From positions 32,001 to 96,000 of IMG/VR virus record IMGVR_UViG_3300027850_000002: a stretch of 64,000 nt of DNA; one strand, given 5' to 3'. Each line of letters starts with the position of its first letter. Within the stretch, counting starts at the first letter, position 1. Of this stretch, positions 1 through 64,000 are shown piece after piece. Made by a program: the position numbers and the translations under genes. The stretch comes from a virus. The notes under the pieces are model-generated. The model worked only from the letters and a program-made list of their open reading frames with translations. It did not search any database and was not told the origin of the DNA.

Positions 1-154
1 CAGGCGCGCGTTCTACGCCGGGCGGGAACATTTGTCCTCGCTGTTCGGTCGCAGGGTAGGTCGACTGCACAGCACAGCGCCCGTGACGACCTTCTTTGAC
101 GCCCCGGATGATGGGGTCGTAATTTTGACATTGAGAACAAGGTTTATCGGCCAC
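1..154 (-). CDS. Hypothetical protein, partial (runs off window), N-terminal CxxC
   Basis: Manual translation: AGGAG RBS, GTG at 154, then (M)ADKPCSQCQNYDPIIRGVKEGRHGRC..., open to the window edge. Confidence 0.6.
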   Translation of the reverse strand, partial: MADKPCSQCQNYDPIIRGVKEGRHGRCAVQSTYPATEQRGQMFPPGVERAP

Positions 155-162
155 AGAGTCTC

Positions 163-654
163 CTAGCTGGCGGTCATCATGACGACGATGCCGAAACGAC
201 GCAAGATCGGAGCTGCGAAGGACGTACGAAGTACCTTGGCGAGCGCCAGCATTCCACGGTCGAGTGGTTGCCCGATGAACCAGAGCACGGACGCATCACT
301 CTTGAGAGTAGATGCAGGTGCCCCTTCGGACGGAGCGTTCAACACGGTGTCGTTGTATCGAACGCCAATCCCCGCATCCACCAACATCGTGCTCACGCCC
401 TGCACCATGAACAAGTCTGCAACGCAGTTGGCTAGGACATCGAGCGCGTCGTTGTCGGTTTGTACACGTGTCGACGTCACATCGAACCCCACATGCTTCG
501 ACCGAATGACGTGTTTGTTTGGAATCGCCATGTCGGCGTCCCGGTCTATCTCGTCTAGGTTGATACGAGCACGTGATGATGGCTCGACGCGGACGGGTTG
601 ACGTAACGGTTCAACCGTTCGCCATGGGTCCACGATTCCGCGTTTCTTGGTCAT
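163..654 (-). CDS. Hypothetical protein
   Basis: 163 aa ORF, start overlaps the stop of the upstream gene; same strand as the block. Confidence 0.7.
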   Translation of the reverse strand: MTKKRGIVDPWRTVEPLRQPVRVEPSSRARINLDEIDRDADMAIPNKHVIRSKHVGFDVTSTRVQTDNDALDVLANCVADLFMVQGVSTMLVDAGIGVRYNDTVLNAPSEGAPASTLKSDASVLWFIGQPLDRGMLALAKVLRTSFAAPILRRFGIVVMMTAS

Positions 655-881
655 GTCGTCACTACGATGCGGCCATCGAGCCCTGGATCCACGCAGGACG
701 CATGGACGAACTCGAACTCCCCCGACATGTGAATCCCCATCTCTTGTGTTTGAGGATCTCGCGCATTCGGGTCGTAGATGATGTGTGCAGGCATGACGCG
801 ATCGCCCGCCTTGAACAACTTACGACACCGCGCGCAGGTTGTATGCGGGACCCGTTGATTGAGGGTGTTGACCGGCATCAA
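651..881 (-). CDS. Small putative zinc-binding protein
   Basis: CARC...H...HASC; ATGA overlaps on both sides. Confidence 0.7.
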   Translation of the reverse strand: MMPVNTLNQRVPHTTCARCRKLFKAGDRVMPAHIIYDPNARDPQTQEMGIHMSGEFEFVHASCVDPGLDGRIVVTT

Positions 882-1546
882 TCCTCGATGCCTTGGGCAC
901 GCAGCATGACCGCACGTACAGGTCGATAGGATTTACGATGTGCCATCGTAGGTCCACGCTTGGCCAAGAGCGCCTTGTGTTCGCGTGTTGGATACCCGCG
1001 GCTCTTGTCGAAGCCCCAGTTCGGATACTCTTTGTGCAGCTCGTCGATCCGCTTGTCATGGGTCGTCTTCGCGACGATCGACGCAGCGCCGATGTGCCAG
1101 TCGGTCCTGTCTCCGTCAGGGATACATTTGACAGGACACGGCAGGTTGGGTCGTTCGAGGTCTCCGTCGATCAAGACGAGAAAATCCTCGGGCTGGAGTG
1201 TCGGGTCGAGCGTCTTGAGCCGTTCGAGGCAGCGTGATGCTGCTAGCTTGATCGCTTCTGGAAACACTGTTCCGAAGAGCCTCGCGTCAATTTCAGCAGC
1301 GGTCTTTTCGATGATGACGACGGCAGCACAGGTCGCTTGAACGGCGATGGAGAGTGCGGCTCGGTGCGCTGGATTTTTGATGCCCTTGGAGTCGCCTGCT
1401 ACCAAGGCCTTGTCGGCGTAGACACCTTTCCACATCGAGGTAACGCGCTCCGCGTCGATCGGAAACGCGACAGCAACCACGACAAGGGGTCCAACCAGAG
1501 CCCCACATCCCGCCTCGTCCACACCGACAACATATTTGGGAATCAT
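878..1546 (-). CDS. rnhB: Ribonuclease HII
   Basis: GVDEAGCG, DSK, LIDG, IGAASIVAK, GYPT..H, HRKSY motifs; start placed at MIPKYVVGVDE. Confidence 0.92.
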   Translation of the reverse strand: MIPKYVVGVDEAGCGALVGPLVVVAVAFPIDAERVTSMWKGVYADKALVAGDSKGIKNPAHRAALSIAVQATCAAVVIIEKTAAEIDARLFGTVFPEAIKLAASRCLERLKTLDPTLQPEDFLVLIDGDLERPNLPCPVKCIPDGDRTDWHIGAASIVAKTTHDKRIDELHKEYPNWGFDKSRGYPTREHKALLAKRGPTMAHRKSYRPVRAVMLRAQGIED

Positions 1547-1692
1547 GTGACGGCCTTGATGCGTGGTTTCTTCTTGTTGAGGGACACGCGCCTGTCGCAA
1601 TTTATGCAGGCCGCAGTTTTTCCTTTACCGGTCACTCGCCACCCGCACGGGCACACGACGACCTTCGTGCCTTTGGGGCGGCCTGCCTTCAT
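1543..1692 (-). CDS. 49-aa basic protein with AT-hook-like GRPKG and zinc ribbon (not in ORF track)
   Basis: MKAGRPKGTKVVVCPCGWRVTGKGKTAACINCDRRVSLNKKKPRIKAVT; ATGA overlaps with both neighbours. Confidence 0.75.
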   Translation of the reverse strand: MKAGRPKGTKVVVCPCGWRVTGKGKTAACINCDRRVSLNKKKPRIKAVT

Positions 1693-1910
1693 GCGCTGAT
1701 CGTCCAACTCGTTTTGAAGAACTTGGCCAACTTGTGTAGATGTCGCCAGTTTAGAAGGCTCCTACCCTGTTCGATCGCCGTGTACTGCGCCCGACTGAGT
1801 TGAATGCCGGCTGCTACCTGCGCCTGCGTCAGGTTTTTGGACAAGCGTTTGTCCCGCAGTTCTTTCAACAACGTTACATACGGATCGCGGCTCATATCGG
1901 ACAGAATCAT
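1689..1910 (-). CDS. XRE-family helix-turn-helix regulator
   Basis: LRDKRLSKNLTQAQVAAGIQLSRAQYTAIEQG. Confidence 0.88.
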   Translation of the reverse strand: MILSDMSRDPYVTLLKELRDKRLSKNLTQAQVAAGIQLSRAQYTAIEQGRSLLNWRHLHKLAKFFKTSWTISA

Positions 1911-1936
1911 AGGCGTTCAGGGTTTATTGCGCAAAC

Positions 1937-4042
1937 TCACGCGGCCGTAGTGCGCCGGAAGTGCTCGACGAAACGCGGAATGAATCGTTCGCACACCGCC
2001 ATGTCTGACGTGATCGCGTTGTTCGACCACGGCAGGGCTTTGCGCACGGCGCCTCCGTAGCTCTTGTCCCAGATGCGACTGTCGAGGATCGCAACGCACC
2101 CCCGGTCGTCTTTCGTACGAATCAATCGACCAACGCCCTGACGCAAGTCGATGAGCATGTCGACAAGTTGAACGTCGTGGAAGGCGTTCTTCCCTGCGAG
2201 CCGCTCGCGCGCCTTGATGATCGGGTCGTTGTATTGCGGAAACGGAAGCTTGGCCATGATGACCAGCCGAAGTGCGCCTCCCGGAACATCGACACCTTCC
2301 CAGAACGACTTCGAACCGACGAGGATCGAATCCGGCGTCGCTTTGAACTGCTTGAGCGCCGCGTTTGGGTCACCGTCCCACGGATTCTTCCGATGGCCCT
2401 GCGCGAACGTGCGACCAGGGAAGCGTTGCTTGAGCGCTGTCGCAAATGCGTCGAGTTCATCGTTCGCCGTCGTGAGAATGAAGGCGCCACCATCCGACAG
2501 CTCCACGAGACGGACCGCCATGTCGACGCGGCTCTGCATGACCTTGGCGTAGTCTGGATTCACTCGACCGATTGCGGGCAGGTTACGAGGTACGAACACG
2601 AAGCCCTGTGCGTCGTAGTTGAATGCCGTTGGCAGAACTTCTGCCTTTGCCGGTGACAGTCCCGTCATGCTGGTCACGTGCTCGAAGTCGCCGTTGACGG
2701 CGAGCGTCGCGCTGCACACCACGATCGTTTTGATCGCCGAGAAGTACTTTCCTGCGATGCCGCCAACACTCACAGGCGCGCAGTTGATGCCGAAGCGCCC
2801 GCGGTCGTCCTGTGTTGCGTAGATCGCCGTGTTGGCGAGAATGCGCTCGCGGCGCATCGCCTGCTGTTCGGGGTCTGTGATCTCGAGGTCGGGGTCCACC
2901 ATGCCCTGCGACGTCTGCAGCCCGCGCAAGAGGGAGTCAACGCGTCGCGTCGCCTGGGTAAGGAACGCGAGGTCCTTCGCTTTGTATTCCTCACTGCGCA
3001 CCTTCTCGATTGTCATGTCGACTTCGATGCCCTTCATCTCTTCATCGAACTCAGACAGGCCGTCGTCGGGGTGGTTGTACGTCCGCTCCTCTGGCTCCGA
3101 TTCAACAGGATCGGCGTTGAGTTCGGATGTTTTCTTGGTCAGTTCGACAGCTGCAGCACGAAGTCCGTCGATAGCCGCTCGCGCTAGCGCGTCGTCGAAT
3201 ACAGGAACATCCTTGGCGCTCGCATCCTGGTAGTGCTTGTTGGGCACCGCTTCGAACATCGCTTTCCACGGCTCGAGTAGTTCGCGGATGCGAGGGAACG
3301 AACCGCTCGTGCGCTTGAGCAAATCCACCAACCCTGAGATCGAGTCCTCGCTGACCCGGTGCGTGAACGCCGAACGGATTCCTGCAGCAAGCGTGTGCGC
3401 CTCATCAATGATGAGAACGTCGTAGGGCCCGCCCACGAGTTTGCCGTGGCCGAAGTACATCTCGGCACCGAGCACGTGATGGTTGATCACGATGAGCTTG
3501 GACTGCGTGGTGTCTCGCTTGAGGCGGATGTAGCCGCAGTCGTCAAAGAAATCGCACCGTTTGCCGACACAGTCTTCGGCCGATGCAGATCCCCACCAAC
3601 GAGGCGGCATGCCTGGGTACTCAGCCCGATCGCCGTAGAGGTTTCTGCGGATGAAGTCCATGTACGGAGCGCCGCCCTCGCCGCCTTTGTCGATGATTGA
3701 AACCGCCGACATCTGGCAGGCATAGTTGCCCTTGCCCTTGAGTGGGATGGCCGTCGCGAACGGCATGTTCAGGATGCGTTTCAGCGTCGGGAAATCCTTG
3801 CCGACGATCTGGTCCTGGAGGCCCTTCTTGGCCGTTGCAACGACGACCCGGCGTCCGGCAGCCAGAAGCGCCGGCAGGAGGTACGCGTACGTTTTGCCGG
3901 TGGCAACCGGCGCCTCGCAGAAGTAGGCTCCCCCGTCACGGAGAACTTCTTCGATGGAGGCGGCCATCGAGAGCTGGGGCGGGCGCGCTTCGCGTACCAA
4001 GCCGTGTACGGGATCGGTCAGAAGGTCAGCTACCGTTCGCAT
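1937..4042 (-). CDS. dinG: DinG/YoaA-family ATP-dependent DNA helicase
   Basis: Q motif RPPQ, TGKT, KGKGNYAC plus Fe-S cysteines, DEAH, SAT, FWEGVD, KLPF, QGVGRLIR. Confidence 0.92.
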   Translation of the reverse strand: MRTVADLLTDPVHGLVREARPPQLSMAASIEEVLRDGGAYFCEAPVATGKTYAYLLPALLAAGRRVVVATAKKGLQDQIVGKDFPTLKRILNMPFATAIPLKGKGNYACQMSAVSIIDKGGEGGAPYMDFIRRNLYGDRAEYPGMPPRWWGSASAEDCVGKRCDFFDDCGYIRLKRDTTQSKLIVINHHVLGAEMYFGHGKLVGGPYDVLIIDEAHTLAAGIRSAFTHRVSEDSISGLVDLLKRTSGSFPRIRELLEPWKAMFEAVPNKHYQDASAKDVPVFDDALARAAIDGLRAAAVELTKKTSELNADPVESEPEERTYNHPDDGLSEFDEEMKGIEVDMTIEKVRSEEYKAKDLAFLTQATRRVDSLLRGLQTSQGMVDPDLEITDPEQQAMRRERILANTAIYATQDDRGRFGINCAPVSVGGIAGKYFSAIKTIVVCSATLAVNGDFEHVTSMTGLSPAKAEVLPTAFNYDAQGFVFVPRNLPAIGRVNPDYAKVMQSRVDMAVRLVELSDGGAFILTTANDELDAFATALKQRFPGRTFAQGHRKNPWDGDPNAALKQFKATPDSILVGSKSFWEGVDVPGGALRLVIMAKLPFPQYNDPIIKARERLAGKNAFHDVQLVDMLIDLRQGVGRLIRTKDDRGCVAILDSRIWDKSYGGAVRKALPWSNNAITSDMAVCERFIPRFVEHFRRTTAA

Positions 4043-4126
4043 AAGGCCTTTCAGTCTGCATTGCTTGTGGGATAAACATCAAGACGATCAGTTGCTTTCC
4101 TCGTCTGTTCCTTGTACCAAGATTCC

Positions 4127-4729
4127 ATGGCAACTACGGATGACGCTCGCATCGGTGACTTCACACGTCCTGTGGTCGATCCCCCCAAGACAGGTGCGTC
4201 GCCAACCAAGGACGCTCTCGACCGTGCAGAGCAGAATCTCGAGGACTCCGTTCAGAAAGACGAAGCCACGCTCAAGCCGATGATCTCGTACGAAGAACGG
4301 TTGAAAGAGATCGGGGTGACCAAAGCAAAGGCCGCGGAGATCATCGATGCGGTCTTGCTCAAGGGCTTCTACGCTGAAGACGTCCAGATCACGAAGTCTA
4401 TCAAGGCACGTTTCCGGACGCGGAACGCGCGCGATACTCGCCGTGCGCAAGAACAGATTGAAGCGCAGCGTCTTACGTACGACGTTCACTACAGCGAGAT
4501 GCTCGCCCGGCTCTTGCTCGCATCATCGCTTGAACGCTTCGGCGACGACAAGCTCACCCACGTCATGAAGGGCACGAAGAACGACGACGTCGAGAAAGCC
4601 TTCTTCAATCGCATGTCGTACGTCGAATCGCTGTCCGATCCTGCGATGCGCCTCCTCATCACCAAGCTTGCAAAGTTCGACCGCATGATCGGCATCGTTC
4701 TCGAGGAGGGTGCGATCGAAAATTTCTAG
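4127..4729 (+). CDS. Putative tail assembly chaperone (gpG-like)
   Basis: Lies two ORFs before the tape measure gene; ends in slippery A AAT TTC TAG. Confidence 0.7.
   Translation: MATTDDARIGDFTRPVVDPPKTGASPTKDALDRAEQNLEDSVQKDEATLKPMISYEERLKEIGVTKAKAAEIIDAVLLKGFYAEDVQITKSIKARFRTRNARDTRRAQEQIEAQRLTYDVHYSEMLARLLLASSLERFGDDKLTHVMKGTKNDDVEKAFFNRMSYVESLSDPAMRLLITKLAKFDRMIGIVLEEGAIENF
4720..4726 (+). other. -1 programmed frameshift heptamer A AAT TTC
   Basis: X XXY YYZ pattern directly before the TAG; -1 frame is open into the next ORF; GAGGAGG 10 nt upstream. Confidence 0.8.
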
Positions 4730-5115
4730 GAGGCCCGGGAGGTAACGCCCGCGCGACGTTGTACGCACGCGGCGTCGAACTCGCGCCCTACGGTTCCATC
4801 GAGGATCGCGTTCAGCGTGAGATGATCTTCCGGGAGCGCCAGGAGCGCGTGGCTCACGTGAATGCGATCGCGCAGATGATCGCGCGCGTGTTCAACGTGG
4901 ACGCTGGGAAAGCGTTCGCGGGGATCGTTTCGGAGTACGCGTCCGAGGTGTTCCAGGAGACGTACGACCCAGAGATCTTGAAGGCGAAGGTCTTCCGCCG
5001 GAAGGTTGCGCAGGCCGAGATCGTGGCCAAACGCCGACGCGACGAGGAGTTGATCCAGCGACTAAATCGGATGGGTGAGTACTACGATCGCCAAAACCCC
5101 AAGAATGCCAAGTAA
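4726..5115 (+). CDS. Frameshift extension of the tail chaperone (gpT-like part of gpGT)
   Basis: -1 frame LGGPGGNARATLYARGVEL..., only a TTG start of its own (4759). Confidence 0.7.
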   Translation, partial: LGGPGGNARATLYARGVELAPYGSIEDRVQREMIFRERQERVAHVNAIAQMIARVFNVDAGKAFAGIVSEYASEVFQETYDPEILKAKVFRRKVAQAEIVAKRRRDEELIQRLNRMGEYYDRQNPKNAK

Positions 5116-5127
5116 CTGCTTGATTCC

Positions 5128-5135
5128 CCTATAAT
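5128..5135 (+). promoter_or_regulatory. CCTATAAT candidate phage promoter
   Basis: 8 nt before the tape measure ATG; one of five copies noticed. Confidence 0.6.
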
Positions 5136-5143
5136 AACCCCAA

Positions 5144-8100
5144 ATGGCTGACCAACAGTCGAACGACACCATTCGCCAGATGATGTCGGGGTTCTCGGCG
5201 ATGCAATTCAATCTTGGATTGCTGCCGATGCCGCAAGCCCAAGCGATGGGTGGTGCAGGTTCGCAGTTCCAAGCTCCGCCGCCTCCGCCGCCGATCATGA
5301 GCCCTGGCGACTACGGGCAACAGGCGATGCAGCGACACGACGCGATGGTGCAACAGTCGCTGCAAGCTGCTCAGGTCACGCGATACCAGCCACCCCCATC
5401 GGCACCGACGCCCTCGGTCAGCGCGATGGTTGGAATGGGCGCGATGAATCCGTTCATGGCGCCGCCTGTCGGCGGTGGCTTCTCGAGTCCTGGTGGTGGC
5501 GGCGGAGGCGGTGGCTTCGGTGGTGGCGGCGGATTTGCCGGCGGTGGCACGTTTGCTAGTGGTGGATTCGCGGGTGGCGGACCGCCGCGTATGCCGTCGG
5601 TGTTCAATCCATTTGCACCAACGCACCCGACGTCTCACTTCGCGTCACCTGCGATGCGCAACCTGCAGATCATGCAGCACGCTCAGTCGTCGACGATGGG
5701 TACGATGGCTGGCGTCACCGAGGGTGTGATGGGTGTTGGCGGCGCTGTCGCCGGTGGCCTTCTCGGGTCCGCCTTCGGCCCAATGGGTACCGCTGCAGGT
5801 GCGTGGCTTGGCGGGAAGATTGGCGGCGCTGTTTCCGGGATGATGACGGGCCCCGTCACACAGGACTTCGCACGCGGTCGCCAGATTCAACAGATGACAT
5901 CACCGTTCATGGTGTCTGGACATTCAATGAATACGATGACTGGCCAAGGTATGGATGCGCATTCTGCGCGCCAGACTGCGACAGGCATTCGCAATCTTCA
6001 GCGCGATCATGACTTCGAGCGGACTGGGTTCAACACCCAGGACACCATGAAGATCATGCAGCAGTCCGGACAGCAAGGACTGCTGTCCGGTGCCCAGTCA
6101 CCCGATCAACTTGTTCAGAAGGTGAAAGACATCTCAAAGACCATCAAGGTCTTGATGAAAATCACCGGCGATCCGGATGTGCAGAGCGCCATCCAATCAC
6201 TTGGGCAAATGCGTGACATGGGTTTCCAGGGGCTCGCGGCGCAAGGCGGCGCTGTCGCGAACCGCACCGCGTTCGCGCGTATGGCCGGCGTCTCCCAAGG
6301 CCAGATGCATCAATACGGTCAGATGGGCGCGGGCATGGCGCAGGGCATGGGGCTCGCTGGCGCAACAGGTTATGGCGCGGGCATGGTCGGCGCCGCTTCT
6401 GCGAACATCGCGGTTTCCACCAGCGCACTCAACGATCTACAGCTCTCACGTGCGGGCGGCAAGGAGGGTGTCGCCCAGATCATGACGAAGGCCCAACTCG
6501 ACGCAATGGACAACAGCCCTTATCTTGCGGCGTCGTTGACGCGCGACAAGAACGGCGCGATGACGGTCGATCCGAACCTTTATCGCAAAGCTCATGGTCT
6601 TTCGTTCCAAGAAGTCTCGCAGATGGCTGCGACGAAACTTCGGGAGATTGGTGTTTCGGGCAACCTCGAGTTCGCGAACCGGATCGCAGAATTCAAGGAT
6701 CAGATTTCACAGAAGCTCGACCCGCTCGAGAAGCAGACGATGGCGTTTCGTCAGGCACAGGTCCTGGCGCAGAAGATCGGAAACGGTGCTGACCTCGCCG
6801 CGGGATTCCGTGAGATGGGTATGTCCGAGACCGAAGCCCGCACCATAGGCAAGATAGGCGAGAGTCGGAAGTTTTGGGACGGTGAAATCGAACAGCTCAA
6901 AGTCCAACGGATCACGGCGTCCGAGCAAGACTCGGCGAAGCGGGAGCAGTACCGCACACCGGGCGTGATGCTCCGAATGGATCGTGGTGTTCGCGGCTTT
7001 TTCAATGACGCCAGCGACACCGTGTCTTCTCCGTTCCGTTTGCTCTCCGAACACATGGATCGCACGAACGAGAACGAAGAGGCGGCAGGTCGCGGACTGC
7101 GTATCAATCGCTACAGCGAGCTGCAGGTCGTCAAGGACGACTCAGACCGCATGATGATGCGCGCCGCGTATCGTGACCGAGATTTCCAGCGCACCCTGAA
7201 ACAGGCGGGCTCCAACTTCATGGACGAGCAGGATGGATCACTCGGCGGTGCGTTCAAGCGGTCCGCAGGCCGGCAGTTGAACCGTATGGGTAGTTTTTTG
7301 GGTTTGTCTTCTCTCAGCAACGAGAACCGCATCACAGACATCGCGAGCCGGATCGACGGTTCGTACACCGGCTTGCATCCGTTCTCGACGTTCGGTGATC
7401 CGCAGGAAGCGATGAAACGCGTGCAAGGAGTTGTCGGCGCAGCACGCGCGTTCACAGACGCAGAATCGTTCTCTGCGGCCAAATCTGTCGCAGCCACAGC
7501 CGAGGTTGAAGCTCACATCCGCGGCATGGACGGAGACAAGATGAAGGGCGTGTCAGGCGCACAGATCATGGAGGCCGCGTCCAACAACTTCATTCGTACG
7601 TTGAAGGGCTACAAAGCCGGGACTATCAAGGGCGCGACTGCTGCATCAGAGAATGACATCCGTGAGGCTGTCATCAAGGCGGGCACCGACAACAAGATGT
7701 CGCGTGCTGAAGCCGAAGCAATGTACGAGAAGAGCAAGCACAAGTTCGGCGCCTTCATGGCGAAGGACGTCTTGGCGAGCGGCGACGAGAAGTTGATCGA
7801 GGTCGGCGCCAAGGCTCAAGAGCTTGCTTCAGAGGCAGGTACAGTCAGCCAGCTGCGTAGCCGTGAAGCGATCAGCGACGACATCAAGCTCACCGACGAG
7901 ATGCTCGGCCTCGATGACGAGAGCAGCGAGACGATGCTTGAGATCAAGGCGGTCCTCAAGCGCGGTGACGACGACGTCGTTGGATTGGCTGGCGCCCTGA
8001 ACGCGTCCAACTCCAAGGACGAGCGGACGCAGGAGTTAGGACAGCAGCTTCTCAAGAGCTATGAAGCGAAGCTCGGCGGTGACTACTCCAAGAAGAGAGC

Positions 8101-8725
8101 TGAAGCGACCGACCTCATGATGAACATGAGCGAGGACGCGAAGGACGCGCTCACCAACACGGTGACGACGACCGGAACCGTGAGTGCTGACGCGATGTCA
8201 GGCCTCATTGGCAAGAATCTGCGCAATCGGTTTGGCAAGGAGATGCTCGGCGCCGCACAGGAGGAGGCGCTCGAGAACCTCGAAGACGTGCAATCAGGAT
8301 TGAGCGGTTCGGATGACATCAAGGAGGCGCTCGGGAAGTTGTCGTTCGCGTCCATTGATGCCCTTCGTGAGAGGGGTCAGGGCGCTCGCGCGGATAAGCT
8401 CGAGAAGGCCAAGAAGGCGCTCGCTGCAGGCGGTGGCGATGCAGAGGTCGAGGACATGCTCGTCAGTGAAGCACCTAAGACCATGAAGACGGTGCATGGC
8501 GGCGGTGAAGGCGCTGCAACATCTGCAATCGACGCGCAAATTGATGCGGTGACGCGGGCACGAGACGAACTGGCCAAAAAAGGTGGCGACGCGAGCGATA
8601 CAGACATTGCGCAGGCGCAGGCGGATTCGTCAGTGCTGTTCTCGTCCTCGGTGAAGGACTTCCACGAATCGATCACGACGCTCGCGCAAGTGATCGCTCA
8701 CCCGAACTTCCAGTCGAGGAGGTGA
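5144..8725 (+). CDS. Tail tape measure protein
   Basis: 1193 aa, Ala/Gly/Gln/Met-rich helical composition, glycine-zipper segment, between chaperones and baseplate genes. Confidence 0.78.
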   Translation: MADQQSNDTIRQMMSGFSAMQFNLGLLPMPQAQAMGGAGSQFQAPPPPPPIMSPGDYGQQAMQRHDAMVQQSLQAAQVTRYQPPPSAPTPSVSAMVGMGAMNPFMAPPVGGGFSSPGGGGGGGGFGGGGGFAGGGTFASGGFAGGGPPRMPSVFNPFAPTHPTSHFASPAMRNLQIMQHAQSSTMGTMAGVTEGVMGVGGAVAGGLLGSAFGPMGTAAGAWLGGKIGGAVSGMMTGPVTQDFARGRQIQQMTSPFMVSGHSMNTMTGQGMDAHSARQTATGIRNLQRDHDFERTGFNTQDTMKIMQQSGQQGLLSGAQSPDQLVQKVKDISKTIKVLMKITGDPDVQSAIQSLGQMRDMGFQGLAAQGGAVANRTAFARMAGVSQGQMHQYGQMGAGMAQGMGLAGATGYGAGMVGAASANIAVSTSALNDLQLSRAGGKEGVAQIMTKAQLDAMDNSPYLAASLTRDKNGAMTVDPNLYRKAHGLSFQEVSQMAATKLREIGVSGNLEFANRIAEFKDQISQKLDPLEKQTMAFRQAQVLAQKIGNGADLAAGFREMGMSETEARTIGKIGESRKFWDGEIEQLKVQRITASEQDSAKREQYRTPGVMLRMDRGVRGFFNDASDTVSSPFRLLSEHMDRTNENEEAAGRGLRINRYSELQVVKDDSDRMMMRAAYRDRDFQRTLKQAGSNFMDEQDGSLGGAFKRSAGRQLNRMGSFLGLSSLSNENRITDIASRIDGSYTGLHPFSTFGDPQEAMKRVQGVVGAARAFTDAESFSAAKSVAATAEVEAHIRGMDGDKMKGVSGAQIMEAASNNFIRTLKGYKAGTIKGATAASENDIREAVIKAGTDNKMSRAEAEAMYEKSKHKFGAFMAKDVLASGDEKLIEVGAKAQELASEAGTVSQLRSREAISDDIKLTDEMLGLDDESSETMLEIKAVLKRGDDDVVGLAGALNASNSKDERTQELGQQLLKSYEAKLGGDYSKKRAEATDLMMNMSEDAKDALTNTVTTTGTVSADAMSGLIGKNLRNRFGKEMLGAAQEEALENLEDVQSGLSGSDDIKEALGKLSFASIDALRERGQGARADKLEKAKKALAAGGGDAEVEDMLVSEAPKTMKTVHGGGEGAATSAIDAQIDAVTRARDELAKKGGDASDTDIAQAQADSSVLFSSSVKDFHESITTLAQVIAHPNFQSRR

Positions 8726-8730
8726 TAACT

Positions 8731-9849
8731 ATGGCAAATCCGTTGGACTTCGGACAGTACGAGCCCGCAAACGTCAAAGGGCGCGATGCGCTCGACGACG
8801 GCACCGTCGGTGGAGCCTTCACACAGGGTCGCGTGACCAACGCGCTCGCGGCGTCGCGCGAACGCCCGTCGATGTACAACCCGGGCCAGCAGGGCGTCTT
8901 CGGGGCCAACCCGTTGATGACGCCGAAGTACGCGCGCAACAACAGCAACGGTGTTGCTCGTGATGCCGAGTACCGCGAGACGATGGCGCGGCTCTACATC
9001 TCCCTCGCGGACGTTGGTTCAACGGCCATCTCGAACTACCTCGCGGGATTGCCCGATCAGCAGACGAAGGCGCTCGCGCAGGTCTTGCTCGCCAGTAACA
9101 ACAAAGGCTCAGGCGGCACTGGCTTCATCGACTTTTTCCTGACGTCAGCCAACGAAGCGTTCCAAGAGGTGATGCAGGTCGACAAGGTCTTGGCCGACGA
9201 CTATGTGGCTTTCTACTACGGACAGAGCCCGCCGATTTTTCAGTACTCGGGCGTCCTGCTCAACTCGATGCAGGACGACCACCGATCAGGGTTTGCGCGT
9301 GCGTACCTCGAGCTACTTCGTGGAACACAACTCGCACGTCGCGGCGCACTTGCACGTCTTCGTTATGACTCGGTCATCGTGTCCGGCACGATGAACACAC
9401 ACCAGCAGGTGTTGGTCGCCGAGAACGAACTTGCGGTCCAGTTCTCTTTCACCTTCTTGGTGAAGGAATACATCATCCTGCCCAACGCGAAGTTCACGAA
9501 GATGCGTCCCGAGGACTATGTGAAGCTCGCGGCGCAGGCGGAAGTCACCAAGCTCGGACCGACGGGCGTGGCCAATGATGTGCGTGTGCGTACCATCTCA
9601 GTCACTACACCGTCGCCCGCAGGCCAGTCGATCGCAGGCTCTCCTCCGCCTACAACGGTCGTCGACACGAGTGTCAACACTATGCAGCAGCTGACCACCG
9701 CAGGGAACACCGCTAAAACCCCGCAAAGCCCGACCTCGAACATCAAAGGCACGGTTCAGACACCTCCGCCCAATCCGCCTCCGTCGTTCGCCTCTGCCAA
9801 TCCAGCCAGCAACTTTCTGGCTCCCACGCCTTCATTCGCGAGGCTCTGA
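8731..9849 (+). CDS. Putative tail/baseplate structural protein
   Basis: Strong GAGGAGGT RBS; follows tape measure; Pro/Thr-rich C-terminus. Confidence 0.6.
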   Translation: MANPLDFGQYEPANVKGRDALDDGTVGGAFTQGRVTNALAASRERPSMYNPGQQGVFGANPLMTPKYARNNSNGVARDAEYRETMARLYISLADVGSTAISNYLAGLPDQQTKALAQVLLASNNKGSGGTGFIDFFLTSANEAFQEVMQVDKVLADDYVAFYYGQSPPIFQYSGVLLNSMQDDHRSGFARAYLELLRGTQLARRGALARLRYDSVIVSGTMNTHQQVLVAENELAVQFSFTFLVKEYIILPNAKFTKMRPEDYVKLAAQAEVTKLGPTGVANDVRVRTISVTTPSPAGQSIAGSPPPTTVVDTSVNTMQQLTTAGNTAKTPQSPTSNIKGTVQTPPPNPPPSFASANPASNFLAPTPSFARL

Positions 9850-9868
9850 TCCGCGATAAGGATAGGTC

Positions 9869-10363
9869 ATGCAATATCCACTGACGATACCATTCTTCTT
9901 CGGCGGGCCTCAGCCCACTGTAGACGCGGACGGCTGTTGGATTGGGTTGCCAACCGAGTTCGAGGTTCTGTTGCTGCAACCGATGGCAACATACCCACTT
10001 GAACAACTGCGTCAGCGTTTCATGTTTGCGTTGACTACCAACCATGACCGCATCAAAGGTGCACGTGTTTGTCTACAGATGGCGTTTGAGATCGATACAC
10101 GCTCATACTTGAACAAGCTCATCGATCTTCCGCTCGAGGTGCCGCAGTCCAAAGTGTGTGAACGTCGTCGGTTTCTGGATATCGATAAGGACATGCGGTT
10201 GCAGCGTTACTTGGTTGGCCCTGCGATTGAGTCGCTCGCAACGATTCCAGCGATCCCGGTATCGTACGTTGAGCTGATCCGTAGGTACGCAATGGCGAAC
10301 TACGCCCGTTATCGAACCTGTGCGTTGGCGGCAGCGCTTTGCACAGCGAAGGCAGTGCAGTGA
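9869..10363 (+). CDS. Hypothetical protein
   Basis: 164 aa ORF with RBS; stop overlaps the next GTG. Confidence 0.65.
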   Translation: MQYPLTIPFFFGGPQPTVDADGCWIGLPTEFEVLLLQPMATYPLEQLRQRFMFALTTNHDRIKGARVCLQMAFEIDTRSYLNKLIDLPLEVPQSKVCERRRFLDIDKDMRLQRYLVGPAIESLATIPAIPVSYVELIRRYAMANYARYRTCALAAALCTAKAVQ

Positions 10364-13300
10364 CCGCGCCCATCAGCAAGACATCCTTTGCAGCGAGTCA
10401 GCCAAGACAGGCTGCGTTCATCGTTTACATCAACGGCATCGAAGTCCCCGCGAAGTCCGTGAACCTGCGGTTCGGCGTCTGGCAGATGCCCGAGATGCAA
10501 ATCGAGATGACCGCGGACCCGGTGCTAATGCGCTTGGGCGCAGAAGACCGTGTTCAGGTTGTGGTGTTCTACCTCGATGACTGCGACGTCGTGCCCGGAG
10601 TTAAACCTGAGTTTCGTCTGTTTGGCGAAGGCGAAATCACTGGATGGGGCTACCGCAACACGGGCGCTAGCCGCTCGATCATGTTCACGGTCGTCAATCA
10701 GATTGCGATCTACACGCAGTTGACGGTCAGTTTTCTGAACACGTTCGAGGACCTCGTTGGCGATGCGCGCGACCCCGCGCGAGGTGTAATAAATCTTTCA
10801 ACACCATCGTCGCGTCTGGTCTACCCGCTCGCGCTGTTTACGCAAGGGCTTCTCGAGACAGGTGATGCGAAGGCTGATTTCATCAAACGGCCCTTCGACT
10901 TCCTCTACAACACTGTTCGCGGAATGATCGACGCGCGCATTCCAGAAGCGCATCAGGCCATCCCCGCCTCGAACTTCTTCGCACGTTGGTCGAGGCTGAC
11001 GAACTTCCACAATCGGTTCGTAGCGTCCCCGTTCTTCGATGAGGTCGCGGCAGGCAGTGACAACATCTTCCCGGTCTTGAAGGCGGTGCAGAGCGTCTCG
11101 GCTGTTAGCGCAATCGTCAAAAACCTCATCCCGAACGTTCAGAACTCGGGGTCCATCTGGGACATGCTCGAGGTGGTCATCCAGACCCTCTTGACCGAGA
11201 TCGCGATGATTCCGTCGATGCCGCTGGTTACGGTCGACCTTGCGACGAGTCTCATCCTTCCGACCAACTTCAACGAACACATCCTCGTTCAGGCGCCTGG
11301 GTACACGGATGAGCTGCTTACCGTGATCGGTGGTCAGGTTCGTACGTTCGGCGGCACACCGATCACAGGACTCGTCAACGGGCACGCTATTGACGTCGAT
11401 CCATTCACAGGTGCGGCCACCGACGGGGTAACGGGCGCGCCCATCGAGTACAGCGATACGCTCGAGAGCGCTTCAGCGAAGGCGAACGCTCGGAAGTGGG
11501 TTCCCGCGCTCAGCATCGACAGCCGTAAAACGGCCCCCAAGCGGATCCCAAACTACTTTGTGAAGCCGCAGAGCCTGTTCAGCATCCCACCGTCCTGTAA
11601 TGCGATCTTCCCGTCGCAGCTCCTCGACATGAGCTACCAGGAGAACTACGCGACGCAGCCGACGCGTCTGTACTTCAACGACGGCACCATCAATCGGCTC
11701 CTGCACCAGGTGGGCCCTTATGCGAATGCCGTCATGGATGCGCTCGCGATCGGGTATCCGCCTGAAGTAGACCTGCTTGAACGTCAGCGCCCAGCATCTG
11801 CCACCTACAACGCGAAGAATTTTCTCATCTTCCCCGAGGAGTTCTTCAAAGGTCCCGTAATGGACCGTCGCGACATCCCCCCGTGGATGTTCTTTCTCAG
11901 CGCACAGGAAAACCACATCAATCCAAAGCCCGCGGACGGAAGCGCGCCTGCGTCCCCGCCGCCCGCACGCACGAGCGCGACGCCGCCTCCACAACCGTTC
12001 ACACCCGCACCGCCTCTGCCGACCGTGGCCACCGGAAACACCAATCCGACGTTACCGCTTCAAGGTCGTTGGGTTTGGCCCGTCTCGATGTACAACGGCC
12101 GAAAGCCCATCGTTAGCCAAGGTTTCAATCGGAATCCAGGAAGCGAACGCGGCGTCATACATCCGGGACAAGACTTCTTCTTCGAACGAATTCGGTCAGA
12201 CCCATACCCTGACCGCACGCCCAATCGGTCCAAGAACTTCGTCATGCCCAATGGCGTGTCGGTCCTTGCTGCGGCTGACGGAGTCATCTGGTCAGCAGGT
12301 AAGACGGGGGTCGGTTATAGTATTGTTATCAGTCACGAACCGCTCAAGGTCGCAACGTATTATACACACATGACATCCATGTTTGTGGAACCTACACAAC
12401 GTGCGAACTCAGGTCAACGCGTCAAGGCAGGCACGCCCCTCGGCATCATCGGATACAGTCCGACGGATGAAGCCAAGCTGATGCACCTGCATTTTGAGCT
12501 GTGGTTCGGTGGTGCAACAGACTTCGTCGATCCCGCGCGTTTCCAGAAGAACTGGGAATACATGACGGCGGGGCAACCGCTGCCCGCAGCAGCGCCGCCG
12601 CCCGCTACGCCGCAGTCGTCAACGTCTGTTCAGCCCCCACCCGCGGCACCCACGTCTCCTGCGCCTTCACCGGCTGCCTATGACACAGCTCAAGAGGCAA
12701 GCGATACAGTCTACAAGCTTTACGCTAAGTTCGAGTACTTCCGTGAACGTTACGCCAAGCGGAACGGCTCAGCCTCTGTTGCGTGGAATCCATACGTTGT
12801 TGCAGGCTTTCCCGGCGTCATTCTTGATCAACGCGCGTCGCGCGTTGACCTGTTCTGTTACATCACAACAGTGCAGCAGACTATGTCTCACGACGGGCGT
12901 CGTGGAACGCAACTTTCATTTTCGTACGGACGCCAACTCCAGGAGATGTTCCAGCAACTGAGTGACGAGTTCTCGTTGAACGACGCGACTGCACGAGGAT
13001 CGGCCCCCCAGGAGCCCATTCGTGATGTCAGCAAGGTGCTTCAGTCGTTCCCACAGGCTGAAACGTACTATCAAAACCTGTTCTACGGTGCGCAGCCTCT
13101 TTACGGTAAGGACGCGTCTTTCGATTTCCGAAACATGCTTGCGTACGCACCTAAGGTACCAGGCGCCTCTCCGGAACAAATCTATGTCGACGGACCCGAT
13201 GCGGTAGTCGACGATGCGGTTGTTCAAGCGACCCAGGTCTACGCGAATTTATTGGCTGAACGGACACCGCTCAGTGAAAAGGTCGTGTTGCTTCAAAGCC

Positions 13301-13965
13301 AGATCCAGATTCAACTGGATATTATCTTTGTCAACACGTTATCGTTTGGATCAACTCAAACAAGCGATAGTTCGCCGCTCGATGCAAACAACAATCCAAA
13401 CGCTTTGGTCTCCATCATTAAGGAGCAGCAAACAGCGACAGCCGACACAACCCTCGCTGACCTGAATCCACAACTCAAACGCGCACAAGCAGACCTTGCT
13501 GCTCTTGATACACGCATCAACAGTACGTTGTTGGTCAAAAACCAGACGTCGGTGAACTCCGTAACACGTGTATCGCACAACCTCGGTGGTGCGAACGCGA
13601 ACCGAGAGCTGGTTCCTACACCACGCTCAGCGCAGTTCTTCAACAGCCGAGATGCGGCGATGCGTTACAACTGGCGCCCGATCTGCACACTTGATGAGTA
13701 CGTCGTTTTCCTCAATTCTGCGGGGGAAGGAGCCGTGCCTTCGTTTGGCCATGCACACAGTGTTGGTGCTCGATATTTCCAACGTATTCGACGTATCGAA
13801 TACCAGCCGTTGCCTTTGGATCCCCCGCCGGGCGTTACGGGCCTGGACTCACCTGCCGTCACGGGTTTGACGTCGACAAGCTTCTCCCAAACACGTAGCG
13901 ACTGGGATACGGCACTGCTCGCCTATCGCAACAACGTCCTGGCCATCAAGACGCCGAGAACCTAG
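10360..13965 (+). CDS. Putative baseplate hub protein with inserted M23 peptidase domain
   Basis: HPGQD (HxxxD), VLAAADGVI, YYTHM, HLHFEL flanked by Pro-rich linkers; position in the tail operon. Confidence 0.75.
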   Translation: MTAPISKTSFAASQPRQAAFIVYINGIEVPAKSVNLRFGVWQMPEMQIEMTADPVLMRLGAEDRVQVVVFYLDDCDVVPGVKPEFRLFGEGEITGWGYRNTGASRSIMFTVVNQIAIYTQLTVSFLNTFEDLVGDARDPARGVINLSTPSSRLVYPLALFTQGLLETGDAKADFIKRPFDFLYNTVRGMIDARIPEAHQAIPASNFFARWSRLTNFHNRFVASPFFDEVAAGSDNIFPVLKAVQSVSAVSAIVKNLIPNVQNSGSIWDMLEVVIQTLLTEIAMIPSMPLVTVDLATSLILPTNFNEHILVQAPGYTDELLTVIGGQVRTFGGTPITGLVNGHAIDVDPFTGAATDGVTGAPIEYSDTLESASAKANARKWVPALSIDSRKTAPKRIPNYFVKPQSLFSIPPSCNAIFPSQLLDMSYQENYATQPTRLYFNDGTINRLLHQVGPYANAVMDALAIGYPPEVDLLERQRPASATYNAKNFLIFPEEFFKGPVMDRRDIPPWMFFLSAQENHINPKPADGSAPASPPPARTSATPPPQPFTPAPPLPTVATGNTNPTLPLQGRWVWPVSMYNGRKPIVSQGFNRNPGSERGVIHPGQDFFFERIRSDPYPDRTPNRSKNFVMPNGVSVLAAADGVIWSAGKTGVGYSIVISHEPLKVATYYTHMTSMFVEPTQRANSGQRVKAGTPLGIIGYSPTDEAKLMHLHFELWFGGATDFVDPARFQKNWEYMTAGQPLPAAAPPPATPQSSTSVQPPPAAPTSPAPSPAAYDTAQEASDTVYKLYAKFEYFRERYAKRNGSASVAWNPYVVAGFPGVILDQRASRVDLFCYITTVQQTMSHDGRRGTQLSFSYGRQLQEMFQQLSDEFSLNDATARGSAPQEPIRDVSKVLQSFPQAETYYQNLFYGAQPLYGKDASFDFRNMLAYAPKVPGASPEQIYVDGPDAVVDDAVVQATQVYANLLAERTPLSEKVVLLQSQIQIQLDIIFVNTLSFGSTQTSDSSPLDANNNPNALVSIIKEQQTATADTTLADLNPQLKRAQADLAALDTRINSTLLVKNQTSVNSVTRVSHNLGGANANRELVPTPRSAQFFNSRDAAMRYNWRPICTLDEYVVFLNSAGEGAVPSFGHAHSVGARYFQRIRRIEYQPLPLDPPPGVTGLDSPAVTGLTSTSFSQTRSDWDTALLAYRNNVLAIKTPRT

Positions 13966-13969
13966 TACG

Positions 13970-14722
13970 ATGGCCTCTATGACGAACACGCTGTCTCGTT
14001 TTGCAAAGCTGGCGGTAACGAATCGCCAGACGCAAGACATTGATGCGTGGCATGCGTGGAAGAAGAGTCCGACGGACGCAAACGCGTCTGCTTTGCTCTC
14101 GCACGTTTCGCCGCTCATTCATCGTGAGGCGAACAAATGGGCGGGCACGATGGCTCGTCCTCTCTTGGAATCTGAAGGCAAGCGTCTCGCGATGGAGGCG
14201 TTCCACAACTACGATCCGAACAAGGGTGCGGCGCTCGGCACCCATGTCGTTAACCAACTTCAGCGGATGTCTCGGTTGTCGTACGCGAATCAGAACGTTG
14301 CACGGCTCCCTGAGAACAAGATGCTGCTCTACCACAGCTACAACGTTGCGCACTCGGACCTCTCGGACGCGCACGGACGCGCACCGACGACCGACGAGCT
14401 TGCGGATCATCTCGGATGGCCAATCCCTCATGTGGAGGCGTATCGGAAGTCGATTGGCCGCAGGGAGCTGCTCGAGTCAGGCGGTCTGTTCGAGACGGGT
14501 GACGCAGGGCTCTATGATGGAGACAAGCAGGAGCATGTTGTCGACTTCATTCACCACGCCCTGACGCCGCAACACAAAGCCATCTTCGAGCACTTGACAG
14601 GTTACGGAGGTGCCGAGCAGCTCTCGAATCAAGAGATCCAGAAGAAGCTCGGCATGACGCAGGGGCAATACTCCTACGCCAAGGCGAAACTCATCGAACA
14701 CGTGGAGAAGGTCCATGGCTGA
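13970..14722 (+). CDS. Divergent sigma-70-like factor
   Basis: Region 2-like AFHNYDPNKGAALGTHV, region 3-like GRAPTTDELADHLG, region 4-like LSNQEIQKKLGMTQ. Confidence 0.8.
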   Translation: MASMTNTLSRFAKLAVTNRQTQDIDAWHAWKKSPTDANASALLSHVSPLIHREANKWAGTMARPLLESEGKRLAMEAFHNYDPNKGAALGTHVVNQLQRMSRLSYANQNVARLPENKMLLYHSYNVAHSDLSDAHGRAPTTDELADHLGWPIPHVEAYRKSIGRRELLESGGLFETGDAGLYDGDKQEHVVDFIHHALTPQHKAIFEHLTGYGGAEQLSNQEIQKKLGMTQGQYSYAKAKLIEHVEKVHG

Positions 14723-15785
14723 TCCAAAGCCGCCCGATCCGTGGGAATCCGTCAAAGAAATGGGGACGGGGCTCGCTCGCGCGTCTTCAGCGCAGGGTGA
14801 TAAGTCGTCATCAGATGCCAACGCGCAGCGACCGGGCATCGAGTACGACCCCGATACCAAACAGCGCTTCTACGATACAGCGCCGGTCCCTACCAAACGT
14901 TTGCTAGGCTCCCCGCTCGCGCCCACAGGTCCGTTCTCGATCGGAAAGCAGCGTGAACGGTCATTGGTGCGCGGTTGGGATTCAGGACATCGGTCGCTGG
15001 ACTTCAACGCCGTCTCGGGCGAGCCCGTCTTCGCGATGGCCGATGGCACGGTCGTCTTCGTCGGATTCCAGTCAAAAACGATCGGGCTCGTGAACTTGGA
15101 GAGCGCGCACGCGGATTCCAAGGGCAACATCTACGGAGGCGGGTCCGACGCCGTCGCGACGCCTCGTGATGTTGGTGAAGGTGGCATCATCATCCAAATC
15201 CTCCACAGCGGGGATTTCGAAGGCTATCGCACCGAGTACTTCCGCCTCGACAGCGTCAGCGTCTCAGCCATCGCCCCGGGCAACCAAGTAACCGAGGGTC
15301 AGCAAATTGGAAAGGCCGGCGGTACCGGCGGTCCCGCAGGATTTTCGAAGAAAAATCCCGTGCTGCCCATCCAAGTCTCGTTCGTATCGGGCCCCATCGT
15401 AACCATCGTTCGTCCAACTGCCTTCGTTCCGAATGCCTGGCCCGGACATCAGGACTCGACGTCAGGTACAGGGTTAGGCAGCAGTATTGTGATGCCTATT
15501 TTGAATGCATTCGGTGCACAAACAATGGCGAGCGACGCCGCCGTTATTATCCAGAGCTTAGACCGGGCGACGTCGTTACAGAACCAAGACACGTCTGCCA
15601 CCAAATTGGCGCAATCACGGCACGACACCTTTATCCAACAGACGCTCAACAATCGACAGAGCACGCTGTATGCGGCGACGGCCGCGTTTAAGGAGCAGCC
15701 ATTCTCTAAGGTGACCGCTCCAATGGTGTTCGACTTCGAAAAGGGTGTGTGGGTGGTTGGCGGTATTGAACAAGGACCTCTCTAA
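14715..15785 (+). CDS. M23 peptidase-like baseplate protein, probably catalytically degenerate
   Basis: GHRSLDF...GEPVFAMADGTVVF...GQQIGKAGGTG; no YxH or HxH motif. Confidence 0.72.
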   Translation: MADPKPPDPWESVKEMGTGLARASSAQGDKSSSDANAQRPGIEYDPDTKQRFYDTAPVPTKRLLGSPLAPTGPFSIGKQRERSLVRGWDSGHRSLDFNAVSGEPVFAMADGTVVFVGFQSKTIGLVNLESAHADSKGNIYGGGSDAVATPRDVGEGGIIIQILHSGDFEGYRTEYFRLDSVSVSAIAPGNQVTEGQQIGKAGGTGGPAGFSKKNPVLPIQVSFVSGPIVTIVRPTAFVPNAWPGHQDSTSGTGLGSSIVMPILNAFGAQTMASDAAVIIQSLDRATSLQNQDTSATKLAQSRHDTFIQQTLNNRQSTLYAATAAFKEQPFSKVTAPMVFDFEKGVWVVGGIEQGPL

Positions 15786-16231
15786 TGGCGTTTGACATCA
15801 ACATTCAGATCGTCCCCGCCTCGCGGTATACCGGAACTGCGTTTTATTCGTTCGGTCAAACACGTTCTCTGGGTGTACGGGGAATCCAGAAACTGGTGAA
15901 CATCTTTGCAAAGTACCTGTTGACGCCTGTAGGTACCGATCCTCTGGACATCACTTACGGAACCAATCTGACCAACCTCATCGGGTCCAATGTGTCCTTA
16001 AATGACGCCAGGGAAGTTTTGGACATGGCGGTCGAGAGTGCCGCCCAGGGCGTGCAAGCGTACCAATCGTTGCAGACGTCAGTAGATGACGACGAACGTC
16101 TCGCATCTGCCGTCGTGACCGACTACATTGCGATTCCAGACGGTCCTGGTTTCGCTGCTCAGGTCCTGATAACTAACGTCGCGAACCAGCAAATGCAGAT
16201 CGTGCTTCCCACGCTCGAGGTCCGCCAATGA
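15785..16231 (+). CDS. Baseplate wedge protein, gp25/GpW-like
   Basis: LLTPVGTDPLDITYGTNL motif; size and position before the J-like gene. Confidence 0.75.
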   Translation: MAFDINIQIVPASRYTGTAFYSFGQTRSLGVRGIQKLVNIFAKYLLTPVGTDPLDITYGTNLTNLIGSNVSLNDAREVLDMAVESAAQGVQAYQSLQTSVDDDERLASAVVTDYIAIPDGPGFAAQVLITNVANQQMQIVLPTLEVRQ

Positions 16232-18261
16232 GTACGACGATAACCATCAACCCCTCGGACGTATCGACCGCTGCCGACTTCCTGGAACAGTTCCTCTCGG
16301 ATCAGGTCACTGACGGGGATTTCAGTCGCGGAACGGCACTACGCGATCTAACCGTGCAAGCGGTTGCCGCCGTCGTCACATTTCTACGCAGTGATGCTGC
16401 ACAGATCCGCAAGATGCAGTCGCTCTTGTCGGTACGGGAGGCGGTGAACTCGGTCGGAGGTGACTCCGAAGCGTTGACGGATGCCGTCACTGCGATCTTG
16501 TCCAACTTCTTCGTCACGCCCAAGAGCGGTACGACGGCACGTGGCTACGCCATTGGACACGCGTCACAACAGGTCGATATCTTCATTGCAACGACCGTCC
16601 GCTTTACGTACAGCCGTGGGATTGTGTTCTCGGTTGATGCGGCGGACACGTTGTTTATCCCGAAGTCCGAGCTGACACCGATCATCGACGCAGACAACAC
16701 GGTCCTGGATTACGAGTTTCGGATTCCACTCGTCGCAGTCACCTCTGGCGCGGACTACAACATCCAGCCAGGGCTGTTCTCAGCGTTCGATCGATTCAAC
16801 CCGTACATCACACGCATCGAGACCACTGCTGAATTTTCAGGGGGTCGTGGGCCTGAGACGGTCGAGGAGGTGCTCGCGCGCGCCCCCACCGTCGTCGCGG
16901 TTCGCAATCTGATCAACTCGAGATCCATAAACGCGACCCTCGAAGACAATTTTGACAGCATCGAAAACATTCTTGTGATTGGAATGGGCGACCGTGAAAT
17001 GCAACGGGACATCGTTCCAACGATCGCACCCAACCTCAAGTTTCACGTTGGTGGCGCTGTCGACATCTACCTACGCACGGCGCTCGTTGAGACGTCGTTC
17101 ACAGGCGCAGTAGGCGGGGCGTTCGCGCGTCCTAATGGAGTCTCGACGATCTTCCGAGATGGTTCGGTGAGCTTCGCGGCCGTACTTCCAGGCGACATCA
17201 TCCGGGTCACCGCAGGCCTGCCCTCCGTCCCTGCAGAATTTCTCGTCGTAGAGAATGCCAGTTCAAATCTCGTCGTAAGTAGCCAGTCGCCCTTTCCAAT
17301 CGCGACAGACGAAGGCTCGCCGCCCACGACCGTGAATTATGTGATTGGACGTATCGGCCCGACGTACAACGATGTTGTGTTCGGTCTAGGCGGACTTCCT
17401 TACACGACGGGTTCGACGTCACGTCAGATCGGTACGCCGGGCCGTATCACGATGCCGGGCGGTCCCGTCATGGACATTTTGGACGTCGCCCTCATCAACC
17501 CTCCGCCGCCCGAAGCTGCATACAAGTCGACGCTCGACGGATTCGTGCACTACCCCAACCACGTCAATCAGACGCCGCAGCAATCCGCGTCGCCGACGCA
17601 AGGGCTACAGTTTCAAACGGTCGTCCATGCGCCGCTCGAAGCGCAAAGCACTCTCCAGTGGATGGAGGTCGTCGTTGGTACGGACATGTTCCCGACGCGG
17701 TTTGATACCTACCGGCTGCGGGTCCGCTACCGTACCCTGCAGTCGTTTGCGGTCATTGATTCATTCGTGCGCGGAACCCGTGAGCGGGTAAGCGCGGCCT
17801 TCCAGTTGCCTCGAGGACACCACCCTGTCTTGGTGTCCATGTTCTTGACGTACACGCTCAAGAGTACGGCTGTGACGACGCTTGATAACGATGCCATCGC
17901 CCTGACCATCATCGATTACGTCAACGCATTCGACGCATCGATCTCCTCGATCGATGTCTCAACTGTGATTCAGCTCGTCAAGAACACGTACCCTGACATT
18001 GCCAACATTGTACCGTCTGCGCTTGGTCTTCCGTTGTTGCAGATTGACTACGCGTTGCGGGCACCCACAGGTGACGTGCTTTCGTACAGTACGGCGGATG
18101 TTGTGAGTGTTGAATTGAGTAAACAGGTCGCGGGGCCTATTCCTCCAACGTGGCTGTTTAACGGGTCTCCCGTAACACTCGAGAGTCTCGGCGTTACCAA
18201 CCGCACGCTTCGCTATATTGCCAATGAGACCAGCATCGTTGCGCAGCAGGACGGAACCTAA
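16228..18261 (+). CDS. Baseplate J-like wedge protein
   Basis: G..YNI..G and FSGGRGPETVEEVLARA motifs, GGAVDIY. Confidence 0.8.
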   Translation: MSTTITINPSDVSTAADFLEQFLSDQVTDGDFSRGTALRDLTVQAVAAVVTFLRSDAAQIRKMQSLLSVREAVNSVGGDSEALTDAVTAILSNFFVTPKSGTTARGYAIGHASQQVDIFIATTVRFTYSRGIVFSVDAADTLFIPKSELTPIIDADNTVLDYEFRIPLVAVTSGADYNIQPGLFSAFDRFNPYITRIETTAEFSGGRGPETVEEVLARAPTVVAVRNLINSRSINATLEDNFDSIENILVIGMGDREMQRDIVPTIAPNLKFHVGGAVDIYLRTALVETSFTGAVGGAFARPNGVSTIFRDGSVSFAAVLPGDIIRVTAGLPSVPAEFLVVENASSNLVVSSQSPFPIATDEGSPPTTVNYVIGRIGPTYNDVVFGLGGLPYTTGSTSRQIGTPGRITMPGGPVMDILDVALINPPPPEAAYKSTLDGFVHYPNHVNQTPQQSASPTQGLQFQTVVHAPLEAQSTLQWMEVVVGTDMFPTRFDTYRLRVRYRTLQSFAVIDSFVRGTRERVSAAFQLPRGHHPVLVSMFLTYTLKSTAVTTLDNDAIALTIIDYVNAFDASISSIDVSTVIQLVKNTYPDIANIVPSALGLPLLQIDYALRAPTGDVLSYSTADVVSVELSKQVAGPIPPTWLFNGSPVTLESLGVTNRTLRYIANETSIVAQQDGT

Positions 18262-20654
18262 TGCCAGCCGTCGGATATCAATACAATTTCATCTTAGGTC
18301 TGTCGGATTTCTGGCAGCGTTTCTTTGCGGATGCAGACCAGCTCGAGACGCTCTATCACGGCTCTGCGATTCTTATTGGTCAGGCGTATCTGGACCTAAT
18401 GTCAGCGACGCTCGGCATCTCTCTTCGAGATTCTGTTGCGCTTGATCGCGAATTTTATCACCTGCTCGCGATGCGCGAAGACGAGATCCGTTTCGTCGAA
18501 GGCGCTACGGTCAACGCTGACCGTTGGGCCTACACTCTTCCAGATCCTGTTGTCGCCTTCGTCTCGATTGACAACCGTGTTATCGAACCCACCGCGTCTC
18601 TCGAAGACCAGCGTGACTACGACGTCGTCAACCGTGTGGTCCTATTCAAGGTCGACCCCACGAACCCAACCAACAACGGTCTGCCCTTGGCGGGCTATGC
18701 TCGAAGGTCCCTCGATGTGTCCGTCGGTGGAAGTTTCACCGATCCGTTTGTCGCAGCGTGGGCATCAACCACACCCGTTAAGAAGGGCGACACACTACGT
18801 CTTCTTGACGTTGGAACCGACGGAGCACAGCGACGTCGTCAGGATTACCAAATCGTCGTCGTGCGAGAACCTGCCATCTTCGTGTCCAAAGATGTAGCGC
18901 TTCCTCCTCCTGCGTCCAATATCAACTACGTCATTCTACGATGCCCGGCGAACCCTGTAGTTATAGCCGAACCGTTCACTCTCGTTGCAGGTGTTCCATA
19001 TAACTACGCGCAACTGGCGCACACGCGCATCCATTACAAATCGGTGCGCGTGTTTGCCAAGAGGCTTTCGGACGGCCAGGACGTAGTTGAGGATGTCGAT
19101 TACATCATCAATTACGAAGGCGGGTTGATCTTCCAGGTCACGGCGTGGCAAGGCGCGAGTCCTTACGCAGTTGACTATACGTGGATGAAGGAGGTCTATC
19201 CGATTGCAGGTCCGGTGCCCCGTCTGTCCATGACAGGAAGGATCGTCGCATCCTCGACGGTCGTTCGCGTTCTGCAGATGGCGGCGTGGACCCCCGAGAC
19301 GTTGGTTGATCGTCGGACGCTCGCTAACAACTTCGGCGCGCTCATTGGACGTCAGTCTGATAGCAGCGAGTTGTACCGCTCGTTTCTCGAGGGGATTTTC
19401 CAGCTCTACATCCTTGGACCTGTACTCGAGCGCATCGAGAGCGCGCTCAACGTAGTGCTCAACCTTCCAGTGGTTCGTGATGACGGTGAGGTCTACATCG
19501 CCACCGATTTCTCTGATTCGATCGTCGATCGAGTCTTGACGACACGGCCTTCTACCAACCAGACCGCGACGTATGAGTTTCCCAAGGGAACACCGTTCCG
19601 CGTCGACCTAGTGCCCGGCCTTGTGCTCGAATCGTTCGAGCCCTTTACGACCGCCGTCGCCGTAACGGACTATGTTCAATCGCCGTCGTGGTGGTACGGC
19701 GAGATCATCCCAGAAAACTTGTTTTCGCCAGTTGCCGGAAGTGTGCCCCCGATCTTTCGACGTATCGCGAGCCCGTACTACGTCGAGAATGTGGTCGGCG
19801 CTCCTGACGATCCCCAAGTCGGAGACCCGGGTCTTCACGTAGGTACTGACGAAACGGGCGTCCCCTTGGTACCGACACCGACACGAATCTATCGACACCG
19901 TATGGCGTTCGTGTTGATGGACCGATATCTCAAATACCATACGTTCTCGGTCAAGTTCGACGCGCTTGCACTGTCCGCATCTGGTGGTGGCGGCTTTGCG
20001 CAAAGTCTGCGTGACTTGAATGAGTTGGTGTTATCGGCAAAGCCGTCGCACACATACGTGTTCACCACGCCCACAACTGCGTTTCGTGACGAAATACAAG
20101 TCAAGGAAGATTCCATATCCTTCAATCGATTGGTCGGTTCCCGTGTTTACGGTCCTGACAAGGTCCTTTTCACTGACGATCCGCCGGTGGTTGGTGCAGG
20201 TATCTGGAACGTGGGTGACTACTTCAAGTACGAGTCGTTCACAGTGTTGACTTTGTTGCCTTTGGCAGTGCCCGTGACATTGGCAAATACACCGGCATTG
20301 CCACATTTCGGACGTTTGGTCCGCGCGTTTATCGCTGGAGATGTCGCAGGTGTCGCGCTCGTCGAAAACGTCGACTACACCGTCAACTATGCGGCACGCC
20401 AAATCACGCGGCTGACCGCATGGACGACGGACACGGTCAACGTGACCTATACCCAGCTCAACATCGGGAATCTCGCTGACGCTCCGATCGCCGTCGCCAA
20501 TATGCCGCTCTTGGTGAACGGCGTCGATCCCGCGCACATCACGGGTGCGTTCAGTGCTTCCGCGGCTGGTTGGGATGGTGTTACAACGCCACCATCTGCT
20601 CCGCGGGACATCGGCATGGTGGAACGCGCGCTCATCGTGTACGCACACCCGTAA
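18261..20654 (+). CDS. Putative baseplate wedge protein
   Basis: Follows J-like gene by TAATG coupling; AKPSHT motif typical of gpI-like wedge proteins. Confidence 0.65.
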   Translation: MPAVGYQYNFILGLSDFWQRFFADADQLETLYHGSAILIGQAYLDLMSATLGISLRDSVALDREFYHLLAMREDEIRFVEGATVNADRWAYTLPDPVVAFVSIDNRVIEPTASLEDQRDYDVVNRVVLFKVDPTNPTNNGLPLAGYARRSLDVSVGGSFTDPFVAAWASTTPVKKGDTLRLLDVGTDGAQRRRQDYQIVVVREPAIFVSKDVALPPPASNINYVILRCPANPVVIAEPFTLVAGVPYNYAQLAHTRIHYKSVRVFAKRLSDGQDVVEDVDYIINYEGGLIFQVTAWQGASPYAVDYTWMKEVYPIAGPVPRLSMTGRIVASSTVVRVLQMAAWTPETLVDRRTLANNFGALIGRQSDSSELYRSFLEGIFQLYILGPVLERIESALNVVLNLPVVRDDGEVYIATDFSDSIVDRVLTTRPSTNQTATYEFPKGTPFRVDLVPGLVLESFEPFTTAVAVTDYVQSPSWWYGEIIPENLFSPVAGSVPPIFRRIASPYYVENVVGAPDDPQVGDPGLHVGTDETGVPLVPTPTRIYRHRMAFVLMDRYLKYHTFSVKFDALALSASGGGGFAQSLRDLNELVLSAKPSHTYVFTTPTTAFRDEIQVKEDSISFNRLVGSRVYGPDKVLFTDDPPVVGAGIWNVGDYFKYESFTVLTLLPLAVPVTLANTPALPHFGRLVRAFIAGDVAGVALVENVDYTVNYAARQITRLTAWTTDTVNVTYTQLNIGNLADAPIAVANMPLLVNGVDPAHITGAFSASAAGWDGVTTPPSAPRDIGMVERALIVYAHP

Positions 20655-20655
20655 C

Positions 20656-20663
20656 CCTATAAT
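20656..20663 (+). promoter_or_regulatory. CCTATAAT candidate phage promoter
   Basis: 11 nt before ATG at 20675. Confidence 0.6.
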
Positions 20664-20674
20664 TACCCGGAACC

Positions 20675-21211
20675 ATGCGAAAAACCCTACACGCCAGCGA
20701 AGGCCTTCCGATGATGGGGACCATCAGCATGGTCATTCGCGACGCGAAAACATTGAAGGTGCAGAAGCGGATCACGATCCGCAACAAAATCACCTTCCTT
20801 GCAGCAGACCTTCTGGTCGAGCTGATCGCACAACGCGCCACGGACCCCGTTCCTGGCCGGGACCTCATCTACTCGATGCGCATGGGCAGTTCAAACACTG
20901 CAGCTGCGCGCTCGGACACGAACCTTGGTGCATTCGTCGTCGGCAAGGTGATCGGTGACGTCGGTAAGGTCACCGGCGCCCCTGGCGAGATCAAGTTCAT
21001 CGCGACGCTTGATTCAGGTGATGCCAACGGTTTCACACTCCGAGAAGCGGGCCTTTTCACGGCAGGGGCGACGCCTTCAACGAACGACGCCCCGGGTAAC
21101 ACGCCAGGCGTCACCCGTATGTTCGCGCGTCAGGTCTATCCGGACGTGCCCAAGACAGTTGCAATCGTGATCGATTACAGCTGGACCATCGCATTCACTG
21201 CTGTTCCCTGA
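20675..21211 (+). CDS. Tail-fibre attachment / collar-like protein
   Basis: DANGFTLREAGLF...MFARQV...K motif; position before the fibre gene. Confidence 0.7.
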   Translation: MRKTLHASEGLPMMGTISMVIRDAKTLKVQKRITIRNKITFLAADLLVELIAQRATDPVPGRDLIYSMRMGSSNTAAARSDTNLGAFVVGKVIGDVGKVTGAPGEIKFIATLDSGDANGFTLREAGLFTAGATPSTNDAPGNTPGVTRMFARQVYPDVPKTVAIVIDYSWTIAFTAVP

Positions 21212-21235
21212 TCTTCGCCTTCAAGAGGTCTCCCC

Positions 21236-24200
21236 ATGCCCGGCCCTGTGAAACAGTTCCTTGACTACTCTTCGAACACGGCGAACGACACCGGCGAGAA
21301 CAACGCTGCGTCAGTCCAGCCGATTGCCAACGGCGAGACCGTTGAACAAACTGTTCTAAACCGGCCCGGCGAAAGTTTGCGTCAACGCACGGAAGCGATC
21401 CGCAACCTTGAGGCGGACAGCCTCTATCTGCGAGACGCGGACCGGCAGCTCATCCTTGCGGGCCCCGGCAAGGTCACCTGGCCGGGAAGCACGACCGCGG
21501 CGGCCTCCGGCATTCCTGTCATCGACAACAACCTCTTCCTGCTCCCGATGCTCACACCGGGATTTCCGCAGGTCACGCCGGTTCCGCCGGTGGCGTCCGC
21601 CTTCGGTGCGCTCCACCTCAAGCGCGCCAGCGACAGCATGAATTCGATCTCGGTCACCAGCCAGCGCCGGAGCTACGCGGCGGGTGATCAGATCAACGTC
21701 GTCGTCACGCCGGGCGCCGCGTTCTCGTGTGTGCTTGACGTCGAGACGACGTATCAACGGACGATCAAGATCGTCGGTGTGGTTGGCGTGACAACGCTCG
21801 CACAGACGATCACGGCCCTCAACGGGCTCACGCCGACCGCTCCCGACAACACACAGCTCGTACTCGCTGCACTCGAGGGTGGTGCCATTGGATCAGACCT
21901 CCTGCTGACGACGCAGGCCAAGCAGTACGTCACGGGCAACTACGACGGTGAAGGGCACACCATCACCCCCATGAATCTCGCGGGCTTCTTTGTTACGAAC
22001 CCGCTGCAGGCTTTGGGCGAAGGCGACAGCCTTTGCGTCAACTTCCCTATGGTCTCGGACACTGCATCCGTGGGCGGACGTCGACAAGCCCTCCCTGAGA
22101 ATTCGAACACCGCGATTGCGTCGGGTGCTTTTTTCAACAGTCGCGTCCATCCCGAGAACCTCGTCAACGCGCTGCCCATCTGCAAGGTTATCAACGGCAA
22201 CCTGGTGTTCGGCACTGGCGTTGAGATCCCTGCGGGCGCCACCAACGTGTCGCTCAGCACGGAAGACCTGGGTTCGCGCATCATGCGAAACGCGGGGTTC
22301 GAGCACGGCGTCACGCTCAGCACCGCGCGGTTCGGTATCTCCGACTGGGAGAACCGTTCGGACTTGGCAGTCAACGGCGGCTTTCGTTTGAATACGACGA
22401 CACCGCTCACAGGCGCCAAGCAGCTCGAGTTCAACCAAACAAGTGCTTCGGCGGCCACTGGACGCATCGAACAGCCACAGGAAATCGCCGTCAATCCAGG
22501 ACAGAACATTCGCGTCACTGCCGCCGTACGGCAGCTGATTGCCCCAACGGCTGGGCAGTACTCCGTTGTTTTGTACTGGGGCGATACGAACAGCGGTGCG
22601 TCGGGCAATACGACCATCGCGCTTCAGGTGCTTGCGTCCACGGACCCGACATACCGCCAGATCGCGCAGACGGTCGTGGTGCCCGCGGGCAAGCACTTCT
22701 TGAAGCACGTGACTATCGAAGTCACGGGCGTCACCCTCGGCGTGCCCGGTGTATCGCTGCTTGTTGACGATATCCAGGTCGTCGTCGAGACGCAGACGGG
22801 CATGACGCCCGCAGTCGACAACGTGCTCATGCGTCCTCAGACCGTGGACGCCGTGATCGTCGAGGACCCGACAACCTACGCACTTGGTCAGCTCGCCGCG
22901 TTGCTGCGTATGGACAAGGCCGTGCCTGCGTTGGAGGGTCGAACGATCCTCGAGCGTAAGGACCAGGATTACACCGCCGGGAATCTGCCGCCGGCGCTAG
23001 CGCTGTTCGGCCGTCTGTTCCAACTCGGATCCAAGTTGCTGGATTCGGAAGCTCACGCACTCAAGCCGCGTGTGTCCGCGGACTTTGCCGCGCTCGCGGG
23101 CGTGGACTTTACGCTCATGTGGGAATCTGGTCGTGAAGGTGAAGTTGCGGGTACGTACACGCAGCCTGTAACCCGTCTTTACACATCAAACGACGGGCAG
23201 TGGATTCACACGTCCAATGCCGCGTGGGGCGGCGCTACTTGGACCAAAGATGTCGCGGGGCAACCTGCCACCAAGTTCGGCATGGGCAAGGACGGACTGC
23301 GTATTCAAACGCGGGTCAGTGATGTCGCGTGGAATGATGCAGCATGGGCAGCCACGTACCGATTCACGAATCCGCTCGAAAGCGCATCCGACGCACGCAC
23401 TCCGCGCATGACGATGACGGGGTTCGACGGTGCTTCTGTTAACGAGTTCACTCAGTTGTTCGCCCTCAATTTCACAGGGTACACGCTCCGACTTTACGTT
23501 GGGCACCTGACTGACAACGTCGACCTTGCTCTAACGTTCAATGCACAGTGGAACGGGACTGGCTGGGTCAAGGACACCTCGGGCAAAGTTTCAACACGTA
23601 TCTACATAGGCTCTCTTGGTGCAACGTCTGCAGATACAAGCCGACTCAACATCTACCATCAGACGTGCAAGACGACGGATACGTTCCCAGAGTCTGATTG
23701 GACGGCGTCGCCGACCACGGCAACACCGACGGGAACGGGCGGCACGCTCATCACAGGACGTGTGTATGGCGGGGCCACGGCAACGGGCAGCACACCCAAC
23801 CCGCAAGGCCGACTCACTGCAGCGCCTGACGGGTTTGGCGACGGCGTCACATCGTCCTCGTTCGTTATCGATTCGCTCGAGTGCATTGAGACCCCGAACG
23901 TCGCGGTAGGAACCTACGGCGACCTCTGGTCCAACGGCGGAATGATCTTCGAGGAGTTCTTCAACAACGTTGCGCCCAGCGGTTGGCAGGCCGCGACATC
24001 AGGCGCAGGTGTCGTCGAATTCAACTACGAAAACCTTTCTCGCATCCGGTTGAACCCAGGCGCTTCTGATTCGGCTGGAATCCGAACCAATGGATTGGTG
24101 TTTCAGGCTGCGTACAGCTCCTTCACGATCGAGATGCGATACGTCAACGTGCTCGGCAAGTCGCAAATCGGCTACATGGACAGCGCGGCAAATCCAGACA

Positions 24201-24547
24201 TCGCGTTCTTGCAGGACAGTGCAGTTTACGGTGATGAAAATATCCGATTGGTCGTGCGTACAGGCGCCGGACTCCAGGTTCTCAACACCGGCATCAACGT
24301 TTCAACAATCGCGGATGACTGGGTCAAGATGCGTGTATTTGCACGCGGTGGAACAGGCCTGATCACAACAACATCCGTCTTCTGGCGTATCCAGGCCAAA
24401 AAGGGCAGTGGAGGCGGTGTGTTTACGCCAGGCGGAACTGTTGTCAATCCGGGCGCCGGTCGTGTGTGGCGTGCGGACGCTCAAAACGGCGCGTTGGTTG
24501 TCATCGATCGCGTGAGTCTTGGCGGCAAGAGCAACTTCTCGTTGTAA
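21236..24547 (+). CDS. Tail fibre / receptor-binding protein
   Basis: 1103 aa, Thr/Gly/Val-rich; carbohydrate-binding-module-like segment (NAGFE...VDDIQV); internal tandem repeat. Confidence 0.7.
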   Translation: MPGPVKQFLDYSSNTANDTGENNAASVQPIANGETVEQTVLNRPGESLRQRTEAIRNLEADSLYLRDADRQLILAGPGKVTWPGSTTAAASGIPVIDNNLFLLPMLTPGFPQVTPVPPVASAFGALHLKRASDSMNSISVTSQRRSYAAGDQINVVVTPGAAFSCVLDVETTYQRTIKIVGVVGVTTLAQTITALNGLTPTAPDNTQLVLAALEGGAIGSDLLLTTQAKQYVTGNYDGEGHTITPMNLAGFFVTNPLQALGEGDSLCVNFPMVSDTASVGGRRQALPENSNTAIASGAFFNSRVHPENLVNALPICKVINGNLVFGTGVEIPAGATNVSLSTEDLGSRIMRNAGFEHGVTLSTARFGISDWENRSDLAVNGGFRLNTTTPLTGAKQLEFNQTSASAATGRIEQPQEIAVNPGQNIRVTAAVRQLIAPTAGQYSVVLYWGDTNSGASGNTTIALQVLASTDPTYRQIAQTVVVPAGKHFLKHVTIEVTGVTLGVPGVSLLVDDIQVVVETQTGMTPAVDNVLMRPQTVDAVIVEDPTTYALGQLAALLRMDKAVPALEGRTILERKDQDYTAGNLPPALALFGRLFQLGSKLLDSEAHALKPRVSADFAALAGVDFTLMWESGREGEVAGTYTQPVTRLYTSNDGQWIHTSNAAWGGATWTKDVAGQPATKFGMGKDGLRIQTRVSDVAWNDAAWAATYRFTNPLESASDARTPRMTMTGFDGASVNEFTQLFALNFTGYTLRLYVGHLTDNVDLALTFNAQWNGTGWVKDTSGKVSTRIYIGSLGATSADTSRLNIYHQTCKTTDTFPESDWTASPTTATPTGTGGTLITGRVYGGATATGSTPNPQGRLTAAPDGFGDGVTSSSFVIDSLECIETPNVAVGTYGDLWSNGGMIFEEFFNNVAPSGWQAATSGAGVVEFNYENLSRIRLNPGASDSAGIRTNGLVFQAAYSSFTIEMRYVNVLGKSQIGYMDSAANPDIAFLQDSAVYGDENIRLVVRTGAGLQVLNTGINVSTIADDWVKMRVFARGGTGLITTTSVFWRIQAKKGSGGGVFTPGGTVVNPGAGRVWRADAQNGALVVIDRVSLGGKSNFSL

Positions 24548-24557
24548 GAGGTGAAAC

Positions 24558-25133
24558 ATGTCCCACAGCATCAACATCGACCTGCTTGAACAAATCGGCG
24601 CGTGCCGCCCGCACTGCATCAAACTGCGCGAAATCTTCCCGAACGGAGTGGTCGCGTTTGATGCGGAACACTTCCCTGAACTTCAAGACAAGAAGGTTCA
24701 GGTCTTTTGGGGGACAGCGCTGCTGTCACGAGAGCAGCAAATAGCGCTCGCGCTGTCCTGGTACGACCGTGCCTTGACCGCTCAGACCCCGACGTGGAAG
24801 ACGGCGCTCCGTACGTTGATCCAAACACCTGAACTGTCAGCCGCTGCGTTGCAGTTGAGTGCACGTCTCATTGAGCGTCGTGCGGTAGCCGCTACAGACG
24901 TTGCTGCTACTGCAACCGCGGGTGTTGGATACGCTGCTGCCGCATTCGCAGGCAAGTTCGCTGAGACGGTTCCGGACATGGAGCGGCTACTGGCCGCTGT
25001 GATGGTGTTGGCGCAATGGTGCGCGCAAGCTGCATCAGTCGCCGAATCGAAGACAATGGACGAAGTGCTCGACGAGTTTCGTTCGGACGTGTGGACTGCG
25101 CTCGAGAAGCACGGCCCGACTCTTCCTGCCTAA
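24558..25133 (+). CDS. Hypothetical protein
   Basis: GAGGTG RBS, 191 aa, Ala-rich. Confidence 0.7.
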   Translation: MSHSINIDLLEQIGACRPHCIKLREIFPNGVVAFDAEHFPELQDKKVQVFWGTALLSREQQIALALSWYDRALTAQTPTWKTALRTLIQTPELSAAALQLSARLIERRAVAATDVAATATAGVGYAAAAFAGKFAETVPDMERLLAAVMVLAQWCAQAASVAESKTMDEVLDEFRSDVWTALEKHGPTLPA

Positions 25134-25417
25134 GGAACTTCACGAACGATCGGTTCGCCGCCACCACCGACCACCCGGCAACCAAACTCCACCCAGCGCA
25201 CTCGCTTCCCTGCCCGGTGGAACTCGACAACGACGCCGCCCTGGCTGGGCAGCTCTTCGTTCATCGGCGTCTGCCAGTCGTACAGCGACTTTACGATGAC
25301 ACTGTCGTAGGCCGGATGGTCGCTCTCGTAGCAACCGAGGCCTTTCTGCAGGTAGTGGAACGCGTGCCGTTTCAACATGGGGGTCAGGCCCAGCTTGTGG
25401 TCGATCCGAGACGTCAT
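25130..25417 (-). CDS. Hypothetical protein
   Basis: 95 aa ORF coupled to the upstream gene by ATGA overlap. Confidence 0.6.
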   Translation of the reverse strand: MTSRIDHKLGLTPMLKRHAFHYLQKGLGCYESDHPAYDSVIVKSLYDWQTPMNEELPSQGGVVVEFHRAGKRVRWVEFGCRVVGGGGEPIVREVP

Positions 25418-25638
25418 CCTGCGCGCTTGGCGGTAGTCATGCCCCCGACCGTCTCAATGACGGAGAACTGCTCGTAGGTGAAGCTACCGATGTCACCCCG
25501 GCGAATCACCAGCTTGATGAGTCTCGCATTTGTCATGCAGCCATCACAAATGGCAGTCGCGGTCTTGCCCTTGGATGTGACGACGACGCCATCGTTGCTG
25601 GCGTCAAACGGCACGTTACAGTTGGAGCAAGTATGCAT
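25414..25638 (-). CDS. Small zinc-finger-like protein
   Basis: CSNC...CDGC. Confidence 0.65.
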   Translation of the reverse strand: MHTCSNCNVPFDASNDGVVVTSKGKTATAICDGCMTNARLIKLVIRRGDIGSFTYEQFSVIETVGGMTTAKRAG

Positions 25639-25658
25639 CTAGTACGTTTACCGCGCAA

Positions 25659-26225
25659 TCACAACATGTTGCAAGCAGAACGAAACGAAACGACATCGTC
25701 CAACCAACGAACGAAGTCGGCGTAAGACATTACGCCTTTGGCCCGGTTACACAACGCACAACTCGGGACCGTGTTCGCGTTCGTATACCCGGTTGTATTA
25801 TCGATTCGATCGATACCGTTGCACTTGATATGTTCCTTACGGGTGTTCCGCAACGGAGCCCTGCCGCAGTAGTGGCATTTATTCATTAGAAGACGGGCTG
25901 CGTCTTCCCAAGACAACTCCCAGACATGATTCCTACGTCGCGCATTCGTCATGTAGACGCCGATCACATGGTTAAGAGCAGGAACCACAGGGTCGGCGTA
26001 TCGAAAAGATGTCGGCGGAGTTCTGAGTCCGTTTTGTCGAGACTTCGAACGCCGTAAACAACCACAACTCTTAGTTCGACCACTTTTCAAATGGTGCGCA
26101 GCCACGCGCGTGGTGTTTCCGCATTCACAGCGACATACCCACATGCAGCTACGTCCGTTTGGATTGGTCTTTTCTACAACCGTTAGTTTTGTGTAAATCT
26201 GTCCGGTCAGGTCAATGAAACGCAT
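25659..26225 (-). CDS. Free-standing HNH homing endonuclease
   Basis: DLTGQ...WVCRCECG...SCGC N-terminal domain; CHYCG...GIDRIDN..GY...N.VPSC..CN..K. Confidence 0.88.
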   Translation of the reverse strand: MRFIDLTGQIYTKLTVVEKTNPNGRSCMWVCRCECGNTTRVAAHHLKSGRTKSCGCLRRSKSRQNGLRTPPTSFRYADPVVPALNHVIGVYMTNARRRNHVWELSWEDAARLLMNKCHYCGRAPLRNTRKEHIKCNGIDRIDNTTGYTNANTVPSCALCNRAKGVMSYADFVRWLDDVVSFRSACNML

Positions 26226-26228
26226 ACC

Positions 26229-28481
26229 TTATGCAATGCTGCATGCGCCGCCTGCACATGCGGCCTCGCCCGTCAGGTTCGTGCCGTCTTCGGCCTCGAA
26301 CACCGAGAGGTAGTCGATTGGCGTGTAGCTGGCGACCAACTCGTTCCAGCGTCGTTCTTGTGCCTCCGTTTTGACCGCCTCAAACGGAGCAAAGGCATAA
26401 AGCATGTCCCCGGAGTCCGGAAGTAGTGACACGCCTGTGAAGTCGTTACGGTGCGTCCACAGGTAGTCGGCAACCGACGCCCACTCGTCTGGACGGACGG
26501 TGATGGTGTTTGAGACGTTGTGCGAGAGTCCAGGTACCTGACTTGGACGAGTCGCTCCGGGGACCACCCAGTTTTGCTGGGTTGATCGCACTGTGTCCAT
26601 GAACACCTCGGCCGAGAGGTCCTCTTTGAGGGCTGCACCCTCAGGGGCCTCGACCGGAAATTCAATGACCCACTTTCCGTCCGGTTTACGAACACACATT
26701 GCAGGGTTCACTGTTTGGAACGCTTGGAACACAGTCTCAAGAGCGTCAGCGGTGACGCGACGGATGTAGCGCCGTGCGTGGTGTGGATGGATGCCCGAGC
26801 CGACGTTGCCTAGCTCGAGAGACGTCGTGCCTGACGGCTTCACGCACGTCGTGCGCGCTGCCTGATTGATACCAAGGAGAGCGGCGTACTCACGGTTCCA
26901 TTCGACAACCTGTGCGGCAACCTTGCGCTGGAACTCTGGGTCACACGCGATGTGAGGCGCATCCTGCATCCCCGTCATGCCGATGCCGAGCAGCGCATCA
27001 CGACGGACGATCGCTTCGGTGACCTTGCCCAGAAACGGCATATCGGTGTACGTCGCCTGCATCGTGCCGATGAGCGTTGCCGCCCAGGCAGCCTCGGAGA
27101 AGTCCTCGAATGAAGTGAGCTTCGCCGCGTTGATCTCGCAGAGGTTGCACATCGCCCAGCCGGTTGACGTCGAGCCGTCGTCATTGACGAGGAGCGGGTC
27201 GAGGCCGATTTCGGCGCAGGGGTTGGTGACGTGGTTGTAGTCGCTGACGAACAGGACGCCTGGCTCGCCGAAGTTCCGCGTCATCCCGAAGATGCGTTTG
27301 AACTGCTTCTCCTTGACCTCGTCACGTTTGAGCACGACGGAGTTGTTGGCGTTGGCCAGCCATGGTTCCTTGGCGTACCAATCACGGTCCGTCTTGATGT
27401 GCATCAATTCGCTGTCCTCGATCGAGAACAAACAGATCATCGCACTGCGACGAATGCCGCCCGAGAGCACAGCATCTGCCGCGTGGCACAGGATGCGATG
27501 GCATTCGACGGGACGGAGCTGCCGGCCTTGCGCGCTGTGGAGGATCTTGCGGATCTGTTCGAGGGCGAGCTTGAGCTTGCGATGTCCGGGTGCTCGGCCG
27601 CCGCTGGTCTTGAGCGGCGTGCCTGCCGCACGGATTTGGTTGTACGCGAATTCGACGTGGTAGCCGCCGATGTAGCCGTTGATCAACGCATCGAGTGCGT
27701 TGGCCCAGCCTTCGATAGTGTCGTCGATGAGGTGGTGGACGACCTTCTTCTCGTCGACGTCGGCAAGTGCAGGCAACTTCTCGACGTGCTCGATCTGCAC
27801 GGAGTACCCAACACCGCAGCCTGATAAGAGCAGGAACATCGCTTCAGCGAAAACGCGAGGGCGGTCAACGAGCGATGCGGAGCAGTTGTAGATGCGGTTG
27901 TGGTTGGCTTCGATAGCTGTTCCGCCAAATTGCATCGAACGCATCGACGGAAGAACTTCTTTGCGACGGACTGCTTCGTGCGCTCGTTTGATGAGCGGCA
28001 GCAGTTCGGGTATGTGAGCGAAGCGCCGCAGGTGCATGCCTTCTTCGCGGTCGACTGTCTCGTCGTAAACTTCGCGGCGCAGCAGATCGGGGACGTACCG
28101 TGCGTACTTGCTCGCGTGGATGTAGTCGGCGACCGCGGTAGCGTCAGGCTTGCGTTGGGCTGCGCGCGCCTCGGTCCGCTTCTGACGGTAGATGATGTAC
28201 GCCTTGGCAACCTTGAATTGCTTGGCGCGCATGAGCGCAACTTCGACGGCATCCTGAATCTGCTCGACGTTGGCGATGTCCGCACGCAGCGTTGCTGCAA
28301 CGAACGTTGCGACGCGCTGGAGTCCTTCCTCGTCGACAGCGCCTTCAGCCTCCAACCACGCTTTCCGCACCGCGCTCACAATCTTTCCCACGTCGAAGGG
28401 CTGAACCGTTTGTCCATCGCGCTTGCGCACGGTTCCTGGTTGAATGACGGGAAGGGTGAACGTTGTGTCAGCAGATTGCAC
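26229..28481 (-). CDS. nrdJ: Class II (adenosylcobalamin-dependent) ribonucleotide reductase with N-terminal ATP cone
   Basis: VRKRDG..FD..KI ATP cone; PSMR, YNCS, TNPCAEI, CNL, TCVKPSGT, C-terminal CAGGAC; no small subunit in window. Confidence 0.88.
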   Translation of the reverse strand: MQSADTTFTLPVIQPGTVRKRDGQTVQPFDVGKIVSAVRKAWLEAEGAVDEEGLQRVATFVAATLRADIANVEQIQDAVEVALMRAKQFKVAKAYIIYRQKRTEARAAQRKPDATAVADYIHASKYARYVPDLLRREVYDETVDREEGMHLRRFAHIPELLPLIKRAHEAVRRKEVLPSMRSMQFGGTAIEANHNRIYNCSASLVDRPRVFAEAMFLLLSGCGVGYSVQIEHVEKLPALADVDEKKVVHHLIDDTIEGWANALDALINGYIGGYHVEFAYNQIRAAGTPLKTSGGRAPGHRKLKLALEQIRKILHSAQGRQLRPVECHRILCHAADAVLSGGIRRSAMICLFSIEDSELMHIKTDRDWYAKEPWLANANNSVVLKRDEVKEKQFKRIFGMTRNFGEPGVLFVSDYNHVTNPCAEIGLDPLLVNDDGSTSTGWAMCNLCEINAAKLTSFEDFSEAAWAATLIGTMQATYTDMPFLGKVTEAIVRRDALLGIGMTGMQDAPHIACDPEFQRKVAAQVVEWNREYAALLGINQAARTTCVKPSGTTSLELGNVGSGIHPHHARRYIRRVTADALETVFQAFQTVNPAMCVRKPDGKWVIEFPVEAPEGAALKEDLSAEVFMDTVRSTQQNWVVPGATRPSQVPGLSHNVSNTITVRPDEWASVADYLWTHRNDFTGVSLLPDSGDMLYAFAPFEAVKTEAQERRWNELVASYTPIDYLSVFEAEDGTNLTGEAACAGGACSIA

Positions 28482-28500
28482 GATGGGGCTCCTTCGGTTG

Positions 28501-29052
28501 TCAGATCGCGTTCTTGATCAAACGACGCAGGTGGCGTCGGGGCTTCTTGTTTTTCCCGGGGTTTCGAAGCGTATGGAGAACGTCCATTTCGCAACGATGA
28601 CGGGCAATGTTCTTCGCATAGGTCCGAGCGATACAGGCCAAAAAAAAGGCGTCGGCTTGATCGTCGTTGGCACCGAAATCGTGGCCCTGGCTGGCGGCTG
28701 CAGCCAGCATGGCGTCCTTGCTAGCGTGAACCGATCCCGTAGCAAATTTCTTGACAAGCACGGGCGCTACCACGACGTAGGGAACGTGGTGCTCGTGGAG
28801 CAGCACTTTGAGGACTCCGCCTATCTCGCCGAGTTCAAACACGCGCCCCACAGAATCATAGGAGTAGCCCTCCAGCGTCGCAAACTCGACGCCGGCGAGA
28901 AAGTTCGCCACTGCGGTCTTGATGTAAACCAGGCGTTCTCCGTCCCGGAGGTCGTCTGTGGTGACCGTTGCGGACGCAACCAGGTCCCCTGCATCCGAAA
29001 GGATGCAGATGCCGGTGCCCGTCAGCGATTGATCGATCCCCAGGAACGCCAT
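28501..29052 (-). CDS. ruvC: RuvC-like Holliday junction resolvase
   Basis: LGIDQSLTGTG, LEGYS, VKKFATG, DDQADA. Confidence 0.88.
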   Translation of the reverse strand: MAFLGIDQSLTGTGICILSDAGDLVASATVTTDDLRDGERLVYIKTAVANFLAGVEFATLEGYSYDSVGRVFELGEIGGVLKVLLHEHHVPYVVVAPVLVKKFATGSVHASKDAMLAAAASQGHDFGANDDQADAFFLACIARTYAKNIARHRCEMDVLHTLRNPGKNKKPRRHLRRLIKNAI

Positions 29053-29073
29053 GCCACCCTAAGAGCCTGCCAC

Positions 29074-29081
29074 CCTATAAT
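29074..29081 (+). promoter_or_regulatory. CCTATAAT candidate phage promoter
   Basis: In the divergent intergenic gap, pointing to the + strand gene pair. Confidence 0.55.
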
Positions 29082-29141
29082 TTCCAGGCGTAGCGTCGCA
29101 AGCAAAGCGCGCTCGCATCACCGAAAAAGTTGGGAGATCTC

Positions 29142-29510
29142 GTGGTTAGTTTCACGCTTCACCAAGTTACGGCCATTGTTGATGGGCCGGCGTACCAGGT
29201 AACCAACGAGGTCACTGCTGCAACCGGCGCGAGTGTCGCAACATACGTGTTCAAAACAGTTGACCAGGCGTTTAGCCACTACGCAACGCCTGCTGATATG
29301 ACACAGTGGCCTGACAGTTATGCCTTGGCACAGCTCGCGGGAGCGGCCTTCTACCGCTTGCCTAGTGTCATCCGGACATGGGACACCGTGGTCCTTATGA
29401 ACGAGGACTTGGCCATGTCGCTCCGGAGGCTTCAGTTCCTCGCGGACGAGATGAACGCTCAGCAGGGCGCTCTCATCGTGGACCGTACAACCCTGGTTCA
29501 GGGAGCCTGA
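29142..29510 (+). CDS. Hypothetical, possibly virion protein
   Basis: GGAG RBS and GTG at 29142; downstream of CCTATAAT. Confidence 0.65.
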   Translation: MVSFTLHQVTAIVDGPAYQVTNEVTAATGASVATYVFKTVDQAFSHYATPADMTQWPDSYALAQLAGAAFYRLPSVIRTWDTVVLMNEDLAMSLRRLQFLADEMNAQQGALIVDRTTLVQGA

Positions 29511-29511
29511 G

Positions 29512-30492
29512 ATGGCTCTCTTTGAACAAGAGCGGCACGTCGAACTGGTCGAGAGCGCTGATCAGCTCTTCTTCGTTACGAGCCGGATAGTGTCTGCGGT
29601 TATCCCGGACCAACTCCCGCACCTGAACGTTTTTGTTCTCTCGGTTTCCAACGTCCTCGACCCGACCCAAGACGTGCTCGCTCGCGTTGCCAACCTGGCA
29701 GACCTTACGCTGATCCCAATTGGACGGGACCCTGGGATCGCTGCTCCCGGGATCAACGGCATCGAGTACCTGGCCGATACATCAACGAGTACGTACACCA
29801 CCCTCGAGACCGCCAACGATGCGGCCGTGGCCTTCCAGGACCGCGTCAACGCGCTCATCCAAGCGTGGATTACGTTCCGAACCGAGTTCAACGCGCCTGA
29901 GCCGACACCCGCGCTCTACACGTTCCCCACTGTCGATCCGTCTCAGTTGAACGCGTTGATTGCAGCGTACGCCGCAGCCAAGCAATTCGGCTACGCCCAG
30001 CTACAAACGAAACTCGCTGCTGACAACACGCTGCTCCTTGCACAAGCGGATTTCACATACAAACAAAGCCTGGTCCAAGGTGCGACGACCACGGTTTCTG
30101 ACACGACCAATGTCAGCAACAAGTTCATATCTACGGTCACGCAGTACGGCTCGCTTCTCACCGCGGCCAACACGTTCTACTCGTTGAACACGGGTGGCGC
30201 TGGTGCCGCGGCAATGGCCGCTGCCATCTCGACGGCGAATGCTCAACAGACGGCCATGCCGGGCTACCTGGCGGACGCGTTGGCTGCGATCACCAATGCC
30301 ACCAGCTATCTGACCAATCGTCAAAACGACATGAATGCGGCAGGCACGGTTCAAGCAACCGCGCAGTCCAACGCCATCACACAGACGCAACTTCTCACGG
30401 CTGCGAACGCGACAACGACTGCGGCTCTTGCGGCAGTCATCGCCATCTGTCCAGATTTCGACGCGACGACCATCGCGCTCGTCCCGGGCTGA
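29512..30492 (+). CDS. Hypothetical Ala/Thr/Gln-rich coiled-coil-like protein, possibly virion fibre
   Basis: 326 aa; long low-charge helical C-terminal half. Confidence 0.65.
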   Translation: MALFEQERHVELVESADQLFFVTSRIVSAVIPDQLPHLNVFVLSVSNVLDPTQDVLARVANLADLTLIPIGRDPGIAAPGINGIEYLADTSTSTYTTLETANDAAVAFQDRVNALIQAWITFRTEFNAPEPTPALYTFPTVDPSQLNALIAAYAAAKQFGYAQLQTKLAADNTLLLAQADFTYKQSLVQGATTTVSDTTNVSNKFISTVTQYGSLLTAANTFYSLNTGGAGAAAMAAAISTANAQQTAMPGYLADALAAITNATSYLTNRQNDMNAAGTVQATAQSNAITQTQLLTAANATTTAALAAVIAICPDFDATTIALVPG

Positions 30493-30494
30493 TC

Positions 30495-30571
30495 AAAAAA
30501 AACCGGCGCCCGCAAGAGTAACGCGGGTGGAACGTTGCTCTACACGGTGGGAACCGTGGCGTGCGCCGGCC
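30495..30571 (-). terminator. Intrinsic terminator-like GC stem plus U8 at a convergent junction
   Basis: GGCCGGCGC...GCGCCGG followed by eight U. Confidence 0.6.
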
Positions 30572-30665
30572 AAAAGAGGGCTGGTGAAACAGGACAAGTG
30601 TCGGGCAGAAACGACACCCTATATCACCACGTTCATGTGTCTGCCAACCACACAAACGTTTGCCC
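30495..30665 (-). ncRNA. Candidate structured non-coding RNA (kissing-loop junction plus pseudoknot domain) ending in U8
   Basis: Multiple nested stems found by hand; 6-bp loop-loop complementarity GGCAGA/UCUGCC; G-U pairs favour the - strand. Confidence 0.6.
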
Positions 30666-30672
30666 AAAACGC

Positions 30673-30849
30673 TTACTTCATCACACGAATCTGCCACACC
30701 AGCTGCTTCACTAGAAGCGCAATTCCTGACGTCAGCGCTGCGTCTGCATCTTCGAGGATCTGAGACAGCTCTTCTTCGGTGAATCGCCGGTCAACCCTCT
30801 GCAGTTCGCGCGCAAGCTTCTTCAGGCGTGTCGCGGCGCATGCACTCAC
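30673..30849 (-). CDS. Small hypothetical protein
   Basis: GTG overlapping the upstream TGA, with GGAG RBS; 58 aa. Confidence 0.55.
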   Translation of the reverse strand: MSACAATRLKKLARELQRVDRRFTEEELSQILEDADAALTSGIALLVKQLVWQIRVMK

Positions 30850-31997
30850 GCTGCGATTTTCTCCTTGGGCGGGGCGAGCAACAACTGGCCGGCGATCTCC
30901 TCCAGCTCGAGTCGACGCTCTGCCGTCGGAGCGCTCTTGGCGAACCACGACACCGCGTTCGAGAGACGCGCTTGTGTGGTTCCACGCGGTAGCACCTCGA
31001 CGTCTCCGTCCATGAAGACCTCCTTGATCTTGTCGACCTCGCCCTTGAGCAAGCCCATCTTGGGCAGCTCCTGCCACGCCTGCTTCGGGTCGATGCGCGT
31101 CTCGAGTGCTTCACCGATGCAGCCCACGAGCGCGTTCACCTTGTCGGGTGCGAGCACCTGCTGGACCATGTCCTGAATGGCCGAGACCTGTGTCTTGGTG
31201 TCGAGCAGGTAGGTCTCCTTGCTGAACTCCATGTCGTCCGACAGACGTTTGCCGAGGTGAACTTGGCGCATGACCTGCTCGAGGGTCGCCGTGTTGGTGC
31301 ACACGAGACGCGTGCAGAACGCGTTGAGCCCGAGCACACCCTTGCCGAAGTCGGAATTCGACAACTGCAACCCGAACGCAAGGACCTCCTCCATGCCACG
31401 CTTGGCCGCCGGCTGAAACACCATCGGCAAGATGGCCTTCACCGCCCAGCGCAGGTCACCGCCAATGCCCTCGACAGGCACCGCACCGATCTTTCCACAC
31501 GCCTTCGCGAACGCTTCGATGATGGGTCCCGAGTCCATGCGCTTGAACGAGTTCGACAGCACGCCGCGGACCTGGTCATTGACCGACCGGACGAGGAACT
31601 TCTTGTTCTCCTCCTCCTTGAAGATGCGTGACAGGTTCTCGACGATCAGCTCGCGGCCGTAGGGCCTCTCGAGCAGACGGTTGACGTAGGTACCAGGGAC
31701 GCCGGCGCGCTCGCAGACTTGGTCGAGCGCGTTCTTGTGCAACCCCTCCTCGAAGTAGTTCTTGGCCTTCTTGTTGCGCAAGCCCATCACGATGGTCTTG
31801 GTGTCATTGCCGTCGACCATGAACTGCAGCGACGTCGAGTCGGCAACCCGGTCAACCGGCGTCTCGCGCTGGACCTTCTCGATGACGGACATCGCAGATG
31901 CCTGCGTCTTGTGGATCATCTCCTCGAGCTTGACCTTGAAGCCTGCGGTGGCCTCACCGAGAGCTACGTCGTAATCCTTTTCGCTGTGGTGGATCAT
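30846..31997 (-). CDS. DUF932-like protein
   Basis: VRGVLSNSFK, LSNSDFG...RLVCTN motifs; start placed at MIHHSEKD. Confidence 0.75.
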   Translation of the reverse strand: MIHHSEKDYDVALGEATAGFKVKLEEMIHKTQASAMSVIEKVQRETPVDRVADSTSLQFMVDGNDTKTIVMGLRNKKAKNYFEEGLHKNALDQVCERAGVPGTYVNRLLERPYGRELIVENLSRIFKEEENKKFLVRSVNDQVRGVLSNSFKRMDSGPIIEAFAKACGKIGAVPVEGIGGDLRWAVKAILPMVFQPAAKRGMEEVLAFGLQLSNSDFGKGVLGLNAFCTRLVCTNTATLEQVMRQVHLGKRLSDDMEFSKETYLLDTKTQVSAIQDMVQQVLAPDKVNALVGCIGEALETRIDPKQAWQELPKMGLLKGEVDKIKEVFMDGDVEVLPRGTTQARLSNAVSWFAKSAPTAERRLELEEIAGQLLLAPPKEKIAA

Positions 31998-32155
31998 TTT
32001 CTTCTCTTTTTCTTCTTCTTGGTGAATTCGATAACGCACCATAGGCACGTCACGATTTGATGTGATTTACGGGTCTTGCCGATGCGTGGATGTTCTGGGG
32101 ACCGATACATGGAGATTCCGCAGTGAATGATCCCTCTGTCATCCATCCAGTTCAT
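31994..32155 (-). CDS. 53-aa putative zinc-binding basic protein (not in ORF track)
   Basis: MNWMDDRGIIHCG...IVTCLWCVIEFTKKKKKRRK; fills the gap, ATGA overlap with the next gene. Confidence 0.6.
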   Translation of the reverse strand: MNWMDDRGIIHCGISMYRSPEHPRIGKTRKSHQIVTCLWCVIEFTKKKKKRRK

Positions 32156-32158
32156 GTC

Positions 32159-33592
32159 TCAGCTCTTATAGCGCTCGTTGTGTTCCGGGTCGCAGACGAT
32201 GATCTCGCCGTACCCCTCGTGGAAATGCTCGCTGTGTTGAGGTGTCACGAGCCACAACACCGGAATTTCGTGAGGTAGATGGTTCTGAGGGTCGACGGCA
32301 GGCGCATAACCGTCCGTGTAGACCACGACGATGTCGGGCATCTTATCGTCGTCCTTGGTGTACTGTTTCATGTGGATGAAGTACGCGTCGAAATCCGTAC
32401 CACCACGACCCACCATGTTCTTGGGAATCTCATCGCCAGAATGCAGCAAGACGTCCATATGTGTCGCAGCATCGCCCTGCATGTAACGAATCTCCATGTT
32501 GTCATCAACCGCGAGCATGTGCTGTAACTCGCTCTTGACGATTTCAAGTGACTCCGTAGACATTGAGCCAGACGTATCGACATAGAGAAACACGCGCCAC
32601 GCTTTGTCCCGTACGCGGCCAGGCGTTGGGATGATGCAGACGTCTTCCTCCGCCAAGGCCAGCAGCATGCGGTTGGGTTGCGCAACGCTCCGGCGATACT
32701 TCGACGTACGCGACATCCGTGCTCGCGTCGCAAAGATTTCCCACCACGGAACAATCGGCTCAGCCAGGTAGGCCTCGAGCCACTCCTGCATACCGCTCGG
32801 CAACGTCCCGCGCCCGACGCCGCCCATGGAACGAACGACCGAACGCATTGTTTGCTTGAGTTGCTCGCGGATGCGGTGTGCTTGAGAAAGCAGCTCGTCG
32901 GACGTCAGGTCCTTGAATGTGGAACCGCCGAACCCTTGCCCTTTCCCGTCACCGGGTTCCTCACCCGGTTTGCCGTCGCCGCTACCTGCGCCCTGGTCCT
33001 GCCCGTCGTTTTCGTCTTCGCCCTTGATCCACATCGAGTGGTCGGTGCCCCCGAGCAAACTCTCGATGTCGATGACCTTGACCTTGCGCATCAAGGACCA
33101 CTGGTAGAACTCGAACGATCCTTCGAGCGGTAGATCGAACTTCTCCGGCAGACACATCCCGTTGCGCGGATTGTCGGGGGCCTCCGGGTTCTTCTCCTTG
33201 ATCATCTTGATCACGAGAGCTTCGGTTTCGTCGAACCCTTCATGTTTTCGCAGCATCGTGTTGATGGCGCAGTCCATGCTGACGTTGGCCACTGCACCTG
33301 CTTTGGTACGCTCCAGCTCACTACGACAAAGCGCCAGCAGTTCGAGGTAGCGCGGGATGTGGTCGAGCATCAGATGCAACATCTCGTGCTCGAGGACGAA
33401 CAACGCCGACTTCAAGGTCAGGGCGGCGATGAACTCCGGGTCGTAGAACAACACCGCACGACCCTCGCGGATACCCACAGCAATGGTGCCCATCCCCGGA
33501 CGTGCAACGCGTTCCAGGCTCGAAGCCAGACGTCCGTAGAAACTTTTCTTCTGGATTAGATAGATGAAGAATTCTGAAAGTTTCAGTTTCAT
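32159..33592 (-). CDS. DUF2201-like metallopeptidase / VWA-domain protein
   Basis: HEMLH (HExxH), D.AIN, DTSGSM MIDAS, GRGGTDF, YTDG. Confidence 0.88.
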   Translation of the reverse strand: MKLKLSEFFIYLIQKKSFYGRLASSLERVARPGMGTIAVGIREGRAVLFYDPEFIAALTLKSALFVLEHEMLHLMLDHIPRYLELLALCRSELERTKAGAVANVSMDCAINTMLRKHEGFDETEALVIKMIKEKNPEAPDNPRNGMCLPEKFDLPLEGSFEFYQWSLMRKVKVIDIESLLGGTDHSMWIKGEDENDGQDQGAGSGDGKPGEEPGDGKGQGFGGSTFKDLTSDELLSQAHRIREQLKQTMRSVVRSMGGVGRGTLPSGMQEWLEAYLAEPIVPWWEIFATRARMSRTSKYRRSVAQPNRMLLALAEEDVCIIPTPGRVRDKAWRVFLYVDTSGSMSTESLEIVKSELQHMLAVDDNMEIRYMQGDAATHMDVLLHSGDEIPKNMVGRGGTDFDAYFIHMKQYTKDDDKMPDIVVVYTDGYAPAVDPQNHLPHEIPVLWLVTPQHSEHFHEGYGEIIVCDPEHNERYKS

Positions 33593-33608
33593 GTTATCCA
33601 CTGAGTTG

Positions 33609-34079
33609 ATGGGCGGCGGTGGTAATCCCGAACGCAACCGTGCACGGGAGTGGTATCTCGTAAATCGAGAACGAGGCATTGCTCGTTCCAAGCAATGGGT
33701 TCTAGATAACAAAGAGACGCGCAAAGAGAATATGCGCGCATGGCGAGAAGCAAATAGATCGCGCCTACGGCAGTATTTACGAAATTGGTTTCTCGTACAT
33801 CCTGAGAAAAACCGAGAATACAGCCTTCGATATAGTTACCGCGCGTGTACAGCCCCGGGGTTCGCAACCGCCGAACAAATTGAAGCGAGGGTCGCCTTCT
33901 TTGGAGGGGTCTGCGCGTATTGCGGTGGTACGTACGATCATCTTGAGCACGCGATTTCATTGTCGCGTGGTGGGACGAACTGGCCCGCGAATCTCCATCC
34001 AGCCTGCCAACGTTGCAACCTGGCGAAGGGTGGCCGCACCATCTTTGAATTTCTTGATTGTTCACCTAAACGCCTATAA
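33609..34079 (+). CDS. HNH endonuclease
   Basis: CAYCG...EHAISLSRGGTNWPANLHPACQRCNLAK; start uncertain (33564 or 33609). Confidence 0.85.
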   Translation: MGGGGNPERNRAREWYLVNRERGIARSKQWVLDNKETRKENMRAWREANRSRLRQYLRNWFLVHPEKNREYSLRYSYRACTAPGFATAEQIEARVAFFGGVCAYCGGTYDHLEHAISLSRGGTNWPANLHPACQRCNLAKGGRTIFEFLDCSPKRL

Positions 34080-34080
34080 T
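34073..34080 (+). promoter_or_regulatory. CCTATAAT candidate phage promoter
   Basis: 6 nt before ATG at 34087; no RBS in between. Confidence 0.6.
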
Positions 34081-34086
34081 TGCAGC

Positions 34087-35076
34087 ATGGCCGTTGTGGA
34101 CCAGTTCTCTGACCCTGTGATGGCGCACCTCGTGCGTCGTGTTTCCGACCGTCCGAAGCTCGCCGCCGCGATCCAGGACTTCGACGTGGACGGTGAGGAG
34201 TACGACAAGCTCCCCAACACGGCGTTCGCATGGTCGGAAAAGCGAGCTTTCCCTGTTCACACGCGCGAGCATGCGATGCTCTCGCGGGTCTACAGCGAGG
34301 GCCTTCCGAACCTCCCATCGCACGTCACTCGAGCCATCAAAGAGGCCTGCGAGGTCTACAACGTCGACGACACTCTCTACGCGCGCCCCAAGGTCGCGGC
34401 AGCCGTCGAGTCCCCCAACGCGTTTCTCCTGCCCGACATTCGCCGGATCCGCGTGACGCAGGCCAGCCACGTCAAGCTTGCCGAGGAGAAGCTTCGTAAC
34501 GAAGGCAAGAACCTCTCCATCGAGCATCGTGCGCTCGCGAGTCGTCGCCTGGTCGAGAAGGCTGCGTTCTACGGTGTCAGCGTACGTGACGAGATCCGCA
34601 AGATGGCGGGTTTGACCGTCACCGATCGTCAGCCGTTGGTCGACTGGCTTGAGGCACGCCGCGAAGCCGCGCCCATCGAACACAAGGACGGCTACCAGAA
34701 GCTCGCCAACGCCGTGAAGCGTATGCCGCTGGAGCTTCGCAATCGCCAGGAACAGATCAAGCTCGCTGAAGCCATCGGTGAAATGGACCAGCTCTCTGGA
34801 CTCGCGCGTCACTACGATCGCAAGCTGCCCGATCCGCTGATGACGGTGTTCAACTCGAGCAAGGTCGCCGGCCAGGGTGTCACCCTCGCAGGCCGCTTCC
34901 TGCCGATCGATCGCGTCGCGTCGTACCCCTCGACGTTCTACTCCGACATCCTCGGCCCCGACATCGTTCGCGAAGCGTCCGACAAGGCGGGTCACATGGA
35001 CCACCAACGCCTCGCGCAGGTGCTCGAGACACTGCCCGTCGACATGCAGCGCATGTTGTCGGCGCAGATGCGGTAG
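34087..35076 (+). CDS. Putative head/virion protein rich in K-x-A motifs
   Basis: 329 aa; KLA x4, KVA x2, KAA, KMA; near the terminase. Confidence 0.65.
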   Translation: MAVVDQFSDPVMAHLVRRVSDRPKLAAAIQDFDVDGEEYDKLPNTAFAWSEKRAFPVHTREHAMLSRVYSEGLPNLPSHVTRAIKEACEVYNVDDTLYARPKVAAAVESPNAFLLPDIRRIRVTQASHVKLAEEKLRNEGKNLSIEHRALASRRLVEKAAFYGVSVRDEIRKMAGLTVTDRQPLVDWLEARREAAPIEHKDGYQKLANAVKRMPLELRNRQEQIKLAEAIGEMDQLSGLARHYDRKLPDPLMTVFNSSKVAGQGVTLAGRFLPIDRVASYPSTFYSDILGPDIVREASDKAGHMDHQRLAQVLETLPVDMQRMLSAQMR

Positions 35077-35085
35077 AGGTCTTGC

Positions 35086-35730
35086 GTGAGCAAAGACCTT
35101 CTCCGTGATCCGGACACTGCCGCCATTGTTCTGATGAAAGCCGCGTATGGATTGCTCGGAGACTTCCTTGCGTGGGAGCCCGAGTCGATTTGGCTCGAAC
35201 TGCAACATCAGGGTGTTGAGCTGCCCGACGGAAATCGGGCCAAGATCATGGCGGCGTTGACGTTGCGCCTCGTCCCCTCGTTCTACTGGGACGCCATCAC
35301 GTTCGAGAAAACGGCCATCGCCTTCGACGGTTCTCAGCCCAATCCCGACACGCTCGAAGAAGCATCTCCTGCCCGTCTTGCCTGGGCCGTCACCGAGGCG
35401 GCCTGGATCCTTCGTGCATCGAAAGACGCGTCGTGGGAGTTCAATAACGAGCCGCGTGGCTACGCCGGCGTGATCTTGAACCGTGCAGGGTTTGTACTCG
35501 CGCCTGAGCAGCTCGCGTTCGCACAGCCTGCGTTGAATCGAGAACGTCACCACACGCACCTCATCGACGAGGTCAAGGAACGCTGGTCTCACGTCAGCAA
35601 AGACAACCTCACGGCGCTGAGCCTTCAGGAAACACCTGTCGATGTTCAGATCGCCCGTCTCGCGGCGGTCGAACTTCACGTCCGTGAACGTCGAGTTCAA
35701 GCTGAACGGGATCTGGCTCGGGTTACATGA
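35086..35730 (+). CDS. Hypothetical, possibly virion assembly protein
   Basis: 214 aa; FLAWEPESIW motif; directly downstream of the previous gene. Confidence 0.65.
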   Translation: MSKDLLRDPDTAAIVLMKAAYGLLGDFLAWEPESIWLELQHQGVELPDGNRAKIMAALTLRLVPSFYWDAITFEKTAIAFDGSQPNPDTLEEASPARLAWAVTEAAWILRASKDASWEFNNEPRGYAGVILNRAGFVLAPEQLAFAQPALNRERHHTHLIDEVKERWSHVSKDNLTALSLQETPVDVQIARLAAVELHVRERRVQAERDLARVT

Positions 35731-35732
35731 CG

Positions 35733-37019
35733 TCACGACGGGCTGGCGTCCAACGCTGCCTTCTGCGCCGCGATCTTGGCGTGGTGCAGTCTCTTGAGAC
35801 CGTCCATGAAGTTGGGCTCCTGCCCCAGCTTTTGGTTCAACGTCTGGAGGAAGCTCTTCGCTTCGTTGCCCATCCGGTTGGCTTCGTCCGTCATCTTTTG
35901 GATGAACGAGACCAGGATCTCCTCGGGCAGATCACCGATGAAGATCGACAGCTGCTTGACCAATGCCTCCGGCTTCTTAGAGAGGTCCGAGAAGAGGCGA
36001 GTGGCCAGACCCATGGCCAGCTCGGTAACCTTGTCGAGCCGACCTTCACCGTCCTTTGGGATGTAGGCTTTGAAGCGCCGACGCGTCTCCGAGTCGATGC
36101 CGTAGTTGTTCAGCACATCGTCGGGCGTGACGACGAGTGTGTTGTCTCGAACGAAATCGAGGAACGCGGTCGCCGATGCAGAACCCACCGCACCTGCGAT
36201 CGCAGCTCGACCGATCGAACTGTTCAGCGGAATCTTTGCTTCGTCGAACTGAACACACAGACGCGAGACCGTCTCCCAGGTTGCAGGGCACGCGAACGCC
36301 TTGCCGGCCAGCGCAGCTTGGTCGTCGTACCCATGGCTTGGCTGAGCGCCGAGATGCCCGATGACGTGCTCGTGGAACTCTGCGTCGATGGCGTACTTCA
36401 TGAAGTCGCCGTAGTTGTACGCAACACCGATCGGCAAGAGCCGGCGTCGCATCGCGGGGTCACGCTCGAACTCGTTGACGTTCATCCCGCCGCCCGACGG
36501 GTTCATCGTCACCACGATCTGGATGCAGTCGAGCAGCTTGATGTCGCCGATCATGCGGTCGCCGATCAGAACGAAAGCAGCGCGCGTGACCGACTTGTCG
36601 ACGGCGCGATTCAGTTCTTCGATCGAGAGAATCGGGCACTGGTCCTTGGGAACCTTGCCCTTGTACTTCTTGGTCACCTCCGCGGCCCACTCGATGAGCG
36701 GCTGAAACAGGCGCGGCACGCGTTGGTCGAAATACAGCTTCGTGTCGGCGGCCGTGGTCGGAATGAAGAAACCTTCCTGCGTTGCGGTCGGCATGTGGAG
36801 GGCGACGTAGGGAACGCCCTTGCCGCCGTTCCTGCGTTTCGCCACCTGCGTCGGGATCGCGGTCTTACCGATGCCCGACGGACCGATCGCGCACACCACG
36901 TTGCGCGTCCCCGCATTCAGTTCAATCAGCTCTTCGAAGACGCGGGGCGTAACCATCTCGACGCCGAGCTTGGATGCGAAGGTTTCTTCCATCGACGTCT
37001 TGGTGTCAGCTTTGCTCAT
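35733..37019 (-). CDS. MoxR-like AAA+ ATPase
   Basis: GPSGIGKT, IEELNRA, TMNP, DPAMRRR; usual partner of DUF2201/VWA proteins. Confidence 0.88.
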   Translation of the reverse strand: MSKADTKTSMEETFASKLGVEMVTPRVFEELIELNAGTRNVVCAIGPSGIGKTAIPTQVAKRRNGGKGVPYVALHMPTATQEGFFIPTTAADTKLYFDQRVPRLFQPLIEWAAEVTKKYKGKVPKDQCPILSIEELNRAVDKSVTRAAFVLIGDRMIGDIKLLDCIQIVVTMNPSGGGMNVNEFERDPAMRRRLLPIGVAYNYGDFMKYAIDAEFHEHVIGHLGAQPSHGYDDQAALAGKAFACPATWETVSRLCVQFDEAKIPLNSSIGRAAIAGAVGSASATAFLDFVRDNTLVVTPDDVLNNYGIDSETRRRFKAYIPKDGEGRLDKVTELAMGLATRLFSDLSKKPEALVKQLSIFIGDLPEEILVSFIQKMTDEANRMGNEAKSFLQTLNQKLGQEPNFMDGLKRLHHAKIAAQKAALDASPS

Positions 37020-37044
37020 TTCATTCTCCTAGGTTCCCGTTGAT

Positions 37045-39723
37045 ATGTCGGAAGAGGTTTATCGTTCAACCATCGCGCAGGGGATGTTCTACGTCGACGG
37101 CAAGCCGTTGTCGCTACAGGACTACCCAATGTTCGGCGCGGTCTACGACGGTAAGTACCCTCGGCTTCTGTTGAAGACGGGGCGGCAGGTCACCAAGTCG
37201 ACCACCCTGGCCGCGTTCATGATCGCCGAGGCGGTCGCGACGCCAAACTTCAAGTCCTACTACGTTTCACCGACGCAAGAACAGACTCGAAAGTTCTCGC
37301 ATACACGCGTTGCCAAGATCCTCGCGTACAGCCCCGACCTTCGGAGGGGGTTCGTCAACGCGAATTCGATCGACAACGTGCTTCTGCGTATGTTCACAAA
37401 CGGTTCCGAGATGGCGTTCACATACGCTCTCGATGATCCGGACCGTGCACGTGGTTACTCGGCAGACCGATGCAACTTCGACGAAGTGCAGGACATCCTT
37501 TACGAGTCCGTCATTCCCGTCATCGAAGAATGTTTCGATTCACGTACAGAAGTTCTATGTAAACGAGGTTGGATTTCTGTAGCGGAAGTAAATCTCGCGG
37601 ACGAAATTGCGGATGTCGACGAAGACGGTCGAATCGAGTGGCATCATCCGACGCAACTGATTCAGAAACGCCATACAGGTCAGATGGTTTCGTTCAATCA
37701 CGACCAAATGTCTATCCGTGTGACCGGCGACCATATGATGTGGGTGCACCCGAAGGGCGAGACACGGTCCATGTCGCGAGCATCGTGGCGGTTCTCGAGT
37801 GCTCGCAGTATCGCAACAGATAAAGGCGAAGCATTTCGACTAACGGGTCCCGCAGGCCTTCGGACATCAACAACACCACTTCGTCGAACGTTTCCCGGCA
37901 TTTTAGGTGCGCACGGTCAGAACGCTCACGGAATCGATTTACCCTACGATGCCTTCGCGCGTCTTGTTGGTTGGTATCTTTCGGAAGGCTCTATACGTTG
38001 GGCTAAACGTAGAGGTGTTAAGACCTGTCCACGCCCCTGTATTACACAAAGCGAGGGGCGCTACCTGTCGGATATTATCGAAACGATCGAGCGTTGCGGG
38101 CTAACGTATTCCATCGCTTCGAACTCGAAAAAACCGTACATCAAACACGTTACGATCAACTCGCGAATTCTCGGTGAGTATTTTCATCGTCTCGGAAACA
38201 CCTTTGAAAAGTACATTCCCGACGAGTTCTTCATGTCGGAGGACCTACTTCGCCAAGTGCTCGCAGGCATTTACCTCGGAAATGCAACTGCCCGAGAAGG
38301 TATGTCTTGGGACCGTTGGACGTTGTTTACCGTTTCCAAGTCTTTGGCCGACAGTGTCCATCGCGCTTGGACCTTGTGTGGACGGTCACCTAATCAACGT
38401 GTACGTGAATACGTGCCTGACAAGATCGCTTACGAAATATGCGCTTACGTCGACAATTTCTTTGTCTTTTATCGGCGCAAGAACAGTACAACTACTGAAC
38501 ACGTAACAGATGAGCCCGTGTATTGTTTTACGGTTCCTCATCATCGGCCTGTCGTCCGCGGCGGTCCAGGACTGCGTCCGCTCATTACAGGTCAGTGTAT
38601 GGCTAACTCGCCATATCAGTATTCGGCCTACGCAGGCACACCCAAGACGATGGAGAACACCATTGAGTTCTTGTGGTCTCAGTCGTCGCAGACCGAATGG
38701 TGCATGCGGTGCAAGGGGTGTGGTAAGTGGACGTTTATCGACAGCACCAAGGGCTTGGGTAAGCTGGGTCCTATCTGTATTGGTTGTGGTACCTATCTCG
38801 ACCCTCGTAAGGGTCAGTGGGTCGACATGTCCAAGGACAAGGCTGTTGGCATCAAAGGCTTCCACATCTCCCAGGCGATCATGCCTGTCAACGTGCCCGC
38901 GTCATGGCAGCCGGGGTCCGTGGGATACGAAGGGGCCCTCGAGCGTTGGGGAAAGCTCCTCTACAAGATGGAATCGCCTCTCTATGGCGAGTCCCGTTTT
39001 CTAAACGAGTGCATCGGCGTCAGTACGTCGACAGGTGTTCGTCTTCTCACCAAGGAGATCCTCGAAGCCCTGTGCGACGAGAATCACGAGATGACGCGGT
39101 TGCCGCTGCCCCTTTCCAAGGAGGGCATCGTTCGCGTGACTGCCGGCGTCGACTGGTCTGGCGGAGGCGCCGAGATCAAGGGCAGCGAAGGTATGTTCAA
39201 GTCGCGCACGGTGCTCCATATCTGGGGCCAGCTCGCCGACGGTCGTCTCAAGACGCTCTTCTACAAGATCTTCCCCAACGGTCACGCGGTCGGCTGGGTC
39301 GACGAGATCGTCGAACTGTGCAACGCATGGGGCGTCCAGATGTTGGTCGGTGACGCCGGTGAAGGCGCCATCGGCAACTCGTACCTGCGTGCGAAGCTCG
39401 GAGACCATCGCGTCACGTCCATTCGTTACATGTCGCTGTCGAAGCCGTACGAGTGGAACCCGAACGCGATGGTCTACAGCGCCGACCGCACCACAATGAT
39501 CGACAACTTTGCGCGACAACTGCTGCACAAGCAGATGCTCTATCCGAACCTGAAGCAGGCAAGTCCGGCTATCAACGACATCCTCAACGTCTACGAGGAG
39601 GTCACGATGCAAGGCCGTAAGGTGTGGCGTCACGCGCCCACGCAGCCGGACGACTGCCTGCACGCCCAGCTGTTTGGCTGGTTCGCACACATCATCCTGA
39701 CGCAGAACTATCGGTTCCTGTAG
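37045..39723 (+). CDS. terL: Terminase large subunit containing an intein
   Basis: KTGRQVTKST, YVSPT, FDEVQD, GTPKT, CxxC zinc motifs, GVDWSGG and PDDCLHA nuclease motifs. Confidence 0.88.
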   Translation: MSEEVYRSTIAQGMFYVDGKPLSLQDYPMFGAVYDGKYPRLLLKTGRQVTKSTTLAAFMIAEAVATPNFKSYYVSPTQEQTRKFSHTRVAKILAYSPDLRRGFVNANSIDNVLLRMFTNGSEMAFTYALDDPDRARGYSADRCNFDEVQDILYESVIPVIEECFDSRTEVLCKRGWISVAEVNLADEIADVDEDGRIEWHHPTQLIQKRHTGQMVSFNHDQMSIRVTGDHMMWVHPKGETRSMSRASWRFSSARSIATDKGEAFRLTGPAGLRTSTTPLRRTFPGILGAHGQNAHGIDLPYDAFARLVGWYLSEGSIRWAKRRGVKTCPRPCITQSEGRYLSDIIETIERCGLTYSIASNSKKPYIKHVTINSRILGEYFHRLGNTFEKYIPDEFFMSEDLLRQVLAGIYLGNATAREGMSWDRWTLFTVSKSLADSVHRAWTLCGRSPNQRVREYVPDKIAYEICAYVDNFFVFYRRKNSTTTEHVTDEPVYCFTVPHHRPVVRGGPGLRPLITGQCMANSPYQYSAYAGTPKTMENTIEFLWSQSSQTEWCMRCKGCGKWTFIDSTKGLGKLGPICIGCGTYLDPRKGQWVDMSKDKAVGIKGFHISQAIMPVNVPASWQPGSVGYEGALERWGKLLYKMESPLYGESRFLNECIGVSTSTGVRLLTKEILEALCDENHEMTRLPLPLSKEGIVRVTAGVDWSGGGAEIKGSEGMFKSRTVLHIWGQLADGRLKTLFYKIFPNGHAVGWVDEIVELCNAWGVQMLVGDAGEGAIGNSYLRAKLGDHRVTSIRYMSLSKPYEWNPNAMVYSADRTTMIDNFARQLLHKQMLYPNLKQASPAINDILNVYEEVTMQGRKVWRHAPTQPDDCLHAQLFGWFAHIILTQNYRFL
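37531..38595 (+). mobile_element. Intein (355 aa) with LAGLIDADG endonuclease domain, ending in Gln
   Basis: EE|CFDSRTEV block A, VTGDH block B, LVGWYLSEGS block C, VYCFTVP block F, ITGQ|C junction; visibly AT-richer than the exteins. Confidence 0.9.
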
Positions 39724-39726
39724 TCG

Positions 39727-40293
39727 TCAGTGCACAGTTGGGAACACCGTGTTGTACATCTCCATCAACTTCAGATAGACGCCGCGACACGCCTTTGCGT
39801 CACCCATCGCACGGTGAGCTTCATGTTCAATACCGAAGTGTGCGGCCAGCGTGACCAACTTGAGGTTGGGGACGTGTCCTGCCTTCAGGAGGGGTGTGGC
39901 CAGTGCGACGGTATCGATCTTGTGGTAGTCGCCGTTCCAGCGCTGGCCACGCGCAGCCATCGCCATCTCGAAGAATCCCCAGTCAAAGGGAGTGTTGTGT
40001 GCGACGAAGACAGAGTCACGTCCCATCCCCAACATCGTTACCATTGCAACATCGAGATTGATGGCCTCGGATGCCCACTTCTCCGTGTTGTAACCATTGA
40101 CCCGCGCTGCCCCGGGATCGACCGGCTTCTTCGGGTGGACCTTCGTGTGGTACTCGTTGAGGACTTTTTGTCCTGACGGGTCCGTCACGATACAGGCCAC
40201 CTCGACCATGTCTGCGGCAGCAGGATTCAATCCTCCTGTCTCACAGTCGAAGAAGAAGAGGTTGCAGTCCTTCATGGCAGGGCGTTGTGGCAT
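39727..40293 (-). CDS. DEDDh 3'-5' exonuclease (DnaQ-like)
   Basis: FDCETGG, VAHNTPFD, IDT, HRAMGD. Confidence 0.9.
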   Translation of the reverse strand: MPQRPAMKDCNLFFFDCETGGLNPAAADMVEVACIVTDPSGQKVLNEYHTKVHPKKPVDPGAARVNGYNTEKWASEAINLDVAMVTMLGMGRDSVFVAHNTPFDWGFFEMAMAARGQRWNGDYHKIDTVALATPLLKAGHVPNLKLVTLAAHFGIEHEAHRAMGDAKACRGVYLKLMEMYNTVFPTVH

Positions 40294-40339
40294 AGGTCCT
40301 CAGCTAAAGCTTATACCGTAAACGTGGCGTTTCTAACAA

Positions 40340-43294
40340 TCACGCTTTAGCACTAACGACGGACGCCAGCGCAGCTTCTTCTTCATCTTCCCGCAGCTCC
40401 TCCAGGGACTCTTCATCGAGAACCTGGAGGAACTCCTGGTCAAGCGTCATCGGCTTGGGCGGGTTTCGAGCGATGTAGTCCGCCAAGGCGATCGTCTCGC
40501 CGTAGTTGGACCCCACGCTCACGTCGTGTGCGAACGCGACCGGCAGCCATGGGAACTTCTGGCTGACACGTTCCACGCAGTAGTAGTCGAAGAACGCTTG
40601 AGCCTGCCCGATGTACTTCTTCTTGATGGTTCCGACGATCGAGTCGTGAACCGTAATGCAGCAACGACCGCCGAGCTGTCCAATGTTCTCGAAGATTTCA
40701 ATGAGCTGCGCCACAACGATGTCTGACGACGTCGACTGAATCTTCATGTTCTTGCCACGCCGTTCAGCTTGGCCACGGAAAAAGCCGTTGACCGTCTGGA
40801 GCGGGAACCGACGGCGGCGCCCGAACAAGGTCTCGACGAAGCCCTTCGTGTGGATCTGAGCCACGACCTCGTCCATGTAGTTCTTCAGGGACGGGAAGCG
40901 GTTGAACAGCTTGTCGATGACGTTTTGTGCAGCCTCTTCCGAGATGCCGGCGGTCTCGGCAATCTTCTTCGCCATAGCGCCGTAGAGAATGCCGAACACG
41001 ACGCGCTTGACCGTGGTGCGCGTCTTGGACATCTCGTCACTGATGTCCTTCTGGGCCTCGACCTCTTCGTAGGGAATCCCGAAGATCTCCTGCGTGAACC
41101 AGCTGTGAACGTCGAGTCCCGCGTTCAACGCCGTGATGAGTTGTTCGTCGGGCGCATACGCCGTGAACACGCGAATCTCGGCGCCCTTCCAGTCAACGTT
41201 GAAGATCAGCTCCTCCTCGGGGTCGTCCGGGATGAAGATCTTCTTGATGTTCACACCTGCCAGCTTCTTGGGCTGGTTCTGCATGTTGACGTTCGACGAA
41301 GACAGACGTCCCGTCGACGTGCCGTGCAAGTGGAAGCTGGTGTGCAGGTAGCCGTCGTACTCAGACAGTGCCTTAATGTCGTGAACGAAGCCCGTCAGTG
41401 CCTTGTGCGCAGCACGGTACTCGAGCAGCGTCTTCGAGAACGGACACTTCATGCGTTCGACGAACGCCTTGAGCATCTTCTTGTCGGTCTTGTACTTGTT
41501 CGATTTCTTGTTCCGCTCGATCCAATCCTCTGCGTAAGCACGCCGTCCGCCCTCGGGCTGCGGTACGCCGATGCCGTAAAGGATCGTCGCGATGTCTGCC
41601 GTGGAGTTTGGGTTGAATTCGATCCCCTTGGCCTTCTTGTCGGGGTCCCACATGCTCGCAAGCATGGCCTTCTTCTCGTCAACAATCTTGGCGAGGTCGA
41701 TTTCGAGCTTCTCGATGTAAGGCCGATCGACACGAAAGCCGTCGAACTCCATCTTTCCAAGCACACGCGAGGCCGGCACGCAGTGGGAGGACATCAGGGC
41801 GCGCGCGTTCTGCTGGAAGCCCTCTTGCTGCATTCGCACAAACTGGTGACGCAGGAGACGTCGCGTCAGGTCGGTGTCGACGGCGGCATAGATGAGCAAG
41901 GTGTCGAGGGCAACGCGTTCGTAGCCTTCGTCCATCGATCGCTTCTTGCGGTCGCGCTTGGTACCAAACAAGTAGGACTCTAGTTCCTTTTTGCTCAGCT
42001 CCATCGTCAGGCCGTCTTCGATACCCGGGATGCCTTTCTTCGGTTTGCCCTTGCGTGTCTTGATGAGCACGGTGCGGACACCTTCTTCTTCGGGCGTCAG
42101 CTGCTCCGCCAGCTCCTGCACCTTGTCGGCGTAGTTGCTGAACATCGGGAAGTAGCTGCGACCCAAGACCTTGAGGCCGTAGGAGCCCGTCATGTCCTCG
42201 CGCAGGAGGTGCTCGCCGAGCAGCGAATCCCACGCGACGTTATTGACGCGCCAACCATGTCTCAGCTCGATCATCTTGAGATCGAACTTGGCGTTGTGGA
42301 AGACCTTGGGCTTCGCACACTCGAGCACTCGCTGAACGTGCCCGATGACTTCTTCCAACTCCTCGTCCGTCCACGTCGCTTCCCGATGGAACAACGGAAT
42401 TGCGGTCGCCCGTCCTGTGTCCCATGAGAACGAGATGCACAGGATCTTGGCGTCCTTGCGATGAGGATTGACGGTGTTGGTCTCGGTGTCCACCGCGAGC
42501 GCGCATTGCGATGCGGTCTTGGCGCCCTCGACCACGTAGTCGATCATCGTGTCGCAGATCTCTTTGACCTCCGCCACCGTTTGCGGAATCCGGTAGTCCT
42601 TGGTGACCTCTTCGATAGTCGCGTGCGTTCCCGCTTCGTCGACGCCGCCGGCGATACGCACCGCACGGACAACGTCGGCATAGAACAGGTTGTAGAGGCC
42701 GGTCTTGGCCACAAGGTGTTTCGTCGAAAACGTCGGCAAGACCTTGTAGGTCCTGCCTGCAACGTCGATGTCGAGAAGCCGCCCGCGCGACTCCATGAAC
42801 CTGTCGCCTTTATAGCCCAGTGACTTGAGTGCGGTTGCACCAAACGCCACGACGATCGTGGGTGATCGATCGAGCAGCTCACGTTGCAGGTAACTCGAGC
42901 ACTGGCGAATCGTGCCAGCCGACGCAGTCGCGTTCTGATCGCGACCCTCTTCGACCTGGCACTTGACTGCGTAGGTGTCCCACTTCGACAGGTGGTTCAT
43001 CTTCAGATTGCCGCCCGAGCGTCTGTCCAGCTCCTTCAGTTCCTTCCATACATTGCGGATGATGCGACCACCGCGTCCGTAGAACACCTCCTGATTGTTG
43101 GTCGACCAGGACGACGGCGACTCGGACACGAACATGATGTCGACTTTGCCGCGTGTGCCCTGCCCGAGAACCCGCTGCTTGGGCAGCAGTTCGCAGTTCT
43201 GGCAGCCGAAGCCTTTGGTCTTGTTCTGACTGTCCGGGTCCAACGACGGATTGTCGATTGGAATGACCGGAAGCTTGATCTTCTTCTCGGCCAC
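40340..43294 (-). CDS. polA: Family A DNA polymerase with N-terminal uracil-DNA-glycosylase-like domain
   Basis: CQNC..YAVKC..C UDG family 4-like N-terminus; DTETN, HNAKFD, YAAVD exonuclease; TGRLSS, DWKGAEIR, KRVVFGILYG, VHDS. Confidence 0.92.
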   Translation of the reverse strand: MAEKKIKLPVIPIDNPSLDPDSQNKTKGFGCQNCELLPKQRVLGQGTRGKVDIMFVSESPSSWSTNNQEVFYGRGGRIIRNVWKELKELDRRSGGNLKMNHLSKWDTYAVKCQVEEGRDQNATASAGTIRQCSSYLQRELLDRSPTIVVAFGATALKSLGYKGDRFMESRGRLLDIDVAGRTYKVLPTFSTKHLVAKTGLYNLFYADVVRAVRIAGGVDEAGTHATIEEVTKDYRIPQTVAEVKEICDTMIDYVVEGAKTASQCALAVDTETNTVNPHRKDAKILCISFSWDTGRATAIPLFHREATWTDEELEEVIGHVQRVLECAKPKVFHNAKFDLKMIELRHGWRVNNVAWDSLLGEHLLREDMTGSYGLKVLGRSYFPMFSNYADKVQELAEQLTPEEEGVRTVLIKTRKGKPKKGIPGIEDGLTMELSKKELESYLFGTKRDRKKRSMDEGYERVALDTLLIYAAVDTDLTRRLLRHQFVRMQQEGFQQNARALMSSHCVPASRVLGKMEFDGFRVDRPYIEKLEIDLAKIVDEKKAMLASMWDPDKKAKGIEFNPNSTADIATILYGIGVPQPEGGRRAYAEDWIERNKKSNKYKTDKKMLKAFVERMKCPFSKTLLEYRAAHKALTGFVHDIKALSEYDGYLHTSFHLHGTSTGRLSSSNVNMQNQPKKLAGVNIKKIFIPDDPEEELIFNVDWKGAEIRVFTAYAPDEQLITALNAGLDVHSWFTQEIFGIPYEEVEAQKDISDEMSKTRTTVKRVVFGILYGAMAKKIAETAGISEEAAQNVIDKLFNRFPSLKNYMDEVVAQIHTKGFVETLFGRRRRFPLQTVNGFFRGQAERRGKNMKIQSTSSDIVVAQLIEIFENIGQLGGRCCITVHDSIVGTIKKKYIGQAQAFFDYYCVERVSQKFPWLPVAFAHDVSVGSNYGETIALADYIARNPPKPMTLDQEFLQVLDEESLEELREDEEEAALASVVSAKA

Positions 43295-43329
43295 TACGTT
43301 TCCTCCGGTGTTGGCGGCATAAACATACT

Positions 43330-46300
43330 CTACGCGACGATTTCTCCGTCGTCTGTTCCTTGTGCTTTGTTCGGGTCGATCTCGGCCACCGTATCAACAG
43401 GCGTTGCAACCTTCGCCATCGCTTCGTCACGACGTGCGCGGGTTGCATCGAGCAGGTGCTTGATCGAGAACACCGAAATCAGATCGATGGGCTGACACGG
43501 TCCCATCACATCGACCAGACGTTCCAGCACACGGGCACGCTTCACTTCATCGTTGCCGATGTGATGAGGCGAGCGCTCGGACACTTGCTTGAGGAACGTT
43601 GGGGTCTCGGTGCGGTACCGCGTCTGCGCCAAGAGGCCCTGCGAAGCCTCGACCCAGTTCACGACGAGCCACTCCATCTTGGTATCGAGATAGACGCCCT
43701 TCTTGGTCTTGTTGATGTCGTCGAGCTTGTTCAAGTCGCCGAGCATCACGCGAATGGTCGTCATGCCGGACATCTGGTCCTGCGTGCCGACCGATGCTGT
43801 CTGGATGGCTGAGCCCAGGATGGTCTCGAAGATCTGCTCGTTCTCGGACGTCGTCTTGAGCCGTGCAAGCTGCTCGCGACGTGACTCCGCGAAGTCGTAG
43901 GCGAACTGCTGGTAGTTCGGAATCGGGTTCTCGCCTCCACGCTCCTTGGCCAAGCCGTTGAGCAAACGAAGCATCGCCAGGATCGGGAACATCGCTTCAC
44001 GGAACCGGGACGACGCGTGCGCGGGCAACCGACCGCCCGACACGTATTCCTGCTCGATCGCCGTCTGATGCTCGCGCAACGTCATCATGTGCGGCAAAAG
44101 CCCAACCACCATGTCGTGGCGCGTCTTGTTGATCAGGTCGTCGCCGAACTTGCCCGCGAGCGCCAGGACAGGGTCCTTGTGGGTCGCGTCCTTGACCAGC
44201 TCGAACTGCACGAAGCGCGACAGGGACGCAGCATCACGAAGCGGACGAATCGCGCACGCCACTAACGGGAACCGTAGGTGGTAGGTCCGGCTCTCGCCCG
44301 TCGTCGTTCCGATCGACCAGTTGACGGCGGTCTCGGAGATCAAGTCACGGCATAATTCGAGAACCTTGCGGACTGCGATCGACTTCGCATCGTTGCCGCC
44401 GTAGTCCTCGAACTCCTCCAAGCACAGTGTCAAGCTCGAGTTGTTGCGTTGCTGACGAATGGATGCAGCGGTGTAGCCCTGCATTGTGATCGCGTGCGCC
44501 ACAACATTGATGCGCGAGGCGCTGCCGCCGCCCACGAACCCTGCCGTGAACTTGCTCTTGCCCGACTCGTGCTCAGCGTTGAGGATGACCGCAGTCTGGC
44601 GCGTGAACACTGTCATCACCGAGAGGCACATGACGTAGGCCGCCAAGAACGTGCAGTCGAGCTGCTGATAGCGGAAGGCCCAGCCCGTTTCGACCATGTC
44701 CCGTACGCGCACGAATAAGTCCACCAGGTCGACGTTCGAGGACAGGTCCTTTGCGTCCTTGATGGTGTCGAGCCAAGGCGCGCCTGCGTTGTCGAAGATT
44801 GTGCCTTCGTGGCGCGGACCGTCGAGCGGCGTCGCCGTGTAGTTCGCGCCGTCGTGTAGCAGGCAGTACACGTCGCGGCCATTCACGAGGTAGGAGCGCA
44901 TGCGCCCCTCCGTCGTTTCCATCATGTGAATGCCTTGGCTCTTGATCGGGGCGTGATCCATCGACGGCAGGTCCTTTGCCATCATGAGCAGCGCGTAGTT
45001 CAAATACTCGCGGTACTTCTTCGCCTTCATCGTTACATTGAACTGAGACGCGTCCGGGTCATCACCCACAATGAAGGGCGGGTCGCCAACCGTCGCAGTG
45101 ATGAAGTCGTAGATGGGTCCGTAGTGTCGCGAGATGAGCGTCTCGGCGCTGCGCTCGTCGTTCAAGATGACCGTGTCAGTCGTTCGGCTTGCCTTGTTCC
45201 AGAGCGACAAGATGCGCTTGCGTCCTTCACCGTTCTGAATGCCGACGGGGTGGTACTTCTCGAGCAACGTCGTGTGCAGACGTTTGATGAACTCCTCTTC
45301 GTTGTCGTTCTTGACCAGGATGTCACGACGGAGAATCACGGCGTCGAGGTTGTGATCCTTGGCGACAGCTACGCAGTACGCGTTGCACACCTGCTCGTCC
45401 TTGAGCAGCGCGCCCCAGCGTTTCGCGGCGTGGCTGATCGCCGAGACGTCCGTCGTCCCGCTCTGGGCGATCTCCGCCGACATCTGGTCGTAGCACCACT
45501 CGTCTGTAGACGCGTACATCTTCTCGTTGTTGACGTACCGAACCCAGCGCGGGTACCCGATCTCCTTGATGGCGTTGTCGGGGTCCTTGATCCAAACGTT
45601 GGGTCGAGTGGGGTCATGCCAATCCACGTATTCATCCGGCCATCGAAAGACGCGGAACGAGAGGTTCTTGGCCTTGGATGCATCGAGGATCTGTTTGACG
45701 AAATTGTCACCGCCGCGATCTCGGTCAGGGACGATCCACACACGGTTGATGCCGAACGTTGCGAGACGGTCTACCGACTGGGACCCGCCGCCGCTGAGGG
45801 CGAGCGAGATGTAGTCATCGGACTGGCGTCGGATCTGTTGTGCGATTGCCGCGAGCGCGTCGAACTCGCCTTCCTTGCAGTGGCCGATGAAGCCCTTGTC
45901 GGGCCCGTCGGCTCCATGCTCTTCGGACGTCAGGTACGTGCGGTAGTAGCGTAGGCCGTAGAAGCCACGGAACCCGTCCATCTCAGGCTCGTAGGTATCC
46001 TCGACCCACGCCTGACTGACCGCGGGTGACACCGGCTCACGGAGCTTGAATCGACAGATCGTCGTGGGCGTATCGTCATAAGGGAACACGAGATGCCCGA
46101 TGTACGTTTGCCCGTCGGTGTACTTGCCGAAGTAGCTGCGGAAGAATTTGTACTCCTCAGAGGTATCCCCGAAGTGGTTCGCGATGTCGACGATGCGCGG
46201 AAAGATGCCGAGCAGTTCACGACCGAACAACGTGACCCACACGCCGTGTTGATCGAACGAGCCGTTGGGTTGATCCTTTTCAGCAACCAGCTCGTTGGGT

Positions 46301-46836
46301 GCCGTCTGTCCCAGCCGTCGCGTAAGCAGATAGTCGAGCGTTGGTTTGGTCCAGTTCAGGTCGTCCGTGACGAGCGTACCCGCAGCGTACGACTGCAGCG
46401 CCTTGTAGAGCAGGGCGCTGAAGTACGACATCAGGGCGTCCTTGTTCTTCTGGTAGACCTCATGGTCTCGGACCTTTTCGAACAGCTCCTTGGGAATCGC
46501 GGCGGAAAGACCCCAACGCTTCTTCGCGTAGATAAGAGCGTCGGAAACGCTCGTCTCATTGATCGCGGCGATGAAATGGATGGGGTTCCAGAACGAACGG
46601 TGGCAGCCAAAGCAACTCGCGCGATTCTTGTAAGGCGTGACCACGAATGACGCAGTACCGTCCGCATGGAACGGACAGCGCCCCTTGATGTGCGGACCTG
46701 AGATGTGGAAAGCCGCCTCCGGCTTCACCTCCGCAAGCCACGACATCCAGTCCATGTTCTGGACGTCGGTCCACACCCGATTGAGTCGGGTGAAGGCCAC
46801 CTTCGAATCCGTGTTCTTGGCCTTACGCGCCACCAA
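43330..46836 (-). CDS. DNA primase (CHC2 zinc finger plus TOPRIM) fused to a P-loop helicase-like domain
   Basis: CPFH...CFGC; EGEFD, PDRDRGG, KDPD; AEHESGKS and LCLEEFE. Confidence 0.8.
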   Translation of the reverse strand: MVARKAKNTDSKVAFTRLNRVWTDVQNMDWMSWLAEVKPEAAFHISGPHIKGRCPFHADGTASFVVTPYKNRASCFGCHRSFWNPIHFIAAINETSVSDALIYAKKRWGLSAAIPKELFEKVRDHEVYQKNKDALMSYFSALLYKALQSYAAGTLVTDDLNWTKPTLDYLLTRRLGQTAPNELVAEKDQPNGSFDQHGVWVTLFGRELLGIFPRIVDIANHFGDTSEEYKFFRSYFGKYTDGQTYIGHLVFPYDDTPTTICRFKLREPVSPAVSQAWVEDTYEPEMDGFRGFYGLRYYRTYLTSEEHGADGPDKGFIGHCKEGEFDALAAIAQQIRRQSDDYISLALSGGGSQSVDRLATFGINRVWIVPDRDRGGDNFVKQILDASKAKNLSFRVFRWPDEYVDWHDPTRPNVWIKDPDNAIKEIGYPRWVRYVNNEKMYASTDEWCYDQMSAEIAQSGTTDVSAISHAAKRWGALLKDEQVCNAYCVAVAKDHNLDAVILRRDILVKNDNEEEFIKRLHTTLLEKYHPVGIQNGEGRKRILSLWNKASRTTDTVILNDERSAETLISRHYGPIYDFITATVGDPPFIVGDDPDASQFNVTMKAKKYREYLNYALLMMAKDLPSMDHAPIKSQGIHMMETTEGRMRSYLVNGRDVYCLLHDGANYTATPLDGPRHEGTIFDNAGAPWLDTIKDAKDLSSNVDLVDLFVRVRDMVETGWAFRYQQLDCTFLAAYVMCLSVMTVFTRQTAVILNAEHESGKSKFTAGFVGGGSASRINVVAHAITMQGYTAASIRQQRNNSSLTLCLEEFEDYGGNDAKSIAVRKVLELCRDLISETAVNWSIGTTTGESRTYHLRFPLVACAIRPLRDAASLSRFVQFELVKDATHKDPVLALAGKFGDDLINKTRHDMVVGLLPHMMTLREHQTAIEQEYVSGGRLPAHASSRFREAMFPILAMLRLLNGLAKERGGENPIPNYQQFAYDFAESRREQLARLKTTSENEQIFETILGSAIQTASVGTQDQMSGMTTIRVMLGDLNKLDDINKTKKGVYLDTKMEWLVVNWVEASQGLLAQTRYRTETPTFLKQVSERSPHHIGNDEVKRARVLERLVDVMGPCQPIDLISVFSIKHLLDATRARRDEAMAKVATPVDTVAEIDPNKAQGTDDGEIVA

Positions 46837-47665
46837 ACTTCTCCTTGAACGCTGAACACTGGTCTTGGTACTGACACCAGCCGCACGGCCACCCTGGTTG
46901 ATTATTCTTCTTCATGCGTGATTCTGCTGGTCGCATCTCGAACGGAAGGGTCAGGTTGTCAGCAGCCGCATTGATGCGTCCGAACAACCACGGCGTGTAC
47001 AACTCACGTAACCGCTCCGCTGGGATGAACGTTGTCCACTGCAACAGGCGTTCGGGCGGGCCCTGTAAGAAGTTGATACCGCCACGAACACCTGCGATGT
47101 CAGGCATGTTGGGCAGTGCGAGAACGCCGTACGCCTGTAGTTGCTGGCGCTTCTTCTGGTCGCGCTCGAGAGGCTTGGCGACGCCCGACTTGTGGTCGAT
47201 CAGATAGAGATCGTTGTCGCGCGTGAGCGCACCCAGATCGAGCTTGCCCCGGAAGAACACATCTTCGGCAAAGAAGCCCGCAGGCTTGTACGTGTCGGAG
47301 AAGCCCCAATCGGCTTCGACGAACACCTTCGATACACCCTGCGCTTTGCAGAAGGCATCGAAGCGCCGGAGGAACGCGTCCATGTTCTCCTTGAGCATGA
47401 GCAACATCTCTTGCTCGTTGGATGTCAGCGGGGTCTTCTCCGTGGCCAGTTTTTCTGCGGCGCCGGCAGCGGTTCCTTGCACGCGATGTTCGAGCACTGC
47501 ATGCGCTACGATTCCGACTTTGGTATCGGACGGAGCCGAGCCCGCAGCCGTCTTGGAAATGTGCTTGTGCCCGAACTGCGCAGGACAAGACTCTGCGGTC
47601 TCCATTTTGGAGAAGGACCAAGGGGCGAACTTTCGCGCGAGTTCCGTAATCTCAAACGCGGGCAT
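46823..47665 (-). CDS. PD-(D/E)XK nuclease, Cas4/RecB-like
   Basis: SFSK....CP, GKLD, IDHKSG, QLQAY, CGWCQYQDQC. Confidence 0.85.
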   Translation of the reverse strand: MPAFEITELARKFAPWSFSKMETAESCPAQFGHKHISKTAAGSAPSDTKVGIVAHAVLEHRVQGTAAGAAEKLATEKTPLTSNEQEMLLMLKENMDAFLRRFDAFCKAQGVSKVFVEADWGFSDTYKPAGFFAEDVFFRGKLDLGALTRDNDLYLIDHKSGVAKPLERDQKKRQQLQAYGVLALPNMPDIAGVRGGINFLQGPPERLLQWTTFIPAERLRELYTPWLFGRINAAADNLTLPFEMRPAESRMKKNNQPGWPCGWCQYQDQCSAFKEKFGGA

Positions 47666-47682
47666 CGCACTCCTCGTTGGTG

Positions 47683-47836
47683 AAAAAGAAAAGTGCCGTC
47701 TTTCCGGCTGTCAGTTGTCTCTCCAACCGTCACGACTATTCCGGGCGCCGACCAATTGGCTTGTTCCGTACCGGGCGCTACCCGGCATCAACTATCCCGA
47801 GGCTCAATCGTTTCCTTGGTCTCGTCGACCTTCTCA
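47683..47836 (-). ncRNA. Candidate structured RNA / terminator with tandem GA(A/G)AGA-loop hairpins
   Basis: GGUUG-GAGAGA-CAACU and GCCG-GAAAGA-CGGC hairpins, upstream multibranch stems, U-rich tail. Confidence 0.5.
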
Positions 47837-47838
47837 GG

Positions 47839-48888
47839 TCACATGGGCTTCGACGAAGAACGTGCCGCACCGCCCTTGGTGGGCTTGGCGCCTGCGGGCG
47901 TCGTTGCATCAACGGGGCTCAGGTCCGGCTCGATGCCGTTGTTGGCGAGGCCCGCTTCGAGCGCACCTGCCGCGAACTGGCCCTCGGCCTCGGCTGCAGC
48001 CCGCGGGGCACGTGCCGGACGTGCGTAACAGTCCGCGAGGAACAGCTTGCGCCCCGCGACGTACATGCCGTAGAGCGCCTCGGCAAGACGCATCACATGT
48101 TCCGGGTTGTCCTTGCCCGTGGGCTCGACCTTGTAGACGAAGTACAGGCCGAGATCGCCCGTCTTCTTCTCGGTGTTGAGGAGGTAACTCTGGCGCCACA
48201 CGGCGGTCTGCTGCCCTGCGAGCGAGAGTAGCGCCGAGCCCGCCTTGCGTGACGTCTTGCCGAACTGCAGCATGTAGACCTGCGGGTTCACGAGATCCGT
48301 CGACATCACGATCGCGACGATGTTGTTCTGGCAGTCCGTCTTGTGTTGTTCACCGCGGCCGGCGTTCTGCTTGCCGAACGGCAGGTGGGGGCACTTCAGA
48401 CACTCACCAAACGGCGAACCAAGCTTGGCATCAGGCGCCTGGCACACCGGGTTCTTTCCCTGCTGCGGGAAGTTGATGTTCTCTTCGAAGAAGTAGAGCG
48501 GGATGACGGGCGTTGGCCGTTCGAGGAGCTGACCCGACGAGGTGTAGAGATCGCCGTTCTTGGCGGCCTCCGGCTTGGTCTCGGACTGTGACGTCGGCTG
48601 CACGATGCTCACGCGGGGAACTCGCCACGCAGCGACCATCTCTTCCATGCCGGGCTTGTTCGGTGAGGCGAGAGCGGCGAGAGTCTTCACGGCCTGACGC
48701 GCCACGTCGGGCATCGTCGTGTCGTCGGCAAGGTTTGCCAGTTCCTCGCGCTTACGGATGACTGTTGCTTCGAGAACGGCGGGGTCGAGGGCGGCAGCCG
48801 CAGCGCCCATGGAAGACTTGACGACCAGGGCCTTGGCGGGGACGACGGATGCGTTGGAGTCATTGGAACCGTTGGGGGAATCAGTCAT
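47839..48888 (-). CDS. Hypothetical replication protein, possibly ssDNA-binding
   Basis: 349 aa heading the replication operon; four Cys, flexible C-terminal tail; function inferred from context only. Confidence 0.5.
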   Translation of the reverse strand: MTDSPNGSNDSNASVVPAKALVVKSSMGAAAAALDPAVLEATVIRKREELANLADDTTMPDVARQAVKTLAALASPNKPGMEEMVAAWRVPRVSIVQPTSQSETKPEAAKNGDLYTSSGQLLERPTPVIPLYFFEENINFPQQGKNPVCQAPDAKLGSPFGECLKCPHLPFGKQNAGRGEQHKTDCQNNIVAIVMSTDLVNPQVYMLQFGKTSRKAGSALLSLAGQQTAVWRQSYLLNTEKKTGDLGLYFVYKVEPTGKDNPEHVMRLAEALYGMYVAGRKLFLADCYARPARAPRAAAEAEGQFAAGALEAGLANNGIEPDLSPVDATTPAGAKPTKGGAARSSSKPM

Positions 48889-49109
48889 GTCATGTCCTTT
48901 TGAAATGCTAGAAGGGAAGTCACTCTAGTGATTTCGATGTTTGTTTGGCAAGCACTCACAGAAAGAAAATCTGGCGCTATTCCTGGGGTGCGTAACGAAA
49001 TGCTACGCAAGGGTGGTGGTGTACCCGCCGAGATTGGCACCCAACGGGTAGTGCCTGATCGTGGAACTATTTGATCACTCGTAAGACGCTTGGTAGTGTG
49101 TTCTTGAAT

Positions 49110-49898
49110 ATGGTGATCCCCCAGGCGCGTACCGCCTCGATGTACTACGCCGAAGTCGCACGGGTGCCGTTGGTGGATGACCCCACCGAAGAGAGGCGCC
49201 TGTTGCAACGATGGCAGCAACATCAAGACGTCAAGGCACGCAACGCCATCGTGCAAACCCATCTCCGCTTCGTCGTGAAGATGGCGCACAAGCGCAGCAA
49301 GGATCCCGAAGCCGTCAAGGACTTCATCGCGGCAGGAAACCTGGGTCTCCTTAAGGCGACCGACAAGTTTGACTGGGTACGCAAACCGTACATTCGCTTT
49401 CTGACGTACGCGGGTTGGTGGGTCTACGAAGAGATGTCGAATCAGGACTACACGACGGCCACGCTCGTTCACGTCCCCGCCCATCGCCAGAAAGCACAAC
49501 GCAGAAACGCACGGGAGTTCCGCGCGGCGGTCCAAGAGCACGGACCCGATGCTGCCTCGGTGCAGAAGATGAACCCCGGACTGTCCGAGAGCGTCGTCAT
49601 GCCGCTCGAGGCGGCGCGTTACACCACCAATGCGACCGAGAGTGAGCCGACGTCTACCTATGGGTCGGATCGGCTTCGTTCGATCGTTCGTGAGGTCATT
49701 GGTCGACTGCCTTCCCGAGAGCAGACCGTCCTCAACCTCTTCTACGGCATCAAAGACGATGCACGGAACTTGGTCCAGATCGCGGCCATCATGGGCATGT
49801 GCTCTGAGCGAGTTCGGCAAATCAAGACCAACGGGATGCGCTTACTTCAGGCTGAGTTCGAAGAAGAGCTGCTGACCGCCGAAGACGCGTATCTCTAG
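49110..49898 (+). CDS. Sigma-70 family factor (RpoD/RpoH-like regions 2 and 4)
   Basis: HLRFVVKMA, GNLGLLKATDKFD, RFLTYAGWWV, LPSREQTVL, SERVRQIK; start uncertain. Confidence 0.92.
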   Translation: MVIPQARTASMYYAEVARVPLVDDPTEERRLLQRWQQHQDVKARNAIVQTHLRFVVKMAHKRSKDPEAVKDFIAAGNLGLLKATDKFDWVRKPYIRFLTYAGWWVYEEMSNQDYTTATLVHVPAHRQKAQRRNAREFRAAVQEHGPDAASVQKMNPGLSESVVMPLEAARYTTNATESEPTSTYGSDRLRSIVREVIGRLPSREQTVLNLFYGIKDDARNLVQIAAIMGMCSERVRQIKTNGMRLLQAEFEEELLTAEDAYL

Positions 49899-50368
49899 AA
49901 CCCGAGGTACTTCAGCTCTTCATAGCCGAGCTTTGGCTTGACCACGATGGGCGTCCCGTTCGCGGTGTAGCCCGTCACGTCACGCAAGTTACGGATGATC
50001 GTCTCGAGCCATTCGACCTGAGACTTCTCGCCGTCCATGTGGTCCTGCTCGGTGAGCAGGAAGTTGATGACGCCGGTGCCGATGGTGACTTCCTCCTGTA
50101 CGCCGCCAGTGCTCGTTTGAGCGTTCGACGTGTATGACATCCGGTTACGCTGCCTTGCTTTTTCCTGTGTGCGCATCTGGTTCTGGATGTCGATGAGTAC
50201 GGCATCAGTGACCTTGTGTTTCGTGCGCATCTTCTGAATGCGTACGCCGCGCTCTTCGATCTTGTTGCGGATGTCGACGCTCTTCTTCTTCTTGGCGGCC
50301 GTGACAATCTCGTCTGCGGTCTTCTCGAACGTGAAATTGAACATGTTGTCGATCCTCTGAACCTGCAT
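49895..50368 (-). CDS. Hypothetical protein
   Basis: 157 aa ORF in the - strand cluster. Confidence 0.65.
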   Translation of the reverse strand: MQVQRIDNMFNFTFEKTADEIVTAAKKKKSVDIRNKIEERGVRIQKMRTKHKVTDAVLIDIQNQMRTQEKARQRNRMSYTSNAQTSTGGVQEEVTIGTGVINFLLTEQDHMDGEKSQVEWLETIIRNLRDVTGYTANGTPIVVKPKLGYEELKYLGF

Positions 50369-50376
50369 GGCGTCTC

Positions 50377-50865
50377 TTAGGGTTTGGATTCACGCGCCGA
50401 TGCAGCGATAGTCTCGTCGCACAGCGCTTGAATGTTGTTGAGGGTGTCCGGGCCTGGTTCGATCTCGAGTGTCTTGAAGATCGTCAGCTGACCTGCTTTG
50501 TTGAGGGCGAGTCCTGAGATCGATGTACCCATGAGATCGACGCGCAGTGCTGCCGATACGGTCTTCTTGGGATTGCGTGAAAGGACACGCACCATCGAAA
50601 AGTCGATTGCTGAAAACGCCCATCCATCTGGCTGCATTTGCATGAGGGTACCCATCAGGTTGATGGGATCGATGGGCGCCTGCCCGACCAGGGACATGAC
50701 GGCTTCGCCCGTCAAGATGCCGAGCTTCTGCAGCTTCGCGAGATTCTTGACCACGGACGGTGTTGGATATTCGGACAACGTTAGTTCAACGGACAGCGGC
50801 AGCTTGAGATTGAACACCTCGTCCGTCTCGGTGCCTGCCAGGTCTTCAAGCGATACGATGCTCAC
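50377..50865 (-). CDS. Hypothetical protein
   Basis: 162 aa ORF. Confidence 0.65.
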   Translation of the reverse strand: MSIVSLEDLAGTETDEVFNLKLPLSVELTLSEYPTPSVVKNLAKLQKLGILTGEAVMSLVGQAPIDPINLMGTLMQMQPDGWAFSAIDFSMVRVLSRNPKKTVSAALRVDLMGTSISGLALNKAGQLTIFKTLEIEPGPDTLNNIQALCDETIAASARESKP

Positions 50866-51014
50866 AGCGATCGTGCTTTCTTGACCAGGCTTTTCGCAGA
50901 CAGTCGAAGAGGACGATCGTCCCCGATACGTTGAGCGACTAAGGCCGCGAATGCGGCCACTTCAAGCAATAGGGTCCCGACGGCGCGAAGTCGCGCCGAC
51001 GTCATGATGCGCAT
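50862..51014 (-). CDS. Small hypothetical protein with hydrophobic stretch
   Basis: MRIMTSARLRAVGTLLLEVAAFAALVA...; GAGGAG RBS; fills the gap. Confidence 0.5.
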   Translation of the reverse strand: MRIMTSARLRAVGTLLLEVAAFAALVAQRIGDDRPLRLSAKSLVKKARSL

Positions 51015-51018
51015 GGAA

Positions 51019-51348
51019 CTACTCCTCAGCGTGCGCGATGACGCGCTCGCGATCGATGTTGCGCAGCGAAAGTGAGCGGAGAGTCCGCCCCTCCAAGATC
51101 TCACCCACGGCGTAGTAGAACTCCGCGGCGACGTCCGTCACGGTTTTGCTGGGGTCGTTCTGGACGGCACACCACACAGCACGGATGTCACGCAGGCGTC
51201 CGACCACGTCATTGGCGACGCGTGCGCTTACTCCGTTGCGACCTCCGCGACGCCTACTCACGCCTTTGGCTCGAACGGCTTGGTTCCGCATGACGGGCAT
51301 GTTGGGACGTTGACGTTTGTCAGCAATGGCCTGGCGCAGGACGGGCAT
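51019..51348 (-). CDS. Hypothetical protein
   Basis: 109 aa, basic N-terminus. Confidence 0.6.
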   Translation of the reverse strand: MPVLRQAIADKRQRPNMPVMRNQAVRAKGVSRRRGGRNGVSARVANDVVGRLRDIRAVWCAVQNDPSKTVTDVAAEFYYAVGEILEGRTLRSLSLRNIDRERVIAHAEE

Positions 51349-51425
51349 GTAGGGTGTGCCTTTTCGGACGCAGTCTTGGCGGCATCAGTCTCGACATCAA
51401 CACCGAGTTTCTCCATAGCGCTACT

Positions 51426-51764
51426 CTAGCGCAGGGAAACCTTCTTGCTGGTGCCGATTCGGTTGCCGCGGAGGACCGTATAGTCCGACGGAGACCCCTC
51501 GGCGTTGAGGAACTTCTCGGCCTTGTTGACCGAGTCGAACTCGTGAACCACGCCGACGACGACAAAGACCTTGCGAGCCATGCGGAACTTCTTATCATCC
51601 ACGGCCTCGTCCTTCTTATCGTCCGTTTTGACATCGGTTACGACCGTTACCAGCTTGGCATCAGCCGCCGTCTTCTTGTCATCCGGCTTCGCAGTTCCAG
51701 GGGTGGTGGCGGCCGTAGCAGCCTGCACACCCAGAGGCTTCTGATTCGTTTGTGCTTGCGTCAT
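51426..51764 (-). CDS. Hypothetical protein
   Basis: 112 aa, low-complexity T/A/D/K N-terminal half. Confidence 0.65.
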   Translation of the reverse strand: MTQAQTNQKPLGVQAATAATTPGTAKPDDKKTAADAKLVTVVTDVKTDDKKDEAVDDKKFRMARKVFVVVGVVHEFDSVNKAEKFLNAEGSPSDYTVLRGNRIGTSKKVSLR

Positions 51765-51797
51765 AAACCTGTCGTATCACGCGGTCGAATCAAACGT

Positions 51798-52715
51798 CTA
51801 CTGCTTGCCGCGACAATGCCTCCACATCGAGCACCACTTTTCACCGCACCACCAGTTGGAGGGATCGGTCATGGGAAAGTGTCCCAACGCCACGGACTTT
51901 GCGACACCGATGACGACCGCTTCTGCGTGCTTGACCATCCTGTCTGAGATGACGCCCGGCAGCTTCTCGTACCGTGGACGCGGTGTCTTCGCGCGCCCTT
52001 TCACGACCATGTCGACCTGGACATCAGGCACATGCTCAACGCCCGCATAGATAGCGAACTGGAGATCGTTGGCCAGATCAGTCTCGGACCACTTGTCCGT
52101 AACCACCTTGAGGTCGTGAACACGTTTGGGCTTGTTCGGCTGCTTGGACCCCAACGCTTCGCGGATGTCTTGGTACTCCTGTTCAGTGTGTGACTGCACC
52201 TGGATGCTGTCGATGCGACCGAGCACAGGTAGACGAACTTTCCCGTCCTCGCTTCTGAACACCGCGTGGAACGTCTTTTCGACTTCGATGGGGGTCGCGT
52301 CGATTGCGGCCTCATCGTAGTAGGCCTTCGTGCACTTCACGCCGGTGTCCTTGACCGAACCTTCGTCCTCGCCTTCCCAGTCTTCGATCAACTTCTTCGT
52401 TTCGTTGAACGAATCCGAGTAGGCGTCCGTCGCCATCTCCTGGGACATAAGAAGGCCCGTGGCGAGACGTTCCTTGAGGACCTTTTCGACCGCGTTGTGG
52501 ACTTGAATCCCCTGGAACATGCGCGCAACGGTGCGACGCGGTTTGTGCTGAAGGTACGCCAGCTCCCACGACCGGGGGCACTTGAGGAACATGCCAACCT
52601 GTGACGGCGACAGGTACCCGCGCGGCAGGATGTCGACCAGCTCGGGCTCGACGTCGGCCGGAACCTCGACCGCGGGGTCAAGGAACGCTTCTACTTCTTC
52701 CATTCCTACAGTCAT
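51798..52715 (-). CDS. Second PD-(D/E)XK nuclease, Cas4/RecB-like
   Basis: LSPSQ.....CP, GRID, HDLK, LQFAIY, CGEKWCSMWRHC. Confidence 0.85.
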   Translation of the reverse strand: MTVGMEEVEAFLDPAVEVPADVEPELVDILPRGYLSPSQVGMFLKCPRSWELAYLQHKPRRTVARMFQGIQVHNAVEKVLKERLATGLLMSQEMATDAYSDSFNETKKLIEDWEGEDEGSVKDTGVKCTKAYYDEAAIDATPIEVEKTFHAVFRSEDGKVRLPVLGRIDSIQVQSHTEQEYQDIREALGSKQPNKPKRVHDLKVVTDKWSETDLANDLQFAIYAGVEHVPDVQVDMVVKGRAKTPRPRYEKLPGVISDRMVKHAEAVVIGVAKSVALGHFPMTDPSNWWCGEKWCSMWRHCRGKQ

Positions 52716-53098
52716 CGTTTATCCCCTCCGGGGTAATCAAAGGACTCCCCATCCATGAGCTGACGTTCGGGCACAGGGAACTTGCCGGGATTGGCAGCGT
52801 TCTTTTGGGATGCACGAAGAATCGCGTCCATGTCGACAGGCGCATTGCCTCCATCGACGACGGTGAGCGGAGGCGTCGGCGTCGCAGTAACTTCAGGTGC
52901 AGACGCTACGGGCGCGACAGGTGTTGCCTCAAGGTCATCGTCATCCGCGTCACCTTCGTCGACGTTATCGACGGAGACGACTACCGAATTCTTTTTGAAC
53001 ACGATGTTCTCGGCGGTTGCTTCAATGCCCCGCTTCGCGAGGCGCAAGCGCACCATCTTGATGATGTCTTTCTCCTCGTACGTAACCACAATCTTCAT
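52712..53098 (-). CDS. Hypothetical acidic protein
   Basis: 128 aa; ATGA overlaps on both sides. Confidence 0.7.
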   Translation of the reverse strand: MKIVVTYEEKDIIKMVRLRLAKRGIEATAENIVFKKNSVVVSVDNVDEGDADDDDLEATPVAPVASAPEVTATPTPPLTVVDGGNAPVDMDAILRASQKNAANPGKFPVPERQLMDGESFDYPGGDKR

Positions 53099-55080
53099 TT
53101 GGTCCTTTCACGGAGCATGGGCAAGGCATACGCCTTGATGACGGGACGGTCCACTTTCTTCGGGTGAACACACCCCTCTTGAAAGGGTTCGACACCTTTA
53201 GCAAGGCACTTCACCGTATGTGGACACAAGGCGCACTCGATCTTGTTCGTGAGCATCGAGTCAACATCGACCTTGTGATCGAGTAGATGTGCCACGGCGA
53301 GTTCAAGCGTGCCGTGACCGATCATCCGGTTAACGGTAACCTTGTTGTTTTGCCCGATTCGATAGTTACGGTCCAAGCACTGAGAGTACGAATTTAACGA
53401 GTACGGCAAGGAGCTATAGACCGTGTATGTAGCGGAGTTCAACGTGATGCCTAGGCCTGTCGTAACTTGCCCAATGTAAACACGTACGGCGGGATCGTCA
53501 TTGAACGCATCGACAGCGACCATCGGGTCACGCGTATTGCCGTCAACACGAACGTGGCCAATCTCTTCTTTGGTAAAACGCTCTTCAATCAGATCCATCT
53601 CGATGTGAAAGTTGCACCAGATGATCACCTTATGAGTCGACGAATCGAGGATGCTGGTAAGCAATTCCATGATCGCATCGAGTTTGGGATTCTCATCGAA
53701 TACGATGGTCGTTGAAGGCCAAGGTGTCGGGTCTACCAGACAACGCGGGGTTCGAGGGTTGATCTGACGCGCCGTACAATCGTCACGGTGTTCACACGGA
53801 GTACCATCACGAATCGTATCGCAATAGAACGGGTCCTTCTCGCTCTTGATGAGAAAGCCCGACGTGATCTGGAGAAGTTTCATCAACGCAGCCGCACGGT
53901 GTGGCATCTCGACCGCTGAGAGTTGGTGCGGCAATAGAGGTATCACCCCAGGTTCACCAGAACGAATCTGGATACCGAGCTGCGCAAGACCTGCAGGGTC
54001 GATACCCATATCAATGACGATCTTGTCGTAGGCGACCGATTGGGCGCGAGATAGTGAATAATCTACGTCTACGAACGTGCGTTCCGGCAGGTCCAGACAC
54101 TGCTCTTTAGTACGACGTATCGCCAAGAACGTGGTACGTGCATTGATAACGTCGAGATTCTTGTAACCAACCACGATGGGTGAGTTGGGACCGCGAGTGA
54201 CGACAAACGTTTTTTTGTATTTCCAGTACGTCTCGGGCATGAAGCAATCGCCCAGGATCTTGTAAGGGCCATACAGGTCCAGCGGATTGCCCTCGGTAGG
54301 CGAGCCCGTCATGAGGATTCGGCGCATCGCCTTCTGTGCGATCTCCCATGTTGTCTTCGTCCGCTCGGACTGCCAGGTCTTCACGCCGTGGCTTTCATCG
54401 CAGACCAGAATGCTGTAAGGCAGCCGTTCTACGAGCAAATCCACTAAACTTCTCGCAGTGTCGTACGTCGAAAGAACCATGTCGGTGCCCTCGGCCGCCG
54501 CGCGATCGAGGATCGCGCGCTTCTGTTTGGGCGTTCCGACCAGCGCTGCCCACGTCACCTGGCGGCCCGAGTGAAGGTCGATCTGACGACCCCAGTTCCG
54601 GACCGTGACACGCGGGCCGAGTACGAGTGCAGTTGCTGTATTGCCGGTATGGCGCAGAAGCCGGATGAGGTCGATCGCGATCTTCGACTTGCCGAGCCCT
54701 GGATCGTAGAACAACGCTGCCCGCATGTTGTAGAAGACGTGACAGAGTCCTTCGACCTGATGCTGATACGGCGACGTGACGTACTCGAATCCGACGGGCA
54801 GAGCTTGGGCCTCGAGCCGTTGGCGAACCTGTTCGAGGTCTTCGATGTGCCGTTGCGCAACGTCGGAGATCACAACGTTGACGTCGGAGGACACGGCCTG
54901 GAAGTCAGCAAGCACCTTGCTGGATGCCGGATAGAACGCGGGGTACATCCACAGCGCGCGATCGCTGTCCCACGTTGCACCAAACACGCGTCCGAACGTT
55001 TGGTTCTGGCCGTGTACCAGGAAGACGGGCGTTCCGTTGCCCGCACGACCGACACGGATTTCCATTTGGGCTCGACCCAT
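53095..55080 (-). CDS. SNF2-family helicase
   Basis: YQHQ, DPGLGKS, DESH, TGSP, GITL, QCLDRNYRIGQ. Confidence 0.9.
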   Translation of the reverse strand: MGRAQMEIRVGRAGNGTPVFLVHGQNQTFGRVFGATWDSDRALWMYPAFYPASSKVLADFQAVSSDVNVVISDVAQRHIEDLEQVRQRLEAQALPVGFEYVTSPYQHQVEGLCHVFYNMRAALFYDPGLGKSKIAIDLIRLLRHTGNTATALVLGPRVTVRNWGRQIDLHSGRQVTWAALVGTPKQKRAILDRAAAEGTDMVLSTYDTARSLVDLLVERLPYSILVCDESHGVKTWQSERTKTTWEIAQKAMRRILMTGSPTEGNPLDLYGPYKILGDCFMPETYWKYKKTFVVTRGPNSPIVVGYKNLDVINARTTFLAIRRTKEQCLDLPERTFVDVDYSLSRAQSVAYDKIVIDMGIDPAGLAQLGIQIRSGEPGVIPLLPHQLSAVEMPHRAAALMKLLQITSGFLIKSEKDPFYCDTIRDGTPCEHRDDCTARQINPRTPRCLVDPTPWPSTTIVFDENPKLDAIMELLTSILDSSTHKVIIWCNFHIEMDLIEERFTKEEIGHVRVDGNTRDPMVAVDAFNDDPAVRVYIGQVTTGLGITLNSATYTVYSSLPYSLNSYSQCLDRNYRIGQNNKVTVNRMIGHGTLELAVAHLLDHKVDVDSMLTNKIECALCPHTVKCLAKGVEPFQEGCVHPKKVDRPVIKAYALPMLRERTK

Positions 55081-55123
55081 GAGGCGTCCGCCTTTCTATC
55101 ATGCGATGATTGCGGGGTAAACC

Positions 55124-56914
55124 ATGGCCATTGATGGAATGTTCGACTCGGGCGTTTCCGATCTGTCGACGCACAACACGTCGTCACACGGTAGTCCACT
55201 GTTCGACTTCCTCACGGCGTTCGCGCCTAGGAAGCTCAAGGACCTCTTTCGTCTTTGCGAGTACCTCTACTTCAACAGCGCCCAGATCTACGCGGCATTG
55301 CAGAAGTTCTGTACGTATCCCGTCACGGACATCGTCTACGAGACGCAGAACGAAGCGCTCAAGGATTACTACGAAGACCTACACAACAAGACGCTCAAGA
55401 CCAAACGCATCTTGATCCGTGCGGCCGTCGACAAGTTCGTCTACGGAAACGCGTTCTTCTCGATGTACGCGCCGTTCGTTCGCTTCCTCAAGTGTCCGAA
55501 GTGCGCGACGCTGACCAACATCCAGCAGGTCACCTACAAGTTCAAGTTGAAGAAGCTGGCGTTCAACTACACGTGCAAGGGCTGCAGCGTTCGCGTCGAC
55601 GTCACTGACAAGGACGTCATCGATCGCAAGATCACACGCAAGGATCGTATCTCAGTGATCCGCTGGGATCCGAAGCTGATGGACATCGACTACAACCCCA
55701 TCACCGGACACAGCGAGTACTACTACACGATCCCCAAGGAAATTAAGGAGCGTTGCGCCAAGGGGAACAAGCACCTCATCGACACCATGCCGATGGAGTT
55801 CTTGAAGGCGATCCGCGAGGACAAGATCTTCAAGTTCGACGAGGGTCAAGTCTTCCACATGCGCATGGATGCGCCTGCGGGTATCGAAGCGCAGTGGGGC
55901 TTCCCGCCACTCGCGTCGACGATCAAGCTGTTCTTCTACGCGGCCGTGCTGCGTAAGGCGAACGAGGCCATCGCGCTCGAGTACATCGTTCCCCTGCGCA
56001 TCATCTCGCCGAAGCAGTCGACGGCAAACGCTGATCCGATGACCACCATCTCCTTGGCCAAGTGGTCCGAGGAGATGAAGACGTCGGTCAAGAAGTGGCG
56101 CCGCGATCCACTGCACATCATGTGGTCGCCAATCCCCGCCGAAGTCACACACCTCGGTGGACAGGCGCGCGCACTCATGACGCTCGGCGAAGTCCAGGCG
56201 GCTGAAGACAACATCATTGCAGCGATGGGGTTGCCCAAGGAGTTCATCTACGGAGGTTTCTCCGCGATGGGCTCGGGCATTCAGTTGCGCGTCCTCGAGA
56301 ATCAGCTCGTCCACCAAACCGGCGACCTCAATGACCTTCTTCAATGGGTCACTGACAAATCCGCGAAGCAGCTCGGACGTGGCACCGTGGTGGTCTCGCT
56401 CGCTCCGTTCCGTTTCATCGACGACGTCCAACAGAAATCCCTTCTGCTGCAGCTCAACGGCGCAGACCCATCGACGGGTCCTTGGATTTCCAAGCGCACG
56501 ATCGGCGTGGCGTTCGACATCGATCCAAGCGACGAGCGCAAGTGGCGCAAGCAAGAGGCGCTCGACGATGCGCGTGTCGCGCAAGAGCTGCAGGTCGAGA
56601 TGCAGAAGCGGCAGAACAACCTTGGAGCCCAGGCACGTGCGCAGGCTCAGCAAGGTCAGCAAGGGCTGTCCTACGACCAGCAGGCCGTGATCGCAGAGGC
56701 AGATCAGCTCGTGCAACAACTGATGGGGTTGGACCCGGGAACGCGGCAATCGCAAATGCACGCGCTTCAGACCGAAGACATGGTGATGTACGCCGTGGTC
56801 AAGGAACGTCTGCACGACCAGACCACGCAGCAAAACCAGCAAGCGATCGCAGCGGCCCGCCAAGGCGGCGATCCCGCAGCCAACGGAGTGCCCCCTCCAG
56901 GCGCCGTGGGTTGA
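55124..56914 (+). CDS. Putative portal protein with CxxC...CxxC insert
   Basis: FVYGNAF, VFHMR...WGFP, IIAAMGLPKEFIYG portal-like motifs; Gln-rich tail. Confidence 0.7.
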   Translation: MAIDGMFDSGVSDLSTHNTSSHGSPLFDFLTAFAPRKLKDLFRLCEYLYFNSAQIYAALQKFCTYPVTDIVYETQNEALKDYYEDLHNKTLKTKRILIRAAVDKFVYGNAFFSMYAPFVRFLKCPKCATLTNIQQVTYKFKLKKLAFNYTCKGCSVRVDVTDKDVIDRKITRKDRISVIRWDPKLMDIDYNPITGHSEYYYTIPKEIKERCAKGNKHLIDTMPMEFLKAIREDKIFKFDEGQVFHMRMDAPAGIEAQWGFPPLASTIKLFFYAAVLRKANEAIALEYIVPLRIISPKQSTANADPMTTISLAKWSEEMKTSVKKWRRDPLHIMWSPIPAEVTHLGGQARALMTLGEVQAAEDNIIAAMGLPKEFIYGGFSAMGSGIQLRVLENQLVHQTGDLNDLLQWVTDKSAKQLGRGTVVVSLAPFRFIDDVQQKSLLLQLNGADPSTGPWISKRTIGVAFDIDPSDERKWRKQEALDDARVAQELQVEMQKRQNNLGAQARAQAQQGQQGLSYDQQAVIAEADQLVQQLMGLDPGTRQSQMHALQTEDMVMYAVVKERLHDQTTQQNQQAIAAARQGGDPAANGVPPPGAVG

Positions 56915-56929
56915 TAGGATAAACACACC

Positions 56930-57307
56930 ATGCCTCAAGAGTCTGAAGACTTCGCCGACGTCATCGAGAAAGCCCAGCGCATCGGTGGCGACATGGGCAG
57001 CCTGTTCAACGGGCCCGGCCGTGTTGCGTTCGAAGCGCAACAGCCGAATCGTGCAGGACCTGTCCAAGACTACGAGGCGCATTCCGAAGTCTTTGCGCTC
57101 CCGGCTGATCGAGAAGCCTACGAAGACGTCATGAACCAAGTCCTGCGCGGTGAAGCGATCATGCGCTACGAGGTCCGTACATTCTCCAAGGAGGGGGACT
57201 TCATGGTTGCGCTGGTCTACCTGACGCCGCTTGCGCGTCCAGCACCAGCACACGATCGAGACGCAGGCGATGCCGAGCCTGTCGAACGACCGCGACGGCT
57301 GCCCTAG
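56930..57307 (+). CDS. Hypothetical protein
   Basis: 125 aa between portal and RNAP. Confidence 0.7.
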   Translation: MPQESEDFADVIEKAQRIGGDMGSLFNGPGRVAFEAQQPNRAGPVQDYEAHSEVFALPADREAYEDVMNQVLRGEAIMRYEVRTFSKEGDFMVALVYLTPLARPAPAHDRDAGDAEPVERPRRLP

Positions 57308-57339
57308 TGGAGTCTTGTACCAAAAAGGACGCGTAACTC

Positions 57340-60300
57340 ATGGTGCCGCTACGCCCAATGCTCGAAGACGCGGCCACGCGTCGCGAGATGATCCGCAAGA
57401 AGGTCATCGAGGGTCTCGAACAATCGTTCCCGCTGAAGGCGGGCAAACACATGGTCGAGCTGTCCAACGTTCGGGTGGACCCGCAGGAGTTTTCCTCCCG
57501 CGAACAGAAGCGTGCGGTGCTCGAAGGCAAGACGTTATCGGAACGTGTACGCGGTGACATCACGGTCAAGAACGCAGCGGGCGGTGTCGTCGACCACTCG
57601 AAGGACTTCACACTGCTTCAGCTGCCGTACTTTACGCCGCGACACACGTTCATCCTCGACGGCACAGAGTACTCCGTATCGAATCAGCTGCGCACCAAAC
57701 CAGGCGCGTACGTCCGTCGCCGCGGCAACGAAGAGCTGGAGGCGACGTTCAACCTTTCAAAGGGCGCCAACTTCCGTGTGTCGATGGAGCCCGAGAAGGG
57801 CCTCCTCTACATGCAGCCGTCACACACGACGACCAAGATCCCGTTGCATCCCATCCTACGCGCGCTGGGGATGCCGCATCAGGACATCGCGGCCGGATGG
57901 GGCTCCGAAATCGCGGGCATGAATCGTGACGCTTGGAAGAATCCAGACAAGCACGTCAGCAAGCTTTACGAGACGCTCATCCATCCCGCGAAACAGGTCG
58001 CAGCGACCACAGAAGATCGAGCACACGCGTTGCGTGAATACTTCAGTGCAACGGCGATGGACCCTGAGGTCACTGCACACACGCTCGGTTATCCGTACGA
58101 CAAAGCTTCGTCATCGTCGATCCTGGCGGCATCCAAGAAACTGCTCGACGTGCACAGGGCCGCCGCCGATGTCGACGACCGTGACTCGTTGGCGTTCAAA
58201 ACGTTTCACTCCGTAGACGACTTCGTCAAAGAACGGGTTCAGCTGGAAGCGCGTGCGATGCGCGCAAAGCTTGGCTGGAAACTGGACGCGAGCCACGGCA
58301 ACCTGAAGAAGGCGCTGCCCGCAGGACCGTTCACGCGTTCGATGCACGGTCTCTTGGTGGGCTCGTCGCTTTCGGCGGTCCCCATGCAGATCAATCCGAT
58401 GGAGCTGCTCGACGAGGCGTCACGCGTCACGATGCTTGGTGAAGGTGCGATTGCGTCCGAGCGCGCGATCCCCCTCGAGGCTCGTGATGTTCATCCAACC
58501 CACTTCGGAATTCTGGACCCTGCACGCACGCCTGAAAGCTTCAAGGTGGGCGTGGACCTGCGCGCAACAATCGGCGCACGGCGTGATGACAAGGGAAACC
58601 TCTACGCGCCCGTGCGCGATATCAAGAGCGGCGCAGCGACGTATCTCAAGGCGGGCGACATGGCGAAGTCCGTCATCGCATTCCCTGGCGAACATGTCGG
58701 GCCAGGAAAAATGGTCGATGCGATGGCGCACGGAGTGGTGTCGCGTGTGTCGTCCGACAAGGTCACGCACCAGCTCGAACACGTCGCTGATCAGTACGGG
58801 CCGACCTCAAACCTGTTGCCGTTGGTCTACGGTATCCAGGCAAACCGCGTGCTCATGGCCAGCAAACACCAAGGCCAGGCATTGCCGCTCACGTACCGTG
58901 AAGCGCCGCTCGTACAGGTCGCGTCGTGGAAGCCAGGGACGTCTGTCGAACGAGAGATGGTCAAACTGATTGTTCCAACCGCGCGCTTCGCCGGCATGGT
59001 CACAAAGATCGACGACGATCACATCCACATCACGCCGCACACAGACAAACACGCATCTGAGGCCGCATCTGAAGTCGAGACGCGGTTGGAACGTGTGAAG
59101 GTGGCAGCGACGGAGCCTCACAAACTCCATTACGACGTGCACTTTCCGCTCGCTGCCAAGACGATGCTCCACAATGAGCTAACCGTGAAGGTGGGCGACC
59201 GTGTCGAAAAGGACCAGCTCCTCGCGCACTCGAACTTCACCAAGGACGGAACGCTCGCCCTCGGGACCAACCTGCGCGTGGCGTACATGCCCTACCGCGG
59301 CCTCAACACCAACGATGGCATCGTCGTATCGCAAGGCGCTGCGGACAAGCTCACCAGCGAACACATGTACCAACACGCGCTCTCACGTGACGGTGATGTT
59401 CAGCTAGGTCGAGAAAAACATCGTACGTACTTCGGCAGTCGCTACACCGCAGAGCAGTACAACAAGCTAGACGACGACGGTGTCGTCAAACCCGGTACGA
59501 CATTGCACAAGGGTGACTTGATTGTCGCGGGTATTCGAGAGAACAAAGTCACGGGGGACGCGCTCCTCCTTGGCAAGCTGTCCAAGTCCTTGGTCAAGCC
59601 GTATCAAGAAGTCACGCAAGTCTGGACGCACGACCATCCCGGTACGGTGATCGACGTTGCCAAGACCGCCAAGCAAGCCGCTGCATCTGTTCGTACGCAA
59701 GAAACGCTTCAAATCGGCGACAAGCTGTCCAACCGATTCGGCAACAAGGGCGTCATCGCGAAGATCATCCCAGATCATCAGATGATCCAGGACGAACACG
59801 GGCGCCCTGTCGACCTGCTGTTCACCTCCGCGGGCATCGTCTCGCGCATTAACCCCGCGCAGGTCATCGAGACAGCGCTCGGCAAAGTTGCTGAGAAGAT
59901 CGGCAAACCGATCGTCGTACCGCAATACACGCCGGGCCGAGACAACATCCAGTTCGCCAAGAACCTGCTCAAGGAGCACGGGCTCACCGACAAGGAAACG
60001 GTCCTCGACCCGATGACGGGAAAGAAAATCCCGAACATCGTCGTGGGCAAGAGCTACATCCTCAAGCTGTTCAAGACGACGGACTCGAACTGGGCAGCAC
60101 ACGGCGCCGAGAAGTACGACTACAACCAGCAGCCCGCACGTGGTGGTGACGAAGGCGCCAAGGGCATCGGCAAGATGGAGTTCGACGGGCTCGTGGCACA
60201 CAACGCCCGGAATGTGTTGCGTGAAGCTGCGTCCATCAAGAGCCAACGTAACGACGAGTTCTGGCGTGCAATTCAACTCGGGCTTCCAACACCCTCGCCC

Positions 60301-61755
60301 AAGACGCCGTTCGCCTACGACAAGCTGCAGAGCATGCTTACGGGCGCCGGCGTCAAGGTCACAAAGACAGGCTCGAGGCTCGCGTTGGGACCTTTGACCG
60401 ACGCCGACGTCAAGTCGATGTCCTCAGGTGCGCTCAAGGATCCGAGCAAGCTCATTCGCGCCAAGGACCTTCGTCCCGAGACACACGGTCTGTTCGACCC
60501 CGGCATGACCGGCGGTATGGCAGGAACGAAATGGTCACACGTCGATTTGCACGAACCGATCGTCAACCCAGTGTTCGAAGAGCCGGTCCGTCGACTGCTT
60601 GGGCTCACGCAGAAGGAGTTCACGGAGCGCGTCGGCAAAGGCGGGCAGTGGTTCAAAACCGCACTCAATGAGATTCACGTCGACAACAAACTGAAGGACC
60701 TGACAGCACAGTCAAAGAAGGCGCGCGGACCAGCGCTCGATGGTGTGGTGAAGCAGATCAAGTATCTCGGGGCGCTAAAGGAACGTGGCCTCAAGCCTGC
60801 GGACGCCTACGTCATCTCAATGGTGCCCGTGACACCGCCCGTGATTCGTCCAATCCTTCCGCTTCAAGATGGGCGACTGCAGGTCAGCGATGCGAACCTC
60901 CTCTACAAGGATGCATTCCTCGCGAACCACCAACTCCGAGAATCAGCGAAGACGTTGCCGTCGTCGGAACTTCCGATGCCTCGTCAACATCTCTACGACG
61001 CGGTGAGCGCGCTTTACGGCGTGGGTGACCCCGTCAGCCCAGGTGCAGAGAAGCGCGGAGCCAAAGGCTACCTCGCGGCCATCACAGGTACGCGCCCTGG
61101 AAGTGGGTTCTTCCAGTCCAAGATCATGAAGCGTCAACAAGACGTCAGTGGTCGCGCGACCATCGCGCCTGACCCTACCTTGTCAATGGACGAGATTGGC
61201 GTGCCTGAAGGCATGCTCTGGGGCATGTATGGAAAGTTCGTCATCGGGCGCTTGGTCCGACGCGGCTATACAGCAACGGATGCGCAGAAGATGGTGGATG
61301 ATCGTGTCCCGACTGCACGGGATGAATTGATCAATGAATCACATGAACGTCCGGTCATGGTCAACCGAGCACCGTCATTGCATCGTTTCAACATCGTGGG
61401 GGCGTATCCCAAGATTGTTGAGGGAAAGACGCTCAAGCTAAACCCGTTCGCTGAAAAAGGGATGAACGCGGACTACGATGGGGATGCGCTACAGATCCAC
61501 GCTCCGGTAACACCTGGAGGCATCGAAGACGTCAAAAAGATGACGCTCTCGCACCTGATCTTCGCGGACAAACGTCCCGGCGTCTTGAACATCGCGCCTG
61601 ACATGGAGGCCGTGCTCGGGCTGCACCGTGCCACGCAGGTGGCCACCAATAAGAAGCTCAAGCACTTCGAGTCGCAAGAAGAAGCGATGGCGGCGTACCA
61701 CCGCGGGGACATCACCCTCAACGACCCCATCGAAATCAAAGGCAAGCACCTATAA
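57340..61755 (+). CDS. rpoB: Phage RNA polymerase: beta subunit fused to the N-terminal (catalytic) half of beta'
   Basis: Beta motifs TFILDGTE, RDVHPTHFG, GDKLSNRFGNKG, GKME; then beta' motifs GLFD, PVTPPVIRP, SGRATI, NRAPSLH, NADYDGD. Confidence 0.95.
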   Translation: MVPLRPMLEDAATRREMIRKKVIEGLEQSFPLKAGKHMVELSNVRVDPQEFSSREQKRAVLEGKTLSERVRGDITVKNAAGGVVDHSKDFTLLQLPYFTPRHTFILDGTEYSVSNQLRTKPGAYVRRRGNEELEATFNLSKGANFRVSMEPEKGLLYMQPSHTTTKIPLHPILRALGMPHQDIAAGWGSEIAGMNRDAWKNPDKHVSKLYETLIHPAKQVAATTEDRAHALREYFSATAMDPEVTAHTLGYPYDKASSSSILAASKKLLDVHRAAADVDDRDSLAFKTFHSVDDFVKERVQLEARAMRAKLGWKLDASHGNLKKALPAGPFTRSMHGLLVGSSLSAVPMQINPMELLDEASRVTMLGEGAIASERAIPLEARDVHPTHFGILDPARTPESFKVGVDLRATIGARRDDKGNLYAPVRDIKSGAATYLKAGDMAKSVIAFPGEHVGPGKMVDAMAHGVVSRVSSDKVTHQLEHVADQYGPTSNLLPLVYGIQANRVLMASKHQGQALPLTYREAPLVQVASWKPGTSVEREMVKLIVPTARFAGMVTKIDDDHIHITPHTDKHASEAASEVETRLERVKVAATEPHKLHYDVHFPLAAKTMLHNELTVKVGDRVEKDQLLAHSNFTKDGTLALGTNLRVAYMPYRGLNTNDGIVVSQGAADKLTSEHMYQHALSRDGDVQLGREKHRTYFGSRYTAEQYNKLDDDGVVKPGTTLHKGDLIVAGIRENKVTGDALLLGKLSKSLVKPYQEVTQVWTHDHPGTVIDVAKTAKQAAASVRTQETLQIGDKLSNRFGNKGVIAKIIPDHQMIQDEHGRPVDLLFTSAGIVSRINPAQVIETALGKVAEKIGKPIVVPQYTPGRDNIQFAKNLLKEHGLTDKETVLDPMTGKKIPNIVVGKSYILKLFKTTDSNWAAHGAEKYDYNQQPARGGDEGAKGIGKMEFDGLVAHNARNVLREAASIKSQRNDEFWRAIQLGLPTPSPKTPFAYDKLQSMLTGAGVKVTKTGSRLALGPLTDADVKSMSSGALKDPSKLIRAKDLRPETHGLFDPGMTGGMAGTKWSHVDLHEPIVNPVFEEPVRRLLGLTQKEFTERVGKGGQWFKTALNEIHVDNKLKDLTAQSKKARGPALDGVVKQIKYLGALKERGLKPADAYVISMVPVTPPVIRPILPLQDGRLQVSDANLLYKDAFLANHQLRESAKTLPSSELPMPRQHLYDAVSALYGVGDPVSPGAEKRGAKGYLAAITGTRPGSGFFQSKIMKRQQDVSGRATIAPDPTLSMDEIGVPEGMLWGMYGKFVIGRLVRRGYTATDAQKMVDDRVPTARDELINESHERPVMVNRAPSLHRFNIVGAYPKIVEGKTLKLNPFAEKGMNADYDGDALQIHAPVTPGGIEDVKKMTLSHLIFADKRPGVLNIAPDMEAVLGLHRATQVATNKKLKHFESQEEAMAAYHRGDITLNDPIEIKGKHL

Positions 61756-61756
61756 T
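61749..61756 (+). promoter_or_regulatory. CCTATAAT candidate phage promoter
   Basis: Overlaps the RNAP stop codon, 5 nt before GTG at 61762. Confidence 0.55.
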
Positions 61757-61761
61757 AAAGC

Positions 61762-62130
61762 GTGTCCTTCGTCAGCAACGCGCACGGTCGAGGCGTGGTC
61801 GCCGCTCTCGTGCGGTTCGGTCTCAAGAACGCAGCCGAGGAGCTGCGGCTGAAAATCCCGAGCCGTACGTTTCACGGATTCGACGCGGCCCACAAAACAG
61901 AAGCGGACCGCGGCGCGAAGAAAGCAGCTGACGAGATCGAGGGCAACGCGAACAACCTCGCGGACATGTTCAAGCAGCTCGAAGAGGGTGTTTCACCCGC
62001 CGTTCAGCTTGCCTCGCGTGACCCGCTCGATCGACAAGTGTCGTGGGGCGCACCGTCGAACCTTGCGGCCGGCGATGCGGGGAACCGCGTTAGTGATATG
62101 GGACAACCAACCGGCTTTGGAGGCGTCTGA
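61762..62130 (+). CDS. Hypothetical protein with G-x3-A-x2-RF leader and K-x-A motifs
   Basis: GVVAALVRFGLKNAAEE, AKKAADE. Confidence 0.7.
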   Translation: MSFVSNAHGRGVVAALVRFGLKNAAEELRLKIPSRTFHGFDAAHKTEADRGAKKAADEIEGNANNLADMFKQLEEGVSPAVQLASRDPLDRQVSWGAPSNLAAGDAGNRVSDMGQPTGFGGV

Positions 62131-62537
62131 TGCTCGATCGTTTTGTTAACCAGGGTCGCATTGACGCGATGGTGCGTTTCAAGGTCAGCATGTCGCTGGG
62201 TAAACCAGGTGGCGGGAGTCGCTTCAGCGCTCCGCCAATGGCAGCAGCACCGGCTGCGGCTGCCGCCAGTGCGGGCGGCGGCGGTTTCATGGACAAGGCC
62301 AAAGCGTTCGGCAGTGGCCAGCTCGGGGCCGCGAAGGACCTTCTGGGCAATATGCGCCAAGGCCTCGGCGGAGCAGCGTCCCCCGAGCTAGGTGCGGCAG
62401 CTCGCGGTGCTGCGCTCGGCAATCTCAAGACTCTCGCGCCGTCGCTCCTCGCAGGCGGCGGTCTCTACTTGATGCACAAGCACAAGCAGGAGCAGGCGCA
62501 GGCGCGGCAGCAGCAGATGATGCCGGGCAGTTTCTGA
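62130..62537 (+). CDS. Gly/Ala-rich hypothetical protein with a similar leader
   Basis: GRIDAMVRFKVS; short hydrophobic segment near the C-terminus; TGATG coupling. Confidence 0.7.
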   Translation: MLDRFVNQGRIDAMVRFKVSMSLGKPGGGSRFSAPPMAAAPAAAAASAGGGGFMDKAKAFGSGQLGAAKDLLGNMRQGLGGAASPELGAAARGAALGNLKTLAPSLLAGGGLYLMHKHKQEQAQARQQQMMPGSF

Positions 62538-62548
62538 AACGTTGAACC

Positions 62549-64000
62549 ATGCCGACGACCCTTGGCCAACATCTCGTCGATTCGATCCTTCCACAGAAGT
62601 GGAAGGGTGGCGGCGTTCTGACCAAGGGCGCGTTGAACACCATGCTTCTGGGTGTGGCCAAGGACGACGTGCACAAGTACCCCGACGTCGTGACACGGCT
62701 CAAAAGGCTGGGTGACGAGGTCGCTACGCTCGACGGAATTTCCGTCGGTCTCGACGACATTGCACCGCACGCAACCGACCGTGACGCCGCGTTGAAGCCG
62801 CACGCTGACGCGTTCCACCAGGCGACGAACAACCCCGACAAGATCAAGGCCCTCATCGGCGGGCAGAACGCGATGCTCAACCTCGCGCGCAATCACCCCG
62901 GCACGATGGGTGAGATGGTACGTGCTGGCGGACGCGGCAACGCCGCGCAGCTCATGCGTACGGTTGGAGCGCCGGTGTTTGCCGAAGATTCCAAAGGGAA
63001 AGTCATCCCGTGGTTCGTCAACAAGAGCTTCTCCGAAGGACTCAAGCCGGCAGACGCATGGGTGATGGGCGGGCAGGCGCGCGTCAATGCGGTGGTCTCG
63101 AACATTTCGGTCGTTGAACCAGGAGACCTTGCCAAAATTCTCGTCAACAACATGGGCGACCAGCTCGTGTCGTCCGTCGACTGCGGAACGCACAATGGTC
63201 TCGCGATGCTTCCGACCGATGCCCACATCATCGATCGGTACCTGGCAGGCACGAATCAACTGATCACGCCGCAGCTTGCGTCGCACCTCGCCAAAGAAGG
63301 CAAGGACGTCATCGTGCGTTCACCGATGACTTGTCAGGCCGCACACGGTGTCTGTCAACACTGCCAGGGCTTGTCGACGTCAGGACACGCCCACCCCATC
63401 GGGACGAACATCGGCGTACGCGCGGCACAGGCCCTCGCGGAACCTCTCACCCAGTTCGCGCTCAACGCCAAGCACGGCGGACGTGTGGTTGGTGTCGACG
63501 ACGAGAAGCGGCTCGAGGGCATCAAAGGCGTGCGAGCACTGCTCGAGATTCCATCGTCGTTCGCGCACAAGGCCGTGCTCTCGGATCGTGACGGGTCGGT
63601 GTCAAAGATCGACAAGGCACCACAAGGCGGTCACTTCGTCTTCGTCGGCGCCGGCAGTCACTACGTACCGCCCGCGCACAAGGTGACGGTCAACGTCGGC
63701 CAGTCAATGTACGCGGGCGACCTGCTCTCAGACGGCGTTCCCAAGCCAGACGAAATCGTTCAACACAAGGGACTCGGCGAAGGACGGCGTTACCTCGTCG
63801 ACGCGCTCTCGGACGTCTACAAACGTGCCGGCTCCGAGATCGACAAACGGCACCTGGAAATCTTGGCCAAGAGCGTGCTCAACCACGTTCAGATCACAGA
63901 CCCAGGTCCGCACGATGCCTTTCTCAAAGGTGACATCGTCAACTACAACCAGTTCCAGTCGGCGGTCGCTGCGTCGAAACAACGGCGTCCGACGGCAGAC
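62549..64000 (+). CDS. rpoC: RNA polymerase beta' C-terminal half, partial (runs off window; not in ORF track)
   Basis: Manual translation MPTTLGQHLV...GISVGLDDI...GGRGN...SFSEGL...VRSPMTC...GVCQHC...GVRAAQALAEPLTQFALNAKH...IDKRHLEIL. Confidence 0.92.
   Translation, partial: MPTTLGQHLVDSILPQKWKGGGVLTKGALNTMLLGVAKDDVHKYPDVVTRLKRLGDEVATLDGISVGLDDIAPHATDRDAALKPHADAFHQATNNPDKIKALIGGQNAMLNLARNHPGTMGEMVRAGGRGNAAQLMRTVGAPVFAEDSKGKVIPWFVNKSFSEGLKPADAWVMGGQARVNAVVSNISVVEPGDLAKILVNNMGDQLVSSVDCGTHNGLAMLPTDAHIIDRYLAGTNQLITPQLASHLAKEGKDVIVRSPMTCQAAHGVCQHCQGLSTSGHAHPIGTNIGVRAAQALAEPLTQFALNAKHGGRVVGVDDEKRLEGIKGVRALLEIPSSFAHKAVLSDRDGSVSKIDKAPQGGHFVFVGAGSHYVPPAHKVTVNVGQSMYAGDLLSDGVPKPDEIVQHKGLGEGRRYLVDALSDVYKRAGSEIDKRHLEILAKSVLNHVQITDPGPHDAFLKGDIVNYNQFQSAVAASKQRRPTAD

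Follow-up and report, generated by a model that had tools for sequence, protein, structure and literature searches.

Two independently folding RNA modules stand in tandem at the end of an operon in a virus genome, and we consider it probable that the region works as a stack of intrinsic-terminator or 3′-end elements. Each module has kept its fold through compensatory base changes, each occurs without the other in related phages, and both lie in the 3′ tail of the operon. The earlier note on this DNA had drawn a single RNA of two domains; both folds proved genuine and on the - strand, but the domains do not make up one RNA, being separable modules that are also found singly. Modules I and II are structured RNAs that are absent from Rfam and from the literature searched.

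Genomic Context of the Element

The window, which is the whole 64,000-nt stretch of DNA that was analysed, corresponds to 32001-96000 in an IMG/VR virus record of 175,415 bp, whose completeness is rated at 94%. The structured stretch is the 178-nt tail past the last - strand ORF and lies between two convergent genes, as laid out here in window coordinates:

32159-33724, - strand: DUF2201 metallopeptidase/VWA gene, the first-named gene of the operon, 5′ of the 400-aa gene
30846..32048, - strand: 400-aa gene, phrog_1362, no Pfam family, function unassigned, penultimate in the operon
30673..30849, - strand: 58-aa ORF, the last gene before the structured tail
30578..30665, - strand: module I, a three-way junction (MFE, covariance model, pair changes)
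30572..30577, - strand: U-rich linker UCUUUU, 3′ of module I
30501..30571, - strand: module II, a Y-shaped fold (covariance model, pair changes)
30495..30502, - strand: U8 run, directly 3′ of the module II closing stem
29512..30492, + strand: convergent 326-aa gene, function unassigned, with its TGA stop at 30490-30492

The element is the 3′ untranslated tail of the DUF2201/400-aa/58-aa operon on the - strand. The 58-aa ORF starts at a GTG that overlaps the TGA of the 400-aa gene, module I begins 7 nt past the stop codon of the upstream ORF, in the middle of the genome, and the U8 run at the far end is separated by 2 nt from the TGA stop of the 326-aa gene. The 400-aa protein has 524 homologues at E ≤ 1e-50, which are metagenomic and mostly on contigs up to ~190 kb. 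The 58-aa protein has exact copies on three other contigs and a 65-aa homologue, P0002, at 86% identity.

Runs of T7 or longer number only nine in the 175-kb genome, the U8 at 30495..30502 being one of them. As a separate observation on the genome as a whole, a canonical hairpin-plus-U terminator is present at few operon ends and, given the nine T7+ runs, most transcription units must therefore end otherwise. Elsewhere in the window, an HNH endonuclease-like ORF at 25659-26225 (- strand; several PHROG HNH families) immediately follows a ribonucleotide reductase that has an ATP-cone, at 26229-28481 (- strand), a placement beside the reductase that is typical of a homing endonuclease.

Folding and Strand of the 178-nt Tail

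On the - strand the 178 nt fold with an energy of -76.2 kcal/mol into an MFE structure that equals the centroid (z -4.3), and the element does fold better than shuffled controls, as 0 of 200 shuffles reached that energy. Genomic background was taken from the first 97 kb, where 2420 windows of 180 nt were folded and energy was regressed on GC; against it the - strand had z -3.07, with 0.17% of windows lower, and the + strand z -2.0. Folded alone, module I (30572-30668) gave z -4.4 with the MFE equal to the centroid, and module II (30495-30573) gave z -3.7. All the nested helices that had been drawn from the letters were found in the - strand MFE, position for position. Likewise, the G-U pairs described as workable on the - strand only were recovered, six of them in the window, with many others in the homologues, and from these pairs the strand is therefore the sense strand of the operon. 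Since module II alone has a slightly better energy on the + strand than on the - strand, its strand was called from the comparative G-U pairs and the U-run, not from energy.

The same background picked out two other stretches of the window, 5921-6200 and 13281-13500 (- strand), which are the top-folded of the first 97 kb relative to GC (z -3.75 and -3.5) and fold more strongly than the element made of modules I and II. The second RNA of the earlier note, at window positions 47675-47845 (- strand), is intergenic, ends in a UUUUCUUUUU tract and was just slightly more stable than its shuffles (z -1.68, with 15 of 200 shuffles folding as well).

Module I Has a Co-varying Loop-Loop Helix

In module I the closing stem P1 is formed by 30662-30665 with 30578-30581, the strands at the junction are 2, 0 and 1 nt long, and there are two arms:

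30629..30659, - strand: hairpin A, 11 bp with a 9-nt loop at 30640-30648
30583..30628, - strand: hairpin B, 5 bp, a 1x1 internal loop, 5 bp, a bulge and 6 bp

Hairpin B has its 4-nt bulge on the 3′ side at 30594-30597 and an 8-nt loop at 30604-30611. The GGGC/GCCC stem and the two hairpins, which had been proposed beforehand, are features of the MFE, together with these loops and this bulge. So is the sequence basis of the proposed kissing interaction present, in that loop A at 30640-30645 (GGCAGA) pairs with loop B at 30604-30609 (UCUGCC) in a perfect 6-nt Watson-Crick match; the duplex energy is -8.9 kcal/mol, and the chance of a 6-nt match is 0.2-0.3% for loops of this size.

A module I homologue was found on L058, a 54-kb Logan contig encoding a 400-aa protein 89% identical to that of the window. 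There it starts directly 3′ of the stop codon of the 400-aa gene, makes up the whole 106-nt spacer and is the sole structure before UCU7 and the convergent stop. The module I covariance model (R1) matched it at L058:2360-2457 over all 97 positions with 68.7 bits and an E of ~6e-16, model E-values being rough, and this range folded alone gave an MFE with the same three-way junction. Hairpin A has 11 bp in each of the two sequences. The lower part of hairpin B has 5+1+5 or 12 bp, and the bulge, the 6-bp top and the 8-nt loop are the same.

The module I comparison covers two distinct sequences, those of the window and L058, aligned by covariance model and so leaning toward structure. When the loop-loop pairs were included, 98.6% of cells were paired and 13/37 pairs were changed on both sides; slid controls gave 1-3 two-sided changes and 1/500 shuffles reached the observed value. 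The hairpin A helix (helix 2) was 100% paired with 5 double changes, and helices 4 and 5 of hairpin B were 100% paired with 7 double changes, the position of the bulge being kept in L058. The loop-loop pairs co-vary as well: 6/6 are paired in both sequences with one G-C to A-U replacement, so that the complementarity is kept in L058 despite a two-sided change, and the native combinations (-8.9 and -6.8 kcal/mol) are stronger than the mixed ones (-6.2 and -3.3 kcal/mol). Outside the pairs conservation is higher, with 71% of unpaired columns identical vs 48% of paired ones. The bulge of hairpin B stands 11 layers above the junction, which is the height of loop A, and these matching heights fit a defined three-dimensional arrangement.

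A third locus is indicated by P0002. The C-terminus of this 65-aa protein, FGKPPHG*, matches LGRPPHG*, which the 5′ half of module I yields when translated in L058, and the gap to the convergent gene is 75 nt after the P0002 ORF vs 77 nt in L058. This ending and this gap together therefore imply another module I locus without module II, in which the ORF would probably extend as far as loop A. Gap lengths are also available for P0009 (ENA ERZ28573514), at 74 nt, and for P0012 (Logan SRR22198351 and SRR23617219), at a gene-free 216 nt that could hold another tandem; P0002 is on Logan SRR20217205 and SRR20217196.

Module II Is a Y-Shaped Fold With an Invariant Loop

The closing stem of module II is formed by 30563-30571 with 30501-30509 plus 3 more bp, and it encloses two hairpins:

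30543-30558, - strand: hairpin P2, with the loop UCCC
30515-30541, - strand: hairpin P3, with the invariant 7-nt loop UCCACCC at 30525-30531

The long closing stem, the UCCC-capped hairpin of 6 bp and the U8 were all in the MFE, in agreement with what had been read for this domain. Module II was found alone at two other loci. In L014 it begins 6 nt past the 400-aa stop codon, with UCU9 on its 3′ side, and its own MFE has the same Y shape (z -5.3). In L055 the first inner hairpin is reduced and the second is kept with its UCCACCC loop. With the covariance model of the window module, L014 scored 51.7 bits and L055 23 bits.

Across the three distinct sequences compared (window, L014 and L055), again in model-built alignments, 76/76 cells were paired and 12/27 pairs were changed on both sides. 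None of 500 shuffles reached any of these measures, and slid controls were 32-52% paired with 1-3 two-sided changes. The UCCACCC loop and its two closing pairs are invariant in the three lineages, and the stem below them has turned over. MAFFT alignments A1, A2, A4 and A8, in which stems were misaligned, were left out of the pair counts for either module. Despite the lean of the counted alignments toward structure, double changes lay far above the slid controls with no broken pairs, and each homologue folded on its own took the same fold as the window module.

The pseudoknot that had been suggested for this domain did not hold up. Its crossing helix, CCCGC/GCGGG, was 60% paired over the three sequences, no better than slid controls, with no covariation, and was rejected also because it competes with co-varying nested stems; what had been drawn as the other arm is a normal nested hairpin that carries three double changes. 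Reading the module II loop as a T-loop (tRNA-like) was likewise given up, since the consensus register breaks a co-varying stem. A target search with the complement of the loop gave no meaningful match anywhere in the phage genome.

The Intergenic Slot in Related Phages

The slot between the 400-aa gene and the convergent gene was gathered from ~25 related loci. It is highly variable: up to two small ORFs, or none, precede any of several terminal structures, and a run of U7-U9 beside the convergent stop is kept in every relative examined. A plain GC hairpin with U7 fills the slot in the distant loci L016-18, L059, L072 and L076/77 and in some close ones (L054, L056 and L007). A third element of ~120 nt is common to L002, L003, L012, L019 and L057 in the same slot. 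By BLAST, the sequence of the window element had no match in any of the plain-hairpin or third-element relatives. L052 and L053, two contigs of 79 kb that come from other samples, have identical copies of the window element. The 400-aa proteins beside module I in L058 and module II in L055 are 94% identical, and the modules therefore swap between close relatives.

Some details of the slot are recorded here in their own right. The third element (L002:2272-2396, L003:5632-5752, L012:4984-5101 on the - strand, L019:1069-1176 and L057:2653-2691) is unrelated to modules I and II and has a terminal hairpin before U8. In its small hairpin GCAA, UUCG and CACA-type loops alternate, with a C-G to U-A double change. 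Its overall fold is not significant (z +0.64) and double changes are confined to 2 pairs. The slot 3′ of the 400-aa gene is also a hot spot of small-gene turnover (window 30673-30849; L003, L007, L016-18, L059 and L060), and its content in close relatives ranges from nothing through a single ORF (58 aa, a 65-72-aa homologue or 140 aa) to 66+80-aa pairs. A weak covariance-model match in L078 (18.9 bits) was discarded, the architecture being absent.

Searches for Families and Further Copies

The claim that the RNA could be assigned to no family was borne out for both folds when they were compared with Rfam. No match at the gathering score was obtained across the whole window, and at E ≤ 10 positions 30300-30900 gave only noise below 17 bits. 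The pRNA model RF00044 appeared neither among cmscan matches at the gathering score nor among those at E ≤ 10, the element had no Rfam match to the purine riboswitch RF00167, other riboswitches or ribozymes, and no tRNA or tmRNA was found in the window. Neither BLAST nor the covariance models found a further copy in the phage's own genome, blastn vs INPHARED phages returned nothing, an exact 21-mer had 0 matches in IMG/VR, and tblastx of the gap revealed no hidden coding homology. A search for the two-loop pattern gave 23 matches in GTDB genomes and 1 in IMG/VR, all by chance and with the fold absent; a relaxed version permitting covariation had 0 matches in IMG/VR. The pattern of the module II loop had 6 matches in IMG/VR, all by chance.

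Probable Stacked Terminators and Alternative Readings

The terminator reading, which we consider the probable one, is held because the slot carries ordinary terminators in relatives, T7+ runs are rare in the genome and the G-U pairs fix the strand. Module II has the stem and U-tract of an intrinsic terminator, namely a 9-bp (plus 3) stem and then U8, and the element lies at the 3′ end of a transcription unit, in the tail of the last ORF and abutting the convergent stop. In module I the closing stem, of 4 bp, stacks on hairpin B, and the U-tract after it is UCUUUU in the window and UCU7 in L058; since module I is the only structure before the U-run in L058, it would itself have to be the terminator there. 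In the proposed mechanism both modules would stop RNA polymerase. Module II, with its 9-12-bp GC closing stem, two hairpins and U8, would be the main factor-independent terminator, and module I a second module of the same functional class with its arms tied by the 6-bp loop-loop helix. This helix would lock the arms of module I such that the short 3-4-bp closing stem can form beside the U-run, and the compact, knot-like 3′ end might also shield the message from 3′-to-5′ exonucleases. The linker UCUUUU has its counterparts in the UCU7 tail of L058 and, for L014 and L055, in the U-rich sequence just 5′ of module II. Because this U-rich junction resembles both the 3′ tail of the one module and the 5′ flank of the other, the tandem may have arisen by recombination between phages with different modules.

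The nearest functional class would thus be the intrinsic terminator, of which the element would be an unusual, tertiary-structured and modular variant. Like known members, it is located at an operon end between convergent genes and has a GC-rich stem directly followed by a U-run. Unlike them, it has branched three-way junctions, conserved loops and two unrelated modules stacked, and module I has in addition a 6-bp loop-loop helix that co-varies, a conserved bulge and a stem of just 3-4 bp at the U-run. That short closing stem, together with the short U-tract in the window, counts against the terminator reading, and so does the fact, against a reading of termination only, that termination needs no conserved loops, conserved bulge or loop-loop helix. 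In this respect the suggestion that there is more structure here than a terminator needs is supported, as the conserved part includes the co-varying loop-loop pairing. The conserved loops point to a possible job beyond termination: loops more conserved than stems suggest an additional sequence-specific partner, and the invariant C-rich loop of module II likewise points to a putative one. It is therefore conceivable, although we regard it as doubtful, that module I is a tertiary RNA device, a ring closed by the co-varying loop-loop helix, constant in arm lengths and bulge and swapped by large phages as a 3′-end cassette, whose job goes beyond stopping polymerase, as an exonuclease-proof cap, a protein dock or a self-assembling RNA. 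On the same tentative reading, with module II and the third module of the L002 type, the clade would keep a pool of interchangeable structured 3′-end RNAs. A compact, tertiary-closed junction at an RNA end is also seen in flaviviral xrRNAs and in the 3′ stabiliser stem-loops of bacterial and phage mRNAs, and by this analogy a role of module I as an exonuclease roadblock is plausible. The xrRNAs block the 5′-to-3′ nuclease Xrn1, and their fold differs from that of module I.

Conserved unpaired bases would also be expected if the modules were functional non-coding RNAs, either 3′ UTR-derived sRNAs or protein-binding decoys freed by processing, in which the built-in terminator merely makes the 3′ end and the working surface is the UCCC and UCCACCC loops or the exposed bases of module I. 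The higher conservation of unpaired than of paired columns and the invariance of the UCCACCC loop and its closing pairs in three lineages despite stem turnover favour this, and terminator loops of sRNAs can act in regulation, according to one report (PMC11979758). We nevertheless hold it to be rather unlikely, given that no target of the module II loop was found within the phage genome, that the modules of L058 and L014 start ≤10 nt from the upstream stop and so leave no promoter room outside coding sequence, and that many relatives are without either module. The self-associating RNA in the style of phi29 pRNA that had been proposed at the outset, with the loops of module I pairing between molecules into a ring or dimer, can draw on the same complementarity: module I is, like pRNA (RF00044), a phage RNA of ~100 nt in which a three-way junction is combined with two complementary loops that co-vary, a logic that PMC4201828 describes for pRNA, and computation reads intra- and intermolecular loop pairing alike. 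The two have no match in sequence or structure, module I matching neither the pRNA model nor any Rfam family even at E 10. Its setting as an mRNA tail in a 3′ UTR, 7 nt past a stop codon in the middle of a 175-kb genome, does not suit a separate pRNA gene at a genome end, and module I is dispensable among close relatives, most of which lack it and have other terminators instead, which therefore makes it not essential for packaging; we take this proposal to be highly improbable. The phi29 pRNA is a separate RNA gene near the genome end of a small phi29-like phage and is needed for packaging. It pairs its loops between molecules, whereas intramolecular pairing is plausible for module I.

A three-way junction with a loop-loop contact also resembles hammerhead and purine-riboswitch scaffolds, and a self-cleaving ribozyme or a ligand-sensing, riboswitch-like element could control read-through into the convergent operon. 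The purine riboswitch (RF00167) in particular has a P1-closed three-way junction with side-by-side hairpins joined by a loop-loop contact. Module I is unlike it in having no long conserved junction strands and hence no pocket, in being placed 3′ of genes, in its unequal arms (11 bp vs 16 bp plus a bulge) and in not matching the covariance model; compared with the hammerhead and other small ribozymes, its junction is too small for a core. With junction strands of only 2, 0 and 1 nt there is therefore neither a conserved catalytic core nor a ligand pocket, and the ribozyme that had been offered as one interpretation found no support, either in a core or in a match to Rfam; any such element is extremely improbable here. 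We give no more credence to the view that the stretch has no function at the RNA level and is a DNA cruciform, a recombination hot spot or a chance run of GC-rich hairpins. Both strands do fold well, and genes and modules alike turn over in this slot as in a hot spot, but the 25 two-sided pair changes over both modules, with essentially no disrupted pairs, and the numerous G-U pairs, which in DNA or on the opposite strand become A-C mismatches, already disfavour it.

Intrinsic terminators are usually viewed as simple hairpins with unimportant loops. Here, one terminator slot in closely related phages holds at least three unrelated folded modules, or else plain hairpins, and two of these modules have many compensatory changes and loops more conserved than their stems. 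If it is true that the loop-loop lock matters, be it to termination or to the survival of the RNA, module I would be a natural part of ~90 nt for the control of 3′ ends and would offer a clean system in which to study the effects of tertiary structure on termination. If the modules serve termination only, the slot would still document a rapid modular turnover of terminators by recombination.

Follow-up and report, generated by a model that had tools for sequence, protein, structure and literature searches.

An uncultured freshwater phage encodes RNA polymerase as a chain fusing beta to the beta' N-half and a separate beta' C-half chain

An uncultured freshwater phage with a 175-kb record (IMG/VR IMGVR_UViG_3300027850_000002) encodes its own bacterial-type RNA polymerase (RNAP) as two unusual chains, which raises the question of whether this layout is real, from what kind of enzyme it arose and how it might serve the phage. 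We analysed a window of 64,000 nucleotides (positions 32,001 to 96,000 of the record), to which coordinates refer unless stated otherwise. A preliminary description of the letters had placed beta and the N-terminal part of beta' in one ORF and the C-terminal part of beta' in a gene of its own, and coordinates and motifs match this claim:

57340..61755, plus strand: fused gene, complete beta and beta' N-half; 1471 aa, uninterrupted ORF, assigned by Pfam and alignments
Residues 1 to about 1004 of the fused gene, plus strand: beta part, ~1000 aa
Residues about 1005-1471 of the fused gene, plus strand: beta' N-half, in frame with beta
61762..62130, plus strand: small gene between the RNAP genes, 122 aa, GTG start, no family match
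62130..62537, plus strand: small Ala/Gly-rich gene between the RNAP genes, 135 aa, no family match
62549..64000 in the window, plus strand: beta' C-half gene, 593 aa (ORF 62549-64330)

The last gene overruns the window end by 330 nt (genome position 96330), and the genome holds one RNAP set only. The two spacer genes and a small ORF at 56930-57307 had no match in Pfam or PHROGs.

The Pfam scan proposed in the preliminary description placed Rpb2 and Rpb1 domains on the long chain (Rpb2_3 at residues 350-405; Rpb2_6 at 626-933, E 3.6e-47; Rpb1_1 at 1125-1205; Rpb1_2 at 1335-1399, E 1.9e-20) and Rpb1_5 on the 593-aa chain. Residues 91-1035 of the fused chain align with residues 99-1085 of the 1104-aa beta chain of PDB 8gzg_C (E 6e-62), the alignment bearing out an earlier estimate of about 1000 aa for the beta portion, and the identity of beta and beta' to bacterial subunits is 28-30%. 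The fused chain stops about 90 residues past NADYDGD, with both catalytic barrels on board, and contains the following elements:

58360..58446, plus strand: beta segment aligned with E. coli beta 507-534, which we take to be the rifampicin pocket
59047..59100, plus strand: short variable beta loop, residues about 570-587
59551..59595, plus strand: beta flap-tip-like helix TGDALLLGKLSKSLV, by alignment
59713..59751, plus strand: beta catalytic barrel motif IGDKLSNRFGNKG, equivalent of E. coli GDK...HGNKG
60307..60420, plus strand: fusion junction, beta C-terminal helix leading into the beta' N-terminus, linker absent
60487..60549, plus strand: site of the lost beta' Zn ribbon, GLFDPGMTGGMAGTKWSHVDL in place of E. 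coli beta' 68-99
60835..61017, plus strand: beta' lid and clamp helices (coiled coil), predicted dock for a sigma-like protein
61465..61485, plus strand: NADYDGD catalytic Mg loop, residues 1376-1382

At the junction (residues about 1000-1020, nt about 60337-60400 by alignment with E. coli), the E. coli beta C-terminus ...GINIELEDE lies opposite ...GAGVKVT of the fused chain, and the E. coli beta' N-terminus (from about residue 15, ...IKIALASPD...) aligns directly with KTGSRLALGPLTDAD. The barrel motif aligns with E. coli beta 1064-1075 and retains the catalytic lysines (GDK...GNKG). The flap-tip helix is the docking site for sigma region 4 in bacterial RNAP. In relatives, the site of the variable beta loop is occupied by large inserts, a GNAT domain among them. 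Positions matching E. coli Q513, D516 and H526 are A, M and E in the fused chain, and we predict from this alignment an enzyme insensitive to rifampicin. The beta' N-terminal Zn ribbon, reported as missing at the outset, is indeed absent: the four-Cys element of E. coli beta' 68-99 falls in a clean 32-residue gap in all ten of the ten split family members aligned, and in single-chain relatives the site could be located by motif search in 16 of 18, with Cys in none of the 16. A count of K-x-A "protease sites" in the RNAP was rejected as a protease-site signal, as the 13 occurrences compare with about 10.7 expected from composition and relatives are also at chance.

Just as first noticed, both double-psi barrels reside on the long chain; the short one has the bridge helix, the trigger loop and the second of the Zn sites:

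63038..63148, plus strand: bridge helix, in the beta' C-half gene
63179-63199 and 63332-63364, plus strand: Zn site 2, cysteines C212/C262/C269/C272
63422-63481, plus strand: trigger loop, without an SI3-type insertion

The bridge helix is far diverged from the bacterial consensus.

The two-gene layout is real and not an assembly error, because in each of the 21 related IMG/VR loci with sufficient downstream sequence a separate beta'C gene lies 0.65-5 kb beyond the fused gene, an arrangement that recurs in Vibrio phage D69 and, as gp206/gp216, in Salmonella phage Arash. An assembly artefact, which the preliminary description had named among the findings that would refute its claim, or a decaying gene is hardly conceivable: independent assemblies and an isolate genome agree, Logan contigs from two freshwater metagenome runs, which may be the source samples, are identical to the window over 59800-63000, and the catalytic motifs of the RNAP genes are intact in the alignments. 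The split could still be only apparent, with the two ORFs rejoined by RNA splicing, a split intein or recoding, given that single-chain relatives exist and that inteins and homing endonucleases occur in the lineage. We consider this very improbable, since neither chain has surplus residues at the break. The first chain ends ...IKGKHL and the next begins MPTTLG..., both flush with the single-chain forms, and therefore there is no room for intein halves. Moreover, a search of 55000-64000 against Rfam, up to E 0.1, found no intron and no other family, the spacer holds genes of its own, and the Arash spacer measures 4.8 kb, with 5/9 of its genes on the opposite strand and a structural protein among them.

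To see how the layout is distributed, we searched exhaustively with beta'N and classified the best 150 cluster representatives by architecture. The fused gene occurs in more than 120 clusters (65-92% identity, contigs up to 197 kb). Among the 150 representatives, 97 join beta and beta'N only (the split type), 42 carry beta, beta'N and beta'C on a single chain with a length of about 2000-2100 aa, and the other 11 are short beta'N-only sequences; relatives with ordinary separate beta and beta', which would have spoken against the claimed rearrangement, number 0. In two trees the split type forms one clade nested among the single-chain forms, with an SH-like support of 99 (FastTree, 114 rows) and an SH-aLRT of 99 (IQ-TREE, 47 rows plus 3 bacterial outgroups), E. 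coli, Acinetobacter and Staphylococcus being the only outgroups and their branch being long in both trees. Because of this nesting, the trees place the fusion of beta to beta' and the loss of the Zn ribbon first and a single split of beta' later, in the sub-lineage that includes this phage, Arash and the Vibrio phages. In the alignment, the split column is identical in the window phage and Arash, at about E. coli beta' 568-571 between barrel and bridge helix, and single-chain relatives continue through it.

Arash gp206 and gp216 (OQ632216; PMC10585845) and the Vibrio phages D69, D148 and D181 share the two-gene architecture, the split column and the Zn-ribbon loss, and as in this phage both sigma genes are conserved and a portal gene lies upstream; Arash differs in an identity of only about 34% and in having nine genes between the two RNAP genes. 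The Arash paper (PMC10585845) and the GenBank records speak of "beta" and "beta'" or of hypothetical proteins and leave the fusion and the split unmentioned. Thus the gene pair as such was already known from GenBank for Arash and three Vibrio phages under these simple labels. What appears to be new is that the split type is, judging by the trees, derived from a single-chain beta-beta' enzyme and that 42 representatives keep the whole of beta-beta' in one chain. A full-text literature search, with most subscription journals outside its reach, returned no description of this RNAP architecture.

Fusions of rpoB and rpoC in Helicobacter, in Wolbachia and in engineered E. coli tethers join the beta C-terminus in frame with the beta' N-terminus; they comprise the whole beta' with its Zn ribbon, amount to roughly 2900 aa in Helicobacter, and work with alpha2 and omega. 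The in-frame beta/beta' junction is common to these and to the phage, but the phage chain breaks off past the beta' barrel, and the closer analogue of the cellular fusions are the 42 single-chain relatives (~2050 aa), with a complete beta' in the chain. The cut itself resembles that between rpoC1 (gamma) and rpoC2 (beta') of cyanobacteria and plastids: both separate the barrel from the bridge helix and leave the genes in the order beta, beta'N, beta'C, whereas cyanobacterial beta is not fused to gamma. In E. coli beta' numbering the cyanobacterial cut is at about 596-617, an indirect estimate via PDB alignments, which would put the phage cut roughly 25-45 residues upstream; beta' was probably cut near the cyanobacterial split site, not at it. 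The phage split is of independent origin, because the single-chain relatives are basal.

The RNAPs of the phiKZ/AR9 type (PMC7598289, PMC7824862) are likewise phage-encoded, devoid of alpha and omega and split in beta' after the barrel, and one enzyme of each phage is packaged in the virion. They have beta in two or three pieces, two paralogous sets, far greater divergence and, in place of a sigma-70-type factor, gp68 or gp226, unlike this phage with its whole fused beta, one RNAP set and two sigma-70-family genes. Also comparable are the mReC Caudovirales described by Weinheimer and Aylward in 2020 (PMC7481178). Like our phage, these are uncultured and tailed, cellular profiles pick up their beta and beta', and their RNAP genes sit among structural genes. 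Each mReC contig examined in the supplementary table has two distinct genes of about 900 aa or more, with no row in which one protein stands for both; the selection rule is at least 800 aa per subunit, NADxDGD belongs to the beta' gene, and the paper makes no mention of a beta-beta' fusion (PMC7481178). We rejected mReC membership for our phage, as its beta'C gene encodes 593 aa, its NADYDGD lies within a gene that also holds beta, and the mReC contigs examined have two-gene RNAPs only. Among them, the one contig from the same metagenome as one of our relatives is a different phage with RNAP genes of 1371 and 1010 aa. The crAss-like phage phi14:2 gp66 is reportedly a virion RNAP of roughly 2180 aa. 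The crAss-like virion RNAP is a single-chain two-barrel enzyme, mentioned as fused in PMC7481178, and is undetectable with beta/beta' profiles (PMC7481178), whereas here Pfam Rpb1 and Rpb2 match with E down to 1e-47.

No alpha or omega gene had been visible in the window, and the same holds for the full 175 kb of the record and for five related genomes. The alpha and omega profiles PF01000, PF01193 and PF01192 gave nothing over cut-off in the whole genome, with matches in 14/14 control genomes, and PF01000 and PF01192 gave nothing over cut-off in the five relatives, three of them complete, absence being judged here by Pfam profiles, which a very divergent substitute would escape. For omega, two relatives have sub-threshold and non-syntenic matches only (16.4 and 13.1 bits vs a cut-off of 26). 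A covalent beta-beta' tether might stand in for the alpha-dimer assembly platform, and the enzyme would therefore need no alpha or omega of its own. We infer in this sense that the enzyme is "minimal", and put it no more strongly because host alpha might be used. Recruitment of host alpha, perhaps with omega, for assembly of the core would suit beta and beta' subunits of plainly bacterial type at the identities given above, and no phage protein has been identified as an alpha replacement. Nevertheless, we judge it improbable: the hosts span at least Salmonella and Vibrio, besides those of the freshwater members, and host alpha sequences would therefore differ widely, while the tether would take away alpha's main assembly role. 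Furthermore, phiKZ- and AR9-type enzymes function without alpha.

As for initiation, two sigma-70-family genes are conserved, both of them also in Arash and in Vibrio phages:

13970..14722, plus strand: divergent member of the sigma-70 family, encoded among the baseplate genes; its Arash orthologue, gp10, was detected in virions (PMC10585845)
49071..49898, plus strand: canonical member of the sigma-70 family, with regions 2 and 4 both exceeding the Pfam cut-offs

The canonical factor is conserved in Arash and in Vibrio phage D69. For the divergent factor the best profile match is only Sigma70_r3, at 24.9 bits vs a cut-off of 25.3, and the top Foldseek matches of its model are sigma-S, sigma-A and WhiG (E 1e-5 to 6e-7), with a model pLDDT of only 65.6 and TM-scores of 0.28-0.34. 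Co-folded with beta'N it scored 0.69 vs 0.00 for the best control, a mark reached by 58/80 solved complexes and 2/110 mismatched pairs, and a pass that may stem from likeness to, or memory of, solved holoenzymes. The runs share at least 57% of contacts (partner pLDDT about 70) and bring sigma residues 58-76 onto beta'N residues 168-217, the clamp helices, where we predict from these models that the gp10-like sigma docks. A weak Sigma70_r4_2 match was also seen at genome 22379-22450 (12.8 bits).

The surroundings of the RNAP genes are those of a late-gene cluster, with the portal gene followed by the RNAP genes on one strand at gaps of 6-32 nt:

55124..56914, plus strand: portal protein gene, two genes upstream of the fused RNAP gene, orthologue of Arash gp204
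56930..57307, plus strand: small ORF of 125 aa in the portal-to-RNAP interval, no match to anything tested
61749..61756, plus strand: late-type -10-like motif CCTATAAT, overlapping the fused-gene stop codon

The portal protein matches Arash gp204 with 28% identity (E 2e-93), and the small ORF has no similarity to Arash gp205. The motif CCTATAAT is separated by 5 nt from the GTG with which the following gene starts and has 5 copies in the window vs 0.77 expected, while a scan of 54800-64000 for sigma-70-consensus promoters gave 0 vs 1.8 expected. A homologue of the Arash gp217 helicase is absent from this genome, and the downstream 995-aa ORF, tried as its counterpart, proved unrelated and was rejected. 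Among public runs, no RNA dataset with this phage is listed.

In purified Arash particles gp206 gave the most spectra (3516), exceeding those of the major capsid protein, followed by gp216 with 1210 and the sigma gp10 with 467, and the authors allow for carry-over of abundant proteins with particles (PMC10585845). We favour, with a probability of about 0.7, a reading in which the catalytic core of the sole multisubunit RNAP of this phage consists of two chains, is made late and is packaged with its own sigma, the virion step being drawn from these Arash data, which come from a relative at 34% identity, and from the gene position. The 1471-aa chain has all of beta (lobes, flap and GDK...GNKG barrel) joined head-to-tail with the beta' clamp core, clamp helices and NADYDGD barrel, and the 593-aa chain brings in region F, to which the bridge helix belongs, along with Zn site 2, an insertion-free trigger loop and the C-terminal module. 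By analogy with cyanobacterial gamma and beta', the two chains would associate non-covalently. Initiation would proceed through the phage's own sigma-70-family factors, one of them predicted on the clamp helices, and the enzyme would be produced late alongside virion proteins and packaged with the gp10-like sigma, so that early genes could be transcribed after injection. The same enzyme might instead not be delivered by the virion, early transcription being left to host RNAP while the phage RNAP and its sigmas serve only middle and late genes. Such a division of labour would fit mere co-purification of abundant enzymes, as the Arash authors allow (PMC10585845), the lack of a visible capsid-targeting tag on either chain, and the single RNAP set, whereas phiKZ-type phages hold separate virion and non-virion enzymes. 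We regard it as unlikely, though as a serious competitor, given that gp206 tops the Arash virion spectra with gp216 and the sigma gp10 also detected, that the RNAP genes lie in the portal/late-gene cluster of both phages, and that the gp10-like sigma gene is found within the baseplate gene cluster.

Beyond the packaged two-chain core, a bolder proposal, which we hold tentatively and with more doubt than belief, is that these phages possess a natural self-sufficient, sigma-70-dependent RNAP without alpha, omega or Zn ribbon, made of one (~2050 aa) or two chains and loaded into the virion with sigma for a host-independent start. Besides the cellular fusions and the cyanobacterial and jumbo-phage splits, the locus represents a third way in which the universal RNAP core has been cut and joined, with a dated order of events: fusion, Zn-ribbon loss and a single fission. 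The enzyme can be aligned residue by residue with bacterial RNAP, yet it appears to lack alpha, omega and the Zn ribbon and keeps sigma-70-type initiation. Three questions thus become directly testable, namely the true need for alpha, the role of the beta' Zn ribbon in sigma-dependent initiation, and whether the bridge-helix/trigger-loop module can function as a separate subunit; Arash, growing on Salmonella Typhimurium ATCC 14028, is available as a cultured member. Moreover, a compact one- or two-chain enzyme with its sigma could act as an orthogonal transcription module, and if the self-sufficient, virion-loaded reading is true, the enzyme would be the first virion RNAP to depend on sigma, as well as the smallest bacterial-type holoenzyme known.

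The reading frame at 57340-61755 was found to be uninterrupted over 1471 codons, and the Pfam scan proposed in the preliminary description placed Rpb2_3 and Rpb2_6 (within residues 1-933) together with Rpb1_1 and Rpb1_2 (residues 1125-1399) in this one 1471-aa chain. Against solved structures, residues 91-1035 pair with residues 99-1085 of a 1104-aa beta chain and residues ~1082-1469 with beta' from ~146 to ~560, while residues 1017-1054 give a weak, collinear match to the first 60 residues of beta'. When ten family members were aligned with E. coli RpoB and RpoC, the result agreed with the domains and structures on the proposed fusion of beta to the N-terminal half of beta' (beta'N): the beta C-terminal helix leads directly, without a linker, into the beta' N-terminus, and what the junction lacks is confined to a few C-terminal residues of beta and residues 1-14 of beta'. 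The four-Cys Zn ribbon of beta', already described as missing, is a clean gap (E. coli beta' 68-99) in every one of the ten aligned members. Compared with E. coli, part of beta 229-419 is missing as well, together with 936-1047 and 1127-1180; of these, 229-419 and 936-1047 are taken to be insertions specific to the E. coli lineage. The two catalytic barrels are preserved (IGDKLSNRFGNKG in beta, NADYDGD in beta') and a helix resembling the beta flap tip is kept in the alignment. Opposite E. coli beta Q513, D516 and H526, residues of the rifampicin pocket, the phage enzyme has A, M and E, and it is therefore predicted to be rifampicin-insensitive.

The remainder of beta' (beta'C) is encoded by an ORF of 593 aa that starts at 62549 and ends 330 nt beyond the window. 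Its chain aligns with beta' from region F to its end and carries the bridge helix, the DCGTH...CxxxxxxCxxC Zn site and an insertion-free trigger loop, so that the alignments place all three elements in the separate ORF to which they had been assigned. The split column is identical in the window and in Salmonella phage Arash and corresponds to about E. coli beta' 568-571; in single-chain relatives, in which beta and beta' are undivided, the sequence continues unbroken across it, the equivalent of beta'C residue 3 directly adjoining the last beta'N residue. Jumbo-phage beta' is also split after the barrel (Sokolova review). The cyanobacterial gamma/beta' boundary maps, indirectly through PDB alignments, to about E. 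coli 596-617, and since the phage cut is at ~568-571, the two cuts share an inter-module region but probably differ in position; the phage split arose independently of the cyanobacterial one. Rejoining by a split intein was considered and rejected, as the two ends abut without surplus residues when aligned to single-chain relatives and intein halves therefore have no room. The Arash spacer between gp206 (fused gene) and gp216 (beta'C) comprises nine genes, of which five lie on the other strand, and none of the Rfam families match the RNAP region. Judged from sequence, rejoining of the two chains is excluded. In one sub-clade of metagenomic loci beta'C is lengthened C-terminally to 975-1107 aa (L029:11077-14400, L034:11245-14439, L035:11077-14400, L037:6360-9287), and a Pfam scan of the extended beta'C in L029 and L037 gave no match for the extra 400-500 residues.

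Using tblastn, we found the same fused gene of 1450-1550 aa in Arash (gp206) and in Vibrio phages D69, D148 and D181, each with a separate beta'C gene of ~600 aa. The fused gene is present in 28 IMG/VR loci, and a separate beta'C in all 21 that reach far enough downstream; more than 120 protein clusters (65-92% identity) on contigs up to 197 kb were also recovered. Logan contigs from two runs, which may be the source samples, show zero differences across the region. Together with the 21 loci, these identical contigs speak against an assembly error at the fusion or the split, the first alternative raised in the preliminary description. To cover the lineage more widely, phmmer was run exhaustively against 1.84 billion cluster representatives with beta'N as query, and the best 150 matches (all E < 1e-84) were sorted by BLAST against the three parts (beta, beta'N, beta'C).

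Architecture classes among the best 150 matches
97 of 150: beta + beta'N, split type as in the window
42 of 150: beta + beta'N + beta'C in one chain, typically 2000-2100 aa
11 of 150: beta'N only; the three looked up stand for contigs of just 1.6-3 kb

Relatives with ordinary separate beta and beta', the second alternative, do not appear among these best 150, which hold the three classes only. The single-chain genes lie on phage-like contigs of mostly orphan genes, and none was found among the isolates of the phage collection; the Zn ribbon is missing in them as well (16 of 18, those where a motif search located the site). On one 15-kb metagenomic contig an Acb5 (anti-CBASS) gene (L039:1556-1765) was observed ~4.3 kb upstream of a single-chain gene. 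Trees of the beta and beta'N region were built with FastTree (114 rows, outgroup E. coli) and with IQ-TREE (LG+G4, 47 rows, outgroups E. coli, Acinetobacter and Staphylococcus). In both, the phage lineage is monophyletic and all split-type sequences group in one clade (support 99) that branches from within the single-chain forms, thus one architecture change suffices.

Among relatives the fused gene is a hot spot of selfish inserts. L036:5791-11790 carries an intein-like insert of ~410 aa (first residue Cys, end GN|S) directly after the conserved beta 'TPE', and LAGLIDADG (PF14528) inserts occur in proteins P0118 and P0119. Variants of 1800 aa have ~350-aa inserts either near residue 394 (L016, L019, L030-L032) or downstream of about residue 797 (L026-L028), and in Vibrio phages D181 and D148 the tblastn match to the fused gene is broken in two, and the features under it include a homing-endonuclease gene. 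In addition, a variable beta loop (equivalent to window 59047-59100) holds a GNAT acetyltransferase domain (PF00583/PF13508) in P0010 (~residues 570-665), P0020, P0054, P0090-P0093, L034:5980-10767 and L037:1027-5859; as read from their sequences, these are RNA polymerases that include an acetyltransferase. In L036 the same loop is occupied by another kind of domain. The loop opens (59047-59060) with K-x-[AGS]-[AS], as in L015, L018, L029, L034, L036 and L037, and this start is found in all aligned metagenomic relatives but L017 and is absent in Arash and D69. It is a putative head-protease site; the total K-x-A count in the RNAP is at chance level.

The IMG/VR virus record, whose bases 32001-96000 make up the window, is 175,415 bp long (94% complete, CheckV estimate), the public runs containing it are freshwater metagenomes, and its genome holds one RNAP set. 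The lack of alpha and omega genes noted for the window extends further: profiles for either half of the alpha N-terminal domain and for omega found no match in this genome, while matching 14 of 14 control genomes, and neither alpha (PF01000) nor omega scored above cut-off in three complete relatives, Arash and D69. Two sigma genes are present:

49071-49898: canonical sigma-70-family gene, conserved in Arash and D69
13970-14722: second, divergent sigma, in the baseplate cluster

The divergent sigma and Arash gp10 are orthologues (33% identity, E 3e-39); the Pfam match of the divergent sigma is limited to region 3, near threshold. Its AlphaFold model (mean pLDDT 65.6) matches sigma-S, sigma-A and WhiG chains with Foldseek E values of 6e-7 to 1e-4. 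Co-folding with sigma, another proposed check, gave a score of 0.69 for beta'N with the divergent sigma versus 0.00 for the best control, a level that 58 of 80 solved complexes attained, as did 2 of 110 mismatched pairs. At least 57% of contacts are common to the runs (partner pLDDT ~70), and the predicted interface joins beta'N residues 168-217 (clamp helices) to sigma residues 58-76, which are region 2.2-like. Because sigma holoenzymes are already solved, this shows likeness, with binding predicted by the model rather than proven. At the stretch pairing with sigma-70 region 2.3/2.4 the divergent sigma has THVVNQLQR, where primary sigmas carry conserved aromatics (YATWWIRQ), and it may therefore differ from them in promoter melting or in -10 reading.

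The portal gene, a small ORF, the fused gene, two small genes and beta'C lie on one strand with intergenic gaps of 6-32 nt, and terminator-like sites were not found between them on that strand. The motif CCTATAAT occurs 5 times in the window versus 0.77 expected from shuffles.

Positions of CCTATAAT in the window
5128, + strand
20656, + strand
29074, + strand
34073, + strand
61749, + strand

The last copy marks a gene boundary: it overlaps the stop codon of the fused gene, and the following start is 5 nt away. A variant, CTATCAT, lies 27 nt ahead of the portal start. A scan of 54800-64000 for sigma-70-type -35/-10 pairs found none, and CCTATAAT may be a -10-only late promoter. The one-strand run from portal to RNAP genes, its short gaps and these motifs support late co-expression of the RNAP genes with virion parts. 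In purified Arash virions gp206 gave the most spectra (3516), with 1210 for gp216 and 467 for gp10, and the authors propose early transcription or else carry-over of abundant proteins (PMC10585845). We infer that the RNAP is packaged in the virion of this phage as well. The proteins of the two small genes (61762-62130 and 62130-62537) begin with a similar helix (..AHGRGVVAALVRFGLK.. and ..FVNQGRIDAMVRFKV..), the like of which is in neither RNAP chain. A 661-aa helicase (phrog_62; 53095-55080, - strand) is transcribed away from the portal-RNAP cluster. In Arash, a gene with the annotation ATP-dependent DNA helicase (gp198c) likewise precedes the portal gene by a few genes and is on the strand opposite to it.

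The Arash gene pair is already public, labelled beta and beta' (GenBank; PMC10585845). The study of RNAP-encoding Caudovirales (mReC) selected for a pair of genes, each 800 aa or longer, and the entries of its table covered here are all two-gene enzymes (PMC7481178); only split forms figure in reviews of the jumbo-phage enzymes. Our full-text literature search turned up no paper in which beta is fused to beta'N while beta'C has its own gene, and none with single-chain beta-beta' forms of this type. The evidence supports the fused-then-split layout as real and upholds the reading first made of this locus, and the lineage-wide picture contributes more than the locus in the window alone.
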